From positions 48,927 through 112,926 of the IMG/VR virus record IMGVR_UViG_3300018432_000013: 64,000 bases of DNA, one strand, 5' to 3'. Below are positions 1 to 64,000 of the stretch, piece by piece. The position numbers were made by a program, and so were the translations under genes. The stretch is from a virus. Numbering within the stretch: the first letter of the stretch is position 1; every line of letters starts with the position of its first letter. A model generated the notes under the pieces. It saw only the letters and a list, made by a program, of their open reading frames with translations, was not told the DNA's origin and did no database searches.

Positions 1-668
1 TCGACGTTCTCTCCGAGCTTGATGACGATGCCGTCCGGCCGCTGAAAGAGCTCTCCCTCCTGCACGACCAAGCGCGGATCACTACGCACCTTGATGGCCT
101 CGGCGTAGAGCGCCTGCTCGTCGTTCTTGATCGGCATGTCGCGCCTCTCAAGCTCCTCGTGAACGAGCGCGGCGGCCTCGACGATGCGCTCACGGGAAAT
201 GCCCGTCACGCTCATCACCTGCATGTTCTTGGCGAAGTTCACCTCGAACAGATGCGCGAGCCGGCGATTGAGGTGAATGAGCGCAGTCGTGTCGCTCTTG
301 CGAACATCGGCGCGGGTGACGCCGTCGACGATCTGCTTTTGGAGTGCGTGGATACGCTCCTCTGCGTCGCAGAGCTCCTGCCAGGCGTCGACACGCGTCG
401 ACTTACGCAACGGATGCTCTGCAGGCAGCAAGTCCACGTCTGGGGTAGTGCCCTGATCATCGAGCGCCTTGAGAAACTGCTCGACGCGCGTGACCATCCA
501 CGGCTTCGGGTCCGCGCCTGGATAGGCAGCAGACTTCCAGTCCGCCAGCGCCCGCTCTGCGACCTTCCGCAAGCCAAGCACCGAGACCCGAAACTTCGGG
601 TCCTTGGTCTGATGCAGGTCAGCGTAGTACTTGCTGACCTGCAGCGTCAGCGTCTCGGGTTTGGCCAC
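1..668 (-). CDS. Head-morphogenesis region protein, truncated at window edge (possibly prohead protease/scaffold fusion)
   Basis: Open frame from GTG at 668 (GGAGG RBS upstream) to the window start, translated by hand (VAKPETLTL...WMVTRVEQFL...DLLPAEHPLR). Lies downstream of portal and minor head genes. Confidence 0.5.
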   Translation of the reverse strand, partial: MAKPETLTLQVSKYYADLHQTKDPKFRVSVLGLRKVAERALADWKSAAYPGADPKPWMVTRVEQFLKALDDQGTTPDVDLLPAEHPLRKSTRVDAWQELCDAEERIHALQKQIVDGVTRADVRKSDTTALIHLNRRLAHLFEVNFAKNMQVMSVTGISRERIVEAAALVHEELERRDMPIKNDEQALYAEAIKVRSDPRLVVQEGELFQRPDGIVIKLGENV

Positions 669-695
669 CAGCGCACCTCCAGAAGAGCCGAAGGC

Positions 696-1313
696 TCAGC
701 GCGGGTCAGAGCCCCACTGATAGTCCGTGTCCTTGTCGGCGCGCGAAGGCTTGATGCACTTGGCGAGGTCCGTCGGCCATTCCGGCACCGCAGCATCTCC
801 ACCTTCCGCACCCGCCTCCGCGCCGGCTGCCGCTGTGCTGCTGGCGGCCGCGCCGGGCTTGTCCTGCGGACGATTGGAGCCGAGCTCCTTGATCATCTGC
901 TCGAGGTAGTTACCGAACGAGGCGCTCTTGGCCGTCCAGTTCGTCTTGCCGTCGGCTTGCTGGTACGTGGGCGACACCTCGGTCTCGGTGGTGTCAAGCT
1001 GCTCCTCGTCCTTGTAGATCACGACGTTCGGGAGCTCGCCGGGCTTGAACTCGAACTTCGTGATCTTGTCGACCTCTGCCTTGAGCGCGCCGAGGCGCTT
1101 TTTGGCAACCTCAGGCTTTTTGGCCGCTGCGTCCTTGCGGGCCTTTTCGACCTGCTCCTTGGCGTAGACGCCGAACTCCTTCGCCGTCATCTTCTTCTCG
1201 GCGGGCTCGGCCGCGGGCTGCTCGGTAGCAGCTTCCTCGCTCAGGCACGCATCGAGTTCCTTCGAGAGCTTGTCGAAATCCATAGAGGTCTCCTTCGTCA
1301 GGTCGGCAGCCAA
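696..1313 (-). CDS. Hypothetical acidic/Lys-rich phage protein (head module)
   Basis: 205-aa ORF with good codon bias, in the head operon. Confidence 0.6.
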   Translation of the reverse strand: MAADLTKETSMDFDKLSKELDACLSEEAATEQPAAEPAEKKMTAKEFGVYAKEQVEKARKDAAAKKPEVAKKRLGALKAEVDKITKFEFKPGELPNVVIYKDEEQLDTTETEVSPTYQQADGKTNWTAKSASFGNYLEQMIKELGSNRPQDKPGAAASSTAAAGAEAGAEGGDAAVPEWPTDLAKCIKPSRADKDTDYQWGSDPR

Positions 1314-1696
1314 ATCAGATCGCGCCCGTTGTCAGCGCACCAGGTATCCTTGCCCTCGCGCGACGGCGCGTACGGAATGCCGTCGAGCTCGCAGCGAAGC
1401 GCTTTCGGAAGCTCGTCGAGCGCGCGCTGCACGGCCCAACCCACCTCATTGCGCAACACGAGCAGCCACTTCGACGCGATCTGCGTGCGCCGCTTGAACT
1501 CGTCGCGCGTCATGGTGGAGCCGTCCGCGAGGAACGACCCACCAACCACCTCAGCCAAAGACTCGACGACCTCGCGGAGCTTCTGAGGCTCCTCGCGAAA
1601 CGCGAGATACAGGTGCGTGAGCGTATCCACCGTTCTCTTCCCCCAAAGAGATAGGCCAACTGGCCTGGATGGTATCAGGGATGATCCGCGTCGCAA
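1298..1696 (-). CDS. Hypothetical protein
   Basis: Fills the operon gap; true start probably near 1630. Confidence 0.45.
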   Translation of the reverse strand: MRRGSSLIPSRPVGLSLWGKRTVDTLTHLYLAFREEPQKLREVVESLAEVVGGSFLADGSTMTRDEFKRRTQIASKWLLVLRNEVGWAVQRALDELPKALRCELDGIPYAPSREGKDTWCADNGRDLIWLPT

Positions 1697-1716
1697 AAGC
1701 TATCCGTGTGTCCCCG

Positions 1717-2769
1717 TCACACGTTGGCCACGGGGGTGCAGCGACAGCGCCCATGAATGGGCGGGATACACGCCCCTACAGCCTCAAGCTTCTCGGTCGT
1801 GTACGTGGTCCGGTATTCGCCGACGTCGTCTCGCTCCCCGACTCCCGAACGCAGCACGGTCGCGATCTCGCGCCGATGCCCGAACGCCTTCGTATAGAGC
1901 ACTTTTTCGCCGAACTCGTTGCGCCCCACCCGGATCCACGGCGCCGCCTCTTTGCTGCTGTCGAGGTTTCCGGCCATGCGCTCGAACACCCCGAGCGCGC
2001 CCGCAGTCGTGAAGGTCTGCCCGTGCAAGAACCTGCAGACGTCGCAAGTGACCTCGTCGAGCACAGCGTCGTATGTCCAGGTTGGGATCTCCGCGTCCCG
2101 GAACGCCGTCATCTGTCCATACGTGCGGGCGTAGCCGACGAAAGCCCCCGCCACGATGTCGAGGTAGTTCGCCTGGCGAGCGAGCACGACCTCTGGTGAG
2201 AGCAGGGCTTCGAGCTGGCGTACGAGGTACTTACGCGTCCAGCCCTCCGCGAGCGCCTGCCCGACAAGCGCGCGCATCTCCTGGTTGAGCGCGGTGTTGC
2301 GCGCCTGCATGGCGGCCGCCACGTAGAAGGCCTGCCCGTCTGCGAGGTGCTGCACCACCGCATCGTTGACGAGGTCGAGCTCGGGCAGCGCAACATCCTT
2401 GAGCGCGCGCAGACGCGCAAGCGCGACGAGCGCCTCTGCCTCCTCCGCGAATACGGGCGCCGTGACCTTGGCGTAAAGGGCAGGGCGGGGCAGGGCGAGC
2501 TCTGCGCGCTGCAGAAAGTCCTCGCGCTCCGCCGCCGTGAGATCCTGAAAGTCCACGCCGAGCGCGCGCAGCACCCGCGCTGCAAACGACTCGTCAAGCT
2601 TCTCGGTCGCCGCCATGAGCTCGCGCTGAATCCGCGCAACGATCCGATCGAAGCCCCTTCGCTTAGTTGGGTCGTCCGCCTTCTCGAGCACCTCGTACCC
2701 GAGCGAGAACAAGATCTCGTCCGTTGCGCGCAGCCCGCGAATCAGCGCGTGATCGTCGCAGCAGCTCAC
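1717..2769 (-). CDS. Phage minor head protein (Mu gpF / SPP1 gp7 family)
   Basis: AVLDEVTCDVCRFLHGQTF and C-terminal PPIHGRCRC motifs; downstream of portal. Confidence 0.88.
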   Translation of the reverse strand: MSCCDDHALIRGLRATDEILFSLGYEVLEKADDPTKRRGFDRIVARIQRELMAATEKLDESFAARVLRALGVDFQDLTAAEREDFLQRAELALPRPALYAKVTAPVFAEEAEALVALARLRALKDVALPELDLVNDAVVQHLADGQAFYVAAAMQARNTALNQEMRALVGQALAEGWTRKYLVRQLEALLSPEVVLARQANYLDIVAGAFVGYARTYGQMTAFRDAEIPTWTYDAVLDEVTCDVCRFLHGQTFTTAGALGVFERMAGNLDSSKEAAPWIRVGRNEFGEKVLYTKAFGHRREIATVLRSGVGERDDVGEYRTTYTTEKLEAVGACIPPIHGRCRCTPVANV

Positions 2770-3092
2770 TGGAAATCTACCTCGACCTCTGCGTGCGCTT
2801 GCGATGAATCAATGACGCTGAGCCAGTGGCGAATGCGCACCTCGAGTGCGAAGCGGGCGTAGGGCCCAATCATCCATCGCCAGCGCTGGTACCAATCCAG
2901 CTTCACCACCACGTGAAGACGCGGCCAACCGCCGCCCTCGCCAAACACCAGTGTTCCGTCAATGCAGACGTTGCGATAGCCCAAGCTGTGCGCGGCAAGC
3001 ACCGCGGCATCGATCACGCGCTGCTTTTCAATGCGACGGTCGTGGCAGCGAACCTCGACCTCCACATGATAGGGCGAAGACGCCGCCGTCAC
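2766..3092 (-). CDS. Hypothetical protein
   Basis: 4-bp overlaps with both neighbours. Confidence 0.6.
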   Translation of the reverse strand: MTAASSPYHVEVEVRCHDRRIEKQRVIDAAVLAAHSLGYRNVCIDGTLVFGEGGGWPRLHVVVKLDWYQRWRWMIGPYARFALEVRIRHWLSVIDSSQAHAEVEVDFQ

Positions 3093-5062
3093 GGCTCGAC
3101 CTCACCCGCAGGCGCCCGCGCGCGCTCCGCTTCCGTCCGCGTGACGAGCTTTCGCGTCACGACACGCGCCATCTTGTTTCGAAGCGCGACGAGCACGCTC
3201 GCAATCTCGTCGAGGTCCTCCTCGTCGACCTCGACCTCGAACTGCTTGCGCGCAGGCGTCACGCGCTGCTTGGGCGGCTTGGGCGGCTTGTTGCCACCGA
3301 ACTGCCCGTTCGGCGTGCGTCCCTGGCCATCTGCGGGCGCCTGGTTGTCGCCCGTCTCAGTTGTCGACGACTCGGGCTCGGAGTTCGGCGCCTGGTTGTC
3401 CGGGTTGGTGTCTTCTGCTTCCGGCGTGGAGGCGCCGAGCCCGTCTGACTGGTTGACGCTCGCCAGGGTGAGCTTGAGCGGCATGTCAGCCCAGGGCGCG
3501 TCGATGCGCGGGAAGTTGCGGTTGAAGACCCCCTGCGAGAGCTCCATCAGGATGTTGGGCGGGATGAAGTCCTGCAGATCGTGAATCATCTTGGCGAGCG
3601 ACTCTGGATCGCGCTGCGTTGGGCCGTTCGACTTGAGCTTCCAACGCTTGACGTTGAGCGCCGGCAGGATGTCGCGGTTCATGCGGTAGTCGAACGTCTG
3701 GCGCTCCGGCTCGAACACCTGCCGCTCTGCGAAATCCAGGGCGGCCATCGCTGTACTGCGGTTGAAGTCGCGCGTGTCGCCACGCAGCATCCTGGGCAGT
3801 CGAAACGACATGCCCACCTTGTCGATATTACGCTCGTCGTAGTTCTGAAAGAGCCCGTCCGAGTTCTGCGCTTCCGTGAGCGGCTTGAGCTCGATCTTCA
3901 TGCGGCCCGAGTTCTCAAACGCCTGCGACTCACCACCCTCCGCCTCGATGACGAGAATCTTGTGGTAGTTCTGCTTGCCGCGGATGTTGTTGGTGATGAA
4001 GCTCTCGAGCCGCTCGGTCGAGTCCTTCGTCAACCTGCCTCCCGAGACGAGCACCGCGAGTGGCGGCACGCTCTTGTTCTCGAAGTAGCTGAAGTTGACC
4101 TCTTCGGACTGGCGCGAGCCGAAGACGCTGAGCAGGTTTCCGATCCAACGCGGCACGCCGTACGCCGTACGCGAAGAGGGCACCTTGAAGTGCATCATCT
4201 CGGTAGCCGCAGTGCTGTGCTTCTCGTCGAGCTGCATCGCGTCGACGTCCGCAAACGCCTTGCCCGAGCGCGAGCTCACAACGCGTGGATCTCCAAACTC
4301 CTTGAAGAAGACCGCTTGCCCGGCGACCTTCTGAATGTAGCGGCGAAACCGGCGCTTGCGTGTGACGTCCTCGAAGTCCTGGGTGGGCGTGCGCCGCTTG
4401 GTTTTGTACTCGGTCATCTCGACGTCGAGCTTCGTCAGGCGCACGGTGAAGGCTTCGACGTAGTTGAACTGGGAAATCCCGCCCACTCGATTGCGAACGA
4501 CCTCCCAGTACCCGTTGCCGGTAATCTCGACGTCCTCTCGCGTGCGGCGGCGCAAGTCGACGAAGCTCATCTCTGAGCAGTCGTCGAAGAACGCCGCCAG
4601 CTTCAGCGTCTCGGCGCGCTGCTCGTTGGCGAGCTGCTTGATACGCTGCTGCACCTCTTCGTCGGTCGGCTCTTCCACCTGCACGTTGTCGCTGTCGCCC
4701 TGGCGCTCCATGGCGATCAGTGCGCGCACGTCATCTTCGGTAGAGTCAGCCTCGAGATCGGTCACCGCAGTGAACGCATGGCCGAAGCCGTCGATGTTCG
4801 TCGCGTACGCGTCGACATTCTGGCGCAGCGCATTGCTGTGCTCGAACAGCAGCACGAGCACGCGTGGGTCGTAGGGCGGCTCAAGCGCCCCGCGCTCGCT
4901 GAAGAACTGCTCATCCTCTTCGATGTTCTGAATCGCGCGTGTCTCGAGCACGCCTTCGTCACGCAGCTTGATGATGCGTGCGCGCACCTCGCCGATGCGC
5001 GGGTCTCGCCCAAACCCATTTTCATCGACCGGCGCAGCCGTCGTTTCAGTCTCATCTGCCAC
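3089..5062 (-). CDS. Phage portal protein (PBSX family)
   Basis: LEPPYDP, TGNGYWEVVRN, EMMHFK...YGVPRW, NFSYFENKSVPP, FRLPRMLRG motifs; follows terminase. Confidence 0.92.
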   Translation of the reverse strand: MADETETTAAPVDENGFGRDPRIGEVRARIIKLRDEGVLETRAIQNIEEDEQFFSERGALEPPYDPRVLVLLFEHSNALRQNVDAYATNIDGFGHAFTAVTDLEADSTEDDVRALIAMERQGDSDNVQVEEPTDEEVQQRIKQLANEQRAETLKLAAFFDDCSEMSFVDLRRRTREDVEITGNGYWEVVRNRVGGISQFNYVEAFTVRLTKLDVEMTEYKTKRRTPTQDFEDVTRKRRFRRYIQKVAGQAVFFKEFGDPRVVSSRSGKAFADVDAMQLDEKHSTAATEMMHFKVPSSRTAYGVPRWIGNLLSVFGSRQSEEVNFSYFENKSVPPLAVLVSGGRLTKDSTERLESFITNNIRGKQNYHKILVIEAEGGESQAFENSGRMKIELKPLTEAQNSDGLFQNYDERNIDKVGMSFRLPRMLRGDTRDFNRSTAMAALDFAERQVFEPERQTFDYRMNRDILPALNVKRWKLKSNGPTQRDPESLAKMIHDLQDFIPPNILMELSQGVFNRNFPRIDAPWADMPLKLTLASVNQSDGLGASTPEAEDTNPDNQAPNSEPESSTTETGDNQAPADGQGRTPNGQFGGNKPPKPPKQRVTPARKQFEVEVDEEDLDEIASVLVALRNKMARVVTRKLVTRTEAERARAPAGEVEP

Positions 5063-5070
5063 AGCGAACC

Positions 5071-5358
5071 TCAGCTTTGCTGCACACCTGCAATCAGCAT
5101 GGTGGCGCTACCCGCGGCCACGCACTTCACACGAACCGAGAACGCATAGAAGTTGATGCCCAAAAAACCAGGCGCGGTAAACGTGCCGCCGTAGTCCTGG
5201 TAGTGGGCGCCGTCGGCGGAGATCTGCACCTGGTACTCCCCCGACGGAAGGTCGTAAATCTGCACGACCTTCTCTTTGAGGTGGTAGACAGTCAGCGGCG
5301 TACCGACGGCATCAAGCGTGGTCGGCACATCGAGTGCCAGCGAATACGGTCGCGACAT
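5071..5358 (-). CDS. Hypothetical protein
   Basis: 95-aa ORF in packaging operon. Confidence 0.6.
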   Translation of the reverse strand: MSRPYSLALDVPTTLDAVGTPLTVYHLKEKVVQIYDLPSGEYQVQISADGAHYQDYGGTFTAPGFLGINFYAFSVRVKCVAAGSATMLIAGVQQS

Positions 5359-5362
5359 GGGC

Positions 5363-5599
5363 TCACCCTTCTTTCACGTAGACGATGATCGCTTCGATTG
5401 CGCGGCCCGACCTGCTCGCGCGGAAGTTCACACTCTGCACCTGCCGCCCATCTCGCTCAGCGCGACCTCTGGCACGTGCAAGCGCATCGTCGTGGCTCTT
5501 CACGTCGGTCAGCACGAACCGAAGCAAGAGTGCGCGCTTGCCGTCCTTGCCCGGCTGGTCACCGAACACCTCGATGGGCAGCTTCTTTGGGAGCTCCAT
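5363..5599 (-). CDS. Hypothetical protein
   Basis: 78-aa ORF in packaging operon. Confidence 0.6.
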   Translation of the reverse strand: MELPKKLPIEVFGDQPGKDGKRALLLRFVLTDVKSHDDALARARGRAERDGRQVQSVNFRASRSGRAIEAIIVYVKEG

Positions 5600-5606
5600 G
5601 GTCCGC

Positions 5607-6224
5607 TCACTTGCTCGCGTAGAGCGAGCGCAACCGCGCCCGATCCTGGTCAGACAGCAGATACGTGCGTCCGCCCTCGAGCGACTTGTCCGTCATCAAA
5701 CTCGACGCATTCGCATCGTGCGCGAGCCCAAGCACATGCCCGAGCTCATGCCGAACAACCGCATGCGCGATGTCCTCAAGCGCCAGATTCGAGAGGTAGA
5801 CGGTGCAGACCACGACCTTGCTCGTCGTCAGGTCCGCAACATGACGCACGCGACCGGCTGGGTTGAAACCGCCCTGCTCGAACGGCACATCAAAGTCTGC
5901 GATCACGTCCGCCTGCGCACTCTGGCTCGCAGCGAGCTGCTCAAGTATGTCCAGGCCAAGCTCAGCCTCGAGCGACTCCACCGCTTCATAGAACATCTCG
6001 TGCTGCCAGGGAGATCCGCCGACCACGTGCGTCTTGAGCGGCATCGGCTTCTGCCACACCACCTCGGTGCAGTCCCCGACATAGTCGAATGAGCCGTCCG
6101 CGCGCACGCAGCCACGCAAGAGGTCCGCCTCTTCGTGCGTCCGAACGCCGTAGATCAGCAGGCCGATCATCGCCGCCGCGAACGCTACAAAGCCGACTAA
6201 CGCCCATCGTTCCTTCATCGTCAT
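5607..6224 (-). CDS. Membrane-anchored matrixin-like (metzincin) zinc metalloprotease
   Basis: N-terminal hydrophobic helix; HELGHVLGLAH (HExxHxxGxxH) followed by Met-turn SLM. Confidence 0.85.
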   Translation of the reverse strand: MTMKERWALVGFVAFAAAMIGLLIYGVRTHEEADLLRGCVRADGSFDYVGDCTEVVWQKPMPLKTHVVGGSPWQHEMFYEAVESLEAELGLDILEQLAASQSAQADVIADFDVPFEQGGFNPAGRVRHVADLTTSKVVVCTVYLSNLALEDIAHAVVRHELGHVLGLAHDANASSLMTDKSLEGGRTYLLSDQDRARLRSLYASK

Positions 6225-6260
6225 AGGCCCCTCAACTTGGTGTTGGTGCCCGATCGCGGC

Positions 6261-7841
6261 TCACCCGAGCACACGAACTTCACCGCCCCGATGTTTCGCC
6301 GCGTACGCACGCGCAGCCTCACGCCCGATCCACTGCGCCATGAGGCAATCGCCGGTGTGCCCGTCTGGGGAGTAGTAGCGAGTCTCTTGCTCCCAAACTT
6401 GGACGTTCGGCTCGGTCACGAGCTGCGTCTCCCCGTTCACCACGCCAAGCTCACAAGGGATGAGCCAGCTTGCCGCCTCGAGCTCTCCAGCGAGCGATTC
6501 GACGCCGTACGCTCGCGAGTGCTTGTTCATGCCCGTGCGAAAGCCGCGCACAAGAATCTCCGGATAGTCTTCGGCGAGCCACTCAAGCAGGTACTGCTGC
6601 GCAGAGTTGTTCTCGACGAACATCCAGCTCCGATAGCGCGTCCAAACATCGACCACCTGCGCGATGATCTCCGGGCTCTTCCAGCGGCCGCGGCGAATGT
6701 TCAGAAGCTGCCGCGTCTGATCTGGCCAGAGCAGGAACGTGAAGAGCACGGTGTGATCGGCGGAGTCCTGCTTCGAGACGCCGAGGTCGATGCCCGTGAA
6801 CGTGCGAAAGCCGGGCGCGAAGCGAAACGACTTCGGCCGCAGGTCCCAACTGAGCCCCTTTCTGCGCCAGTACTCAGGGCCTATCCAATGCACGAAGTCG
6901 CGCAGGCTCTTGAACATCGGATAGCCGAGCCCGCGCTGTTTGCACTTGTCGATCCACGCCTGTTGAAACCGCGCATCCTCATCCGCATGCGCCTCGCACA
7001 TCATCATGCGTGCGAACTCGGTCGGGCCGTACTCCTCCGTGCGCACCTTGTTGATGCGCTCCTTGGGCCAGCGCTGCGGAGACGCGAGGTTGCCCGCCGC
7101 ATCCATCACCGGGTACTTCTTGGCAAGCCACCCTTGCCGCGCGAGCTCGTGCGCGAAGTCGTCCGGATGAAACGCGTTGGCGAGCACGATGACTTGCGAC
7201 CGCTTCGAGAGGCGTGAGAACACCGAGGCGCGGATCCACGTCCCCGTCTTGTTGCGCTGGTACGCCGTGCGCGTGTTCTCTTCGACCAGCACGTCGTCGA
7301 TGATGACCACGTCGAGACGCGCGCCCTGCACTGCGCCGTTCGGCGAGACCGCCTGCACCGACGGATCCTTGATGATGCCGGGACGCGCGATGGTGATCGC
7401 GTGGTCGGTCCACATCACACCCCGGCGCAAGTCCGGAAAGATGTGATGCAGGGTCGCGTTCGTCTCGATGTGCCGGCGCAACGAGGCGATGATCTTCTTC
7501 ACCTGCTTCTCAGCCGCCGCGAGGATGGCGATACGCAGGCGAGGATTACGGCCGAGCAGCCAGAGCACCCGGCCGACCGAGAACTGCTGGCTCTTGCCCG
7601 ACTCGGGGAACGCCCAGATGACCATGTTGCGGCCCGTGTCCGCCGTCCCATGCCACTCGTAGTGCATGGGCAGCATCTCGATCGGGTCGCCGGTCTCCTC
7701 GTCCTTGAGCGTGAGCTCGCAGAACAGCGCGCAGTCCTCGCGCGCAAGCTCCAGCAGGCTCGCGTACGCCGCCTGCGCCTGCTTTACCTCAGCGGCCCGA
7801 TCGTAGGTCGGATCGCCGCTCTGCATGCTCCTGGCCCCCAC
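6261..7841 (-). CDS. terL: Terminase large subunit
   Basis: Walker A-like PESGKS, GARLDVVIIDD Walker B, C-terminal nuclease GIDLG...DHT...GDCLMA; upstream of portal. Confidence 0.9.
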   Translation of the reverse strand: MGARSMQSGDPTYDRAAEVKQAQAAYASLLELAREDCALFCELTLKDEETGDPIEMLPMHYEWHGTADTGRNMVIWAFPESGKSQQFSVGRVLWLLGRNPRLRIAILAAAEKQVKKIIASLRRHIETNATLHHIFPDLRRGVMWTDHAITIARPGIIKDPSVQAVSPNGAVQGARLDVVIIDDVLVEENTRTAYQRNKTGTWIRASVFSRLSKRSQVIVLANAFHPDDFAHELARQGWLAKKYPVMDAAGNLASPQRWPKERINKVRTEEYGPTEFARMMMCEAHADEDARFQQAWIDKCKQRGLGYPMFKSLRDFVHWIGPEYWRRKGLSWDLRPKSFRFAPGFRTFTGIDLGVSKQDSADHTVLFTFLLWPDQTRQLLNIRRGRWKSPEIIAQVVDVWTRYRSWMFVENNSAQQYLLEWLAEDYPEILVRGFRTGMNKHSRAYGVESLAGELEAASWLIPCELGVVNGETQLVTEPNVQVWEQETRYYSPDGHTGDCLMAQWIGREAARAYAAKHRGGEVRVLG

Positions 7842-7897
7842 GGGGCCGAGAGTATCACGAACGACTCCGCTGGCCGCAACGGGCTAGGTGAGCCGGC

Positions 7898-8248
7898 TCA
7901 GTGCACCGAATCGTCGTCTGGAGGCTGGGCCGGGGCCAGCTCAGGCGCGACCAGTCCGAGCGCAACCATGTTCTCGTGCATGCCTCGGACCATCTCCTCG
8001 TTCTCTGCCACCCGCAGGACCTCCTCGCAGATCTCCTCAAACGAATAGTCGGTGTGGTGCACCAACAGGCCTCCGAGCAGCCCGTGCACGTGCAGCAGCA
8101 CGTTGGGCGTGATGCCCTTCTGCGGATCGGCCATCAACCGAAGGATCTCCTCAAACGCGATGGCCGCCCGCGCAGCCGCTTCCACGTGATCTTCGCCGCA
8201 GTCTTTACACGCTGCCATGGACCTGCGCCTCCTCCGGGTAACAAACAA
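7898..8248 (-). CDS. Hypothetical protein
   Basis: ORF upstream of terL; likely start MAACKDCG. Confidence 0.55.
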   Translation of the reverse strand: MFVTRRRRRSMAACKDCGEDHVEAAARAAIAFEEILRLMADPQKGITPNVLLHVHGLLGGLLVHHTDYSFEEICEEVLRVAENEEMVRGMHENMVALGLVAPELAPAQPPDDDSVH

Positions 8249-8915
8249 TGAGATGAGAGCAGGGCCTCTTTTCGCCGTACATCAAACACGCACTCTTGGT
8301 CGGTGGTAGGTCAAGCACGGGCCTTCGTTCTTCCTTCACGAGCGCCATGTAATCGATGAGCTGCGAGCGCGCGCGTAGCACGCGTGTCGCATCGTCCATG
8401 GAGATCTCCGTCTCCACCGGCCGCAGATCGATGGGCTCTGTGCGCTTGTAATAAAGCCACTGCGCCGTGCAGGTCGTCGTCCCGTAGTGCCTCATCGCGA
8501 AGAACGCGTAGATGCAGGCCTGCAGGTTCGTGCGCAGGCGTGGTGCAGTCAGCGCGAATCGATAGTGATCCACCGTCTTGTGATCGACCACGATGGGCCC
8601 GCAGGGAGCAATCCACATCAAGTCGGGCTTCAACCGAAAGCCATGCGCTCCGTACGTGACCACCTCGTCCTGCTCGATACAGGGGGCGTCCGCAAGCGTC
8701 GGGAAGTAGTCGCGCGCGAGCGCAGCAAGCCGCCCCATGGGCTTGGTCAAATCAAACTCGATGCCGTAGCGCACGTAGTTCTCGACGTGCGCATGAAGAT
8801 CGTCGCCATCCTCTTGCGGCTTGCCGCGCGTCTCGTGCCGCCCGCCGTACGCGCTCCACGCCCACTTCCGAACGCACTCCTCGGCTGTCTTGACCTGGCT
8901 GTAGGAGGTAATCAC
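8205..8915 (-). CDS. PD-(D/E)XK exonuclease, Cas4/AddB-like
   Basis: SYSQ...CVRKW, KPDL...VVDHKT, QACIYA and a C-terminal C-x8-C-x5-C cluster; start placed at GTG 8915. Confidence 0.8.
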   Translation of the reverse strand: MITSYSQVKTAEECVRKWAWSAYGGRHETRGKPQEDGDDLHAHVENYVRYGIEFDLTKPMGRLAALARDYFPTLADAPCIEQDEVVTYGAHGFRLKPDLMWIAPCGPIVVDHKTVDHYRFALTAPRLRTNLQACIYAFFAMRHYGTTTCTAQWLYYKRTEPIDLRPVETEISMDDATRVLRARSQLIDYMALVKEERRPVLDLPPTKSACLMYGEKRPCSHLIVCYPEEAQVHGSV

Positions 8916-9257
8916 GCGTGTTGCCTCAGCTGTGCTCGGTGGAGACCCGTATCCAACGCAGCCCCGTCTTGCGGCAGGACGGCGTATGACACGAGGCACT
9001 GCGTTATCTGCCGTGGCACTTGCAGTCCAGCCCGCACAACGCGAACCCGTGATTTCCGCAGCCCGCATTCGCGTCGGTGAGCAACTATCCACAGATACTG
9101 ATTGGGAAACGGCCATGCTGACAAGCATTCCGCATCTAACCAACGCAACTTAGGTGCGCGAGAGCACACCCATCCAGCAGGTCGGTACCCTCGATCGATC
9201 GCCACGTTCACAATCTAGGTTGGTGCCTCGTTACACGTCTGCTTGACGGCTGTCAGC

Positions 9258-9578
9258 TCACAAACCTTGACGTACGTGGGCCAAAAGCTCGTTCGAGCGC
9301 ACGATCCCGAGCTGCGCCGCGACCGCGACGAACTCCCGCGCGGTGAGGCGCGGACGCGCGCGCAGCGGCGGGTTTTGGGATGCGAAACCCGACGAAACGG
9401 GAGCTGCAACAGCCTTCGACGCCTTTCGAACGGCTGATGCCGCCTCAGAACGAACGACGTACACGTAATTCTGTGACAACAAAACCCCGCGCGCTAAAGC
9501 ACGGTCAACGATCTCCCGCGCGGAGAGTTTCTTCGGGCAGCTGAGAATGAACTGCCTCTTCGAGAGGGTACTTTTCAT
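9258..9578 (-). CDS. Hypothetical basic, probable DNA-binding protein
   Basis: LSAREIVDRA...LSQNYVYVVRS HTH-like segment. Confidence 0.5.
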   Translation of the reverse strand: MKSTLSKRQFILSCPKKLSAREIVDRALARGVLLSQNYVYVVRSEAASAVRKASKAVAAPVSSGFASQNPPLRARPRLTAREFVAVAAQLGIVRSNELLAHVRQGL

Positions 9579-9593
9579 AGGGCGGCACTCTAC

Positions 9594-9803
9594 CTAGAGC
9601 CGCGACTCGCCCCCACCGTTTTGTGCACGTTGCGCGCAGAGCGCTTCGATTCGTACCGCTGCGTCTTCCTTAGCGCGCGCCGCCTCAATCTGCGCCGCAC
9701 TCTGAAACGCGACGAACATCAGGTGCTGCGCCTCCTGACGCAAATCCGCAGCGAGCTTCGTAAACGGATCTCCACTCTCCAGCCCGATCAACATGGCTCT
9801 CAA
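9594..9803 (-). CDS. Hypothetical protein
   Basis: Coupled to neighbouring ORFs. Confidence 0.5.
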   Translation of the reverse strand: MRAMLIGLESGDPFTKLAADLRQEAQHLMFVAFQSAAQIEAARAKEDAAVRIEALCAQRAQNGGGESRL

Positions 9804-10072
9804 CCTCCCTCTTCGTCAGGCTCATCAGGCAACTCGCGCAGAAACACGAGGAGCTTGGCCGCGTTCACCGGCCCAAGCCCCACCTCGAACCGAAAGAGAT
9901 ACTGATCGGTGTCTTCCTCGACCAGGGCGTGGCCCTCAGGTGTCGTGACAACGTCACCGAGCTGCAGGTCAAATCGAACGACCTCGAACGCCAGACGCTC
10001 TGCGTCACCGGCGACAACGAGCTCGTCGAGCTGCTTTCTCATGGCCTGATGCTGATCGCTGTAGAAGGGCAT
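9800..10072 (-). CDS. Hypothetical acidic protein
   Basis: 90-aa ORF. Confidence 0.55.
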   Translation of the reverse strand: MPFYSDQHQAMRKQLDELVVAGDAERLAFEVVRFDLQLGDVVTTPEGHALVEEDTDQYLFRFEVGLGPVNAAKLLVFLRELPDEPDEEGG

Positions 10073-10109
10073 TACTGCAGGTTGGTGCCCGAGATCACGG
10101 CCGACTGAG

Positions 10110-10159
10110 AAAAAAAAGAGAGGGCGATGCGGAGCGCCGACAGCCGCATCACCCTCTCT
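10110..10159 (-). terminator. Intrinsic terminator
   Basis: agagagggcgatgcgg / ccgcatcaccctctct stem followed by T8 on the minus strand. Confidence 0.7.
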
Positions 10160-10229
10160 CCCTCAGGGAAATGAGGCAGGCAAACTCTACCACCTACCAC
10201 CTACCAAGCACCCCGCACCTGAGCCCCCA

Positions 10230-10811
10230 TCAAACCTTCGGCTCGTACGGCTCCCAGCGATCCGTATCGAGCAGCGGTTCGATTTCGATGTGACTCACGG
10301 CCGGAAAGCCTAGCGTCTCCGGCGAGGCCAAGGATCGCACCTCTCCAAGCGGACCGTAGGTTCCGTCTTCAAGCCGCGTGAGCAGAACATGGTCGTTGGG
10401 ATAGGCCCATTCGAGTCTCCGCACCGCCACCACGTCACGCGCCATCAACTCCCGAAGCGTCATGCCTGCCTCCTCTCGATCGAGCTCTGCGATCACCTCT
10501 GCACCCGGCATCACGAAGCGCGGCGCAGCAACGAGCCCAGACTGCGCTCGATACGTCGCAAGCGTGCGAAGGCGCGCAAGCTTCAAACGCGCACGTTCAA
10601 GCTGCTGACGCGCCGCCGCAAGCTCTTCGAGCAGCTCAAGAACATCATCGGCCAGGTCGAGGCGAAAGAAGTCTTCAAGGTCGGTAACCAGGCGCTCCAG
10701 ATCGACCTCGCTGCGGGTGGCAGAGACGGTGATCTCCGGATCGATACGGCTATACGCGTAGCGCGCCGCCTCCGCGCGCTGCCGCAAAGCAACCAGTAGG
10801 CTCTGCTTCAT
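10230..10811 (-). CDS. Hypothetical protein
   Basis: 193-aa ORF with coiled coil. Confidence 0.6.
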   Translation of the reverse strand: MKQSLLVALRQRAEAARYAYSRIDPEITVSATRSEVDLERLVTDLEDFFRLDLADDVLELLEELAAARQQLERARLKLARLRTLATYRAQSGLVAAPRFVMPGAEVIAELDREEAGMTLRELMARDVVAVRRLEWAYPNDHVLLTRLEDGTYGPLGEVRSLASPETLGFPAVSHIEIEPLLDTDRWEPYEPKV

Positions 10812-11074
10812 CAGCCCTCCTGCCTGGCCTGCCGCATCCTGCGCAGCTCCTGCACGGCCTCATCCGCGGCATCCTGGGCGCCGTACGCCGCGAGCGACGT
10901 CGCTGCCTCCGACTCACCGCCCCGCTGCTCACGATACTTGAGCTTGAGCGCCACGAACGCAGTCGCGTACGCGCATTCCCAGACTCGTTCCTCGTTGTCG
11001 CACCGCAACTCGGGCAGCATGCGAAAGGTTAGTGCCCGATCTCGTTCCGAGTCGGCTCTTGCTTTCCAAAGCAC
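10811..11074 (-). CDS. Hypothetical protein
   Basis: Coupled ORF. Confidence 0.55.
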   Translation of the reverse strand: MLWKARADSERDRALTFRMLPELRCDNEERVWECAYATAFVALKLKYREQRGGESEAATSLAAYGAQDAADEAVQELRRMRQARQEG

Positions 11075-11077
11075 CGT

Positions 11078-11755
11078 TCAGCCGCGGATGTCGATCACCC
11101 GACTTGCCTTGTTTTGCAGGCTCAAACGCTCACGCGCCGGCCCTGTCTCGATCGCCTCCATTTGGGGACGTTCACTGCGGTGCCGCTCCGTCTCACTCTG
11201 CACGGCTTTGATGTACCGGCTAAGCCGGGTGCGCACATCAGGGTGGTGGGTGATCTGCTCATTCTCGAGCGCCGACTCCGGCAAGAACGTCACGAGCTTG
11301 CTGTCGGTCGGGTCGGTGACCGCGAGCGCCACGCGCCCAAAGAAGTGCACAGCCCAAACGTGTCCATTGTCACGCGCGAACAGGAACTCTGCCCGGCCGT
11401 AGCTAATCAAGCCCATCACATGCTGCAGGGTCCGATAGGCTATCGACTCGCTCACGTGATGGCGCTCGACAAGCATCTGGTAGGCGTGCGCGGTGAACCA
11501 GGTCCGCTCCTGCGGCGCGTGATCGGCAAAGTTATAGCGCCCGACCTGGAAACCTTCCGGAATCTTCACCACCCCCGTCGCAGACGGCGACGCAGGTGCA
11601 GCAGCTACCTCCACCACCGCAACCGGCGCGGTCACCGCGCTCGCCGTCACCGCAGGCGCGGCCGCCACAGACGCGCTCTTCAACAACAGACGTTCAGCCA
11701 CTTTGCCGGCCTGAACCAACAATCCGAGCAGCTCGCGCGTATCGTCATCGAGCAT
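11078..11755 (-). CDS. Hypothetical protein
   Basis: 225-aa ORF with GGGAGG RBS. Confidence 0.65.
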   Translation of the reverse strand: MLDDDTRELLGLLVQAGKVAERLLLKSASVAAAPAVTASAVTAPVAVVEVAAAPASPSATGVVKIPEGFQVGRYNFADHAPQERTWFTAHAYQMLVERHHVSESIAYRTLQHVMGLISYGRAEFLFARDNGHVWAVHFFGRVALAVTDPTDSKLVTFLPESALENEQITHHPDVRTRLSRYIKAVQSETERHRSERPQMEAIETGPARERLSLQNKASRVIDIRG

Positions 11756-11834
11756 CGGCGCCTCCCTCTTCTTTCACGCACTAGCCTGCGACAGGCTTGC
11801 GCCAGAGCTCAATAGAAGAGCGCCCTACCTACCC

Positions 11835-12203
11835 TCAGCGCCCTTCCGCTTCCCGCGAAGCCGCCTCGTACACGAGCTCAAGCACCACGTCCGCCTTCAG
11901 CCCGAGCACGTGCGAGACCCCAAACACGTGCGCCAGGAGCCGCTCGCGCTCCGCAGCATCAGGCGCGAGCGCCTTCGCCCGCTCCCACACCCCGTCGACG
12001 ATGCGCGGGCCGTGTCCGAGCTCGTAGAAGCGCTTGGGCGGCTTCGGTTCGTCGAGCGCTGCGAACACAGCGTCGATAAGGCGGCCCCAGTACTCCTGCA
12101 CGGGCTCGCCAAGGGGCTGATCGGCCACGTAGGCGGGGTAGGTCCGCGCAGCCCTCTCCGCGGCCGCACAGGCCCGCTCACGCTGCGCGGCCGGAAACTT
12201 CAC
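11835..12203 (-). CDS. Hypothetical protein
   Basis: 122-aa ORF with AGGAG RBS. Confidence 0.55.
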   Translation of the reverse strand: MKFPAAQRERACAAAERAARTYPAYVADQPLGEPVQEYWGRLIDAVFAALDEPKPPKRFYELGHGPRIVDGVWERAKALAPDAAERERLLAHVFGVSHVLGLKADVVLELVYEAASREAEGR

Positions 12204-12533
12204 GACTTCTCCTGCGTCTGTGCCAACGAAACGAGCATGCCAGCAATCCGCAGAGGCCTACAAGATGCGGCACCCATGCCGGCACCCAGCCAAACGCCCA
12301 CGCAAACAGCGACGTCCAGGCGACGTACGAGCCAACGCGGATGGCTCGATCAAGCACGATGCCCGGTCTCCTTCCGGATGAGCGCAGCAAGCACCCGAGC
12401 GCGCGCTTCTGCCTCTTCATCGGTTGCGAACGGGCCGTACTCCGCCGAGCGCTCACCGTTGATGTCCACAATGACAAACACCTGCGAGCCACGCCGCTCA
12501 AACCCGGTCTGCACCCGCAGCCGGATGACCCCT

Positions 12534-13466
12534 TCATTCATGCGGCCGCTCCTTTCCAAAGCCGAGCTTCGTGGGCCGTACGACCTGCGGCCCCTCGCCG
12601 CGATAGAACGGCAAGATCCAGCGCTCGCGATGCTGGCTCCACTTCGGGCCGTACGCCTGGTTGCGCCAGTGGCCGCGCACGAGCACCTGCACGTTCTGCG
12701 GTCCCCGTGTCGTCTCGCCGCGCACGAAGTCTCGCACCGATGCCCGGCAGTCGATGCGGAGCGGATGCCCGAGCTGCGCTGTGTTGGGTCGCATGGCGCC
12801 GTGCTTCTCCCGACCGGCACGAAGCGGAAAGGCATCGCGCTTCTCAGAGCGCGCACCAGCAATCGCGAGCACGACCCCTGCAACCAAGCGCGTGATCATC
12901 GCCCAGAGCCGCTGCTCTTGATCGCCGCTGTAGAGCGACTCGAGCTCGGGTGTCAGGTTGACGTGATCAAGCCCTTGCCCAACACGCGCCTGCTCTTCTG
13001 CGCTGAACATCCCGACCAAACTCTCGAACGTGTTGACACCCCACGACTGACCGTCGAGATACCCGAAGCTCAACGTGTGATGCTGGTACTTCCCAATGCG
13101 TGTCGCATACGCGGGGATCTTGGTGACGAACACGCGCGTCACTTCGCCGTGCGACGAATAGAGCACCTTCGGCGGCACGCAAATCTCGAACGCAGGCCAA
13201 GGAAGATCCTGCCCTTCGAGCGCGCCGTGCACGTCTGACGCCATCAACGCGGCTGCGTACGTATCCGGCATGACGACGCTCTGCGCACCCCAGACCGCCC
13301 ACTGCTGCATCAACATCAGCGTGTTGCGATCAACCGCCTGGGACGTCACCTGGTAAGCCTCGTAGAAGTTGTCCTCGGACGCAGCCAACCAGTGGGCGAA
13401 CTTGAGAAAGTTCGGGCGCGTCACCTGCGCGACAGAAACCTGTTCAGCGTGCAGCACGCGACTCAT
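12534..13466 (-). CDS. Conserved phage hypothetical protein (VRGHWRNQ-motif family)
   Basis: C-terminal VRGHWRNQAYGP...RWILPFYRG motif; start taken at MSRVLH. Confidence 0.65.
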   Translation of the reverse strand: MSRVLHAEQVSVAQVTRPNFLKFAHWLAASEDNFYEAYQVTSQAVDRNTLMLMQQWAVWGAQSVVMPDTYAAALMASDVHGALEGQDLPWPAFEICVPPKVLYSSHGEVTRVFVTKIPAYATRIGKYQHHTLSFGYLDGQSWGVNTFESLVGMFSAEEQARVGQGLDHVNLTPELESLYSGDQEQRLWAMITRLVAGVVLAIAGARSEKRDAFPLRAGREKHGAMRPNTAQLGHPLRIDCRASVRDFVRGETTRGPQNVQVLVRGHWRNQAYGPKWSQHRERWILPFYRGEGPQVVRPTKLGFGKERPHE

Positions 13467-13764
13467 CCCTGAAAGCCGCGCAACGGCGTCGCAGCATCCG
13501 CCTCGCAATGACAAGTGCGCAGCGACTCACCGAGGTTTTCAAAGAAATCGGCGGCAAGCAGCTCTGCCTCGAGAAACATCGCCTGGCCGCGCGACATGAT
13601 CCGGGTGGTCCCATAGTTACCGGAGTCGGTAGAAACTTCAAACCACGGCTCGTCCTTCACGAGGTACACGCGGATGGAAATCCCCGCGAGCACGTCGAGC
13701 GTCCAGAACGGTTCCTCACTAGGCTCAAACGGATCGCAACGCACCCACTTCTCTCCGATGATCT

Positions 13765-14103
13765 TCATGATGAGCGCCCCTTTTTCCAGGCTTCGATGTG
13801 CGCTCGACGCGCGGCCTTCTCTGCAGCCGTTGGCGGCTTCCATTTCCCGCAATCACACGCGACCAACTGCTCTGGATCTTGACCGAATGTTGCGATGCCA
13901 GCACGGCTCGTTCCACTGCCGTGCGCAAGCGTCACCGTAACGAGATCGAGCTCCACCACGTGCGCGTAGTCGATGATGCAGTAGTGAAACTCCGGATCCT
14001 CTGTGGAGCGCCAGCACCTGTAAGCCGGATACTTGCGCGCAACAGTCTTCACTGCCTCCGGGTACGCTGCGATCTCCACTTCCCACTCGCTGTCGTCCGT
14101 CAC
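13765..14103 (-). CDS. Hypothetical protein
   Basis: 112-aa ORF with GGAGG RBS. Confidence 0.55.
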   Translation of the reverse strand: MTDDSEWEVEIAAYPEAVKTVARKYPAYRCWRSTEDPEFHYCIIDYAHVVELDLVTVTLAHGSGTSRAGIATFGQDPEQLVACDCGKWKPPTAAEKAARRAHIEAWKKGRSS

Positions 14104-14130
14104 AGTCGCCTCCCCGGGTGAGCTCAGCGT

Positions 14131-14571
14131 TTATAACGACTCCGGATCTCGCGGCAAACCAGCAGCAAACTCCTGGATCGCGCGCAGCAGGTTCTCCGCA
14201 GACACCGCGCGCTTCTCCATCGCGACCAGCTTCCGCCGCAACGTCGCATTCTCCAGCGCGTCGGGTGCGTCAAGCCTGGACCGGCGCTCCCCAGGGACGA
14301 TCCCCATTTGGTGCTCAAGTGCGCCTGAAAGCTGGCGCAGCACATGAACCGCGTGCTTGAGCGATGCGAGCTGCGCGTCCTCAAGCGAAGGCTGGCTCAT
14401 CGAGCACGTCGTCGACGCCTCGGTCGCCTGTTTGCCGAACCAAAGCTCGACGCGATGCGTCGTCTCACGCCCCGAGATCGCCCCCGGGTACTCGTACAGC
14501 TCAAGCCGCACGAGGTTGCCGTATCGGTAGACCCAGCGCTGCTCCGGGCCATCCTGCTTCATCCACGCCAT
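14131..14571 (-). CDS. Hypothetical protein
   Basis: 146-aa ORF. Confidence 0.55.
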   Translation of the reverse strand: MAWMKQDGPEQRWVYRYGNLVRLELYEYPGAISGRETTHRVELWFGKQATEASTTCSMSQPSLEDAQLASLKHAVHVLRQLSGALEHQMGIVPGERRSRLDAPDALENATLRRKLVAMEKRAVSAENLLRAIQEFAAGLPRDPESL

Positions 14572-14778
14572 GCTCAGCGCACCTTCGTGGCTTGGTCGAT
14601 CAGCCCGTGAAACGTGCCTGCGCAGAGCGGGCAGAGGTCCACGGTGGGCAGCACACCCGGCGCAAACAAACCCTCAACCAGCGCCTTCAGCTCGACACGC
14701 ACCACGGCGGACGCGTCGCCCGAGAGCACATGCGCGCACGGCCGCACGCCTAGATTCGAAGGCTTGGTCATGGATCCT

Positions 14779-15402
14779 TCAGCCTTTCGTATCAGAGAAG
14801 CGCGCAACATCGTCCTCAGTCAGGAGCGACGCCCACAGCTCATCCACATTGAGCATCAACCCGATCAAAACCTCGGTGATGCCCTGCTCCATGCTCGGCC
14901 GGATGAACCACGCCGAGGTCTTCAACCGAACGTGCTGTCGAACGACTCGGTTCTCCGGATCGACCACGAGATACTCCACGAGCGAGGGAATGGTCGCGTA
15001 GGCGTTGAGCTTGGGGCCGAGGTCCACCGCACGCGTCGAGGGCGAGAGCACTTCCGCAATGAAGGTCGGATTCAGGATCGTCTTGGGTGCTTTTTTGTCA
15101 GCAGGGTCCAGCTCGATTTTGCCGCAGACGATGCTGAAGTCTGCGTAGTAGCAGTCACCGCTCGGCACGCGAATCCGGAGGTTACTGTCAAAAGGGCGGC
15201 AGGTCTTTTTGCCGCGTAGCTGCGAAGCGAGCTGCACGGTGAGGTTCGCAATGAGCCCTGAGTGATCCACGCTCCCGCCTGTCATCGCGTACGCGACACC
15301 ATCGACAAACTCGAACCGCGTGTGCTCCGACTCCTGGTCCAGCTCCAGGTATTCCTCGAAGGTCATGCGCTTATAAGCCGGTACGTTCATCAGTGACTCC
15401 AA
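14779..15402 (-). CDS. Uma2 family (restriction-like) endonuclease
   Basis: MTFEEYL...FEFVDG...MTGGS..H...YYAD...NPTFIAEVLSPST...K..AY..IPSLVEYLVVD. Confidence 0.9.
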   Translation of the reverse strand: MESLMNVPAYKRMTFEEYLELDQESEHTRFEFVDGVAYAMTGGSVDHSGLIANLTVQLASQLRGKKTCRPFDSNLRIRVPSGDCYYADFSIVCGKIELDPADKKAPKTILNPTFIAEVLSPSTRAVDLGPKLNAYATIPSLVEYLVVDPENRVVRQHVRLKTSAWFIRPSMEQGITEVLIGLMLNVDELWASLLTEDDVARFSDTKG

Positions 15403-15935
15403 AGGTGCGCGAGCTCCAGCACGACTTGCTCGAACGGCCAGAGCCGGCCGCCGTCGTCACCACCCATCGTCTCGCGCCAGACGTACTGGCCATTTTCGAG
15501 CGCGTACACCTCGACCACGCGCTCCACCGGATCGACCTCCCAGAGCGCGCCGATGCCGTTGCGCAAGTACTTCGCGCGCTTGTCGTCGGAGTCGTATTTG
15601 CGCGTCGAGGGCGAGAGCACTTCGCAGACCCAGTCCGGCGCGACCTTGTAGCCGGCGACCTCGAGCCCCTCCGTCGCGCGCTCCACGCGCCAGCCCGAGA
15701 TATCTGGCGTGAGCACGTCACCACCAAGGTGCAGCTCGACCTCCGGCAGAAAAACCCAGCCCATTTCCCGCGCCGCCGCGTCGAGCCGGCTGAACAACCT
15801 GCCTGCGGCGAGCTGGTGGTTTCCACGCGGCCGCGCCTGCAAATAGAGCCGCCCGTCCAAGAGCTCGGCGCGCATGTTTTCCGGCGCGTCCAATACGTCT
15901 TGGTAGGTGGCGTTGAGCTTGGCGGGCGTGAGCAT
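15390..15935 (-). CDS. Uma2 family endonuclease
   Basis: ATYQDVLDAPE...AELLDG...PDISGWR...APDWVCEVLSPST...KRAKY...WEVDP. Confidence 0.9.
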   Translation of the reverse strand: MLTPAKLNATYQDVLDAPENMRAELLDGRLYLQARPRGNHQLAAGRLFSRLDAAAREMGWVFLPEVELHLGGDVLTPDISGWRVERATEGLEVAGYKVAPDWVCEVLSPSTRKYDSDDKRAKYLRNGIGALWEVDPVERVVEVYALENGQYVWRETMGGDDGGRLWPFEQVVLELAHLWSH

Positions 15936-16501
15936 CAGAGCTCCTCAAGGTTATGCACGTCCTGAAACAGCAGCGTGACGTCAATCTGTGCGCCCAACCC
16001 GAGCGTGATGGTGGCTTCGCGCAGCGAAGCGTGCCCCCACCCAACCTCCGTGCGCCAAAAGCGCTCGAACAAACCGTGCCGCGGGTCGACGAGCAGGTAC
16101 TCCGCGAGAGACGGGATGGACTTGTAGTGTTCGAACTTCTCGCCCCGGTCGTAGTCCTCCGTGCTTGGGCTCAGCACCTCGGCGATCAGCACCGGGTTGA
16201 GCACCGTGTTGGTGGCCTTCGGGTGATACTCGACAGGCGCACAAACCACGGTCACATCCGGATACGTGATGAGCCCGCTCGGCGTCGCGATGCGCAGGTC
16301 TGAAGTGTGCGCGCCGCACCGCTTGCCACGAAGCTGCGGACCGAGCTGCGTAATCAGGGCTGCTGCGCCTGCCGCGTGCTCACGCGTTCCGCCCGTCATC
16401 GCGTAGACGGTGCCGTAGAGCCACTCGTGCTTTTCACGGCTCTGCTCCTCGAAGGCGATGTATTCGTCCAGCGTGAATCGCGTGTGTGCGGGCGTGAGCA
16501 T
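15935..16501 (-). CDS. Uma2 family endonuclease
   Basis: KHEWLYG..YAMTGGT..H...YPDVTVVC...NPVLIAEVLSPSTEDYDRGEKFEHYKSIPSL. Confidence 0.92.
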   Translation of the reverse strand: MLTPAHTRFTLDEYIAFEEQSREKHEWLYGTVYAMTGGTREHAAGAAALITQLGPQLRGKRCGAHTSDLRIATPSGLITYPDVTVVCAPVEYHPKATNTVLNPVLIAEVLSPSTEDYDRGEKFEHYKSIPSLAEYLLVDPRHGLFERFWRTEVGWGHASLREATITLGLGAQIDVTLLFQDVHNLEEL

Positions 16502-16561
16502 CAGGACTCCTAACGTGGCTTGGTTTCTGCGAGGCGCCGGCAGGCGCCGAGGGTGGGGTGT

Positions 16562-17014
16562 TCAGGAGACCGCGCGCAGCGCATCGCGAATGAGCTTATC
16601 GAGTCGTACCGAAAGAGCGTCCGCGAGGGCAAGCGCATAGGGGAGGGTGGGGGTTGCACCGTTCTCGATGGCGCAGATTCCCTCCTTGCCGCGATAGCCG
16701 GAGCGCAGCGCGAGCTCCGCTTGGCTGAGCCCGAGCTCTAGCCGGCGCTCCTTCACCAGCTTGGCGAACGCCAGGGCGAAGTCCCGTCCAATCCGCGGAG
16801 GCGTCTTCTGGCCTGGTGGACGACCACGGCCACGCTTGCTTGCTGGGAGCTGGGGCACGGGGAGAGCGACCTCTGGGGAGCGGGGAGCGGGGAAGTGGGG
16901 AGCGGGGGAGTCAGGCAGGCGGAAGCGCTGCCTTCGCTTTGATGCATTCAGGGCACTTGTGGCGATAACCGAACACCTGATTGCCGTACGTGCGCCACCC
17001 CTCTGCTTTTGCAC
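16562..17014 (-). CDS. XRE-family HTH regulator with AT-hook; true start probably near 16858
   Basis: VKERRLELGLSQAELALRSG...ICAIENG..PTL; RGRGRPP. Confidence 0.8.
   Translation of the reverse strand: MQKQRGGARTAIRCSVIATSALNASKRRQRFRLPDSPAPHFPAPRSPEVALPVPQLPASKRGRGRPPGQKTPPRIGRDFALAFAKLVKERRLELGLSQAELALRSGYRGKEGICAIENGATPTLPYALALADALSVRLDKLIRDALRAVS
16874..16910 (+). repeat. G-run repeat (G4-N3-G4-N3-G4-N4-G4-N3-G5), G-quadruplex-capable
   Basis: tggggagcggggagcggggaagtggggagcgggggag. Confidence 0.6.
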
Positions 17015-17123
17015 GCTCTAGTGCAATCGCGGGCGTCTCACTGTCGTACGCCGCCGCGAACATGCAGCGCGGACTGAAGGCGTCACATCGCACCTCGAAC
17101 ACCTCGCATGTCTTGACGCTCAT
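16911..17123 (-). CDS. Small Cys-containing (Zn-binding) hypothetical protein
   Basis: VRCD....C ... GW ... HKCPEC. Confidence 0.6.
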   Translation of the reverse strand: MSVKTCEVFEVRCDAFSPRCMFAAAYDSETPAIALERAKAEGWRTYGNQVFGYRHKCPECIKAKAALPPA

Positions 17124-17526
17124 AGGAACAGCTCCTCAAGGGACCGCTGCTTATCCGATAGCACAAGAGCTGCAGATTTTTCTAACAAAAGTGCAGCCCT
17201 TATTTTTTGATACAGGTGATAGCAAATTTTGCGTAGACAGGCGCTGGGGTGGGCCCCCTACGGGGGCCTCAGCGGCCCCGAAAACGAGGGCGAGATGTAG
17301 GTGGAGGGGGTTGCCTACCTGTGCGCGGCCCCCCGCACACACGCTGCCTACACCCTCTCTGTGTCCCGCCTCGCTCGTTTCCGATTCCCCATACTGTAAA
17401 GATACGCGTTAGCGTCCCTCGCGTCAAGCATGCGCACGCTGGCGCCCCTGCTTTTCTCGCTCGCCTGACTCTGCTTTGCGTGTCTCACGTCTAAGTTATC
17501 GGCCACGTGGCGCGAGACTTGAGAGA

Positions 17527-17550
17527 GAAAGAGCAGGGCCCTGCTCTTTC
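17527..17550. repeat. Perfect 24-bp palindrome
   Basis: gaaagagcagggccctgctctttc. Confidence 0.85.
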
Positions 17551-17628
17551 GTATCACGCAAAGGGCGCTTGCCTCCCGTGCTTTTCTCGTATCTACTAAG
17601 AACACCTCAGACACGGGAGCACGAAACC

Positions 17629-18153
17629 ATGGATCTAATCTCGACCACATTCGCACTTCTCTCATTGGCCAGCCTAGCCGTTTATACCCTGGCCTGTACA
17701 TGGGCCCTATTCGCGACCTTCCCGCTAGCTGAGACGCTGGCTGTGGCGCAAGAGAAGGCATTCCGCGGTAGCGCCTCCCGTAGCCTGCTCGCTCCCGTGC
17801 CTGCTCTTCTCTCGGTTGGCCCCCATTCTGAGAAAAGAGCAGATCCGATTGCCGCGCTAGCGCGGCAATCGAGCCTTGCCGCGCTAGCGGCGCTGGCTCC
17901 CAAGTGCGAGCGCCCTAGCGCCCGCACTTCTCTCGGCCTCAGGATGCGCCGCCCACTGTCGGCGCGCCTTCCCGCATGGCTGGCCGATGATTCGGCCAGC
18001 GCCTCAGAGCCAGCCGAACGGGTTATCACCATGGGCCCATGCGTCGCATTGCTCGTTCCGCTTTCTCTTTCTCAGAGGGGCGCTCAGACTCTGAAAAGCA
18101 GCCACGGGAAGCGCCGCAGATCGGCACCTGCAATGCTGAGGCTCGCAGCGTAA
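17629..18153 (+). CDS. Cassette ORF, hypothetical membrane protein
   Basis: ATG preceded by acgggagcac and TTGCCT-17-TCTACT; hydrophobic N-terminus. Confidence 0.5.
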   Translation: MDLISTTFALLSLASLAVYTLACTWALFATFPLAETLAVAQEKAFRGSASRSLLAPVPALLSVGPHSEKRADPIAALARQSSLAALAALAPKCERPSARTSLGLRMRRPLSARLPAWLADDSASASEPAERVITMGPCVALLVPLSLSQRGAQTLKSSHGKRRRSAPAMLRLAA

Positions 18154-18649
18154 GCAGATACGAGAAAGCGAACCTACGCAGCCTTGACGTGCAAACGTCA
18201 AGGCTTTCACGCGTTTATGGTGGAAAGGTCGGCGCGGAGAAAGCGGCCCGCAAGGGCTGCGGTGTAGCTCGGCTGGCGCCTCGCATGGGAAGCACGCCAG
18301 CCAAAGTGCGAAAAAGCGTGTGATTTCGCTAGGCGGAATCGTGCGCTCGGGAAGCGCCAGCGTGCAACGCTCGGGAAGGCCGGGATAGCCGGGCAGTCGC
18401 ACGGGTAGCCGGTCGGCGCTTGCCAGGCTTGCGAGCCTGAGAAGGTCGGGAAGGCATCGGATAGGTGGTCGGCGCTTGCATAGCTCGGGAGGCGGTAGCG
18501 TGGCGCATGGGAGGCGCTAGCTAAGCTTGCCCGGGTAACCTTGGCTCCCATACCGCTAGCGCTAGCCGGGCCCCTCTTTTGAGCCACGGGAAGCGCCAGC
18601 GCCTTCCCGAGCGGCTGAAAGAGAAAAGCACCGATCGCTCTTTTTCGAT

Positions 18650-18676
18650 TCAAGTTAGGCGCGGCAGTGCCGATAA
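18650..18676 (+). promoter_or_regulatory. Sigma28/FliA-type promoter, copy 1
   Basis: TCAA-N15-GCCGATAA. Confidence 0.75.
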
Positions 18677-18709
18677 CTAGGGCAGCAGCCCAGCAAAGGA
18701 ATTCCGAAC

Positions 18710-18904
18710 ATGAAGCGCCGCAATCGGATTGTTTCGTTCCTGCCCACCAGCAGCAGGCATTGTTTTTACCTCGCAGCTACCGGCAGACTCACTCAACTTC
18801 GCTTAGAGGCTCAACTGTTTACGTCGAAAGAGGCACACGAGGCGCAGGCCAGCAGCAAAGATAGATACGGGCCCGGGCAATGGGGCATCGAGGCCGTTGG
18901 CTGA
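18710..18904 (+). CDS. Cassette ORF, hypothetical
   Basis: Lies between promoter copies 1 and 2; AAGGA RBS. Confidence 0.55.
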   Translation: MKRRNRIVSFLPTSSRHCFYLAATGRLTQLRLEAQLFTSKEAHEAQASSKDRYGPGQWGIEAVG

Positions 18905-18931
18905 AATCGAACGGACCTACTCTTTTTCGAT

Positions 18932-18958
18932 TCAAGTTAAGCGCGGCAGTGCCGATAA
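18932..18958 (+). promoter_or_regulatory. Sigma28-type promoter, copy 2 (leaderless transcript)
   Basis: TCAA-N15-GCCGATAA, with ATG 7 nt after the -10 box. Confidence 0.75.
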
Positions 18959-18965
18959 CTAGGGC

Positions 18966-19181
18966 ATGAGCCGAATGGAACAGATTGATGCGCGATGGGA
19001 ACTCATGAGCGACGCGATTCGCGCGCTTCGCAGCTTGGGCGTCTCGCTCGAAACGCGCGAACGCCTCAGCAAGCTCCTCGATGCCGCTTGGACGCATGAG
19101 CGGACACTCGAGTGCGACCGGCTAGTCCGCGCCAGCACCGACAAAGGCGCGCGCGAGATGGTCGCCCGCTGGATCGGCTGA
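18966..19181 (+). CDS. Cassette ORF, hypothetical
   Basis: Fills the interval between promoter repeats. Confidence 0.6.
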   Translation: MSRMEQIDARWELMSDAIRALRSLGVSLETRERLSKLLDAAWTHERTLECDRLVRASTDKGAREMVARWIG

Positions 19182-19208
19182 AATCGAACGGGCCCGCTCT
19201 TTTTCGAT

Positions 19209-19235
19209 TCAAGTTAGGCGCGGCAGTGCCGATAA
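19209..19235 (+). promoter_or_regulatory. Sigma28-type promoter, copy 3
   Basis: TCAA-N15-GCCGATAA, followed by hairpin tgaggcgc..gcgcctca and acgggagcac. Confidence 0.75.
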
Positions 19236-19276
19236 TACTTATGAGGCGCACGCAAGCGCCTCACGGGAGCACGACA

Positions 19277-19699
19277 ATGGTTACCACGCTTGAAAAGATC
19301 GCGGCGCTTGAAACACTCGAGCAACTTCACGCCAGCGGTACGGCTCCCATCTCGCAAGATGCCTTGACGGATCTGATCAATGGCATCCGTGGCGAGCTGC
19401 ATGCCGCAGAAGAGCGCGCCGGATACGATGCCGCGCAATCTGAGCTTGCCGCGTTTCAAGCGGCTCACATCTACATGAGCCGCGGTCTCAAATATGCGGC
19501 CGATTGCGCTTGCTGCGGCGCACACATTGCGCGCGCGCTGAAATACTCGGGAGGCCTCCCGGCGTACTGGCGCAAGTCAGACAAAGCGATCGTTTGCGTC
19601 GATTGCTACAGCGCCAGCGAGTTGAGCCAGCGGGCCGTTGCGTACGGCTGGGCGAGCAAGCTTGACGGGAGCCGCATCTTGCGCGATTGCGAGAAATAA
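19277..19699 (+). CDS. Cassette ORF with zinc finger
   Basis: CACCG...CVDC; ATG after acgggagcac. Confidence 0.65.
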   Translation: MVTTLEKIAALETLEQLHASGTAPISQDALTDLINGIRGELHAAEERAGYDAAQSELAAFQAAHIYMSRGLKYAADCACCGAHIARALKYSGGLPAYWRKSDKAIVCVDCYSASELSQRAVAYGWASKLDGSRILRDCEK

Positions 19700-19721
19700 C
19701 CGGGCCCGCTCTTTTTTCGAT

Positions 19722-19748
19722 TCAAGTTAGCGCGGCAAGCGCCGATAA
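19722..19748 (+). promoter_or_regulatory. Sigma28-type promoter, copy 4
   Basis: TCAA-N15-GCCGATAA. Confidence 0.75.
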
Positions 19749-19791
19749 CAATGGTGAGGCGCAAGCAAGCGCCCGAACGGGAGCACGGGAA

Positions 19792-19962
19792 ATGACTTTT
19801 GACGAGTGCGACGGCGCCACGGTTACGCGGAAGCAAGCTCTCCGGGAGATCAAGCGCCACGCTTACAAGGCGCTTGACGAAATGATTGCCGAGTTCGACG
19901 CCGAGGTAGGCGTGTGTGAGCAATACGATGCCATGGCTGTCTTGATCTGGCTTGGCTACTGA
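19792..19962 (+). CDS. Cassette ORF, small acidic protein
   Basis: ATG after acgggagcac; ends VLIWLGY. Confidence 0.65.
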   Translation: MTFDECDGATVTRKQALREIKRHAYKALDEMIAEFDAEVGVCEQYDAMAVLIWLGY

Positions 19963-20062
19963 CATGCGCCGATTCGTTGCCGAAACCATCGCGGCAATCG
20001 GCTGGATCCGCTTTCACGTGGCGCACTTAGCCGCATACAAGCGCCAGCGCCGCAACAGAGAC

Positions 20063-20094
20063 TTGCGCGGATCGCGTTAGTCGTATCTAATAAT
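20063..20094 (+). promoter_or_regulatory. Sigma70-like promoter (related copies at 17569, 20979, 23036, 27596)
   Basis: TTGCGC-N17-TCTAAT; cgtatctaataatc shared with the 20979 copy. Confidence 0.55.
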
Positions 20095-20133
20095 CAAAGG
20101 TCGCAATCGAGCGACCGAACGGGAGCACGGAAC

Positions 20134-20391
20134 ATGCAGCATAAGCACGAAGTACGTTTGGTGTGCGGCAATCGCTACGATGCCGGTTTCACGGTTGTTT
20201 ATAGCAAGCGCGTCCGCTCTGAGGCATGCGCACTGCGGATTGCTCGCAAGCTTCGCGACCGCCATTGCGAGGAAACCCGAAGCGGCCGCAAGTGTCGCGA
20301 TTTTGTCGAAGTGGCGAATCGCGGTAGTGGTGAATGCCTGACGTTGGACGCAAACCTAGTCCCGAGTGTGGGCGAGCTCGGTTACTGGTGA
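20134..20391 (+). CDS. Cassette ORF, hypothetical
   Basis: ATG after acgggagcac. Confidence 0.6.
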   Translation: MQHKHEVRLVCGNRYDAGFTVVYSKRVRSEACALRIARKLRDRHCEETRSGRKCRDFVEVANRGSGECLTLDANLVPSVGELGYW

Positions 20392-20477
20392 TAGCGGCGC
20401 CTGCTGGCGCTGGTCTCGCGTAAGCGCGTTTGCCTCGCAAGCGCCTTTACTCGAGTCAAGCAACGGGAGCACGGAAC

Positions 20478-20954
20478 ATGGCCAAACAAACGAAAATCGA
20501 ATCTCACGAGCTTACCGCCCCTGCAAGTTGGGCAAGCTACTTGATCAATGGCGATGCCTCAGGATTCGATTACTACAATACGCCCAACGATGCCGCAGGC
20601 GATCGCGATCGGGAGGCTTGCGAAGCATGGATTGCGGCGCTTGCGGCCAATAACGCGCACGTAGTGAGCGCCAATGGTGAGCCGTTTTTCGCGCGCTATT
20701 GCGATGCCGATCGGGTAGTTTCCGGATTGCTTGCGGGCGACATGCTCACTTACCAGATCTTGCGGCATGCGCCGATCTACTACTCGCTGTCTATCCCGCA
20801 CTCGAGCACTCCCACGGAATGGCATCCAACCGAAGCAACGGGCCCGTTTGCCGTGCTTAGTCGCGGTGCATTTGCCACGGAAGCGGAAGCCCACGAATGG
20901 GCCCGCACTCATCTTGCGGGCCAGCCGTATAGCGTCCGGGAGTTTGCCGGCTAA
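20478..20954 (+). CDS. Cassette ORF, conserved phage early-type protein (WASYLINGDASG motif)
   Basis: ATG after acgggagcac; motif recalled from phage hypothetical proteins. Confidence 0.65.
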   Translation: MAKQTKIESHELTAPASWASYLINGDASGFDYYNTPNDAAGDRDREACEAWIAALAANNAHVVSANGEPFFARYCDADRVVSGLLAGDMLTYQILRHAPIYYSLSIPHSSTPTEWHPTEATGPFAVLSRGAFATEAEAHEWARTHLAGQPYSVREFAG

Positions 20955-21054
20955 TCTCTCGCGTATCGCGAAAGAGTGTTGACCGGGCCCGGCTATCTCG
21001 TATCTAATAATCTCATAGGCGCGCAAGTGAGCGAGCCGAACGGGAGCACGGGAA

Positions 21055-21252
21055 ATGGCCAGCCGCAAAATTGAGACTCTGATCGTGGAAACGCTAGCCG
21101 CACTTGAAATCGAACGCATGATCGCGGAAGCGATTGCGGAAGCGACGATCGGCGCCGCTATCGCGGAATGTCTAGCCCTCACCGATTTCGATTGCGAGCG
21201 CTCTTATGTGGGCCCGATCGTGGCTTGCTCAGATATCGCACTTGCCGCATAA
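21055..21252 (+). CDS. Cassette ORF, hypothetical
   Basis: ATG after acgggagcac. Confidence 0.55.
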   Translation: MASRKIETLIVETLAALEIERMIAEAIAEATIGAAIAECLALTDFDCERSYVGPIVACSDIALAA

Positions 21253-21261
21253 AGAAACCGC

Positions 21262-21288
21262 TAAAGCGATACGCGATAGTGCCGATAA
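21262..21288 (+). promoter_or_regulatory. Sigma28-type promoter, copy 5 (exact consensus)
   Basis: TAAA-N15-GCCGATAA. Confidence 0.8.
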
Positions 21289-21332
21289 CTAAGTGTGAGG
21301 CGCAAGCAAGCGCCCGAACGGGAGCACGCAAC

Positions 21333-21773
21333 ATGGCAACGAAGTACAAGCTAGTCTCTGGTGATGTGTCCGGCGCGCCCGCACTGTATGCGGCGCGAAT
21401 CGACGAAACCACGTTCGCGGTTTACGAGATCAATGAATGGGAGGATCTCGATTCCTCCGCGGTCGAGACTCACGGGAAATACAACGTTCAGGCGGGAATC
21501 GTCGATGTGCGCGGTTTCGACAGCCACACACAGATTCCCGGCTATTTTTCGGATAGCGTGCGGAGCGCGCTGCAATCGTGCGGCTGGGAAATCGACGGCA
21601 GCGGCAATATCTGGTGTCCTTACAGTGGTGACATTGTCGTCCAAGCTGGCTCGCCCGCATTCGAACTGTGTCTAGTCGAATGCCTGTGGCAGTACGGGGC
21701 AAAAGATGTTGCGGCCGATGTGTCCGGCGATAACTTGCGCAAGCTCGTGCGGGAAGCGCGCGCGGCAGTCTGA
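21333..21773 (+). CDS. Cassette ORF, acidic hypothetical
   Basis: ATG after acgggagcac. Confidence 0.65.
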   Translation: MATKYKLVSGDVSGAPALYAARIDETTFAVYEINEWEDLDSSAVETHGKYNVQAGIVDVRGFDSHTQIPGYFSDSVRSALQSCGWEIDGSGNIWCPYSGDIVVQAGSPAFELCLVECLWQYGAKDVAADVSGDNLRKLVREARAAV

Positions 21774-21797
21774 TACCGGCTAGTGGCGCTAGCGCCT

Positions 21798-21859
21798 TTA
21801 CTTGAATCGAACGGGCCCGCTCTTTTTCGATTCAAGTAAGCGCGGCAAGCGGACGATAA
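21798..21859 (+). promoter_or_regulatory. Sigma28-type promoter, copy 6, inside a 14-bp inverted repeat
   Basis: ttacttgaatcgaa...ttcgattcaagtaa; TCAA-N16-GACGATAA. Confidence 0.65.
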
Positions 21860-21902
21860 CAATGGTGAGGCGCAAGCAAGCGCCCGAACGGGAGCACGCA
21901 AC

Positions 21903-22367
21903 ATGGCAACGATTACGTGGAACATGGGCAGCAACGTGGAAGCGGTCTCAATCAAAACGGCTAGCGCGCTCGAAATCGCGATCGCAACCATCGTTGCAGA
22001 GCACGCCGATAGCTACCCGGACACGGGAGCCGTTGGATTCCTTAAGGATCTCGCGTACGGCGGTTGCGAGTCCGGCATGGTGGGCGAGCTTGTCTACTAC
22101 CGCGATACGTGCGCCTTTTATGAGACACATCGGCGCGAGATCGCCACGCTATTGAGCGAGATGCTTGCCGATGTAGGCGCAGACTCACCTCAAGGCCTGT
22201 TCGGTGAAAAGTGGGATCGCGAAGATCCGCTCGCATTGGAGGAAACGAATCAAAACTTGCTTGCGTGGTTCGCTTGCGAGGAAACGGCGCGCCGGTTGAC
22301 GCAACTTGCGCGTGAGAGCTTGCCGGATGCGAGCGCTGGCGCGCGCGCGCTTGAAACACTCCTCTAG
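21903..22367 (+). CDS. Cassette ORF, acidic conserved phage protein
   Basis: GCESGMVGELVYYRDTCAFY...NLLAWFACEETAR motif. Confidence 0.7.
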   Translation: MATITWNMGSNVEAVSIKTASALEIAIATIVAEHADSYPDTGAVGFLKDLAYGGCESGMVGELVYYRDTCAFYETHRREIATLLSEMLADVGADSPQGLFGEKWDREDPLALEETNQNLLAWFACEETARRLTQLARESLPDASAGARALETLL

Positions 22368-22390
22368 TCGCTACTTGCTCCCGTGGCGCA

Positions 22391-22440
22391 GCGAATCGGG
22401 CCCGCACTCTGCAAAACGAGTGCGGGCCCGATTCGCGTTT
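22391..22440 (+). terminator. 19-bp stem hairpin, possible terminator
   Basis: gcgaatcgggcccgcactc / gagtgcgggcccgattcgc, then gttt. Confidence 0.55.
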
Positions 22441-22454
22441 GCGGTTCGTTTGCG

Positions 22455-22930
22455 GCCGCTGGCGCTGGCTCCCGTGGCAACGCTGGCTCCCGTGCTCCCG
22501 TGGCGGCGCTGGCTTCCCGAGCGGCGCTGGCGCTGGCTTGCCGTGCTCCCGTGCTCCCGAGCGGCGCTGGCGCTGACCTTGCTCCCGTGGCGTGCTCCCG
22601 AGCGGCGCTGGCTTGCCGTGGCGCTGGCTTGCCGTGCTTCCCGAACGGCGCTGGCGTTCAAACTAGCCTCCCATGCGCCTCGGGAAGGCGCGCCAGCGCC
22701 AGCGGCTAGCCGGACATAGCCGCACGCTACGCTGGCGCCGCTTGCGAGCAGCTAGCGCGCTTCCCGTGCTTCCCGTGCTTCCCGTGGCGCTGGCTCCCGT
22801 GCTCCCATGCTCCCGTGCGGCGCTGGCTCCCGTGGCTGGCTCCCGTGGCTGGCTCCCGTGGCTGGCTCCCGTGGCGCTGGCGCTGGCACTGGCTTGCCGT
22901 GTTCCCGAGCGGCGCTGGCTTCCCGTGGCA
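22455..22930. repeat. Low-complexity repeat tract of gctcccgtg / ggcgctggc units
   Basis: Includes about four tandem copies of the 13-mer gctggctcccgtg (around 22822-22873). Confidence 0.8.
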
Positions 22931-22964
22931 TTGCCGCGACTTGCGAGAATCTTTCTTTTTCGAT

Positions 22965-22992
22965 TCAAGTAAACGCGGCAAGCGGCCGATAA
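22965..22992 (+). promoter_or_regulatory. Sigma28-type promoter, copy 7
   Basis: TCAA-N16-GCCGATAA. Confidence 0.65.
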
Positions 22993-23086
22993 CTTAGGTG
23001 AGGCCAGCGAGACGCTAGCCGGATGCGGAAAAAGATTGACGGCAAACGAGCAGACCGGCTAATCTGATACTAGAAAGAGCGAGCAG

Positions 23087-23269
23087 ATGAAAAAGCCAAC
23101 CAAGTATGTGTACGAATACATCGTACAGGGCCACTACGGTCAGGGATGGGAAGACCTGACCGCGCACGACACGCGCAAAGCGGCACGCGACGAGCGGCGC
23201 GTGTACGCGGCAAACGAGCCGGGCCCGCATCGGGTCATCTTCAGGCGCTCTCTCCGGCACACGGTTTGA
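23087..23269 (+). CDS. Cassette ORF, conserved small phage protein (VQGxYGxGWED motif)
   Basis: 60-aa ORF after a sigma70-like promoter. Confidence 0.65.
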   Translation: MKKPTKYVYEYIVQGHYGQGWEDLTAHDTRKAARDERRVYAANEPGPHRVIFRRSLRHTV

Positions 23270-23390
23270 GCACACGGGATCTCGCACACGGGATCTGCAC
23301 ACGGGTTGAGCCCTGCACACGAGCACACGGTCTCGCGCACACGGCTCAGAACGCGAGCACGCGGTCTGACAGCACACGGGAGCACGAATC

Positions 23391-23702
23391 ATGGCAATGA
23401 ACGCTGACATCGAACACGCGCGCACACGGCTTCTCGCGGTCCTCTCGGAGGGCTCAAAAGTCTACTGCGTACTTCGCACACGGTCTAAGTCGGGAATGTC
23501 GCGCACGGTGTCTTTCTTCACCTACCACGACGGGCACATGGTTTGGCTTGACGGCTACATGCACACGGTTTGCGGCTTCGCCCGCAAAGGCGATTCGCTG
23601 GTCATCAAGGGTGTTGGGCAGGACGCGGGGTTGCACGCGGTTTCGACGCTAGCCGCGAAGCTCTTCGGCCGCTCCGATGCGCTAGGCCACGAGTGGCTCT
23701 GA
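23391..23702 (+). CDS. Cassette ORF, conserved phage protein (VY..LR..S.SGMSR motif)
   Basis: ATG after acgggagcac. Confidence 0.7.
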   Translation: MAMNADIEHARTRLLAVLSEGSKVYCVLRTRSKSGMSRTVSFFTYHDGHMVWLDGYMHTVCGFARKGDSLVIKGVGQDAGLHAVSTLAAKLFGRSDALGHEWL

Positions 23703-23810
23703 ACTGAACATGCACGCGGGATCGCGCGCTGAGGTTCTCTCGCAATCCGCACACGGGATCGCGCTCGAATCTGAGCACACGGGCTCAACTTTCACGGGAG
23801 CACACGGCAC

Positions 23811-24074
23811 ATGGAAAAACATTACAGCTACGGTTCAGGCTCAACGGGCTGCATGTACGATTCAGGCCCGCACACGGCTTCGACTCTCGAAGACGCAATC
23901 GAAGGCGCGCTGTGTATCTTCGACGACCTTAGCGACGGCGCGCTCGCTTGTGCACGCGCGGATCTACTCGCACACGGGATCCACTACTTCCCTGAACTAG
24001 TACGCGGATACGCTGGCGCCGATTACGTCGAAGTGGTCGAGCAAGCCGGTCCCTGCCCTGAGTCCGACGACTGA
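23811..24074 (+). CDS. Cassette ORF, hypothetical
   Basis: Flanked by repeats. Confidence 0.7.
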   Translation: MEKHYSYGSGSTGCMYDSGPHTASTLEDAIEGALCIFDDLSDGALACARADLLAHGIHYFPELVRGYAGADYVEVVEQAGPCPESDD

Positions 24075-24185
24075 ACGCACACGGGATCGCACGCGAGGAT
24101 CGCGCGCTGAGATTCTTCCGCCAGCCTGCACACGGCTTGCGCTCGAATCTGAGCACACGGGCTCAACTTTCACGGGAGCACGAAC

Positions 24186-24377
24186 ATGGGAAACATGAAG
24201 CACTACACGCTACAGATTCGCAAGCCTGGCCGCGCATATCGCACGGTCGAGACTTCGACCGACGCCGCATCGATTCGCTGGGCTTTCGACCAGCACTTGG
24301 TGCCTTACGGTGAGAGCAGCGTGCGAATCTTGGACACGAACGGCGCAGTCATCATGCGCGCCACGCCAAAGCAGTAA
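24186..24377 (+). CDS. Cassette ORF, hypothetical
   Basis: Flanked by repeats. Confidence 0.65.
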   Translation: MGNMKHYTLQIRKPGRAYRTVETSTDAASIRWAFDQHLVPYGESSVRILDTNGAVIMRATPKQ

Positions 24378-24480
24378 CGCACACGGGATCGCACGCGGGA
24401 TCGCGCGCTGAGATTCTCTCGCAATCCGCACACGGGATCGCGCTCGAATCTGAGCACACGGGCTCTAAGGAGTAAGACAC

Positions 24481-24849
24481 ATGGCAAGGCAGCGCAAACT
24501 TGGTTCACGGCAGAAGGCAAACGCGGACGCTGCATTCCTGGCCGCATTCGAGCGCGCAATGGTACTACTCGGCGCCACGAAGCGCGCGGACTGGACGTGG
24601 ACAGCACATGAGTACGAAATCGAAACGCGTGCAGGTCGACTCGGCATCACGGGTTATCCCACGTCGCTCTCGGAGCCAGGCGGTTGGGTGGCGATGCGCT
24701 TCGACGACACCGAGCGCGCGAACACACTCGGACTCGGACAGCTCCTCAACAGGAATAGCGGCAAGTACAACGTAGATAGCCTGTACGGCTGCTCAGACGC
24801 GACCGAAGTTACCGACACGATCATGCGCCACGTACAGCGCGCGCTCTGA
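24481..24849 (+). CDS. Cassette ORF, hypothetical
   Basis: TAAGGAG RBS; flanked by repeats. Confidence 0.7.
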   Translation: MARQRKLGSRQKANADAAFLAAFERAMVLLGATKRADWTWTAHEYEIETRAGRLGITGYPTSLSEPGGWVAMRFDDTERANTLGLGQLLNRNSGKYNVDSLYGCSDATEVTDTIMRHVQRAL

Positions 24850-24956
24850 AAGATTGCGCACGCGGGATCGCGCGCTGAAATCTGCACACGGGCTTGCCTC
24901 GCACGCGGTCTGCAGATTTGAGCACACGGGCTCAACTTTCACGGGAGCACACGGTC

Positions 24957-25142
24957 ATGAAATACATCCTGAAGCAAGAGACGAACGACGGGATTTGGAC
25001 TAGCGAAGCGTTCGAGGCGCCGCACGAGCACGCGGTAAAGCAAGCGGTCGTCGCCGGCTACCTGAACGGCTCGGCACGCTGGGCAGAGACGCTCGACGGC
25101 ACGCGCATCTACGGCCTAGACAAAAAAGGAAAGCAGCTCTGA
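24957..25142 (+). CDS. Cassette ORF, hypothetical
   Basis: ATG after acgggagcac; flanked by repeats. Confidence 0.65.
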   Translation: MKYILKQETNDGIWTSEAFEAPHEHAVKQAVVAGYLNGSARWAETLDGTRIYGLDKKGKQL

Positions 25143-25255
25143 GTCGCACACGGGATCGCACGCGGGATCGCGCGCTGAGATTCTTTCGCCAGCCTTGCAC
25201 ACGGCTTGCGCTCGAATCTGAGCACACGGGCTCAACTTTCACGGGAGCACGGAAC

Positions 25256-25480
25256 ATGGAAAAAGACACAAGCCACCTAGGCGCGCTACAGGTTCGCCTC
25301 TCGCACGAACGAAACCGCCTGAACGCAGCGAAGACGGAAGGCGAGCGCGAACTTCGCCAAGTCTGGGTCGCTCAGATTGAAAAGGAAATCGCAGGCGAGA
25401 AGGCTTTCCTCGGGATGGTTGACGAATCTCCTACGACTGAGATGAGCGCTGACGACCTTCTCGCTGAACTTCTCGCCTGA
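25256..25480 (+). CDS. Cassette ORF, hypothetical coiled-coil protein
   Basis: Flanked by repeats. Confidence 0.7.
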   Translation: MEKDTSHLGALQVRLSHERNRLNAAKTEGERELRQVWVAQIEKEIAGEKAFLGMVDESPTTEMSADDLLAELLA

Positions 25481-25584
25481 ACCTGCACGCGGGATCGCGC
25501 GCTGAGATTCAACCGCCAGCCTGCACACGGCTTGCGCTCGAATCTGAGCACACGGGGCTCAACGCACACGGGAGTTTACGAAAC

Positions 25585-25800
25585 ATGGAAACGAAAAAGC
25601 AGCACACGGCGCCAGTTCTTAGGCTCGCTTCGGTTCGGCGGACGCGCACACTCTTCGTGCTGCGCTACGAAGAGGGACAGGGCGAGAGGCGCAAAGGTGA
25701 TTATCTCTACCTGCTCACGCGGGATCGCGCAGACAAGGTCATCGACCGCGCGCGCCGCCTTGGAATCCGCGTCTTTCGGATCCCCTACCGCATTCGCTGA
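25585..25800 (+). CDS. Cassette ORF, basic hypothetical
   Basis: Flanked by repeats. Confidence 0.6.
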   Translation: METKKQHTAPVLRLASVRRTRTLFVLRYEEGQGERRKGDYLYLLTRDRADKVIDRARRLGIRVFRIPYRIR

Positions 25801-26203
25801 CTCGCACACGGGATCTCGCACACGGTTTCGTGCATAGCAGACTGCGCTTCGGGTTTGGGGCCTCCATCGTGCTCCCACACTCGCCCAAACTACGAAGCGC
25901 TCTCTGCTGCACACGAACTCCGCACACGGCACGCACCTCGCACACACGGATTTCCAATTAAGTTCTACGCCACGTACGAATACGTCACACGCATGCACGC
26001 GGTAGTCACGCTAACGGACGAGCAAAAACAACTTTGCCGGTGCTTACCGCGTCGAGTACCGACCCGGCCACAACATCTACGAAACAAGCTTCAAACACGC
26101 CGAGCAAGCCGCAGCCCTCAAAGGCGGTCGGCTTGAGCGGTTCACCCGGGTCTGAAGCACACGGCACGCACCTCGCACACGGCATTCAAGGAGGAACACG
26201 GCA

Positions 26204-26461
26204 ATGGCACACGGATTCACACGCGACTGCCTCGTCTCAATCATCTACGACGTGCTCGACAAGCGCTGGGACGGCGACATGAGCCCATACAAAATCTCAG
26301 AAGTCGCAGCCGACGCACTCATCACAGCCGGCATCGAGGTCGCTACAGAACCGAGCGAAGAAGAGCGCGAGATTGCCGCATGCGAAGCGCGCGCCGAGCT
26401 CGATGAGTACCTGCTCGATCTTCACAACGATCAACTCGCTGACGAGGCGATGGGCAAATGA
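26204..26461 (+). CDS. Acidic hypothetical protein
   Basis: AAGGAGG RBS. Confidence 0.65.
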   Translation: MAHGFTRDCLVSIIYDVLDKRWDGDMSPYKISEVAADALITAGIEVATEPSEEEREIAACEARAELDEYLLDLHNDQLADEAMGK

Positions 26462-26649
26462 ACGACGAAGAACGCAAGAAACTACTGCGCTCGGCTATGC
26501 TTGCCTGCCGCAGTCCGATGTACACGATGCACATCGAGACGCGCGAGCAACTTCTCGCGGGCCTCGAACACGCGAACATCAGCGCAGCCGATCTCGTTCG
26601 TTTTGCCATCGACACGCACCGCAAAAACAGCTGAAGGAAACCCGCCACC

Positions 26650-26940
26650 ATGCCAACGCCCACCCCCATCAAGCTCACGCTCGTACGCGCAGGCCTCGAA
26701 GCCATCGAGCGGCACGTAGAGAAGATTCCCTATCACGCAAACCTCATCCGCTCCGACCTCGAAGCGAGCTACCTGGAGCGCGAGCGCGCGCTCTTCATCT
26801 CGCAGCAGTGCGTCAGCATCCGCGATGCGCTCGCGAGCGCTCTGCGCGCAATCAACGCGATCGACAAGGACGCGCAGCAATACCTTGCCGAGACCGATCC
26901 GAACCCTTCATCTCACGCCCGACTCCCGAATAAAGATTGA
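26650..26940 (+). CDS. Hypothetical protein
   Basis: AAGGA RBS. Confidence 0.6.
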   Translation: MPTPTPIKLTLVRAGLEAIERHVEKIPYHANLIRSDLEASYLERERALFISQQCVSIRDALASALRAINAIDKDAQQYLAETDPNPSSHARLPNKD

Positions 26941-26971
26941 CGGTGCTACCGGCGGTGCTACCATGGCTGCT

Positions 26972-27193
26972 ATGGCTACCGTCCACAAGATCAGCATCTC
27001 GCTCGGCTCTGAAGACCTCGAATGGGCACGCAAAAAGGCCGAAGAAACTGCGAGTAGTGTCTCCGCAGTGATGAGCGGCGCACTGCGCCGGGAGCAACAA
27101 CACGAAGCGCGACTAAAGCTTCTCGAGTGGCTCGGTACGGACGACATCACCGAAGCAGACCGTGAAGCCATACGCCTAGAACTACGCTCGTGA
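26972..27193 (+). CDS. vapB: Ribbon-helix-helix antitoxin (VapB-like)
   Basis: KISISL...LEWARKKA...SVSAVM; overlaps the PIN gene by 4 bp; promoter TTGACG..TACCAT with direct repeats cggtgctacc. Confidence 0.75.
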   Translation: MATVHKISISLGSEDLEWARKKAEETASSVSAVMSGALRREQQHEARLKLLEWLGTDDITEADREAIRLELRS

Positions 27194-27567
27194 CACGCGG
27201 CATTACGTTCGACACGGGCGCACTGATCGCGCTTGAACGCCGCCAAAAACGCATGCGCAGCATCGTGACTGAAGCCACCCTTCAAGGTCTCACGATCACC
27301 ATTCCAGCTCCTGTGCTCACCGAGTGGTGGCGCAAACCAAGCGCAGCCCAGACGAATATTCTCCGCGCGTTCGAGGTGGAGCCGCTCACAGAACGCCTCG
27401 CAAAGCTCGCTGGTGAGGCCATCGAAAGCGTCGCACACGCAACACCCATCGACGCCATCGTGATGGCCAGCGCAGCATCACGAGGAGACATCGTGTTCAC
27501 GAGCGACTTCGACGATCTTGATCGCTTGCGCGCCTATTTTCCCAACGTCCGAGTCTTACGCACATGA
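27190..27567 (+). CDS. vapC: PIN-domain toxin
   Basis: FDTGALIALE...VLTEW...IDAIVMASA...TSDFDDL. Confidence 0.88.
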   Translation: MTRGITFDTGALIALERRQKRMRSIVTEATLQGLTITIPAPVLTEWWRKPSAAQTNILRAFEVEPLTERLAKLAGEAIESVAHATPIDAIVMASAASRGDIVFTSDFDDLDRLRAYFPNVRVLRT

Positions 27568-27659
27568 CCTATCCGCTAATCAGAATCGAATAAGCTTGAC
27601 GGCCGCTCCGTTTATCAGATACGATTCAGAGGTCCAGTAACGAAAGCAGTACCCACCCC

Positions 27660-27860
27660 ATGAAGTCCAAAGTCGTCGTCGTGCTCGTGTTTCTCGGCTC
27701 GCTCAGCATCGGCTGGGCGACGGCTCCCGCACCCGCAGAGTGCCGCATGTGCCAGTCCAAGGCCTGCTCAAGCGATCGCAGCTGCGGCGACGCCTGCACG
27801 TGCGTGTGGCCTGACGGCAAGGACTACAAGCGCGGCGTCTGCGTGCGGATGGGGAGCTGA
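27660..27860 (+). CDS. Small secreted Cys-rich protein
   Basis: Signal peptide; CRMC..CSSDRSCGDACTC..C. Confidence 0.6.
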   Translation: MKSKVVVVLVFLGSLSIGWATAPAPAECRMCQSKACSSDRSCGDACTCVWPDGKDYKRGVCVRMGS

Positions 27861-27862
27861 AC

Positions 27863-28339
27863 GTGACCCAACACGAAGAGCGCGACCGACGCACGGGACG
27901 CTACGCACAGGGCGCGCTCTGCGACTACTGCGGCAAGCCCACCGGCGTCGAGTACTGCACCGACGACGAAGTATGCGGCGCAAGCGACGGGCCTGGTTTT
28001 CTGCTCTGCAGCCGCAAAGGCTGCATCAAGGCTCGCATCCAGCTGAACGTGAAAGCGCGCGACGCGATCTACACGGCGCAACGTGCGCTGAACGAGGGCA
28101 GGGCTGCGCCTGCACTCACGCTGGCGGTGCACAGCGTGCTCGCAGCCGCGTATCCAGGCGGCAAGCGCGCCGACCCGAAGGTCATGCTCACGCACGTGGC
28201 CCAAGATCACGACTTCGATACGGCGCTCTGCGGGCGCGTGCGTGCAGGTGCGCTCTGCGACGTCGAAGAGGAGGGCCCGCCAACCTGCACCACCTGCGCA
28301 CAAATCATGGCGCGCCTGCAAAGCACCTCGACGACGTAA
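27863..28339 (+). CDS. Cys-rich (Zn-finger) hypothetical protein
   Basis: CDYC...C..CxxC motifs. Confidence 0.6.
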   Translation: MTQHEERDRRTGRYAQGALCDYCGKPTGVEYCTDDEVCGASDGPGFLLCSRKGCIKARIQLNVKARDAIYTAQRALNEGRAAPALTLAVHSVLAAAYPGGKRADPKVMLTHVAQDHDFDTALCGRVRAGALCDVEEEGPPTCTTCAQIMARLQSTSTT

Positions 28340-28422
28340 GCCACCACCCTGAGCAGCGCGATAGTGCTCAAGCTCCACCCGCTCTTATCCGATACTAAGA
28401 AGTAAGAGGTCCCCGAAGTCCA

Positions 28423-29457
28423 ATGTTCAGCCCCCGCAAGTTCCTGATCGCCGCCGCCCTGATCGCTTCCGCCTGCGCAGACGCCGAGTCGCCTGAGATG
28501 GTCGACCTCATGCCTGAGGACGACGCCGCCGCCGCCGAACAGGACGGGGCCGTCACCGACGAGGACGGCGGCGCGGCGCCCACGCAGGGCGACGCGCAAG
28601 GAAACGACGCGGACGTGGCACAGGGCGACAGTGGATCCGAAGCGGATCCATCGAGCGATGCTGGATCCGCTTCGGATCCGACAAGCGATGCCGGGACCTC
28701 CGACGGGTCGAGCTCGCAGGATGCCGAGACCGACGCCTCCAGCCCGCGCGACGCAGGGCAGATCGTCGACGCCAGCGCGCACGACGCGGACGATGCGGCT
28801 GCGGCTGCGCGCGTAGACGGGTCCGCGGGCCCACTGACGCCGGACGCCAGCACGCCTGACGCCTCCAGCCCGGTCCACACGCCCGACGCCAGCGAGCCAC
28901 CCGCCTGCCTTGCAGGCTGCCTCTCCGCGTTCACGGCAAGCGAGCCGAGCCCAAGCGAGCCTCTCTACGATCCGAATGCAACCGGCCAGGCGCGCTTTCT
29001 CGGCATCGAGCGCGCGATCGACCTCGGGCGCATCACGGCACCAAACGGCACGGTGCGCATCTCGGCGCACGCGGACAGCTACCAGGATTCGGACTGGTTC
29101 AAGTTCAAGATTGACAGCGTTTACCGCTACTTCGACTTCTTCTGGGGCACGCGCACGGGCGCCCACGTCACACGCCAGTTCTACATCTCCTGCGCGCCTG
29201 AAGCCGCAGGGTGCGCGCCCATGCAGACCTCCGTGATGCTGTTCGGTAAAGAGGCGTGCTCGCTTTACAACTCTACAGCCCCAGCGGAAGAGTTCGGTGA
29301 ATACGCCTACTGCGAGGATCCCACGGTCTACATCCGCGTGGTCAGCTTCGCGGACGCGCCTGCGTCGTATACGATCAACCTCGACATTCGCCCCCTCGCC
29401 AACCCGCGCAACATCAACACGCGCGATTACCCCCAGCGAAATGGCTACGTACCCTGA
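28423..29457 (+). CDS. Lipoprotein with Asp/Ala-rich linker and C-terminal beta domain
   Basis: Lipobox IASAC; DAG/DAS repeats; DSDWFKF motif. Confidence 0.75.
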   Translation: MFSPRKFLIAAALIASACADAESPEMVDLMPEDDAAAAEQDGAVTDEDGGAAPTQGDAQGNDADVAQGDSGSEADPSSDAGSASDPTSDAGTSDGSSSQDAETDASSPRDAGQIVDASAHDADDAAAAARVDGSAGPLTPDASTPDASSPVHTPDASEPPACLAGCLSAFTASEPSPSEPLYDPNATGQARFLGIERAIDLGRITAPNGTVRISAHADSYQDSDWFKFKIDSVYRYFDFFWGTRTGAHVTRQFYISCAPEAAGCAPMQTSVMLFGKEACSLYNSTAPAEEFGEYAYCEDPTVYIRVVSFADAPASYTINLDIRPLANPRNINTRDYPQRNGYVP

Positions 29458-30045
29458 GTCAGTAGACTCAAAATGGCTGGTATCATCTGCGCTATCAGCT
29501 TATTGATGCATACTGCTTGTTGGGGGAAGGCTATGGCGACGTACGTACTGGTGGTAGAAGCGCCGGGGCGCACGGACGAGCTCAGCGCGGAAGCGCAGCG
29601 CCGTGCGCGCAGCGCGCGCCAAGCCGCCCGCAAGCGCCTGCGTGCCGCCGAGCTGATCGTCCGCGCTCGCGTCGCTGAAAAGCCCGTCATCGAGGCCTAA
29701 GCGCACGGGGTGCCCATGCGCACAGTCGACATCGACGGCGTGGCATGGGTCCGCCACGCAGAACGACGCTGTGCACGCTGCGGCGCGCGAACCTACCGCG
29801 TCAGCCGGCGCGTGGGCCCTGAGCTCCTGCTGCGCCCAATGCCAGGCAGACGCGGCAGTCACACCTTCACACGGTCAGCCGGCCCAAAGCGGCTGCTGAC
29901 CGTGTGCACGGGCTGCCTGCACGACCACTTCAGGGGCGCCGAGGACGCGGTGCAGGCATGGGCCGCGCAGCAGCTCGATCGCGACAAGGCGCCTTAGTCG
30001 ATATCACTTGCTGCCGGGTCGCTCTATCGCGTATCTTATTAATTA

Positions 30046-30431
30046 TGGAACCAAGACGCCGTGATACTACGATACCGGGCCAGCGCGACGCATCGGCACC
30101 GAAGACGCTTGCGCCTCTGAACGCACGCATGCTCGAGACTTCAGGGCTTTACGACTTCGATGTCGTGGATTTCGACACGGCCGTCACGGACGACGGCGCG
30201 ATCGAGTTCTGGGCGGACGTGTACGACCGGGTCCGCGAGCACACGGTCATCGTGACCGGCCGCTGGGACAGGGCACACGCGGCATTCGAGCGCGTGTGGC
30301 TCGACGAGGCCGAGCTCGGGCCCCAGCACCCGCTGCGCCGCACCATCGAGAGCGACAACTACATCGCGCGCGAGTGCGGCCGCGCCGCCGACCACGCCGC
30401 CCAGAGCGCACTCGAAGCGGCGCGTTGGTGA
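30046..30431 (+). CDS. Hypothetical protein
   Basis: ATG after an AT-rich promoter-like segment. Confidence 0.55.
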
Positions 30432-30742
30432 TGGGCATGCTCAGCCTACGCAAAGCCACCGAAGTCCGCTGGGGGCGCCGCCTTGAGCTCGGAACCGTCT
30501 ACCGGATCGTGGGCCAGTTCCACGTGCAGACCGAGGCGAAGGGCACCTTGCACGCGTGTCTCGTGCCCGTCGTCGCCGGCATGTACCAGGGCCAGCTCTC
30601 AGGCGACCCGACGCGCCACGTATTCACCGACACCGATGGCCTGCGCTACGTCGTCTCGAGCCCGGCGCACACGTGCGGACTGACCACCGCGCGCGTCTAC
30701 CGCTTCCCCAAAAAGCGCGTGTCCGCGGCGCGCGCGGCGTAG
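30431..30742 (+). CDS. Hypothetical protein
   Basis: Coupled to the previous ORF. Confidence 0.5.
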   Translation: MGMLSLRKATEVRWGRRLELGTVYRIVGQFHVQTEAKGTLHACLVPVVAGMYQGQLSGDPTRHVFTDTDGLRYVVSSPAHTCGLTTARVYRFPKKRVSAARAA

Positions 30743-30957
30743 TATTCATGCCGGCGTGATTGATGCGTGCGCCCGGCAATAGTGCCGCTCCTCGCCTCGC
30801 TGCACAGCACACGCCTCGCAGAGTGGGCGGCTACAGGCTTGGCCTTCCTTGCGGCCACGCAGCGAAAAGTCGCACACAAACGTGCTCAACTTGCCGCACC
30901 CCACACAAGGTGGCCGCGTCCGCATCCGGCCGCAGACCCACAGCGTCACGCCGCTCG

Positions 30958-31365
30958 TCACGGCGCTACCTCTACAGGCTCCAACAACGCAAGGCACACC
31001 GTGCGCACCGCGATGACGAGCTCAAGCCCGCGCTTGCGCAACGCGTCGTTGTCCATGTTCAGGTTCGCATAGCAGTACGCGCGACCGAGATATTCGCCCG
31101 CGCCGAAAGCATCGAGTCCGCTGCGAGCGCGCTCCAGCGCCGTGCACAGCTCGCTCGTCAGGTGATCGCAGCGATACGCGTCGGACAGCTCCGCAAACCA
31201 CGACTCGTAGACCTTCTGCGCTGCGGTGCGCTCGGCAACTCGGCAGTCGAGCTCGCGGCCCTTGGCGCATACGCAGAACGGCCAGGGCGGCCGGCTGTCG
31301 TCGACGACGTAGCCGCGGCCACTGCACTTCAGGCACGACTCGGTTACTGCTGACACCCGGCTCAT
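30958..31365 (-). CDS. Hypothetical protein with DnaJ-like CxxCxGxG zinc finger
   Basis: CLKCSGRG...FCVCAKG. Confidence 0.55.
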   Translation of the reverse strand: MSRVSAVTESCLKCSGRGYVVDDSRPPWPFCVCAKGRELDCRVAERTAAQKVYESWFAELSDAYRCDHLTSELCTALERARSGLDAFGAGEYLGRAYCYANLNMDNDALRKRGLELVIAVRTVCLALLEPVEVAP

Positions 31366-31599
31366 CGAGGCTCCTCAAAACCCACTGTAGCTGCGGATCC
31401 CAAAGCCAAGGCAGCGCGAGCACCCGCCGCCACACCCGCAGTCATCCCACGCCACGTCGTAGTCGTCGTCTTCGACGTCGTCCTCATCCTGCTCGTCGTC
31501 GCGCGCGTCCGCATGCTTCTCGCTTGGATTGCCCACCCAAGCGTTGGTGCCCCGCGCGCAGACTCAGCCATGCGGCCGCGCTCACCATCCGCGACGTTT

Positions 31600-31863
31600 T
31601 CAGCCATTGGCGGCTTTCTTCTCGGCGCCCTCGTTCCTGTTGAGAAACCCGCGCATGTGATTCGCACGCGAGATCTTGGCCTCTTTCACCTGCCGCTCGA
31701 CCCGGGCAAGCAGTGCGGGCTTGCCACACACATTCGCCATCACCCGGCGCACGAGCAAGGGGAGGGTCACGTCCGGCCCCATGGCATCTGCCAGCTTCTG
31801 CCACTCTTCGCGCTCTTCATCCGATATCCGCACGAGCACTTGATTCGTCAAAATCCCAGGCAT
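31600..31863 (-). CDS. Ribbon-helix-helix regulator
   Basis: VLVRISDEEREEWQKLADA...LVRR; AGGAG RBS. Confidence 0.65.
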   Translation of the reverse strand: MPGILTNQVLVRISDEEREEWQKLADAMGPDVTLPLLVRRVMANVCGKPALLARVERQVKEAKISRANHMRGFLNRNEGAEKKAANG

Positions 31864-32433
31864 TTGTTTACTCCTCTGGCTGGGCGCCGGACTTCAGCGC
31901 CTCACCAAAGAGAGCATAGCATGCCCGTATCGAATAAGGGCAAGTTCAAAGCACACGCGCCCGGAGGACTACCGCAGCGCTCAAAGGCCGGGCCTTCCCA
32001 GCCAAACACCGAGATGTCACGCGCCGCACGGCCTTCACCCCGCGCGTGTGGCTCGGTGTTCTGCCTCGCAACACTCAGGTCCGCTACCTTACCCATCGCC
32101 CTCCACACGCGGATTTGCCCAAACTTCGCTTGAAATCACTTATCCGATATCGCACCATGTACAGACGGATCGACAGGCTCAAACCCTCAGATTCGATCCG
32201 AAAGACAACTTGCGGATCACCTCGGCCTACTCATATCCACGAGACCATCGATTGGATCTTGCGTTGGTTCGACGCCGCTGTTGAAGTTCTCTGGCCATTC
32301 CGGGTCGCCGCGTCACCCAACGTTCGTCATTTCCTGCGTCTCATCATCTCTCCGTCGCCTCGTCTCTCCGTCTCCGCTGCCCTCCCGACCTTCGTCTTCA
32401 GGGGCTTTTCCGCAAATTCTAGGAGCCAACCCC

Positions 32434-33075
32434 ATGCGCGCTGACGTGCAGTCTCCAGCCGACGTGATCACCGATGAGATTGAGCGGATCATTGCGAAGC
32501 TAGCGCGGGACGTGGCAGAGCGTCTTCGCTCCTGCGACCGCTACCAAGCCAGACAAGACATCGCACAGGCCTTGCGCCTGGTCGCGCTGCAAGAAGCGCC
32601 CAAGTATCGCGGCGACAACGGCGCGACCCTAGCGACATTCCTCTACCGAGCGCTGCGTGTCAAAGCCTGGTCGGTCGGCTTCTGGCTCGACCTGCCCACG
32701 CATGTCGCAAAGAACAAGCGCACGGGCGTTTGGACCACGCGCACGGCTGCGCAGACCGACAAGCGCGCTACGGATGCACGCGCACCGAGAGACGACTTAC
32801 CGCCTGCCGAGGCCATGGACCTGATCCGCGACCCCGAAGACCTCGAGAGCCGCCTCGCAGACCGCGAGATCGCCGCGCGTGTCGAGGCCGTTCTGCACGA
32901 GGATCCACAGCACGAGGCGATTGCTCGTGTGCTGTTCGACGGCGAGAAGGCACCCGACGTGGCACGCGACACGGGGGTACCCATCGGCGACCTTCGCAAG
33001 TGCATCGTACGCACACGCGCACGGCTTCGACGCGACCCGACGCTGCAAGAGCTCTACTTCCGCTGCCTGGCGTGA
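32434..33075 (+). CDS. Phage-encoded sigma70-family (alternative) sigma factor
   Basis: Region 2-like QDIAQ...KYRGDNGATLATFLYRALR; region 4 HTH LFDGEKAPDVARDTGVP...RARLR; AGGAG RBS. Confidence 0.75.
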   Translation: MRADVQSPADVITDEIERIIAKLARDVAERLRSCDRYQARQDIAQALRLVALQEAPKYRGDNGATLATFLYRALRVKAWSVGFWLDLPTHVAKNKRTGVWTTRTAAQTDKRATDARAPRDDLPPAEAMDLIRDPEDLESRLADREIAARVEAVLHEDPQHEAIARVLFDGEKAPDVARDTGVPIGDLRKCIVRTRARLRRDPTLQELYFRCLA

Positions 33076-33092
33076 GGCGAAGCGAGCGCACC

Positions 33093-34523
33093 CTAGTAGG
33101 AAGGCTCGCTCGCCTCAAGCGCAAGCGAGCTCGTCTCGGTGACGATGGCGTGCCCCTCCTTCTTGTACGCCCGTTTGCGATCACGGTAGTGGTTCTCGAG
33201 GATGCGGTTGTGGGTGTCCTCGAAGTCCCACACCTCGAATGTATCCTTGGCACCCGCCACACGCCGCATGCCGCGCCCGATGCGCTGCAAGAGCGCTATC
33301 ACGCTCTTGCCACCTGCCGCGAGCACCACGCTTTCGAGCGAAGGGACGTCGATGCCTTCGTTGAAAATCTGACTCGTCACGAGCACGTCAATCTCTCCGC
33401 GCACAAGGCGCTGCAGCGCGCGCTCTCGCTCTTTCGTGGCACTGGCGCCAAACACGAACTCGGCGTTGATACCCATGCGGCGAATCCCCTTCAACAGAAA
33501 CTCGCCGTGTTCGAGCAGGTCGACGAACACCATGGCGGGCTTTTTGGCGCGCTGCACCGCGCGCAGCACCGCGCGATTGCGCCCGACCGACTGCACGATC
33601 CCGCGCTCGCGAATGACGTTCCAGAGCGAGCTGTAGACCTCCTCGGCATCGTGCCGCACCATGTGCACGCGCGAGCGTGCGAGAAACCCGCGCTGGATGA
33701 GCTCTTCAGCGGGCACCAGGTACGCCACCGGCCCAAGCAGCCCGACCGCCACGCTTGAGCGCTTGTCGCCGCGCGCGAGCGGCGTACCCGACACACCCCA
33801 GCGGTAGTAGGCGTTGACCGCCCGCTGCAGCACACGCACGAAGCGGTCCGCCGCGGCCGTGTGCGCCTCGTCGACGATCAGCGCCTCGGCCGATTCGAGC
33901 TGGCGCTTGACCGCGGGGTTCTTCAGGTTCGCGGCGAGCGAGTCGATGGTGGCGATGGTGATGCGATGGCCGAGCTCCTTGTCCCCGTCGCCGAAGTAGC
34001 CGATGTCTTCTGGGCGGTGACCGTGCAGCTCGGCGCGCAGCTGAATGCGCGCGCCTATCTGCCGCATGAGCCCCTTGCGGTGCACGACGATCAGAAAGCG
34101 CATGGCCGGGAAGATGCGCAAGAGGGCCGCGATGACCTCCGTCTTGCCGCCCCCCGTACCCATCTGCAGAAGCCCGCGCACACGCGCGACGAGCACCTCT
34201 GCGGCTTCGCGCTGATAGTCGTAGAGCCACGCGAGGTCTGCAGACCAGTCGGGCACGGCCGGCACCTTGCGCGCATCCGCCACGGTCAGATCCACACCCT
34301 CCGCGCGCGCCTTGCGCTCGACCATCGTGGTGAAGCCGGCTGGGAACTCACACGTTTCGAAGTCGAAGAAGTGCTCGAAGCGCTCCCCGTCGTACTTGGG
34401 CCGCCCCGTGTAGTCGCGGATGAACTTCGGCGTGCGCAGCACGAGGTAGTTCCACAGCCAGTCGCGCTCCTCCTGCGTTCCATCCGTGACGACTGACCAG
34501 GTGTTGTGCAGTTCGATGCGCAT
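33093..34523 (-). CDS. SF2 DEAD/DEAH-box helicase (UvsW/A18-like)
   Basis: LYDYQ, MGTGGGKT, DEAH, SGTP, FNEGIDVP, QRIGRGMR. Confidence 0.92.
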   Translation of the reverse strand: MRIELHNTWSVVTDGTQEERDWLWNYLVLRTPKFIRDYTGRPKYDGERFEHFFDFETCEFPAGFTTMVERKARAEGVDLTVADARKVPAVPDWSADLAWLYDYQREAAEVLVARVRGLLQMGTGGGKTEVIAALLRIFPAMRFLIVVHRKGLMRQIGARIQLRAELHGHRPEDIGYFGDGDKELGHRITIATIDSLAANLKNPAVKRQLESAEALIVDEAHTAAADRFVRVLQRAVNAYYRWGVSGTPLARGDKRSSVAVGLLGPVAYLVPAEELIQRGFLARSRVHMVRHDAEEVYSSLWNVIRERGIVQSVGRNRAVLRAVQRAKKPAMVFVDLLEHGEFLLKGIRRMGINAEFVFGASATKERERALQRLVRGEIDVLVTSQIFNEGIDVPSLESVVLAAGGKSVIALLQRIGRGMRRVAGAKDTFEVWDFEDTHNRILENHYRDRKRAYKKEGHAIVTETSSLALEASEPSY

Positions 34524-35207
34524 GCTGCTCTCCGTTAGTACCCGGCTTGCTCCGTGCGCTACATGGCCGTGCGCAACAAAAGCTTGCGGCTCTCGCATTG
34601 CTGAATCTTTTCAATAGCTTAGGATGAAGATAAAGCTGCTGTTTGGCTCACATCCAAAACCTCTGTGATCTCCAGCACATCGCAGACTTGGACTAATCAG
34701 ATACGGATGACGATCCAGATCCGCAAGCTTTAAGCACGATTGCGGTTCTGGAGGCCCTGGCCAAACAAACATTGCGGTTCTGAAAACGCGATTTTCTTAC
34801 GCGATTTCAGCGTACTACGAGAGACGGACCAGGACTTGCAAATTGTTCTTATACTCTGAGAGGGATCTGGCTTTCGTTCGTTTCTCTCTTCTTCTTCGAA
34901 GAAAGAGAAACTCTTGCCGCGCTGGCGCGCGGGCTTTCTTTTGGGAAGAGACCCGGAGAGGAGAAGCCACCCCCCCCGACCCATGGGTGTGAAGGGTGCC
35001 CGCGCGAGCAGGAGCGGGGTCAGAAGCGCGCGGCCGCGCCCGACGCGATTGGGATCCGCGCCGCGCGCGCCGGGCCTTGCTGAGGCGCACAGGGCCCGGC
35101 GCGAGGGGATCAGGCGGCCGGGCGCATGTGGGTCTGGGTGTTCGTGCGCGGGCGGCGGGTTAGTGCGTTGACATGGGCCGTAGGCACGCGGCAGCATCTT
35201 CGCTCGT

Positions 35208-35408
35208 ATGCCACCACACGCCATCGACCCAGAAGTGTTCGCGCGGCGCATCGCAGGGGAAGCCCTGTGCCACATCGACACCGCGCGAAAGTTCGTCCGC
35301 GGTGAGCCCGTGCGCGGAATCATGCTCAAGCAGCAGCTAGAGCGTGCCAAGGCAGCGGTTCTGCAAGCGCACGGCCAGAGCGAGCAGCTTCAAGACACCG
35401 GCACCTGA
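35208..35408 (+). CDS. Small putative HTH (Cro-like) protein
   Basis: RRIAGEALCHIDTARKFVRG; first gene of the replication operon. Confidence 0.55.
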   Translation: MPPHAIDPEVFARRIAGEALCHIDTARKFVRGEPVRGIMLKQQLERAKAAVLQAHGQSEQLQDTGT

Positions 35409-35476
35409 ACTCTTCTCACGCGCGCTGACCGAGCGCTCCGGGGGGAGAGCGGCCGGCGCGCAAGATTGCCAAACCC

Positions 35477-36667
35477 ATGAGCACTTCGCCGACACAGCTT
35501 GCGGCTGTTGTGTCGTCTGCGCCTGAGCTTGAACGCGCAGACCCACGCACGCACACCGTCGCCGCCCTTCGCCAAGGCCCGAGCTTACGCAAGCTGCTCG
35601 GCTCGGCCGGCGAGCTCTGGACGCAGCTTCAGGCGCGCACCCGGCGCGTACACGGCAGTGCGATTACGGTCACGGCGAGCGAGCTTGCCAAGACACAGCG
35701 CCCCGCGCGCCCACTGCGCACCATCGAGTGGGGCCTCAAGCGACTGCACGAAGCAGGCCTCATCACGCGCTCGCGCACACGTTACGGCGTCGTCCTGACA
35801 CTCTGCGGCTGGGACATCGACGACAACGGCGTGCGCGAGTACTCCCCGCACTTGCCTCCCGCCACGCTGCGCTGGATGCGTGATCAACGTCCGCGCGGTC
35901 GACCGAAGGGTTACAAGCCGCCAGCGTCCCCTCGTCCGCTCACCTCGGAGAACTTGTTCATGCAGCAACACGAAGTGGCTTCTTCCTCCACGGAAGCTCG
36001 TGCGCGCATCCTCGCGCATCCACTCGTGCCGCCCGATCCACACGTGCCGCACTTGAGCCTGCCGCGTCTGCCTTTGCCCGCGCTGCTCAGCAAGGACGCG
36101 CGCCCGAGTGAGAACCGCGAGTTTCTGATCGAGGCGTACGTGAGCGCCGTGCGCGTGTTTTACCCGCGGCTCGCAGTGGCCAGCGCGTGCAAGTACATGC
36201 GCTCGCAGGATGGGCGACGGCTGCTCGACGCGGCCGCTGAGATATTTTTGGCGGAGGCCATCGCGCCGCAAGCCTGGATCGGTCTCGCGCTCGCACGCGA
36301 CAAGCCGCGGCGAAAACAGCCGCAGCGCCCTGAGATTCTCTACGAGCCGACGCTTATTGAAAAAGCGGCCGGCTCTTTTCACACACGCGCCGAGAAGTCC
36401 AACCTCTACACACGCGCGCCCGCCAACGACGCGCGGCACGCCCTCTACACGCAGGGCATTCGCGATCTGCGGGCGCTCTGGATACGGACCATGATCGACC
36501 TGAAGCAGCTCGATCACTACGACGAGGCCGCCATCCGCAACATCTGCATGCGCTACTGGCCGCAGGGGTACAGCGGCGTGTATCGCAGCGCGGAAGAGAA
36601 GATGCGCACGATCCAAAACGAGCTCGATGCGCGCTGCGCTCGTGGCGAATACCTTTGGGGCGAGTAG
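35477..36667 (+). CDS. Putative replication initiator (winged-HTH N-terminus)
   Basis: ASELAK...LRTIEWGLKRLHEAGLITR; directly upstream of DnaB. Confidence 0.55.
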   Translation: MSTSPTQLAAVVSSAPELERADPRTHTVAALRQGPSLRKLLGSAGELWTQLQARTRRVHGSAITVTASELAKTQRPARPLRTIEWGLKRLHEAGLITRSRTRYGVVLTLCGWDIDDNGVREYSPHLPPATLRWMRDQRPRGRPKGYKPPASPRPLTSENLFMQQHEVASSSTEARARILAHPLVPPDPHVPHLSLPRLPLPALLSKDARPSENREFLIEAYVSAVRVFYPRLAVASACKYMRSQDGRRLLDAAAEIFLAEAIAPQAWIGLALARDKPRRKQPQRPEILYEPTLIEKAAGSFHTRAEKSNLYTRAPANDARHALYTQGIRDLRALWIRTMIDLKQLDHYDEAAIRNICMRYWPQGYSGVYRSAEEKMRTIQNELDARCARGEYLWGE

Positions 36668-36671
36668 GGCG

Positions 36672-38045
36672 ATGTCGAGCAAGACGAAGCGTCTGCCTCT
36701 CGCCAAGCAACTCGAACGCGACGTCGTGCACTACCTGGTGAAGGAGCCGCGCTTTTACACGCGCGTCGCTCACGCGCTCGACCCGGAGCTACTGACCAAC
36801 GAACACGCGCGCCTCGTCGCCGAACTTGCGCTCGTGTTCTATCGCGAGACACAAGGCCAGTGCGCGATGGGACTTGCGATTGTAGCGCAGCGTCTGCGCA
36901 GCCTGCGCGAAGTCGGACGCCTGACCAAAGAGGATGCAGACGACACACTCGACTGGCTCGAGGAGGTCTGGAACGAGCCGCATGCTGATCGCGAGGCGGT
37001 CGTGCGTGAGCTCGCCAGAGAGCTCCGCCGTCACCTTGAAAACGTGGCCATCCTGCGCGGCATGGAGATGCACGGAAAGCATGGATCGCTGACCGAGGTG
37101 AGCGAGCTGCTCGCCAAAGCGGAGCGCCTCGGCAAGCAAGAGGAGAGCTTGGGCAGCGCATGGAATGATGACGACGACGAGAACGCGGCGCCTATCATCC
37201 GCGTCGAGCGGCTCGCGACGGGCATCACCGAGCTCGATATGTTCATGCGCGGCGGGCTTGCGCGCGGAGAGTTCGGCTTCGCGATGGGCGACTCGGGCTC
37301 TGGCAAGTCGGTGTTCTTGTCGCAGGTGGCAGCGACCGCCCTGCACACCGGGCACAACCCATTCATCGCCACGCTCGAAGTCTCAGAGCGCATCTGGAAG
37401 AGCCGGCTCAAGGCGGCCGCAAGTGACATCCCCTCGGACCTCATCCTCGAAGGGGAGCTCACACCGCGAGACAGAGAGCAGATCAAGCGCTCACGCAGCG
37501 GCCAGCTCGCGCACATCGTCCAGCTGCCGCCAAAGATCACCACGGCGACAGATGTTTGGCGCGCCTTCGACGCGGCCAACCGTGAGCTTGAGCTCAAAGG
37601 TGAAGAGCGTCGCTACGACGTGCTGATCATCGATTACGCGGACAAGCTCGGCTGGCCGAAAGAGTGCAAAGGCGCGTACGAAGGCCAGGACCACGTCTAC
37701 GAGACGCTGCTCTACGGGGGCCGTGAGCGCAACGTGTGGACGTGGACCGCGAGCGCAGCCAAGCGTCGCGACCAAGCGAAGAAAAAGAGCAAGGATGGCT
37801 TGCTGCGCATGGAGGACGTCGGTGACAGCATCCACAAGGTGCGAAACGCTGACGTAATCCTGACCATCAACCCGAGCGCGGATCATCAATACGTGCGCAT
37901 CCTGCTCGACAAAAACCGCACGGGTGAATGCGGCTTTCTCAGCGAGTACATGCAGACCGACTACGCGTTTGGACGCCTCGTACAAATCGAGGTCGAGCGC
38001 GCGCAGCCACTTCCGGACAGTGCACTCACGCTCCCGTTTCAGTGA
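36672..38045 (+). CDS. dnaB: Replicative DNA helicase (DnaB/gp41-like)
   Basis: TGITELD...GGL, GDSGSGKS, TLEVS, LIIDYAD, DKNR. Confidence 0.9.
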   Translation: MSSKTKRLPLAKQLERDVVHYLVKEPRFYTRVAHALDPELLTNEHARLVAELALVFYRETQGQCAMGLAIVAQRLRSLREVGRLTKEDADDTLDWLEEVWNEPHADREAVVRELARELRRHLENVAILRGMEMHGKHGSLTEVSELLAKAERLGKQEESLGSAWNDDDDENAAPIIRVERLATGITELDMFMRGGLARGEFGFAMGDSGSGKSVFLSQVAATALHTGHNPFIATLEVSERIWKSRLKAAASDIPSDLILEGELTPRDREQIKRSRSGQLAHIVQLPPKITTATDVWRAFDAANRELELKGEERRYDVLIIDYADKLGWPKECKGAYEGQDHVYETLLYGGRERNVWTWTASAAKRRDQAKKKSKDGLLRMEDVGDSIHKVRNADVILTINPSADHQYVRILLDKNRTGECGFLSEYMQTDYAFGRLVQIEVERAQPLPDSALTLPFQ

Positions 38046-38137
38046 GTGGAAGGGAAACAACCATGTTGCGAGTTCTTTCGATGCGCTCGTGAGCCGCGCT
38101 ACATCCGTCTGCCGCATCACGAGGCACTAACGTTTTC

Positions 38138-38908
38138 ATGTGCGCTCACCGCGTCCGGCGACTTGCCGAAGCAGATGAGGTTCGTGATTTCATCGTCGAA
38201 GCTAGGTTGAATAAGAAGGACTACGAAGTGGCACGGCTGCAGCGCGCTGATGTCAACACGACGATGTACCCGTCCACCGTCCATTTTCGACGGCACTACG
38301 GACACACGTTCAACACGCTTTTGGGCAGGAGACGCCCTGGCAGTGGGCTGGTATCCACGAAACAGGTATGTCGCTTCGCAGCAAATCTAACGCAGCGCGA
38401 ATATGACTTGGCGATTCGCAGTGCGAATAGCGGGCGATCGCGAATCTATCCAGCGAGCTGGCGGTTTCCAAAGGTGTACGGCAGCACGTTTGGCGAACTG
38501 CTCGAGAGGCATCAGCAAACGTCGACGAGAGAGCGACGCGAGCACACACGCCTTTGCCAACAGCTTGCTTCCCGAAGGGCAAAGGGTCGGCTACGTGCAC
38601 GCGGACGTTCGCTCGCTGAACGTGAAACCATCTACTACCGAGAGATACTTCGACGTTACCGGCTGACTCGCGAAGGGCTAGGCGTTTTTTTGGCAGCACA
38701 GAACGGGTGCTGTGGTGCCTGTAATCAGCCACCGCTGAAAGGCAAAAGGTTGGTTGTAGACCACTGCCACCGTACGGGCTTGGTTCGTGGGTTGCTTTGC
38801 CGTACCTGCAACGTGGCGCTGGGCCTCCTTGAAGAGGACCCGCAACGTATCTACAGCCTTGCGGACTACCTGCTGAGAGCGAGGGTGACCCATGTCAGTG
38901 CGGGATGA
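38138..38908 (+). CDS. Endonuclease VII-family homing endonuclease
   Basis: QNGCCGAC...LVVDHCHRTGLVRGLLCRTCNVALG; lower GC than neighbours. Confidence 0.85.
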   Translation: MCAHRVRRLAEADEVRDFIVEARLNKKDYEVARLQRADVNTTMYPSTVHFRRHYGHTFNTLLGRRRPGSGLVSTKQVCRFAANLTQREYDLAIRSANSGRSRIYPASWRFPKVYGSTFGELLERHQQTSTRERREHTRLCQQLASRRAKGRLRARGRSLAERETIYYREILRRYRLTREGLGVFLAAQNGCCGACNQPPLKGKRLVVDHCHRTGLVRGLLCRTCNVALGLLEEDPQRIYSLADYLLRARVTHVSAG

Positions 38909-39812
38909 GCTGGCGACAGAAGCAGCTTCGCGCGTCCGTGGTTCAGGCAGGTGGCAACGCTGCTCGTGCCCTTTCTGCCCCTTGCGCGGACTTGGACCCG
39001 ACCATCGAGGCAACTGGTGTCTCGACACGACGCGCGGCTACTACCACTGCTTCCGCTGCAACGTGAAGGGCTTTCTGCCGGGCTGTGGTCCGGACGAAGA
39101 GCAGGAGGAGCAGCCACTTCGATGTTTGCCTGTGCGGATGTTGCCGGGCGAGCTTGACGACAGCCTTGGTGCGCCGGAAGGCTTTCGCCGGCTCATCGAG
39201 CGTGATGAGGATCTGCGCGGCGCGGTGCGCTACGTGCGGCGCCGCGGCATCACGCGCGAGATTGCAGAAGCTGCGCACCTTGGCGCGTGCCTTGATGGGC
39301 CGCTGCGCGGGCGCATCGTGGTGCCCATCTTCGCCGCGGACGGGCGCACGTGGGCGGGGTGGTCGGCGCGCCTGTACGTGCCCGCCAAGAGCCACCACAC
39401 GCCGAAGTACCGAACGCCGGAAGGCATGGTCAAGCGCAAGGCCGTCTACAACCAGGCGGCGCTCTACCGCGAGACCGACGAGCCGCTGCTTGTGGTGGAG
39501 GGCGCGTTCGATGCACTTCCCTACTACCCGAACGCACTCGCACTCCTCGGCAAACCCACGTCAGACCAGGTAGATCTGTTATTCGATACGAAAAGGCCGC
39601 TCGTGATCTGCTTGGACGGGGATGCGTGGCTGGAGGGGCAGATGCTCGCGTTACGGTTGGCATTCATGGGACTTTCTCGGGTAGGATCGGTGCGTCTGCC
39701 CCCCAATACCGACCCCAATTCGGTAAATCCGGACTGGTTGCGAAAAAAAGCGAGCACCGCTTGGCAAAAAGATCTTCTCGCCGAGGCGTACCCGGGCACC
39801 AACACGGGTTGA
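38892..39812 (+). CDS. DNA primase (Zn finger + TOPRIM)
   Basis: CPFC...YHCFRC; GRIVVPI; VVEGAFDA; CLDGDA. Confidence 0.9.
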   Translation: MSVRDELATEAASRVRGSGRWQRCSCPFCPLRGLGPDHRGNWCLDTTRGYYHCFRCNVKGFLPGCGPDEEQEEQPLRCLPVRMLPGELDDSLGAPEGFRRLIERDEDLRGAVRYVRRRGITREIAEAAHLGACLDGPLRGRIVVPIFAADGRTWAGWSARLYVPAKSHHTPKYRTPEGMVKRKAVYNQAALYRETDEPLLVVEGAFDALPYYPNALALLGKPTSDQVDLLFDTKRPLVICLDGDAWLEGQMLALRLAFMGLSRVGSVRLPPNTDPNSVNPDWLRKKASTAWQKDLLAEAYPGTNTG

Positions 39813-39862
39813 ATCACTCGGCTCCCACCTCTCCCGGGGCCGGCACGACGCGAGGCACCCGA

Positions 39863-40999
<1,137 letters not shown>

Positions 41000-41015
41000 G
41001 CCGGAGGGCGCCGCC

Positions 41016-43652
41016 GTGCGAACACTCCCGCTGTTCGAGGCTCCGCTCCCCACACCCATCGCCACCGGCCCGCGGCTCATCCGCGAGGACAAGTGCCGAC
41101 GCTGTGAGCTCGGAGGCTTCGGCCACACGACCTGCATCCCGGCCGAAGGCGTTGAGGGGAAAGACTCGGCTCAAGGACTTGTGCTGGTGATTGGCGACTC
41201 ACCGACCTTGGAAGAAGACCGGCAAGGCCGCCCGATGATTGGCGTCAACGGGCGCTCGGTCCGGCGCGTGATCGAAAAGCACTGGGCCGGCGACTACGTG
41301 CTCGACTACGCCGTGCGCTGCCACGTCACGCGCCGCGACACAAAGGTCGTGCCGGAAGCGCAGAAGCAGTGCGCGCCCTATCTGCGCGAGACGTTCACGC
41401 AGACGATGCCCGATCGCGTACTCGTGATCGGGGGGCCCGCTGCGCGCGCTGTGCTTGGGCGTAGCGTCAAGCCATTCGACACGCGCAAGAACTACACCTG
41501 GGTCGAGCACATGAGCGGGAAGAAAGTCCCCGTGTTCGTGCTGATGGCAGTCGCAGGCTCCGTGCGAAACAGGCACCTGCTGCGCATGCTCGAAGAAGAC
41601 TTCGCGTGGGCACTCACCGTCGATCTGGCCACGCTCATGCCGCCGCTCGACCTCGATCCGAACGCCGTGTTTCACATCGTGGAAAACGAGGCCGATGCGC
41701 GCGTCGCATCCGACGCGCTGCGTGAGCACGACTGGGTAGCGTACGACTGCGAGACGGGAGGCCGGCAGTTCTCAAGCTTCTTTCGCAACGTGTGCGTGGG
41801 CGTAGCGCCCGCCGAGGGCGACACCGCGTACGTCTGGGGCCGTCAAGCCCTCGCTGACGCAGGCGCCCTCGGCGTGCTCCGAGAGCTTATGGAAGATCCC
41901 GCCGTCGGCAAGGTCGGGCACAACGAGAAATACGACAAGCTGTCGCTGCGCGCCGGCAGTGAGACCCTCGTCCAAGGCCACGTGCTCGATACGCAGCTCG
42001 CGCGTCACCTCGAGCTCCCGGGCTGCGATGCGCAGCTGAACACGGTGAGCGAGCTCGTCGGCATGGGCGGCTACTGGGAGAGCTTCTTGCCGCATCTGAA
42101 GCGCGCGCAGGAGCTCGTCAAAAAAGCGCGCACGAAGTCGAACAAGGGGCGCCAGCTCCGGCTGCTCGACGAGGACGAGGTGCTTGTCGCGGCCATCGAG
42201 CATCCCAAGGAAGACGTCGACGCGTACGCGTACGCGCTCGTGAAGTCGCCACTGCTCGAACGCTACAACGCGTGTGACTGCATCGCGACGGCGCGCGCGG
42301 CGCGCTCACGCTCGGGCTTTGAGCTCGTGACCAAGTTCCCGCCCGCGCGCAACATCTGGCGTAGCGTCGTCCGCCACACCACCAACGCGATCGAACAGAT
42401 CGAAGCGTGGGGCATCGCTGTGGACGACGGCGCGATGGAGCAGTTCAACCGCTACATCGCAGGCGAAGTAGAAAAGGTCGAGCGCCGACTCAGCCTCTAC
42501 AAGATCAACCCAGCGTCCCCAGACCAAGTTGCCGAGCTCCTCTTCGACAAACTCAAGCTGCGCAACCCGCAAAATCCGAAGTCGCGCTCGACCGACAAGA
42601 AGGCGCTCAAGGCGATGCTGGGCCAGCACCCGGTCATCGAAGACCTGCGCGAGCACAGACGGCTTGGCAAACTCGACAGCGCCTACGGCTCGCTCGGCGC
42701 GTTCGTGCGCGCGGACGGGCGCATTCATCCGAGCTTCAAGATTGACGGCGCTGAAACGGGACGCCTCTCAGTCGTCGACCCGGCCCTGCATACGCTTCCG
42801 CGCAGCAAGGACGCGGAAGGTCACGAGGAGGGCGGGCTCGTCAAGAGCATGTTCTGCGCGCGCTTAGGTTACAGACTCCTCGAGCTCGACCAGTCGCAGA
42901 TCGAGCTGCGCGCTGCCTGCATTCTTTCTGGCGACCCGGTGATGCGGCAAATCTTCACTTCAGGCGAAGACTTTCACCTCACCTCGGCCAAGCTCATCGC
43001 CCCGACGATGTGGAACATGGCACCGGAAGACGTGGGCGATGCGCAGCGCAGCGTCACGAAGAGCTTCGTGTTCGGGCTGCTCTACGGCATGACCGACTAC
43101 GGCATGGCCGCGCGCATGAACTGCTCACTCGACGAGGCTGCGCGACTGCGCGCGGCCATCATGGGCAAGTTCACGCGCCTCGCTGACTGGATCACGGAGT
43201 GCGTGCGGGAGGCGCGCAAAACAGGCCTCGTGGTGACTCCTTGGATGGGCGCGCCCGGACGCATCCGCGATCTGCACCAGATTGTGAACTTCGACGCGGG
43301 CGACTACAGCCCTGAGAACACCAAGGCGATGGCCGCCAAGCGCACGGCAGAAAACGGCGCCGTCAACACGCCCTGCCAGACACTCGCGAGTGACTTTGTG
43401 CTGCATGCGCTCTGCACGCGCATCGTGCCTTGGCTGCAGCAGGACCACTCAGTCGACGCCAAGGTCGTGATGACCGTGCACGACTCCATCCTCTTCGAGG
43501 TCCGAGAAGACCAGCTGCGGCTTGTCTCACGCACCGCGCGCCAGATGATGGCCGACTACGAGACCGGGGGGTTGCCGCTCGTGGTCGACGAGAAGGAGGG
43601 CGCGAACTGGGGTAACCTCGACAAGGTGCCAAAGCTTCAAGCAGCAGCCTAA
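41016..43652 (+). CDS. polA: Family A DNA polymerase with N-terminal family-4 uracil-DNA glycosylase-like domain
   Basis: CRRCEL...IGDSP..EEDRQGRPMIG...AVRC; Exo motifs YDCET, HNEKYD, YNACD; Pol motifs TGRLS, DQSQIELR, KSFVFGLLYG, VHDS. Confidence 0.93.
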   Translation: MRTLPLFEAPLPTPIATGPRLIREDKCRRCELGGFGHTTCIPAEGVEGKDSAQGLVLVIGDSPTLEEDRQGRPMIGVNGRSVRRVIEKHWAGDYVLDYAVRCHVTRRDTKVVPEAQKQCAPYLRETFTQTMPDRVLVIGGPAARAVLGRSVKPFDTRKNYTWVEHMSGKKVPVFVLMAVAGSVRNRHLLRMLEEDFAWALTVDLATLMPPLDLDPNAVFHIVENEADARVASDALREHDWVAYDCETGGRQFSSFFRNVCVGVAPAEGDTAYVWGRQALADAGALGVLRELMEDPAVGKVGHNEKYDKLSLRAGSETLVQGHVLDTQLARHLELPGCDAQLNTVSELVGMGGYWESFLPHLKRAQELVKKARTKSNKGRQLRLLDEDEVLVAAIEHPKEDVDAYAYALVKSPLLERYNACDCIATARAARSRSGFELVTKFPPARNIWRSVVRHTTNAIEQIEAWGIAVDDGAMEQFNRYIAGEVEKVERRLSLYKINPASPDQVAELLFDKLKLRNPQNPKSRSTDKKALKAMLGQHPVIEDLREHRRLGKLDSAYGSLGAFVRADGRIHPSFKIDGAETGRLSVVDPALHTLPRSKDAEGHEEGGLVKSMFCARLGYRLLELDQSQIELRAACILSGDPVMRQIFTSGEDFHLTSAKLIAPTMWNMAPEDVGDAQRSVTKSFVFGLLYGMTDYGMAARMNCSLDEAARLRAAIMGKFTRLADWITECVREARKTGLVVTPWMGAPGRIRDLHQIVNFDAGDYSPENTKAMAAKRTAENGAVNTPCQTLASDFVLHALCTRIVPWLQQDHSVDAKVVMTVHDSILFEVREDQLRLVSRTARQMMADYETGGLPLVVDEKEGANWGNLDKVPKLQAAA

Positions 43653-43979
43653 GAGATGAGGCGCCACCCCAAGCGCGTAGCGTAACGCACCTGCCAGCCT
43701 CTTTGTCCGCGCGCGCTCGCATGCGCGGGCACTAACCCTTCTTGTGATCCGCGTGCCGGAACAAGAAGGGAACCAAGCCATGGCCACAGGCAACCTGCAC
43801 GAACTAGCGCGCATCAGGAACGCAGGCGTCCTTGCGCATGTGACGTCGCCTACCGAGCGCTACGTTTTTCCGCGCTGCTCGCGCCAATCGGCGAGGGGCA
43901 GGGCACCAACGTCAGAGTCTGGCATCAGACCTACGTCTTCCCTCTCTTCCTCTCTCCCTCTCTTCAGTGAGCCGTACCC

Positions 43980-44456
43980 ATGACCCGAGCGCTGCGACAG
44001 GCCGATCCCTTAGAGGCACGCGACGAGTTTTTGAGGCAGTGCCTCGAGATCTCCATCACCGACCTCAACGCTGAGTTCATCAAGGTCCCCGGCGAGATCG
44101 CCTACTGGGGCGAGCAGCTCTCCTCGGCCACGTTCGCCCACGCGTCCGCCAAGCTTGCGTACGAGCGCGAGCGCGGGCGCATGTTCACGTTGCTGCGCAA
44201 CCGCCACGTAGAGGGCAAGAAGCCTCTGCCCGTTGATGCGATCGAAGCTGTCATCGCAGAAGACGACGAGCTCTACGAGCTGCAGCTTGAGGTCCTGCAA
44301 AAGGACGCGGCACGGATGCACATCAAGAGCATCTACGACGCGGTCTCCCGCAAGGCCGACATGCTCCAAAGCCTGGGCGCCAAGATCCGCGAAGAGCGGC
44401 GCGGCGAGCCGGCTCTGCGTCAACGCGACGCTGAACGTCACCTCACCGGCGAGTAA
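43980..44456 (+). CDS. UvsY-like recombination mediator
   Basis: Helical protein, LNAEFIKVPGEIAYW...RKADMLQSLGA; sits before SSB and RecA. Confidence 0.6.
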   Translation: MTRALRQADPLEARDEFLRQCLEISITDLNAEFIKVPGEIAYWGEQLSSATFAHASAKLAYERERGRMFTLLRNRHVEGKKPLPVDAIEAVIAEDDELYELQLEVLQKDAARMHIKSIYDAVSRKADMLQSLGAKIREERRGEPALRQRDAERHLTGE

Positions 44457-44509
44457 GTCGTGATCGCCGGCCTGCGTCTGCACACACCCTTCGACAAGGA
44501 ACATTCGCC

Positions 44510-45376
44510 ATGGCCGCTGGTACGCACATTCAGAAGTGGGGCTCGTACGACACCGATGAAGCCGAGAAGGACAAGAAAGCCGTAGAGCGTAAGGGCATCT
44601 ACTTCAAGATCAAGAATAACAAGACGCAGCTCCGCTTCCTGCCGCCCAAGCGTGGTCAAAAAAACCCCTTCATCAAGACATGGCAGCACTTCGTGGCGCT
44701 CGTGCCCGGAGATGACCGCACGACCGTCATCTTCAACTGCCCCAAGCGCATGATGCAAAAGCCTTGCGCACTCTGCGCGCAGGCAGAGAAGAAGTTCGCA
44801 ACGGGCAAGAAGGCTGACCAGGACCGCGCCTACGATCTACGCGCCAAGCTCCGCGTCTACGCCGCCATCGTCGACCGCGACGACGAAGACAAAGGCGTGC
44901 AGACCTTCGCATTCGGACAGACCATCTTCGAGCAGCTGATCAACATCCGAGACGACATCGATTTCACGCACCCGATTGACGGCTGCGACATCACGATTCT
45001 TCGCAAGGGCACGGGCAAGCGCGACACCGAGTACAACGTGAAGGCAGTTCGCAACAACTCCGCGCTGCACGAGGATGCGGCGAAGATGGACGAGTGGTTC
45101 GATGCCCTGCCTGACCTCGTGCAGAACGCCTACGTGCCGACCCCGGAAGAGGTCAACGCGAAGATGGACGAGGCCTTGAACAAAGCGGACGAAGACAACA
45201 GCGAAGAGCGTAAGCCACGCCGTGGCTCCATCGACAACGAGGCGCGCCGCCCCGCTGCTGCACGTGCGCCAGTCGCCAACGACAACGGAGGCACCATCGA
45301 CACTGATGGTGAAGCGGTCGATCCCGGCACTGAACTCGAGCCCGAGGCCGAGGAAGACGATCTGTGGCGGCGCTGA
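44510..45376 (+). CDS. ssb: Single-stranded DNA-binding protein (gp32-like)
   Basis: LRFLPP, QHF, C..C..C Zn site, DFTHPIDGCDITI, DTEY, acidic tail. Confidence 0.85.
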   Translation: MAAGTHIQKWGSYDTDEAEKDKKAVERKGIYFKIKNNKTQLRFLPPKRGQKNPFIKTWQHFVALVPGDDRTTVIFNCPKRMMQKPCALCAQAEKKFATGKKADQDRAYDLRAKLRVYAAIVDRDDEDKGVQTFAFGQTIFEQLINIRDDIDFTHPIDGCDITILRKGTGKRDTEYNVKAVRNNSALHEDAAKMDEWFDALPDLVQNAYVPTPEEVNAKMDEALNKADEDNSEERKPRRGSIDNEARRPAAARAPVANDNGGTIDTDGEAVDPGTELEPEAEEDDLWRR

Positions 45377-45406
45377 GCGCGACCTCCTCCGCTCGGCTCC
45401 TTCTGG

Positions 45407-45446
45407 CCCGCCTTCTGTGATGCCACACGGAAGGCGGGTTTTTTCT
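45407..45446 (+). terminator. Intrinsic terminator
   Basis: cccgccttctgtg / cacggaaggcggg followed by T6. Confidence 0.8.
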
Positions 45447-45455
45447 TGAGGCCGC

Positions 45456-47471
45456 ATGACCACCAAAAAGAAAATCACCGAGGCTGTCGCAGACAGCGCA
45501 AGCGACCAGCGCAAGCTCGACGCGGCCAAGAAAGTGCTCGACGGTGTATTCGGTAAGCGCATGGCTGTCGGCAGCAACTCCGAAGTCGACGAGGTGATCC
45601 CCACAGGTCTCGAGGTGGTCGACCGCTATGTGCTTGGCATCGGTGGCTGGCCCGTGCGGCGCGTCTGCGAACTCTTCTCTGACCCTTCGGCGGGTAAGGC
45701 GCAGCCCATCTCGACTCTGCTGCCGACCCCGAACGGGTGGCGGCGGTTGGGTGATCTGCGGCCAGGAGATCTCGTATTTGGATCTGACGGTAAGCCAACA
45801 CAGGTCTTGGGTGTCTTTCCCCAAGGCCGCAAACGAACTTATCGCGTGCACTTCCGCGACGGCGCTTCAACGCGCTGCTGCGGCCAGCACCTCTGGGCGG
45901 TAAATACCAAAGCACGCCTACGTCGAGGCCATGCAGTGCTGGTGCGCAGCACGAAGGAGCTACTCAACGACCTACATTGGAAGGGACCGCACGGCATCAA
46001 GGAAGCCAAGTGGCGGGTGCAGCTTGCTGCACCCGTACAGTTCCCCGAAGCCGATTTACCCGTCGACCCATACGTTATGGGTGCACTGCTTGGGGACGGG
46101 TGCCTCACGCGAGGCGCGTGCATCTCCATGCACAACCCTGAACTAGCCGCGCGTGTGCTCGCGCGACTCCCAACGGGTGACAGTGGCGTCTTCGACGGTA
46201 AATGGCTACGCATTCGGCGAGCCGTACGTGGACACGACCATCGTGGTGTGATGCTGCAGTCAACTACGCTCGCAACGCTCAGTCACTATGGCTTGCGACA
46301 TCGAGCGGAGGCCAAGTTCGTTCCCGCGCCGTACTTACTCGGATCCGTCGAGCAGCGACTGGAGCTGCTCCGAGGGATTTTCGATACGGATGGGCACGCT
46401 GACAAAGGGTATGTCGACTTTGGTACAGTGAGCGCCCAGCTTGCCGAGGACGTAGTAACACTGGTGCGCTCCCTGGGTGGTGTCGCCCAGGTACGCGTGA
46501 AAGGGCAATCTACGTACGAATACCGTGGTGAAACGCGCCAAGGACAGATCGTCTACCGCGTTTGTGCGCGGCTTGATGATCTCATTCCCGTCACGCTCTC
46601 GAAGCATCTTGCGCGGTACAAACGCACTGAGCGCATTCCGCGCACGCTCACTCGAATCGAGCGGGATCGAATCGAGGAGTCCGTGTGCATCAAGGTTGCC
46701 GCACAGAACGGCCTCTACGTGACCGAGGACTTCATCGTTACACACAACACAAGCCTCGGCTTTGCAGCGCTCGCGAGCGCGCAGCGCGAAGGTGGACTTG
46801 CGATCCTGATCGAAACCGAGGATGCGCTCCAGGTGGCGCGTGCCACGATCTTCGGGGTGAACCTGAGCGAAGTGTTTCTCTCTGAGCCCGTTTCGATCGA
46901 AGACGTGCTCGAAGGGATTCGCCTTGGACTTGCTGCCATCCCCGAGGGTGTTGGCCCAAACCTCATCGTATGGGATTCCATCGCCATGTCCGCGCTCGCT
47001 GCGACCAACGAAAAAGGGCAGGGCGCCAAAGGCGTCGGGCGTAAAGCTGCGCTGATGAGCGAGCAGTGGCCAAGCCTCACACGCGCCGCGGCGGACAAGC
47101 GCACGGCGATGCTGCTCATCAATCAGTCCCGCACGAAGATCGGGCTTGTGTTTGGCAACCCCACCACGACCCCGGGCGGAGACACGCACAAGTTCACGGC
47201 CAGCATACGCTTGCAGATGTGGGCGAGCAGCTCGCCCGTGAAGCAGGGCGACAAAGAGATCGGCGTCGACACGACCATCAAGGCCGTCAAGAACAAGCTC
47301 GCCATTCCGTTTCGCAAGACCAAGATTCGGCTCTTGTTCGAGTCCGGCTGGGACGACCGCTGGTCGACGGTGACGCACGCAAAGGACCAGGGCGTAATCA
47401 AAGACAGCGTCAAGATGAGCGACGCCGCGCATGCAGAAGCGCGCCGGGCGCTCGGGTGGAGCACCGAATGA
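45456..47471 (+). CDS. recA: RecA/UvsX recombinase interrupted by an intein
   Basis: IPTG..VD..LGIGGWP..R..ELF, P-loop AGK|T, VWDSIA, INQSR, TTPGG. Confidence 0.93.
   Translation: MTTKKKITEAVADSASDQRKLDAAKKVLDGVFGKRMAVGSNSEVDEVIPTGLEVVDRYVLGIGGWPVRRVCELFSDPSAGKAQPISTLLPTPNGWRRLGDLRPGDLVFGSDGKPTQVLGVFPQGRKRTYRVHFRDGASTRCCGQHLWAVNTKARLRRGHAVLVRSTKELLNDLHWKGPHGIKEAKWRVQLAAPVQFPEADLPVDPYVMGALLGDGCLTRGACISMHNPELAARVLARLPTGDSGVFDGKWLRIRRAVRGHDHRGVMLQSTTLATLSHYGLRHRAEAKFVPAPYLLGSVEQRLELLRGIFDTDGHADKGYVDFGTVSAQLAEDVVTLVRSLGGVAQVRVKGQSTYEYRGETRQGQIVYRVCARLDDLIPVTLSKHLARYKRTERIPRTLTRIERDRIEESVCIKVAAQNGLYVTEDFIVTHNTSLGFAALASAQREGGLAILIETEDALQVARATIFGVNLSEVFLSEPVSIEDVLEGIRLGLAAIPEGVGPNLIVWDSIAMSALAATNEKGQGAKGVGRKAALMSEQWPSLTRAAADKRTAMLLINQSRTKIGLVFGNPTTTPGGDTHKFTASIRLQMWASSSPVKQGDKEIGVDTTIKAVKNKLAIPFRKTKIRLLFESGWDDRWSTVTHAKDQGVIKDSVKMSDAAHAEARRALGWSTE
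45699..46748 (+). mobile_element. Class 3 intein (350 aa) with LAGLIDADG homing endonuclease
   Basis: Starts AQP, ends THN with Thr at +1; HLW, VCIKV and YVT (WCT triad); MGALLGDG and LRGIFDTDG. Confidence 0.88.
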
Positions 47472-48037
47472 TCAAACACGACTGCAGAGTATCCGAGATG
47501 TCCCCGCCATCACCACCGTGCGAGACCGTACGCGACATCATGGAAGAGCGTGATTGGACCGTTGGACGACTCGCACAACACATGAACTGGCCGGTCATCC
47601 AAGCCTTCGCATTTTTACGCAACGAGCTGCCCATCGGGCTCGACCTGGCAAAAGAACTCGCTGCTGCCTTTCCGCCAGCACCTGTCACGTTCTGGCTGCG
47701 ACGTCAGGCGCTGTACTTGCTCACCTTGGCGGAGCAGGAGCGCGGGTCGCATTTGCGCGAAACGTCGTCAGAGAGTCCTGATTGGCAGGAAGAGTTTGCG
47801 CATTTCGACGCGCGTGTGCAGCTGTGTGATCCGAAGATCACCGCAGGCCTTGCCGTACACGTCGACCAAGAGGGTTTCATCCTGCTGGGCCCTGAGGATC
47901 CGGAGGAGGCGCTTCAGATGCTGATGGAGGTTACAGCTACGCACGCTGCCGCTATACACGAGAGGCCCGTCCAACTTATGATCGTAGGCGCTCGGGACGA
48001 GTCCCGGTCTGACACCACCCCCGTGGCCAAAGCATGA
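47468..48037 (+). CDS. HigA-like HTH protein with extra C-terminal domain
   Basis: SPPCETVRDIMEERDWT...LAKELAAAF...FWLRRQALY. Confidence 0.7.
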   Translation: MIKHDCRVSEMSPPSPPCETVRDIMEERDWTVGRLAQHMNWPVIQAFAFLRNELPIGLDLAKELAAAFPPAPVTFWLRRQALYLLTLAEQERGSHLRETSSESPDWQEEFAHFDARVQLCDPKITAGLAVHVDQEGFILLGPEDPEEALQMLMEVTATHAAAIHERPVQLMIVGARDESRSDTTPVAKA

Positions 48038-49179
48038 CCAAATATGCCCTGATCGGCGACCCCCACGTCGGCAACTTCTCGCGCTTCGGAGGCGTGAAGA
48101 AGCTCGGCATGAACCGGCGTTGTGAGCTCACCGTCAAAGCGTTGCGCGATGCGCTCCTGCGCGCTGTCGCTGAGAAGGCCGACTACGCTGTGATCCTCGG
48201 TGACCTCTTCGACTCGATGAAGCCCGAGCCGCAGCTCATCGACACGCTACGGCAGACGTTTCGTGCGTTCGCCAAAGATCTGCAAATCATCCTTCTCAAA
48301 GGCAACCACGATTCAGCAAGCGACGAGCCGCGCGACACAGCGCTCTATGCCGTGATCGAAAAGCACGTCATCGTGGTCGACCAGCCACGCATCCTGCGCG
48401 AAGCCGATCCGTACCAAGCAACCCAAGGGCCCTGGAAGTCGTGCAACCCGCCGCTCGTTCTGGTGCCCTTCCGATCGGGGCCTGTGATCGAGTGGCTCCC
48501 CGGCTTGCTGGAAGAGCTCCACGTGCCAACAGGTGCCATCCTGTGCCTGCATGCCGGCATCAAGGACGAGGAGACGGCGCCGTGGCTGCTGGGCGCCCCA
48601 GACGCCATCGAGATGAGCGAGCTCGATGCGCTGATGGACAAGCACGGTATTGACCTCGTGTTCGCCGGCAACTGGCACGAGCAGCGAAACTGGCCGCACG
48701 AGGGCATCTTCCAAGTCGGTGCGCTCTGTCCGACAGGCTTTTCCAACCTCGGCACAGACGAGTACGGGCACGTCAAGGTGGTCAGCCTAGAGGCGGGCGA
48801 CAACCAAGCGTTCGTGCAGGATCACTACATCGCAGGCCCGCGCTTCCTGAAGCTTGGGCCGGACGACATGCCGACCTCGTACCTGCCTGAGGAGCACAAC
48901 GACCGCCTGTTCATCGAGTGGAAGGTGAACGCGGAGAGCCTTCACGCAGCGCGCGCCGAGCTCGACCAGTTGACCGAGCAGGGGCTCATCGAGGGCGGCA
49001 TCGCGCTCCCTGACACCTCTCAGGCGACCGAAGGTCTCAGGCAGGCCGCACTCGCCGCCAAGCACACCGTGGGGATTGCCGAGGCGGTGGGCGCGTTCGT
49101 GGCCAAGCTGCAGATGCCGCCGCTCGCCGATCGCGAGTCAGTGCACGCGCGAATCCGCGCATACACAGGCCTCGAGTAG
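48034..49179 (+). CDS. SbcD/Mre11-like metallophosphoesterase nuclease
   Basis: GDPH, LGDLFD, GNHD, GNWH. Confidence 0.85.
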   Translation: MTKYALIGDPHVGNFSRFGGVKKLGMNRRCELTVKALRDALLRAVAEKADYAVILGDLFDSMKPEPQLIDTLRQTFRAFAKDLQIILLKGNHDSASDEPRDTALYAVIEKHVIVVDQPRILREADPYQATQGPWKSCNPPLVLVPFRSGPVIEWLPGLLEELHVPTGAILCLHAGIKDEETAPWLLGAPDAIEMSELDALMDKHGIDLVFAGNWHEQRNWPHEGIFQVGALCPTGFSNLGTDEYGHVKVVSLEAGDNQAFVQDHYIAGPRFLKLGPDDMPTSYLPEEHNDRLFIEWKVNAESLHAARAELDQLTEQGLIEGGIALPDTSQATEGLRQAALAAKHTVGIAEAVGAFVAKLQMPPLADRESVHARIRAYTGLE

Positions 49180-49219
49180 CCGCCTCGCTGGGCACTAACT
49201 CCGATCAGGAGGGCGTGCC

Positions 49220-50071
49220 GTGCAACCAGTCAGCGCTGAGGCCGCGCAACCACGCGCGGCGAGACCGTTCGTAAAATGGGCTGGAGGCAAAGCGCGCCTC
49301 GTGCCTGTTTTGCTCGCGCATCTGCCGCCGCACGCAGACGAGCTTCGACACGTGGAGCCTTTCGTCGGTGGCGGGGCGCTCTTCTTTGCGCGCCGGCCCG
49401 CGCGCGCGCTGCTCGCCGACTCCAACCGCCGACTCATGGACGCGTACCAAGCCATCCAGCAGGCAGTCGACGGCGTGATTGGCGGGCTTGAGGTTCTTGC
49501 CACCGGGCACAGCGTGATGCGCTTTGAAGAGGTCCGCGAGCTCTTCAACAGCGCAGAGCTGCCACGTGAGACGCGTGCTGCGATGCTGATCTACCTGAAC
49601 AAGACCTGCTTCAACGGGATCTATCGCGTGAACCGCAAGGGCGCGTTCAACGTGCCACCCGGCGTATTCAGCAAGCCTCCGCGTGTGCTCGACCGCGAGA
49701 ACTTGCTGCTCGTGCATGAAGCGCTCAGGAGCGCGGAGCTACGTGCGTCGGATTTTACCGTCACGCTTGAGCGGTGCGGCAAAGGCGACTTCGTTTACAT
49801 CGACCCGCCCTACATCCCGACCAGCAAAACATCCAACTTCACGTCCTACACAGAGGACGGCTTCGATGACAACGTGCAGTATCAGCTCGCGCGCGAAGTC
49901 GTCAAAGCGGACAAGCGCGGCGCCAAGATTTTGGTTTCGCAAAGCGAGACCGAGCTCGCACGCAGGCTCTACCAGCACTTTCATGTCCACAGCGTGAACA
50001 ACACCCGGAGTCTATCGAGCGATACGACCACGCGCGGCCAAGTCGCCGAGCTATTGATCTCCAACTACTGA
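49220..50071 (+). CDS. dam: Dam-family DNA adenine methyltransferase
   Basis: KWAGGK, EPFVGGG, FNGIYRVN, YIDPPY, ELLISNY. Confidence 0.93.
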   Translation: MQPVSAEAAQPRAARPFVKWAGGKARLVPVLLAHLPPHADELRHVEPFVGGGALFFARRPARALLADSNRRLMDAYQAIQQAVDGVIGGLEVLATGHSVMRFEEVRELFNSAELPRETRAAMLIYLNKTCFNGIYRVNRKGAFNVPPGVFSKPPRVLDRENLLLVHEALRSAELRASDFTVTLERCGKGDFVYIDPPYIPTSKTSNFTSYTEDGFDDNVQYQLAREVVKADKRGAKILVSQSETELARRLYQHFHVHSVNNTRSLSSDTTTRGQVAELLISNY

Positions 50072-50074
50072 GGT

Positions 50075-50323
50075 TTGCCCATGACACCGACGCCAGAGAT
50101 GAAAGCGACGGACTACCTGGTCGACGTCGTTCACCCTGGGGCGCTCGACGCGACGCTCACACTCCTGCCTGGCTGCGTGGCACGCGTGGTCGGAATGCCC
50201 GAGCCGAAGGTGGTCGACGGGCACTACGTGGTGCGCGTGTTCGGCAACCCGGACTTCTTCCTCTTTGCGATGGGGCAGCAGGGCTACTGCAAGGTAGTCC
50301 GCGCGCTCGAATCGCTCGTGTAA
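50075..50323 (+). CDS. Hypothetical protein
   Basis: GAGG RBS. Confidence 0.55.
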   Translation: MPMTPTPEMKATDYLVDVVHPGALDATLTLLPGCVARVVGMPEPKVVDGHYVVRVFGNPDFFLFAMGQQGYCKVVRALESLV

Positions 50324-50339
50324 CCAAGGAGCGCTGACA

Positions 50340-50672
50340 ATGCGTCAACCACGTGATACGCCCTGCGTCATGCCCTCTCTGTCGAAGAAGGAGCGGCTGG
50401 TCGCAGACCTGCTGAATCAGCACGGCAGCCTATGTGGCGCAGACCTTGTGAAGCACTCGGGTGGCAGCTTGGTTCGCGGCACGGTGTACGTGATGCTCGA
50501 CCGGCTGGAGGACAAGCTGGTGGTGGAGAGTCGCATCGAGGAGCGCAGCACAGTGCGCGCAGGCATCGCACCGCGCCGCTTCTACAAGCTCACGACGCGG
50601 GGCCAGCGCCTGCTCGATGCACTCGTTTTGGCCGAGCAACGGTTCGCGCGTGCGATGGGCGGCAAGCTTTGA
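50340..50672 (+). CDS. PadR-family winged-helix regulator
   Basis: GTVYVMLDRLEDKLVVES...PRRFYKLTTRG. Confidence 0.85.
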   Translation: MRQPRDTPCVMPSLSKKERLVADLLNQHGSLCGADLVKHSGGSLVRGTVYVMLDRLEDKLVVESRIEERSTVRAGIAPRRFYKLTTRGQRLLDALVLAEQRFARAMGGKL

Positions 50673-51637
50673 ACCGTGTTGCGCAGGAAGGGCTCGTTGA
50701 CGTCGAGCTGTACTTGCCGGCACCCGGCGAAGTGGTGCGCCACTACAAAGGCAGCCTCTACACCGTGATCTGCGTGGGCCGCTTGAGTGAGGCGCGCGAT
50801 CAGCTGCACGTCGTGTATTGGTCGCACGAGCGTAAGACGGTGTGGATCCGGCCGCTCGGCATGTTCGTGGAGCTCGTCGACTGGCCGGACGGCACGCACC
50901 GGCCGCGCTTTGAACGTGCCAACACACTCGCAGCAGCGGGGCGGGCAACCTGTGAAACGTGCGGCGTCCAGTACTACGGTCTTCGACACTGCGCAGCACC
51001 GAAGCAGCCCGCGCGTGATTCACGTGGCGTGGATATCCACTACGACACTGCGGGAGAGCCGGAGCCGTTCTACGGCAAGGCGTACGCGCAATTCGTGAAC
51101 GCTAGCGCTGCTGACGCGCTGCGTCCGCACGATAGGCACGGGCAAGTGCCCGCGCAGCCGGCCGAGGATGTGCTGACGAGCGAGGAGCGGAACTTTCTGG
51201 ATCACGCTCGCGCACAGACACAGAACATGACTTCACTCGGAATGGGCTTGCTCGCCATCATCGACCGCCTCACCGCCACCCCGGCCCGTGACTCGGAGCG
51301 TGTCGAAGAGCTGGAGGCGAGCCTGCAAACGTTCTGTGAGGGTAATGCGGAGCTGCGTGACCAGCTGCAGGAGGTGCGGGAGGTGACTGCGGAGATGCGC
51401 GCCAGTGGCCGCGGGCGGGACATCTACTGGGCCGACAAGCTTGAAGCCGCGCTGAACCACCAACCCGCGCAGCCAGACAAGATCGCCGAGCTCCAGCAAC
51501 GTGTCGACGAGCTAGAAAGCCGTATCAGTCGCGCCACCCACCATTACCGGACGGTCGCTGGCGATGCTGCTTCTTTTTCGGGCCTTCTGGCGATCCTTGA
51601 AGGAAGATGCGGCCCTCAAGGGGGCTCATCGCCATGA
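50669..51637 (+). CDS. DUF1653-domain protein with coiled-coil tail
   Basis: RHYKGSLYTV...VVY...VWIRPLGMF...PRF. Confidence 0.7.
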   Translation: MNRVAQEGLVDVELYLPAPGEVVRHYKGSLYTVICVGRLSEARDQLHVVYWSHERKTVWIRPLGMFVELVDWPDGTHRPRFERANTLAAAGRATCETCGVQYYGLRHCAAPKQPARDSRGVDIHYDTAGEPEPFYGKAYAQFVNASAADALRPHDRHGQVPAQPAEDVLTSEERNFLDHARAQTQNMTSLGMGLLAIIDRLTATPARDSERVEELEASLQTFCEGNAELRDQLQEVREVTAEMRASGRGRDIYWADKLEAALNHQPAQPDKIAELQQRVDELESRISRATHHYRTVAGDAASFSGLLAILEGRCGPQGGSSP

Positions 51638-51849
51638 ACATTACCAGTTTTCCTTCTGTGCCGTCGCCGCCGCATCACATCGATCTAGCCGCGGAGATCT
51701 GCTTGCTCTGCGAGGCTCGGCTCACGTCGGATGTCTGCAGCAAATGCGGCGCGTATTTCTGCGTGCGCTGCGGGACGTCCGTACTCTCGACGCGAGGTGA
51801 TGGTATTTTCTGCGACGAGCACGCCGCGACTGAACGCTGAGCCATCGCC

Positions 51850-52326
51850 ATGCGCACCGAATACATCTGGACCGCAGAGAAGAAGCGCGAGATGTGGGGA
51901 GAGGGCACGTGGGTCGACGAGCCTGATCTTGTCGAGTGGGAGCCAGAAGAGGCTCCCGAGCTCGTTGGCCTGATTCGTCGTCATGATGAGCTCGGCATGC
52001 TCTGCGGCTACGTGGGTGTGCCGCCTGCCCATCCTTGGCACGGTCAATCCAAAGAGCGCATTGGTGACGACGACCAAGGCTGGGATGTGGGGCTCACGTA
52101 TGTGGGGCTGTTCGCGGTCGAGGATGGTCCGAGCGCCATCAACACGAAGCGTTGGTGGGTGGGCTTTGACTGCGCGCACTGGCTCGATGTGATCCCGTTC
52201 ATGGAGCGGCTTCGTTCTGGTTTCAGACGAAGCTTGAGACCGTCTTCTGGTCTCCCGGAGCCGACCTACAAGCACTTTCGCTGGGTGCGTACGGAAGTCG
52301 AAAAAGCTTGCGCGCACAGCGACTGA
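51850..52326 (+). CDS. Conserved phage hypothetical protein
   Basis: CGYVGVPPAHPW...GLTY...WWVGFDCAH. Confidence 0.7.
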   Translation: MRTEYIWTAEKKREMWGEGTWVDEPDLVEWEPEEAPELVGLIRRHDELGMLCGYVGVPPAHPWHGQSKERIGDDDQGWDVGLTYVGLFAVEDGPSAINTKRWWVGFDCAHWLDVIPFMERLRSGFRRSLRPSSGLPEPTYKHFRWVRTEVEKACAHSD

Positions 52327-52381
52327 GATTCAACGACGCGCTGTGCGCGAGTCGCGTGCGACACTGAACTGAGGAAGGCAA

Positions 52382-52723
52382 ATGGAAGCCGCTGATTTCA
52401 CAATCACCCGCAATCCCGTCCCTGACGAACGAAGCCCTGAGGAGCAAATGCTTGCGGACACGACGAGCGAGCATCTCGGCCGTCGTGTGCTCGGTGTCGT
52501 CATTGGATCAGAGCCGCCTGGTGTGCCGAGGCGGCAGGTTGTGATTGGTGTCGCTGTCACGCCCTGGAACCTCTGGCACTTCAACAAGCGGCGCGAGGCG
52601 GCACTGGCTGCACTGCACGCCAAGGTACAGCCGGATGCGCGTGTTCAGCTGGTACGTTTCCCCATGGCGACGACCTTCAAGCTGTATCTCGAGAGTCTTA
52701 GATATCGAGGCTCGGTCGAGTAG
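52382..52723 (+). CDS. Hypothetical protein
   Basis: GAGGA RBS. Confidence 0.5.
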   Translation: MEAADFTITRNPVPDERSPEEQMLADTTSEHLGRRVLGVVIGSEPPGVPRRQVVIGVAVTPWNLWHFNKRREAALAALHAKVQPDARVQLVRFPMATTFKLYLESLRYRGSVE

Positions 52724-52880
52724 ATCACACCACTGGTTCACGAACATCGCGCCTGCCGCAGGCGATGTCGATGCCGACCTGAAGTGGAATCAGTTGCACA
52801 ACACAGGACGCGCTCACCAGAAGGCGTCGTCAGGATGTAATGCTCCTTCTCGTACTCGCCGTCCCATACGCGTGCCGCGC

Positions 52881-53234
52881 TCATAGGGGCTCTTCTCGAC
52901 GTAGCAGCTTGAGCATCTCCTCGTACGTCGGCATGGTCTCGAGGATGGTTGCGATGGTGTTGAGCGCGTACTCGCCTTCTTGGGTGTCGTCTTCGATCAC
53001 ATCTTGGATGAGCTTGAGCGTTCGCATGAAGCGCTCGCGATCGACGCGGGCGCTTTCGAGTTGTCGCGCAAACTGCTCGCACCGCCACACGCAGGCCGTG
53101 TGCTGATCTCGCTGGTCTTGCTCGTCGTGTAGCGCTTGGTCAAGCTGCTCTTCCAGCTCCGCTACCCGCGCCTCGACTGTGCCTTCATGAGCCTGCTCAA
53201 CAGGCACGAGGACCGCTCCGTGGGGTCCCCGCAC
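52881..53234 (-). CDS. Hypothetical coiled-coil protein
   Basis: 117-aa ORF. Confidence 0.5.
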   Translation of the reverse strand: MRGPHGAVLVPVEQAHEGTVEARVAELEEQLDQALHDEQDQRDQHTACVWRCEQFARQLESARVDRERFMRTLKLIQDVIEDDTQEGEYALNTIATILETMPTYEEMLKLLRREEPL

Positions 53235-53775
53235 GCCCGCTCACCTTTTCCTTGATCCAAGGGCCAGGCGGGTCGCCGGTACCGTCCCACGCCTGCAGCG
53301 CGCGGAGTGCCTCGCGCTCGTTGGGGTAGCAGTAGCGCGCCGTGTAGTCGTTTTCCATCTCATAGAACTTCAGGTCAGTCAGCAAACCGCAGGTGAAGAT
53401 GAATCGCTGAATACCGCAAAGGCCACGGCCAGGCACCCTTCGAACGACACGGAACTCTGAACGCCAGTGCTCGGGGACTTCGTCAGCTGTCGACTCTTCA
53501 GGAGTGCGACTCAGCTGCGCGAAAAGCACGCACAGCGCATCGACAGCGAGAATCTCCTGATAGACACGGTACCCCGGGCGCGACTCGACAGGCACCCAGC
53601 AGTTCGCACGCGCAAGCTTCAAAACGCGATGCCAGCACACAGGGATGGGTGCGCGTTTTTCCGCCATCCAGCTGCGCATGTCCATGCGGAGTGCCCAGCT
53701 CATCTGATGATCGAGCAGTTCTTCGTAGGTCGCGTCGGGGCGCGGCGGCTCGTATTCGAGGACGTGTGGCTCCAT
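53197..53775 (-). CDS. Hypothetical protein
   Basis: 192-aa ORF; RYCY...WDG.GDPPGPWIK motif. Confidence 0.6.
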   Translation of the reverse strand: MEPHVLEYEPPRPDATYEELLDHQMSWALRMDMRSWMAEKRAPIPVCWHRVLKLARANCWVPVESRPGYRVYQEILAVDALCVLFAQLSRTPEESTADEVPEHWRSEFRVVRRVPGRGLCGIQRFIFTCGLLTDLKFYEMENDYTARYCYPNEREALRALQAWDGTGDPPGPWIKEKVSGRAGTPRSGPRAC

Positions 53776-53799
53776 GAGTCCGACGATAAGACTTGCCGT

Positions 53800-54225
53800 C
53801 TATGATCGCAGCCAGTTTTCTACGTGCAAGTTCGGCACGCGCCCAAAGTCTTTCACGTTGTCTGTGACCACTACACACTCGAGAGCGATGGCGTGGCCGG
53901 CAATCCAGAGGTCATTGACGCCGATCAAGTTGCCCGTCTTCTCAAGATACGCGCGCAGTTGGCCGTACCTGAAACTGGCACGGCCGTCGAGACCGTGGAC
54001 CACAAGCCGCGAGAACACGCGATCGAAGTGATGCGTAAGTTGCCCAGCCCGCTCAGGGTTGGTTTCGCGCTTCTTATCGATGCCGAAGTGCAGCTCTCCT
54101 CGGACAATCTCGCTTGTGCAGAGCTGGTCTTCCGGTACCTCAAGCACGCGCCGCGCACACACGCCTCTGGGGTCAAGCATCAGCGCCGAGATGATGTTCG
54201 TGTCGAGCATGTAGCGCGGCATCAA
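53800..54225 (-). CDS. vapC: PIN-domain toxin
   Basis: YMLDTNIIS...ELHFG...IGVNDLWIAGHA...VTDNVKDFGRVPNL.VENW. Confidence 0.93.
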   Translation of the reverse strand: MMPRYMLDTNIISALMLDPRGVCARRVLEVPEDQLCTSEIVRGELHFGIDKKRETNPERAGQLTHHFDRVFSRLVVHGLDGRASFRYGQLRAYLEKTGNLIGVNDLWIAGHAIALECVVVTDNVKDFGRVPNLHVENWLRS

Positions 54226-54467
54226 AAGAAGTCCTCGGGCGCAGTCAGCGGGTCCTCGCCCACATCGAGCGTGTCATCGATGGGCTCAAGCGAAGCGAGC
54301 ACTTGCGCGAGCGTCTCCTGGACGATGGGCTCGATAATCAAGCGCGTGCCCTCCCGACGTACCGAGACCTCTTCCAAGTCGAACTCGAACTCGCGAGGGA
54401 TGCGCAGCGCCTGGTTGCCGCCGTTCCTGAACAAGCGCACTTGCTTGGTATTGCTGGAGCTTTCCAT
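54222..54467 (-). CDS. vapB: AbrB/SpoVT-fold antitoxin
   Basis: VRLFRNGGNQALRIPREFEF. Confidence 0.92.
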   Translation of the reverse strand: MESSSNTKQVRLFRNGGNQALRIPREFEFDLEEVSVRREGTRLIIEPIVQETLAQVLASLEPIDDTLDVGEDPLTAPEDFF

Positions 54468-54837
54468 CAGACAACGAGCATATGCTCAAGCATCGGATAT
54501 GTCCAGACATAGCTCTTCAAACTACCTGAGCCAAGCCCTCGCGACTGAAAGCTCGACACGCGGCAGCTCGCGCACTAACGCTCGTTGATGGCCCTCAGCG
54601 GAGAACATCGACCGTACGTCGCGGCACAGCTCGCGCTCCGAGAGATTACAGAAACGCCGGGCTCTGTCTTACGCCGTCTGGCATCTGACATCCTACGTAT
54701 CCCCAACACAGCCGAGCCGGGCTCCGCTGTACCAGCGGAGCAGTTACGGCTGCGTGTCCTCGTGCATGAACTGCTCGGCTCGATCGCGGACGACAACGAT
54801 CGCATCGAGAGAGCGGTACGGTGATAGGCACGTCGTC

Positions 54838-55218
54838 TTATGCGAGTCGCAGGGGGATTCCGGCGTCGTGCATGTGCTGGTAATCAGTATCTGCAGCGAC
54901 CAAATCGCACCCGTGGGTAAGCGCGTAGGAAGCAATCAGCAAGTCGATTGTCTTGGCGGTGACGCCTTTGGTGCGCAGATGCTGGCCGAGGTTCCCGGCA
55001 TAGGTCCATAGCGCGTGCGGCTGCCGCAGGTGGTGACATTGGGCAAAGAGGCCCATGACGTGTTGCCGCTCGGACTCACGCAAGCCGCGGCTAATCTCCG
55101 TGAGCACCGGCCCACAGAGCGCTGCCTCGCCGTCGCGAAGCGCCAACTCGACGCTGTCAGCCACTTCGCCAGGCCCGCGGAAGAATGCGATCCAAGCAGA
55201 TGTATCGACGAGCTTCAC
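54838..55218 (-). CDS. vapC: PIN-domain toxin
   Basis: LVDTSAWIAFFRG...VLTE...TIDLLIA...D.DY. Confidence 0.9.
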   Translation of the reverse strand: MKLVDTSAWIAFFRGPGEVADSVELALRDGEAALCGPVLTEISRGLRESERQHVMGLFAQCHHLRQPHALWTYAGNLGQHLRTKGVTAKTIDLLIASYALTHGCDLVAADTDYQHMHDAGIPLRLA

Positions 55219-55418
55219 GAGCGTGTGTATTCGAGGTCGAGGTCAAAGTCGATCTTGCCGCGCAGACTCGCAAGCTCGCGTAGCTTCTCACGCCGATCAA
55301 ACTCTTCGAGCGAGGCTACCAGCGTCTCCGTGATGCCTTTGCCGGTGGCCTGTTGCACACGCTCAAGCAATGCGGCAGGCAGGTTGACGGTGACCTTCTT
55401 GATGTCGGCTTGGTCCAT
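55215..55418 (-). CDS. vapB: RHH antitoxin
   Basis: KVTVNLP..LL...TGKGITET...LRGKIDFDLDL; overlaps vapC. Confidence 0.85.
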   Translation of the reverse strand: MDQADIKKVTVNLPAALLERVQQATGKGITETLVASLEEFDRREKLRELASLRGKIDFDLDLEYTRS

Positions 55419-55544
55419 GGCCGAGTATGGCAAAAACCATGGTTCGCGCCAGCTCCTTTCATGTATCAGGGAGGGCAGTGACGAGTTCGCAGAAGGAAGG
55501 TTATGTAAACTAAGGTGGGATAGGGTGCGACTGACCAGTGCGTG

Positions 55545-55628
55545 GTCCCAGCTTCAAAGGTGCTGAGCTGCCTCTGTTTCAATGACCTGCTACGAGTCTC
55601 AGCTTCGAAGGTGCTGAGCTACCTTTGC
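55545..55628 (-). CRISPR. Detached CRISPR mini-array (2 degenerate repeats, about 23-nt spacer)
   Basis: gtcccagcttcaaaggtgctgagctgcc and gtctcagcttcgaaggtgctgagctacc match the main array repeat. Confidence 0.75.
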
Positions 55629-55876
55629 CGATCAGGGTCTTCGACGTGAACGTGCAGCCAGACTTTCCCGTCCGCGTCCGGTACGAGCTTGTTGAGATCA
55701 GTGCCGCCTTGTAGCGGTGGCAGTTTGGGCATCAGCTCCCGGCACGCTTTACAGATGACCATGAGCGGCGGGATGTACGTGAAGCCGCCGCTCGGGTACT
55801 CCGTATAGGAGCCCGGCCTTGCTTTCACGCCTGTGGGCTTGCCGCATTTCATGCATGCGATCGTCTCATCGCTCAT
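55619..55876 (-). CDS. Small Zn-finger protein; stop codon lies inside the mini-array repeat
   Basis: CMKC...CKAC. Confidence 0.6.
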   Translation of the reverse strand: MSDETIACMKCGKPTGVKARPGSYTEYPSGGFTYIPPLMVICKACRELMPKLPPLQGGTDLNKLVPDADGKVWLHVHVEDPDRQR

Positions 55877-55910
55877 GACCCCCCCCCCTATGCCGCTCCG
55901 CAGGTGATCG

Positions 55911-56288
55911 TTACTCGATACGCACGGGCACACCCTTGCTGTCGATGACCCGGCCCTCGGCCAGCTCGACGAGCGTGCGTTTCACGCTGTCCCGTAGTTG
56001 GTCCTGTGCGGCGTCTACGATGGGCTTGGGTGCATTCTTCAAGCCGTACATCTTGGCAGCGATTGAATCGGCGAGCGTGTCCACCAAGCCCGGTGTGTTG
56101 AGCACGAGCGCTGCAATCGCGGCGGGATCGGTGGCCGTCTGCAGGAGTTCACGTCGGTACTCGGCGATGGTCTCAGCGGCTGAGAGACGATCAGGCGTTC
56201 CCTTGATCGCACCGATGGTTGCCCATTCGATCACTTCGTCAGCGACTTCCCAATCGCGCGTAGCGATTCGTTCCTGGTGGACGCTCAT
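55911..56288 (-). CDS. Hypothetical protein
   Basis: MSVHQER..., GAGG RBS. Confidence 0.6.
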   Translation of the reverse strand: MSVHQERIATRDWEVADEVIEWATIGAIKGTPDRLSAAETIAEYRRELLQTATDPAAIAALVLNTPGLVDTLADSIAAKMYGLKNAPKPIVDAAQDQLRDSVKRTLVELAEGRVIDSKGVPVRIE

Positions 56289-56421
56289 GGCTTGCCTCGT
56301 CCGAGCAGTTTGAGTAGCCGGTCGTAGCAAGCGCGGCACATCCAAAACGCGCCGTCCGCACCATGCACGCACATCACGGAAGGTTGGCCGCAGCCGCATG
56401 GACTCTGCTTTGGAGGCTCTT

Positions 56422-56634
56422 TCATGGTTCACCCGGGATCCAAATCCCCTCACTCGCGAGTTCAGCGGATGCGAGTCGTGTTGCCTCGCGCAGCGAGAGC
56501 CCGCCATCAATGTGCGCGATGGCGATGCGTTCGAGGTAGCGATAGGGCACCACGCCATCGGACAGGCGGATGTGCTCATCGCTGGGGTTTACGCCGTGCA
56601 CCGGGACGCGCTCAGTTTTTTCGAGTGCTGTCAT
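56422..56634 (-). CDS. Hypothetical protein
   Basis: ERIAI..IDGGLS..EA motif. Confidence 0.55.
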   Translation of the reverse strand: MTALEKTERVPVHGVNPSDEHIRLSDGVVPYRYLERIAIAHIDGGLSLREATRLASAELASEGIWIPGEP

Positions 56635-56705
56635 CGCTACCGATCTTGCTTATACCAGCCGCAGTGGCCATGGCAGCAAGTCCGGCCGTCGTCCCGCGCG
56701 GCAAA

Positions 56706-56954
56706 TCACTCGCCGAGCTTCGCATCAGGCTGGTTGAACCAGTCCGCTGGCACCTCTGAACGCAGTTGCGATTCAAGCGCGCGCATCGCTGTCGCGGTAT
56801 TGCGCGCGAGTGCCGCACTCTTCGGCGAGTGCTCAGCGCTGAACTCGGCCATCTCGTCGAGCGACGGATAGAGCTTCGCGAGCTCATCGGCCACCTGGAG
56901 CTTGGCCTGGTGGACTTTACCCTCAGACGTTTCGAAAATCCGCGCGTCGACCAT
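56706..56954 (-). CDS. Hypothetical protein
   Basis: GGAG RBS; coupled to the upstream ORF. Confidence 0.55.
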   Translation of the reverse strand: MVDARIFETSEGKVHQAKLQVADELAKLYPSLDEMAEFSAEHSPKSAALARNTATAMRALESQLRSEVPADWFNQPDAKLGE

Positions 56955-56956
56955 GA

Positions 56957-57157
56957 TCACTCTCCACTTGGGTAGCTGTACCAATCGTCACCATCGTCCT
57001 CATCTGAGAGCGCGCACGCTTGTCCTGCAGGTGTGTGGGTCTGCATGTGCTTGCGCTTTTCGGCGAGGCAATCGCCGCAGATGACGTGCCGTGCTTTCGA
57101 GCTCGGAAGCCGGAGGACCCGGCCACACCCCATGCACCGTGCAACATCCACGCGCAT
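56957..57157 (-). CDS. Small Zn-finger protein
   Basis: CMGC...CGDC; GGAGG RBS about 50 nt after the last array repeat. Confidence 0.55.
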   Translation of the reverse strand: MRVDVARCMGCGRVLRLPSSKARHVICGDCLAEKRKHMQTHTPAGQACALSDEDDGDDWYSYPSGE

Positions 57158-57213
57158 CCCGCCCTCCGCGTCCAATGTGAGCCCATCCAGGCTACACCGC
57201 GTGAGTGCCTGTT

Positions 57214-59589
57214 GTCTCAGCTTCTTGAGCGCTGAAGCAGCCATTGCTTTGCACCTGTACACGATGTCTCAGCTTCTCAGGCACTGAGCGGCCGTTGCCG
57301 CTGCGACAGGCGACAAGTCTCAGCTTCTTGGGGCGCTGAGCAGTCGATAGCGTTACACCAAACTCGGTACCGTCTCAGCTTGAAAAGCGCTGAGCAGCCT
57401 TGGGTGGAAAACATGGTGAAGTTGTCCCAATGGTCTCAGTTTTGAAGGCACTGAGCTACCGCACGAAACATGCTGCGAGAAGTTGTCACGGTGGTCTCAG
57501 CTTCAAGGGCGCTGAGCAGCCGTTGCTTTACGCAGGGCCTGAGTCACCTGTTGTCTCAGCTTCCCAAAGGCGCTGAGCAGCCGTTGCCGTTTGCAGTTTT
57601 CGATCACTTCCCTGTCGCTTTTCTCATCCACGGCTCAGCTTTAGAGGCGCTGAGCAGCCGTTGCCGATCTAAGCTGCGCAATTTACAGGCAGTCTCAGCT
57701 TTGAAGGCGCTGAGCAACACCTATCGCGACTTGACAGCCCCTCATCTTCTGAATCTCAGCTTTAAAGGCACTGAGCAGCCATTGCAGCAGGAGATCGCCG
57801 CGTTGTCTCAGCTTCAAAGGCGCTGAGCGGCCCAGACGCTTTGATTCCGTGCGGTGGAGTCACTCACATCTCAGCTTGGAGGGCGCTGAGCAGCCGCTGC
57901 CAAAGGGGTTCGTTGTTGCGGTCTCAGGCTTCAAGGGCGCTGAGCAGCCGCTGATTCGTAAAGAAAGCCCCCGGCTCTCTCAGCTTCGAAGGCGCTGAGC
58001 AGCCCATTGTCGAGCTTCGCCACTTGTTGTCTCAGCCTCGCAGGGCGCTGAGCGGCCATTACCGTATGCCGTCACATGGAAGCGTCTCAGCTTCAAGGGC
58101 GCTGAGCAGCCGCTGCCAGAGGTGGGTTCGTTGGTTCGGTCTCAGCATTGAAAAAGCGCTGAGCAGCCATCGCCACTGGCAACTATCTAGTCTCAGCTTC
58201 AAAAGGCGCTGAGCAGCCATTGTGAGTTCGATGGCTGCAAGTCTCAGCTTCAAGGGCGCTGAGCAGCCTTTGCGAACTTCTTCATGGACGCGTTTCAGCT
58301 TCAAAGGCGCTGAACAACCATTTGCGTCTGGTCGTCTCAGCTTCCAGGGCGCTGAGCAGCCGTTGTTGCACGTGCAGCACGGTGCGCATATGAGTTCCGA
58401 CGTCTCAGCTTCGCGGGCGCTGAGCAGCCATTGTTGCAACCTGGGACGAACAGTGGTCTCGGCTTCAAAGGCGCTGAGCAGCCATCGCAACTACGCGCGA
58501 CGGTGCCGTACGTCTCAGTTTCAAAAGGCACTGAGCAGCCAGCAGTCCCCAGTCTCAGCTTCAAGGGCGCTGAGCAACCGTTGCTGCCATCGGTCTACCT
58601 TGGGCCATCTCGTGCGCCAGGTTGTCTCAGCTTCAAGGGCGCTGAACAGCCATCGCAACTACGCGCGACGGCTGCGGTGGCCGCGATTCGACGCATGTCT
58701 CAGCTTCAAAGGCGCTGAGCAGCCGCCACTCGGTTCGCCATCTCAGCTTCAAGGGCGCTGAGCAGCCGTCGCTACCCTCAGGGAAGGGGGCTCATGTTCT
58801 GAAGATCTCAGCTTCAATGGGGCGCTGAGCAGCCGTTGTTCTTTACCCGTGGCACTTCTTGTCTCAGCTTCAAAGGCGCTGAGCAGCAGATCAACTCACC
58901 TTCAATCTGTCTCAGCTTCAATGGGCGCTGAGCAGCCGTTGCTACAGCCAAGGCACCAGGCGAGCATCTCTGAACGCTCGGTCTCAGCTTCAAGGGCGCT
59001 GAGCAGCCATTGCTGCCGTGACCGCACCAGCCTGATGACTGCGTCTCAGCTTCAAGGACGCTGAGCAACCGTTGCTACCTGGACAACTTAAGCTCGACGA
59101 CGACGCTAGAGGTCTCAGCTTCTAGGGCGCTGAGCAACCGTTGCTACGCTCTGAGAACACGGCCAACCTCGTCGCGGAACTGACCGTCTCAGCTTCTAGG
59201 GCGCTGAGCAGCCGTTGCTACGATATGCGGCGAAACTGCGTGACCGTGTTCTACCAGTCTCAGCTTCAAGGGCGCTGAGCAACCATTATTTGCTGCTCAT
59301 GCACAAGCCGCCCGGGGAACCATATGGATGTCTGTCTCAGCTTCAAGGGGCGCTGAGCAACCGTTGCAGCGCATCCTTCCTGCGGAACCTCGCAGCGTCC
59401 ACTTCGAGGTCTCAGCTTCAAGGGCGCTGAGCAGCCACTGCAGCAACGTGGCGCTAGTCGGCCGCGGCGTCATGTTCGAGGTCTCAGCTTCAAGGGCGCT
59501 GAGCAGCCATTGCAGCCACCGCATCCATCGCTCGCCGAGACTTGGCCGCTGTCGTCTCAGCTTCAAGGGCGCTGAGCAACCATTGCAGC
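57214..59589 (-). CRISPR. CRISPR array, about 40 repeats; 36-nt repeat GCTGCAAYGGYTGCTCAGCGCCCTTGAAGCTGAGAC; leader at 59590-59666
   Basis: Counted 40 copies of gtctcagc-N9/10-gctgagc with largely unique spacers. Period is about 72 nt near the cas gene and 40-65 nt for most distal units. Confidence 0.95.
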
Positions 59590-59666
59590 AGCTCCGCCAC
59601 AAGGCGAATCATCATATGAAGTTGTCAACAGTGCTGCGAGCGGCCCCGAGATCCGCGCGCTTCACC

Positions 59667-61484
59667 TTACTCCGCAACGTCCGTAGCAGCAGGCTGCGCA
59701 TGGCGCTTCCGAAACCGCTCCGCGCGCTTGCTGGGCTTGCGAGCGGGTGCGGGGTTTGTCGCGTCACCGGAGTGATCACGTGTGAACCGACGCAGCAGAT
59801 TGATGGCTGCGTTATGATCCTGATCCCACAGCTCACCGCAGTACTCGCAACGATGCCAGAGCTCTTCGCCCTGCTCCCACGAGCAAACGCCTCCGCACGC
59901 ATGGCAATGGCTCGTGGTGCCGCTCGCATCGACGCTGATGACGAGCCCGCCTTCGCGTTGCACTGCCTGCGTGAGGCACTGCCGAAACTCGCCGGGTGCG
60001 CTCGCATGCAGCTGCGCGCGCTGCGCGAGCGGCGCATCCTCGCCTTGCTCCGGGGCCTTCAAGCGCTTGGCCGTCGCCAGATCGAACTGCTCAATCACCA
60101 CACGCCCATAGGCGCGCGCGATCTGCGCAGCGGTGCAGCGGTAGAGCTCGCGCCGCGCAAGCAGTGCCTTACGCTGCGCATCGACCTCCCACTGATACAG
60201 GTGCCGCGAACGATGCAGCCAGCGCTCCATGGCCGCGAAGATGCGCTCGTCTCCTACGAAGCGCGTACGCCGCCAGTCGAGCACGAGACGCCGTAGCCGC
60301 CCGTGTGAGCGCCACTGCCCGAGGTGCGGGCGCTCCCGTGCAAGCCACTCCGGGGCCTTTCCCGCATCGAGCCAGCGAGCGAGCCAGCGGACGGCGCGGT
60401 TGAAGTGCAGATCTTGAATCTCCCTCAAGTCTCGTGCCTTGCGCAGACGCATCCGCACTGACTCCGGCATCACCACCTCACGGTGATTTCCTTGGTCGTC
60501 AGCGCAGTAGGCCACGCGCAAGCTCCCGTCAGGGCGCTGTCGCCAGCCGAGATCGAGTGCCACGATTCCCGGGCGCTCAGGCATCACTGCCGGCTCGCGC
60601 GCGTACGTGACGCTGACCGTCCACTGCTCACGAAAACCGAGGACACGAAGGCGCACCACCGCGCCTTTGATGCGCGCATCGTCAGGGATCGGGCGGTGAA
60701 GGATCAAAGGGAACACCGCCCAGACAGGCGAACGCCCTGCACTCTCCACGCGCATCCACAAGCGCGTGCGTGAACAGCGACGACGCACCCCTCGCGACGA
60801 CGCATGCCACGCATCAGGCGATACGGGCTCGATGCGCAGCCGCGTGTCCTCGCAGCCGTAGAGCTCGGCGACAGTCATGCCGCCTTGGACCTGCACACCG
60901 ATGCGCCCTTCTGCACTGCCTTCGCCGGCCGCAGAGATGCGCTCACGACCGCGCGCACGGCGAAACGACGGATCGATGGTCGCCTTACGGGCCTGCTCGG
61001 CCGAGGCTTCTTCAAGCAGGTACGTTCCCCACCACGGCGCGCGCATCGCACGCAGCGCCTTGCTCCAAATCTTCGCGCGCTCGTCGAGCTGTTCGACGGC
61101 TGCACGCAGCTCAGCATTATCGCGCGCTGCCTGGCGGGCGTCTTTCAATGCGACGCGTGCGACTCGCAAGGCACTCTGCACGTCCTTGGCACGCTGATCG
61201 AGGTCCGCCGTATCGACGCGGCGACGCGCTTCCTTGCGTACGCCCTTGATGGCTTCGCGCAGGCTCATCAGCTCCGCAGCAAGCTCCTCGACCCGCGCCT
61301 CGACTGACTCGAGATCCACGTACTTTCGCCGCAGGTCGCGATAGACCGCGCGTCGGCAACGCTCCAGCGCGATGAGCTCATTGTAATACCGGGCGCCAAG
61401 GCGCATCTGCTGACGCACGACATCTGCGTTTTCGATCGGCGCAAGGCAACCGTACTGCGCAACGCGTGCTTCGAGTGTGGTCAT
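59667..61484 (-). CDS. cas12m: Compact type V CRISPR effector, Cas12m (V-M / V-U1)-like, TnpB-derived RuvC protein
   Basis: 605 aa; long N-terminal coiled coil, IGVQVQ, LHRPIP.DA.I, RuvC-I VALDLGWR, QWRS, RuvC-II VVIE, APG, Zn finger CHAC/CEYC, RuvC-III WDQDHNAA; abuts the array. Confidence 0.82.
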   Translation of the reverse strand: MTTLEARVAQYGCLAPIENADVVRQQMRLGARYYNELIALERCRRAVYRDLRRKYVDLESVEARVEELAAELMSLREAIKGVRKEARRRVDTADLDQRAKDVQSALRVARVALKDARQAARDNAELRAAVEQLDERAKIWSKALRAMRAPWWGTYLLEEASAEQARKATIDPSFRRARGRERISAAGEGSAEGRIGVQVQGGMTVAELYGCEDTRLRIEPVSPDAWHASSRGVRRRCSRTRLWMRVESAGRSPVWAVFPLILHRPIPDDARIKGAVVRLRVLGFREQWTVSVTYAREPAVMPERPGIVALDLGWRQRPDGSLRVAYCADDQGNHREVVMPESVRMRLRKARDLREIQDLHFNRAVRWLARWLDAGKAPEWLARERPHLGQWRSHGRLRRLVLDWRRTRFVGDERIFAAMERWLHRSRHLYQWEVDAQRKALLARRELYRCTAAQIARAYGRVVIEQFDLATAKRLKAPEQGEDAPLAQRAQLHASAPGEFRQCLTQAVQREGGLVISVDASGTTSHCHACGGVCSWEQGEELWHRCEYCGELWDQDHNAAINLLRRFTRDHSGDATNPAPARKPSKRAERFRKRHAQPAATDVAE

Positions 61485-61491
61485 GGGTCCC

Positions 61492-61995
61492 CTACCCTTT
61501 CGGCCCCGTGCCGAGCATCAACGCCGGCATCTCACCGCTGTCGTACGCCAGCTGCAACTTCGGTTTGACTGCTTCTGCCATGGTCGAGCCGTCAGGCAAA
61601 AGGATGTCGCCCAAAAACGTGGCCTCGAAGTCGGCGTCGCCCGAAGCGACCGCCTCGAGCCGCGCCTTCAGGATGAGAACAGCAGCGCGCCAGCGACGCC
61701 GCCACTCCTTCTCCTGCAGCGGTTTGATCTGCGCCGCTGTTCGCTTCCGCCAAGGCGCCTTCGGATCGAAAAGCACGTACGGCTCTGCCTCAGGAAAGCG
61801 GACGAACTGCTTCAACATGCGCCCGCGCATGCGATACATGACCGTCCAGCCGGCGTCGGCCATGTGAAGCCCGATCTCCGCGGCGCCGTGCTTTCTCAGC
61901 AGGTCCTCAAGCTCAGCACGCGAGCGCTCAACGGGCACATCGGTGCCCTCTGCGAACCGACGCGTCCTGGGAGGCGCTTCCACCCTCCCCTTCAT
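61492..61995 (-). CDS. Conserved phage hypothetical protein
   Basis: T.VPVERSRAELEDLLRKHGA...RWR...LKARLEAV.SG...FL..ILLPDG.T. Confidence 0.75.
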   Translation of the reverse strand: MKGRVEAPPRTRRFAEGTDVPVERSRAELEDLLRKHGAAEIGLHMADAGWTVMYRMRGRMLKQFVRFPEAEPYVLFDPKAPWRKRTAAQIKPLQEKEWRRRWRAAVLILKARLEAVASGDADFEATFLGDILLPDGSTMAEAVKPKLQLAYDSGEMPALMLGTGPKG

Positions 61996-62582
61996 GACCG
62001 CGCCTCCTTGATGCGCTTCACCTGATCGGGATGCGGAATGCCGCTCTTAGCGAGCCACTCCGTCACCGCCTTCTCGACGACGTGGCTGAGCGTGACCCGC
62101 TCAAGCGCTGCGGCGAGGTCGAGCCAGTCGAGCAGGCCGGTCTCGAAGTGGATGGTGGTCACGCGCGTTTGCCTCGTGCCGCCCCGCAGCGTGCGCGGGT
62201 TGCGCTTGGTGCCGGGCTTGGTCTCCGGCAGTGATATCACGGTTTCACGACGTTTCGACGCCTTGGGCTTTGGCTTCTTCGCTGGCTTGGCTGCTTGAGA
62301 CTCGACCACCGTGGTTACTTGTTGGTCTGCAGGTTTGACCGCTTGGCGCTCCGGAGGCGTAGAGGCTTGCGACTCCACCGCAACAACAGCCTGCTCGCTT
62401 GCCGGCGCGTCCGGAGACTGCTCTTCCGGAGCAATCGTATCTTTCCCAGCAGCGCCCTTCCCTGCCGCGGCAACGCGTGCGCGAAACGCCGCGCGCGTCT
62501 CGGCAGTTGGCGTGATGCGGCGCATCGATTGCACCGCGAGTCCAGCAGCGAGCTGCGCTGCCTCCTCATCCCTGCGTGACAT
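61992..62582 (-). CDS. ParA partner (ParG-like centromere-binding protein, C-terminal RHH)
   Basis: Disordered N-terminus; TTIHFETGLLDWLDLAAALERVTLSHVVEKAVTEWL; overlaps the parA end. Confidence 0.7.
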   Translation of the reverse strand: MSRRDEEAAQLAAGLAVQSMRRITPTAETRAAFRARVAAAGKGAAGKDTIAPEEQSPDAPASEQAVVAVESQASTPPERQAVKPADQQVTTVVESQAAKPAKKPKPKASKRRETVISLPETKPGTKRNPRTLRGGTRQTRVTTIHFETGLLDWLDLAAALERVTLSHVVEKAVTEWLAKSGIPHPDQVKRIKEARS

Positions 62583-63267
62583 GCTCACTCCCCTCAACCT
62601 CTCTCTGGCGACGCGCACGCATCCCGGGCAACAGCTCTTCAAGCTCGTCGACGAGCGCTCGGAACTCCTGCGCCGCAGGTGACTTGGGCTTGTGCGACGT
62701 GATCCCGCGGCCCAGCACGGTGGCCGTGTTGTAGTCGTTGCTGTGCTTGAGCTCCGTTCGAAGCTTCGGCATCGAGTGCTTTCCGAGCGCGATGCGCGCG
62801 GCCTCGCTGATCTTGGTGCTGGTCTTTCCGGTGATCGCGATGAAGGCCTGAAGCTCTGGCCGTAGCTCCCGTTGCGCATCAGCGACCACCGCAAGCGTGT
62901 CGGCGAGGCCCCAGATATCCTCCGGCTTCGTCGGGTTGACCGGAATGAGCGCCAGGTCGGCGAGCTCAAGCGCGGTCGCCAGCCGGTCGTTGAGCGCGCC
63001 CTGGGTGTCGACGATGAGCACATCGCACTGCGCTGCGTAGTGCCGGATCCGCTCCTCCATGTTGTTGTCGTCGACCCCGTACACGGGAGGCACGAGGGTG
63101 TGAAAGGCGGCTGCGAGCCCCGCCCAATGCGTCGCTGTCCCCTGTGGATCCGCGTCGATCACAATCACGCGCTGGCCACGCAGCGCCCACTCGACCGAGC
63201 AGTGACGCGCGAAGAAGGTCTTCCCGGAGCCACCCTTTTGCACACAAGCCACCACGATGTCGCCCAT
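62566..63267 (-). CDS. parA: ParA-family partition ATPase (short plasmid type Ib)
   Basis: QKGGSGKT, IDADPQG, IVDT, ADLALIP, SPAAQE. Confidence 0.9.
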   Translation of the reverse strand: MGDIVVACVQKGGSGKTFFARHCSVEWALRGQRVIVIDADPQGTATHWAGLAAAFHTLVPPVYGVDDNNMEERIRHYAAQCDVLIVDTQGALNDRLATALELADLALIPVNPTKPEDIWGLADTLAVVADAQRELRPELQAFIAITGKTSTKISEAARIALGKHSMPKLRTELKHSNDYNTATVLGRGITSHKPKSPAAQEFRALVDELEELLPGMRARRQREVEGSEHVTQG

Positions 63268-63762
63268 GCAAGCGACTATGCTGTTGTGGTTCGGGAACGG
63301 TCAAGAACCGGGCCGACAAAACGTCAGCGTATCAAGTAAGCTAAAGCCCTAAAGCGCGAGGTATCGAGGCGGTTCCAACTCAAAAGGCTTTGGCGATACG
63401 AACTCGCGGGCCCGAACCATCGTGATATCACGACACCGCAGTGGCTTGCTTTTTCGAGTCTCTGGTTTCTCGAAGCTGTGCGCTCACGATTCTGAAGCGC
63501 CCTGGCCTCGCGCCCCTTTGGCGCCGCGAGAGCACGCCTTCATGGCCGTCCGCTTGTAAAGCTGTTCATCAGTACGTGTTCGAAGTGGTACTCCGCTTTA
63601 GGCTTGAGCCGCTATGGTGCCTCGCAGCTCTGTTGCTTGGGCACCGCAGTGGTTGAGCTGTAAAGTGCGACGGCTTCAAAGCGCTGCGATGGTATGGTTG
63701 CGCGGGTGTTCGGCGTTGTGGTGCGTGGGGAGATCCCACGACAGCCTTCCGGGAAGTGGCCC

Positions 63763-64000
63763 ATGAATCAGAGCCGACCATTCCTCAAGACGAGCGTGCC
63801 GGCGCAGCGGCCCCAGGAGACCATCGTCACGCTCTGCGGCGACACGGTGAAGACGTTCCGGCCACTGAGTCCGGAGCATCGCCTGCGCGGGCGCCTGTTG
63901 CGCGAGGAGCGGGTAGGGCGGGGGCTCTATCTAGGAGACGCGGCCCAGCTACTGGGTGTGACGCTCTGTGAGCTCAGCGAGTGCGAGGCCGGCGTGCGTG
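63763..64000 (+). CDS. XRE-family HTH protein, truncated at window end
   Basis: Translated by hand: LLREERVGRGLYLGDAAQLLGVTLCELSECEAG. Confidence 0.6.
   Translation, partial: MNQSRPFLKTSVPAQRPQETIVTLCGDTVKTFRPLSPEHRLRGRLLREERVGRGLYLGDAAQLLGVTLCELSECEAGVR

Follow-up and report, generated by a model that had tools for sequence, protein, structure and literature searches.

Genomic setting and the Cas12m effector

The virus record is complete, 112,926 bp long, and carries direct terminal repeats; the window analysed here covers its right-hand 64 kb. Among the encoded proteins are a portal protein, a large terminase, a family A polymerase, a DnaB-type helicase and an intein-containing RecA. The virus is a soil phage, and the contigs of the soil metagenome that is its probable source show even depth and no variants. 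Towards the right-hand part of the window a CRISPR array adjoins a gene for a Cas12m homologue, and the following features were delimited, with the basis of each assignment given last:

59667..61484, minus strand: cas12m effector gene, 605 aa (P0001); PDB, PADLOC and Pfam matches
59590..59666, minus strand: leader, a short intergenic stretch of 77 nt from the cas12m stop codon to the first repeat; sequence
58981..59589, minus strand: leader-side regular array, nine units of 62-77 nt each; local-alignment scan
57214..58980, minus strand: distal compact array, 31 units, each with an intact scaffold core of 28-29 nt; local-alignment scan and covariance model
55632..57213, minus strand: small minus-strand ORFs over about 1.6 kb, between the main array and the orphan scaffolds; no family match
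55545..55631, minus strand: two orphan scaffold units, 51 nt apart (55545 and 55596); scan and covariance model

The protein P0001 matches Cas12m structures in the PDB over its full length (23vw_A, E 7e-83; Cas12m2, 8hhl, E 5e-30; 8pm4, E 2e-17), is assigned by PADLOC to the Cas12u1 model (E 1e-97), and contains Pfam PF07282 with a C-terminal zinc-ribbon TNB domain. Its RuvC residues are the canonical D311/E465/D556, which are invariant among 22 homologues. The D-E-D variants of Cas12m that have been studied so far protected by binding (PMC11013384) and, by analogy, the phage protein would be expected to bind DNA without cutting it.

Judged by their sequences, the effector and its array are a type V-M (Cas12m) CRISPR system. 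There is a single Cas12m-homologous effector with RuvC and a zinc-ribbon TNB; the array adjoins cas12m in the gene's own orientation and has 36-nt repeats; the scaffold forms a pseudoknot, with a 6-bp helix beside the guide and pairing between flank and loop (-28 to -26 with -17 to -15); and an adaptation module is missing, no match to Cas1 or Cas2 being found anywhere in the complete 112,926-bp phage genome. The described type V-M systems (MmCas12m/Cas12m2, GoCas12m, MsCas12m and PmCas12m) likewise combine a homologous effector with a 36-nt repeat ending in a 6-bp helix and AC (PMC10442227, PMC11013384, bioRxiv 10.64898/2026.03.26.714355), and they too have the flank-loop pseudoknot and lack both a tracrRNA-like anti-repeat and adaptation genes. 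In the phage, a covariance-model search for such an anti-repeat, which is a sequence-level test only, gave zero opposite-strand copies in the 64-kb window.

Organisation of the array

Repeats were called with a local-alignment scan that used the 28-nt repeat core. In addition to the two orphans, 40 repeat cores were located at 57214-59581 (plus-strand coordinates; the RNA is minus-strand), which establishes as real the array and every unit position given for it in an earlier note on this DNA. On the leader side the repeat is 36 nt long and the spacers measure 26-38 nt, mostly 33-38, and one unit has an insertion within the 5' flank of its repeat. The start-to-start lengths of these units, from the Cas12m side, are 73, 72, 75, 77, 71, 74, 69, 62 and 72 nt. 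The distal lengths, again beginning nearest to Cas12m, are 48, 56, 65, 43, 73, 72, 40, 56, 54, 68, 42, 51, 51, 51 and 55 nt, and then 55, 52, 56, 53, 63, 52, 61, 60, 79, 59, 61, 61, 55, 51 and 52 nt. The median therefore falls from 72.5 nt on the leader side to 55 nt distally, where the mode is 51 and the range 40-79, and the shortening from about 72 nt to about 51-56 nt that had been described before is borne out.

Three quarters of the array thus consists, at the DNA level, of cut-down units. The near-identical repeats and near-constant spacers of a canonical array are present in the nine leader-side units only; the distal units, with lengths spread over 40-79 nt and 31 mostly different repeat sequences, have neither, and standard array-finding software would probably go no further than the first nine or so units. 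This differs from the described type V-M arrays, which are made of regular units of 36 + 36 nt, both in the trimming of three quarters of the units and in repeats that vary from one unit to the next.

A consensus scan found no consensus sigma-70 promoter, so transcription of the array may read through from cas12m. Terminator-like sites number only two, fewer than expected by chance, and both lie inside cas12m. No known RNA family in Rfam was matched, and the folding of a four-unit stretch is barely better than that of shuffled sequences (z -1.6).

Structure and covariation of the scaffold

On the minus strand the 3' end of the repeat is composed of GGC, U, G, a 6-nt arm, a 9-nt loop (GCC...AA), the complementary arm and AC, the latter preceding the guide. 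Two helices form a pseudoknot, one of 6 bp (CUCAGC with GCUGAG) and one of 3 bp in which GGC of the 5' flank pairs with GCC at the start of the loop; there is also a G.A closing pair. The same elements are known from structures of studied proteins: in PmCas12m the pseudoknot pairs G(-28)-C(-26) with G(-15)-C(-17) (bioRxiv 10.64898/2026.03.26.714355), and the Cas12m2 scaffold has a guide-adjacent 6-bp helix, a G.A closing pair and a flipped-out base (PMC10442227). Since the fold is a pseudoknot and not a simple hairpin, the first three loop bases are conserved, being the partners of the 5' flank.

A covariance model built from the repeats of the window and those of relatives retrieves exactly the 42 copies of array and orphans, none of them on the plus strand, with scores of 27-43 bits, the next best hit in the 64 kb reaching 12.8 bits; none of the 42 scaffolds is truncated. 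Scanning of the whole genome adds just one further scaffold copy, of the same type. When the nine pairs are scored over all 42 scaffolds, standard pairs fill 98.2% of the cells, and the changes comprise 4 doubly compensated cells, 16 one-sided changes to G-U and 6 unpaired cells. The observed percentage of pairing and the covariation score were not matched in any of 500 shuffles, and when the partners were slid against each other, pairing fell to 25-44%.

All the stem changes that the earlier note had listed are present: the compensations at 57433 and 58512 (C-G to U-A) and at 58292 (outer pair to U-A), the G-U wobbles of the minus-strand RNA at 57266, 57753 and 58624, and the A.C mismatch at 58456. 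The last had been taken for the one clear mismatch, and it has company, for further mismatches occur at 57317 and 58861, and one-base bulges that were absent from that list at 57214 and 57921. In the flank-loop helix, C(-26) is replaced by U in nine copies, which gives U.G, and the orphan at 55596 carries a compensated pseudoknot pair, U-A. G-U outnumbers A.C by 16 to 3 when cells are counted and only by 6 to 3 when columns are, and all G-U cases but one are C-to-U changes on the sense strand, so mutational bias may contribute to the excess.

The distribution of substitutions over the 31 distal repeats is strongly uneven. In the stem arms 11 of 372 cells are changed (3%); among the flank-loop partners, 7 of 93 on the 5' side (8%) and 3 of 93 on the 3' side (3%); the closing G(-24) is changed in none of the 31, and the last two loop bases (AA) in 3 of 62 cells (5%). 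The four central loop positions are changed in 44 of 124 cells (35%), and indels are also found there. It had been asked of the array whether stem and loop substitute uniformly, and they do not: 3% against 35% gives a Fisher value of 5e-20, to be read with the reservation that cells are non-independent because the repeats share descent, and covariation as strong as that observed was seen in 0 of 500 shuffles. The loop had also been described as freely variable, which is true of its central four positions and their indels and does not extend to the first three bases (GCC) or the last two (AA). The substitution pattern follows the known map of Cas12m protein contacts. The distal scaffolds are therefore very probably under purifying selection as RNA structure, given the non-uniform substitution, the compensatory and G-U changes, and the absence of any truncated scaffold despite 27 shortened units.

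Short units and the length of the mature crRNA

Of the 31 distal units, 21 have a repeat that remains recognisable for 33 nt, five bases beyond the 28-nt core being retained (-33 to -29), and what such a unit has usually lost is the first 3 nt of the repeat together with part of the spacer. A larger loss of the repeat flank affects 10 of the 31; the view that the 5' flank of the repeat is lost fits these ten, the other 21 having kept most of it. If a 33-nt repeat is assumed, the spacers of the compact units measure 16-23 nt, with a peak at 17-18 nt. At least 20 nt remain after the core in 36 of 39 units, while three distal units leave 11, 14 and 15 nt, which is less than 17 nt for a guide, and these three are probably dead. 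Altogether 27 units are shorter than 72 nt by at least 4 nt, and the probability that uniformly placed deletions would have spared all the 28-nt cores is about 2e-12 for single deletions and below 2e-6 under a loose bound.

These lengths can be compared with those of crRNAs that have been studied. In the mature crRNA of PmCas12m a repeat part of about 33 nt is joined to a guide of about 17 nt, the cuts falling after repeat nucleotides 2-3 and guide nucleotides 17-18, and a 17-nt guide is optimal (bioRxiv 10.64898/2026.03.26.714355). For Cas12m2, 29 ordered scaffold nucleotides and a 17-bp heteroduplex have been reported (PMC10442227), and the GoCas12m crRNA is about 50 nt long (PMC11013384). 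A type V-M mature crRNA is thus about 50 nt with a guide of about 17 nt, and the compact units of the phage have approximately the same length: 51 nt equals 33 + 18 nt, which fits the published 33 + 17 or so, and a 51-nt unit would therefore correspond to about one mature crRNA. The earlier description of the distal units as minimal crRNAs agrees with this correspondence in length, with the exception of the three of 31 units that have less than 17 nt for a guide. The minimum spacer length could alternatively stem from a need for spacing in binding or processing, instead of from use of the guide.

Full-size units at 58552, 58624 and 58909 are interspersed among the compact ones, and together with the vestigial flank bases they favour shrinkage from 72-nt units. 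The pair at 58456 and 58624 is informative as to the route, since the short spacer matches the repeat-adjacent 3' part of the long one and not its 5' seed; simple 3' trimming therefore does not explain every shortening.

Related arrays

No near-identical phage with the same repeat was found, either by an IMG/VR pattern scan, which returned single chance matches, or by a locus search with a single protein. Among the loci compared, a set that leaves out those of the 55-65% identical homologues P0002-P0014, the closest relative with a long array is L059, whose Cas12m is 51% identical. Its 36 units are mostly 46-50 nt long (mode 46, range 39-55), with no 72-nt unit, and a 46-nt unit equals a 29-nt scaffold plus a 17-nt guide. 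The L059 hairpin is 98.9% paired and 3 of its 6 pairs covary, with 18 doubly compensated cells and 16 G-U cells; the percentage paired, the covariation score and the doubly compensated count were each reached in 0 of 500 shuffles. The flank-loop helix differs between the two lineages, GGC:GCC in the phage against GCC:GGC in L059. Both helices are retained in 96-99% of cells, and compensatory changes are seen within as well as between lineages.

The units of L057 are 51 nt long, and three of their stem pairs vary; L060 and L061, read by eye because the rule-based hairpin scan was too noisy, have compact arrays with strongly diversified stems. About 60 further Cas12m arrays, collected by a rule-based scan, are mostly made of 72-75-nt units, and within them units below 66 nt become more frequent along the array, from 9% (first quartile) to 33% (last quartile; Fisher 5e-6). 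Diverged compact tails were detected with the covariance model in L019, L073, L132, L010 and L155. This recurrence, across relatives and across some 60 arrays, indicates that the pattern is a property of Cas12m arrays which is extreme in this clade.

Guides and their targets

The whole array was compared by blastn with 50,697 phage records, with matches at chance level only (E 0.7), and with 72,556 plasmids, with no match; IMG/VR contains no exact 20-mer of either of the two newest spacers, and no guide matches the phage's own genome at two or fewer mismatches in 18 nt. Against 1.7 Mb of Cas12m loci the guides gave 35 matches and shuffled guides 21, and no guides common to other Cas12m loci were found beyond chance. 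The proposal that the distal units form a fixed regulatory guide repertoire thus gains nothing from these searches, which yielded neither targets nor guides in common with relatives.

Within the window, three pairs of guides differ by at most 4 of 17 positions, where 0.013 pairs are expected, and similar guide families exist in L059. In these related pairs, 4 of 17 guide positions have changed and the scaffold stems are still paired, and the unusual flank variants common to 57868 and 58084 and to 58456 and 58624 show an origin by duplication of units. The divergence of the guides looks more like diversification against variable targets than like a fixed set. The purifying selection that had been attributed to the old guides is consequently seen in the scaffolds, by their covariation, non-uniform rates and freedom from truncation, and not in the guide sequences, which diverge in the related pairs; the guides are visibly constrained in length only. 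At its leader end the array resembles one with ordinary spacer turnover.

It had further been suggested that repeat diversification protects the units from recombination. The longest exact run between neighbouring repeats is indeed about 12 nt distally and up to 29 nt on the leader side, but adjacent repeats are neither more nor less dissimilar than random pairs, in the window and in L059 alike, which speaks against such protection having been selected; a lower risk of recombination may be a by-product of drift.

Origin and maintenance of the distal units

The anatomy of the array, its pattern of conservation, the covariation and the recurrence in relatives are direct observations. They are probably best explained if the distal array is the old end of a phage type V-M array whose units have been trimmed by deletion to about the length of a mature crRNA, every scaffold being kept foldable by purifying selection. 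The compact units would in that case likely be trimmed but working crRNA genes; the processing and loading of distal units and the function of their guides are put forward by analogy with the Cas12m proteins studied so far. The array would be transcribed on the minus strand, downstream of cas12m, and each repeat would fold into the Cas12m pseudoknot. By the same analogy, the protein would bind bases -29 to -1 and use about 17 nt of guide, while the first 2-3 nt of the repeat and the part of the guide beyond nucleotides 17-18 would be discarded. In old units these discarded parts would have been deleted from the DNA itself, leaving a 51-nt unit (33 + 18) close to one finished crRNA, and the likely driver would be genome-size pressure in a phage that lacks adaptation genes.

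Degenerate repeats at the far end are common in CRISPR arrays, and the distal units might accordingly be dead remnants that are wearing away neutrally, their likeness being due to recent origin or to homogenisation by recombination. The three spacers that are too short to guide, the bulges at 57214 and 57921 and the mismatches at 58456, 57317 and 58861 would suit such an origin. It is nevertheless very unlikely, because substitution is non-uniform (3% against 35%) and runs along the known protein-contact map, compensatory pairs are present, 27 deletions have truncated zero cores, homogenisation would affect loop and stem equally, and in the relatives the pattern recurs, the covariation there being much stronger. 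A different history would have the short units never 72 nt long, having arisen by duplication and divergence or by a mode of insertion with short spacers, with the 72-nt units added later by host adaptation acting in trans. The tight 46-nt peak of L059, which has no 72-nt unit, the rather abrupt change at about 58980, where regular units give way to short ones, and the evident duplication of units (three related guide pairs against 0.013 expected, with flank variants in common) would all be accounted for. This history is improbable, however, in view of the full-size units of 72, 73, 72 and 68 nt among the compact ones, the continuum of intermediate sizes, the remnant of a 36-nt repeat's flank (-33 to -29) that 21 of 31 distal units retain, and the gradual climb of the short fraction with distance from the gene in other arrays.

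The remaining alternatives concern function. Some 30 old guides might be hard-wired to silence genes of the host or of the phage, with repeat diversification selected against recombinational loss. The scaffolds are maintained, adjacent distal repeats have exact runs of only about 12 nt where those on the leader side reach 29, and the studied Cas12m proteins, D-E-D variants included, bind and do not cut (PMC11013384), all of which is in keeping with such a repertoire. We regard it as unlikely, since no guide matches the phage's own genome within the limits given above, guides common to other Cas12m loci do not exceed chance, the related guides have diverged at 4 of 17 positions as if tracking variable targets, neighbouring repeats differ no more than random pairs do, and the leader end has the look of ordinary spacer turnover. 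The units could also act independently of their guides, as a sponge or decoy, as elements for RNA stability or processing, or for spacing, the gap of about 17 nt being a mere spacer. Known anti-CRISPRs include phage RNAs that mimic CRISPR repeats, solo scaffolds are present at other sites of the phage genome and in L154, and guide length is constrained while guide sequence is not. Such a role is most improbable when the cognate effector is encoded beside the array, the leader-side units are ordinary crRNA units, and the gap equals the 17-bp heteroduplex of studied Cas12m proteins. If the preferred reading, that of trimmed and working crRNA genes, is extended beyond this phage, Cas12m phages without adaptation genes might convert their arrays into non-repetitive multi-guide operons, with one mature crRNA (29-33 + 17-18 nt) per unit and covarying scaffolds, in which guides arise by duplication and point mutation and not by acquisition and together make up a repertoire that is inherited, evolves slowly and serves to silence hosts or rival phages; this extension is a tentative one.

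Relation to known systems

Phage-borne Cas12m has been the subject of one earlier report, with eight spacers (bioRxiv 10.64898/2026.09.14.751636). The MvCas12m described there, from myxophage lineage MV-1, is similar to the present system in the direct terminal repeats of the genome, the D-E-D Cas12m of about 610 aa beside the array, the absence of cas1, cas2 and cas4, and spacers without targets found; it differs in that one consensus repeat and eight spacers are given, compact or diverged units being unmentioned in that report (bioRxiv 10.64898/2026.09.14.751636). In the literature, no description was found of natural arrays trimmed to mature crRNA length with covarying scaffolds. The closest published idea is that of engineered shortened Cas9 arrays (RNA Biol 2023, PMC10478742), in which the parts of repeat and spacer that processing discards are removed, so that the same guides occupy less DNA; those were designed, whereas the array described here is natural, belongs to Cas12m and was apparently shortened by deletion under selection. 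Diverged repeats that keep their fold, short spacers and a suggested binding-only role are likewise features of stand-alone CRISPR repeat-like regulatory RNAs and degenerate terminal repeats (bioRxiv 10.1101/2023.03.03.530964). The stand-alone RNAs, unlike the 31 tandem units of the phage, which have no self-match, are single units and usually partially match a cas promoter.

The array suggests a way for CRISPR arrays to age other than by decay, in which the DNA loses the parts that would be discarded during RNA processing, and the handle keeps its ability to fold. It also makes testable how arrays without Cas1-Cas2 acquire and retain guides. If the distal units are functional, the number of guides available to a phage Cas12m would be several times what array finders count, the related preprint listing eight spacers. 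The diversified units may find use as a template for compact, non-repetitive multiplex arrays in Cas12m gene silencing and in base or epigenome editing, and they amount to a natural mutational scan of the Cas12m scaffold, recording which bases may vary, which must pair, and a minimal unit of 46-51 nt.

Related guides within the array

Three pairs of related guides are found in the main CRISPR array:

57416-57432 and 57477-57493: guides differing at 4 of 17 positions
57904-57920 and 58122-58138: guides differing at 4 of 17 positions
59392-59408 and 59464-59480: guides differing at 4 of 17 positions

Some of the differences within these three pairs resemble third-codon-position changes, as if, judging by sequence, the paired guides might target variants of one gene. 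In both distal pairs the similarity between units continues past the 17-nt guide, and this shared sequence points to unit duplication; the units at 57868 and 58084 also have an unusual repeat-flank variant in common. Elsewhere in the distal array, 8 consecutive nt of the guide at 58219-58240 are complementary to the 5' flank of the next repeat, and pairing between them could produce a hairpin competing with the scaffold fold.

Scaffolds outside the main array

Two further repeat units, here called orphan scaffolds, lie in the following setting:

54838-55433, minus strand: PIN-domain ORF (E 2e-11) and the 72-aa ORF preceding it
55545-55631, minus strand: two orphan scaffold units, 51 nt apart
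55632-57213, minus strand: small ORFs (approximately 1.6 kb) between the orphan scaffolds and the main array

No match in Pfam or PHROG was obtained for the small ORFs, which include a zinc-ribbon-like ORF at 56923-57186, and the block that they form appears either to have been inserted into the array or to consist of cargo genes carried inside it. In two relatives, a small zinc-ribbon ORF is located between cas12m and a mini-array (L057:2910-3440 and L058:3856-4190), the mini-arrays past this ORF comprising one to three units. Just past the orphan repeats, the PIN-domain and 72-aa ORFs constitute a predicted VapBC-like toxin-antitoxin pair.

In the MAG contig L154, whose Cas12m is 55% identical, there is no array 3' of the gene, and a solo scaffold is located approximately 1.1 kb upstream of it (L154:4904-4932); compared with the scaffolds of the window, its flank is the same and its stem carries a compensated change from G-C to A-U.

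A lone full-scoring scaffold is also present in the phage genome outside the window (G000:C1:4158-4186, equivalent to L001:1497-1525), with its RNA sense on the genome plus strand, immediately past hairpins of a putative antisense RNA that would cover the start of rep. It is intergenic, distant from the array and followed by its own guide, for which no second match was found in the phage genome.

Other phage genes

The recA coding sequence (45456-47471) is split by an intein-like domain of the LAGLIDADG type, and the family A DNA polymerase (41016-43652) has a uracil-DNA-glycosylase-like domain at its N terminus.
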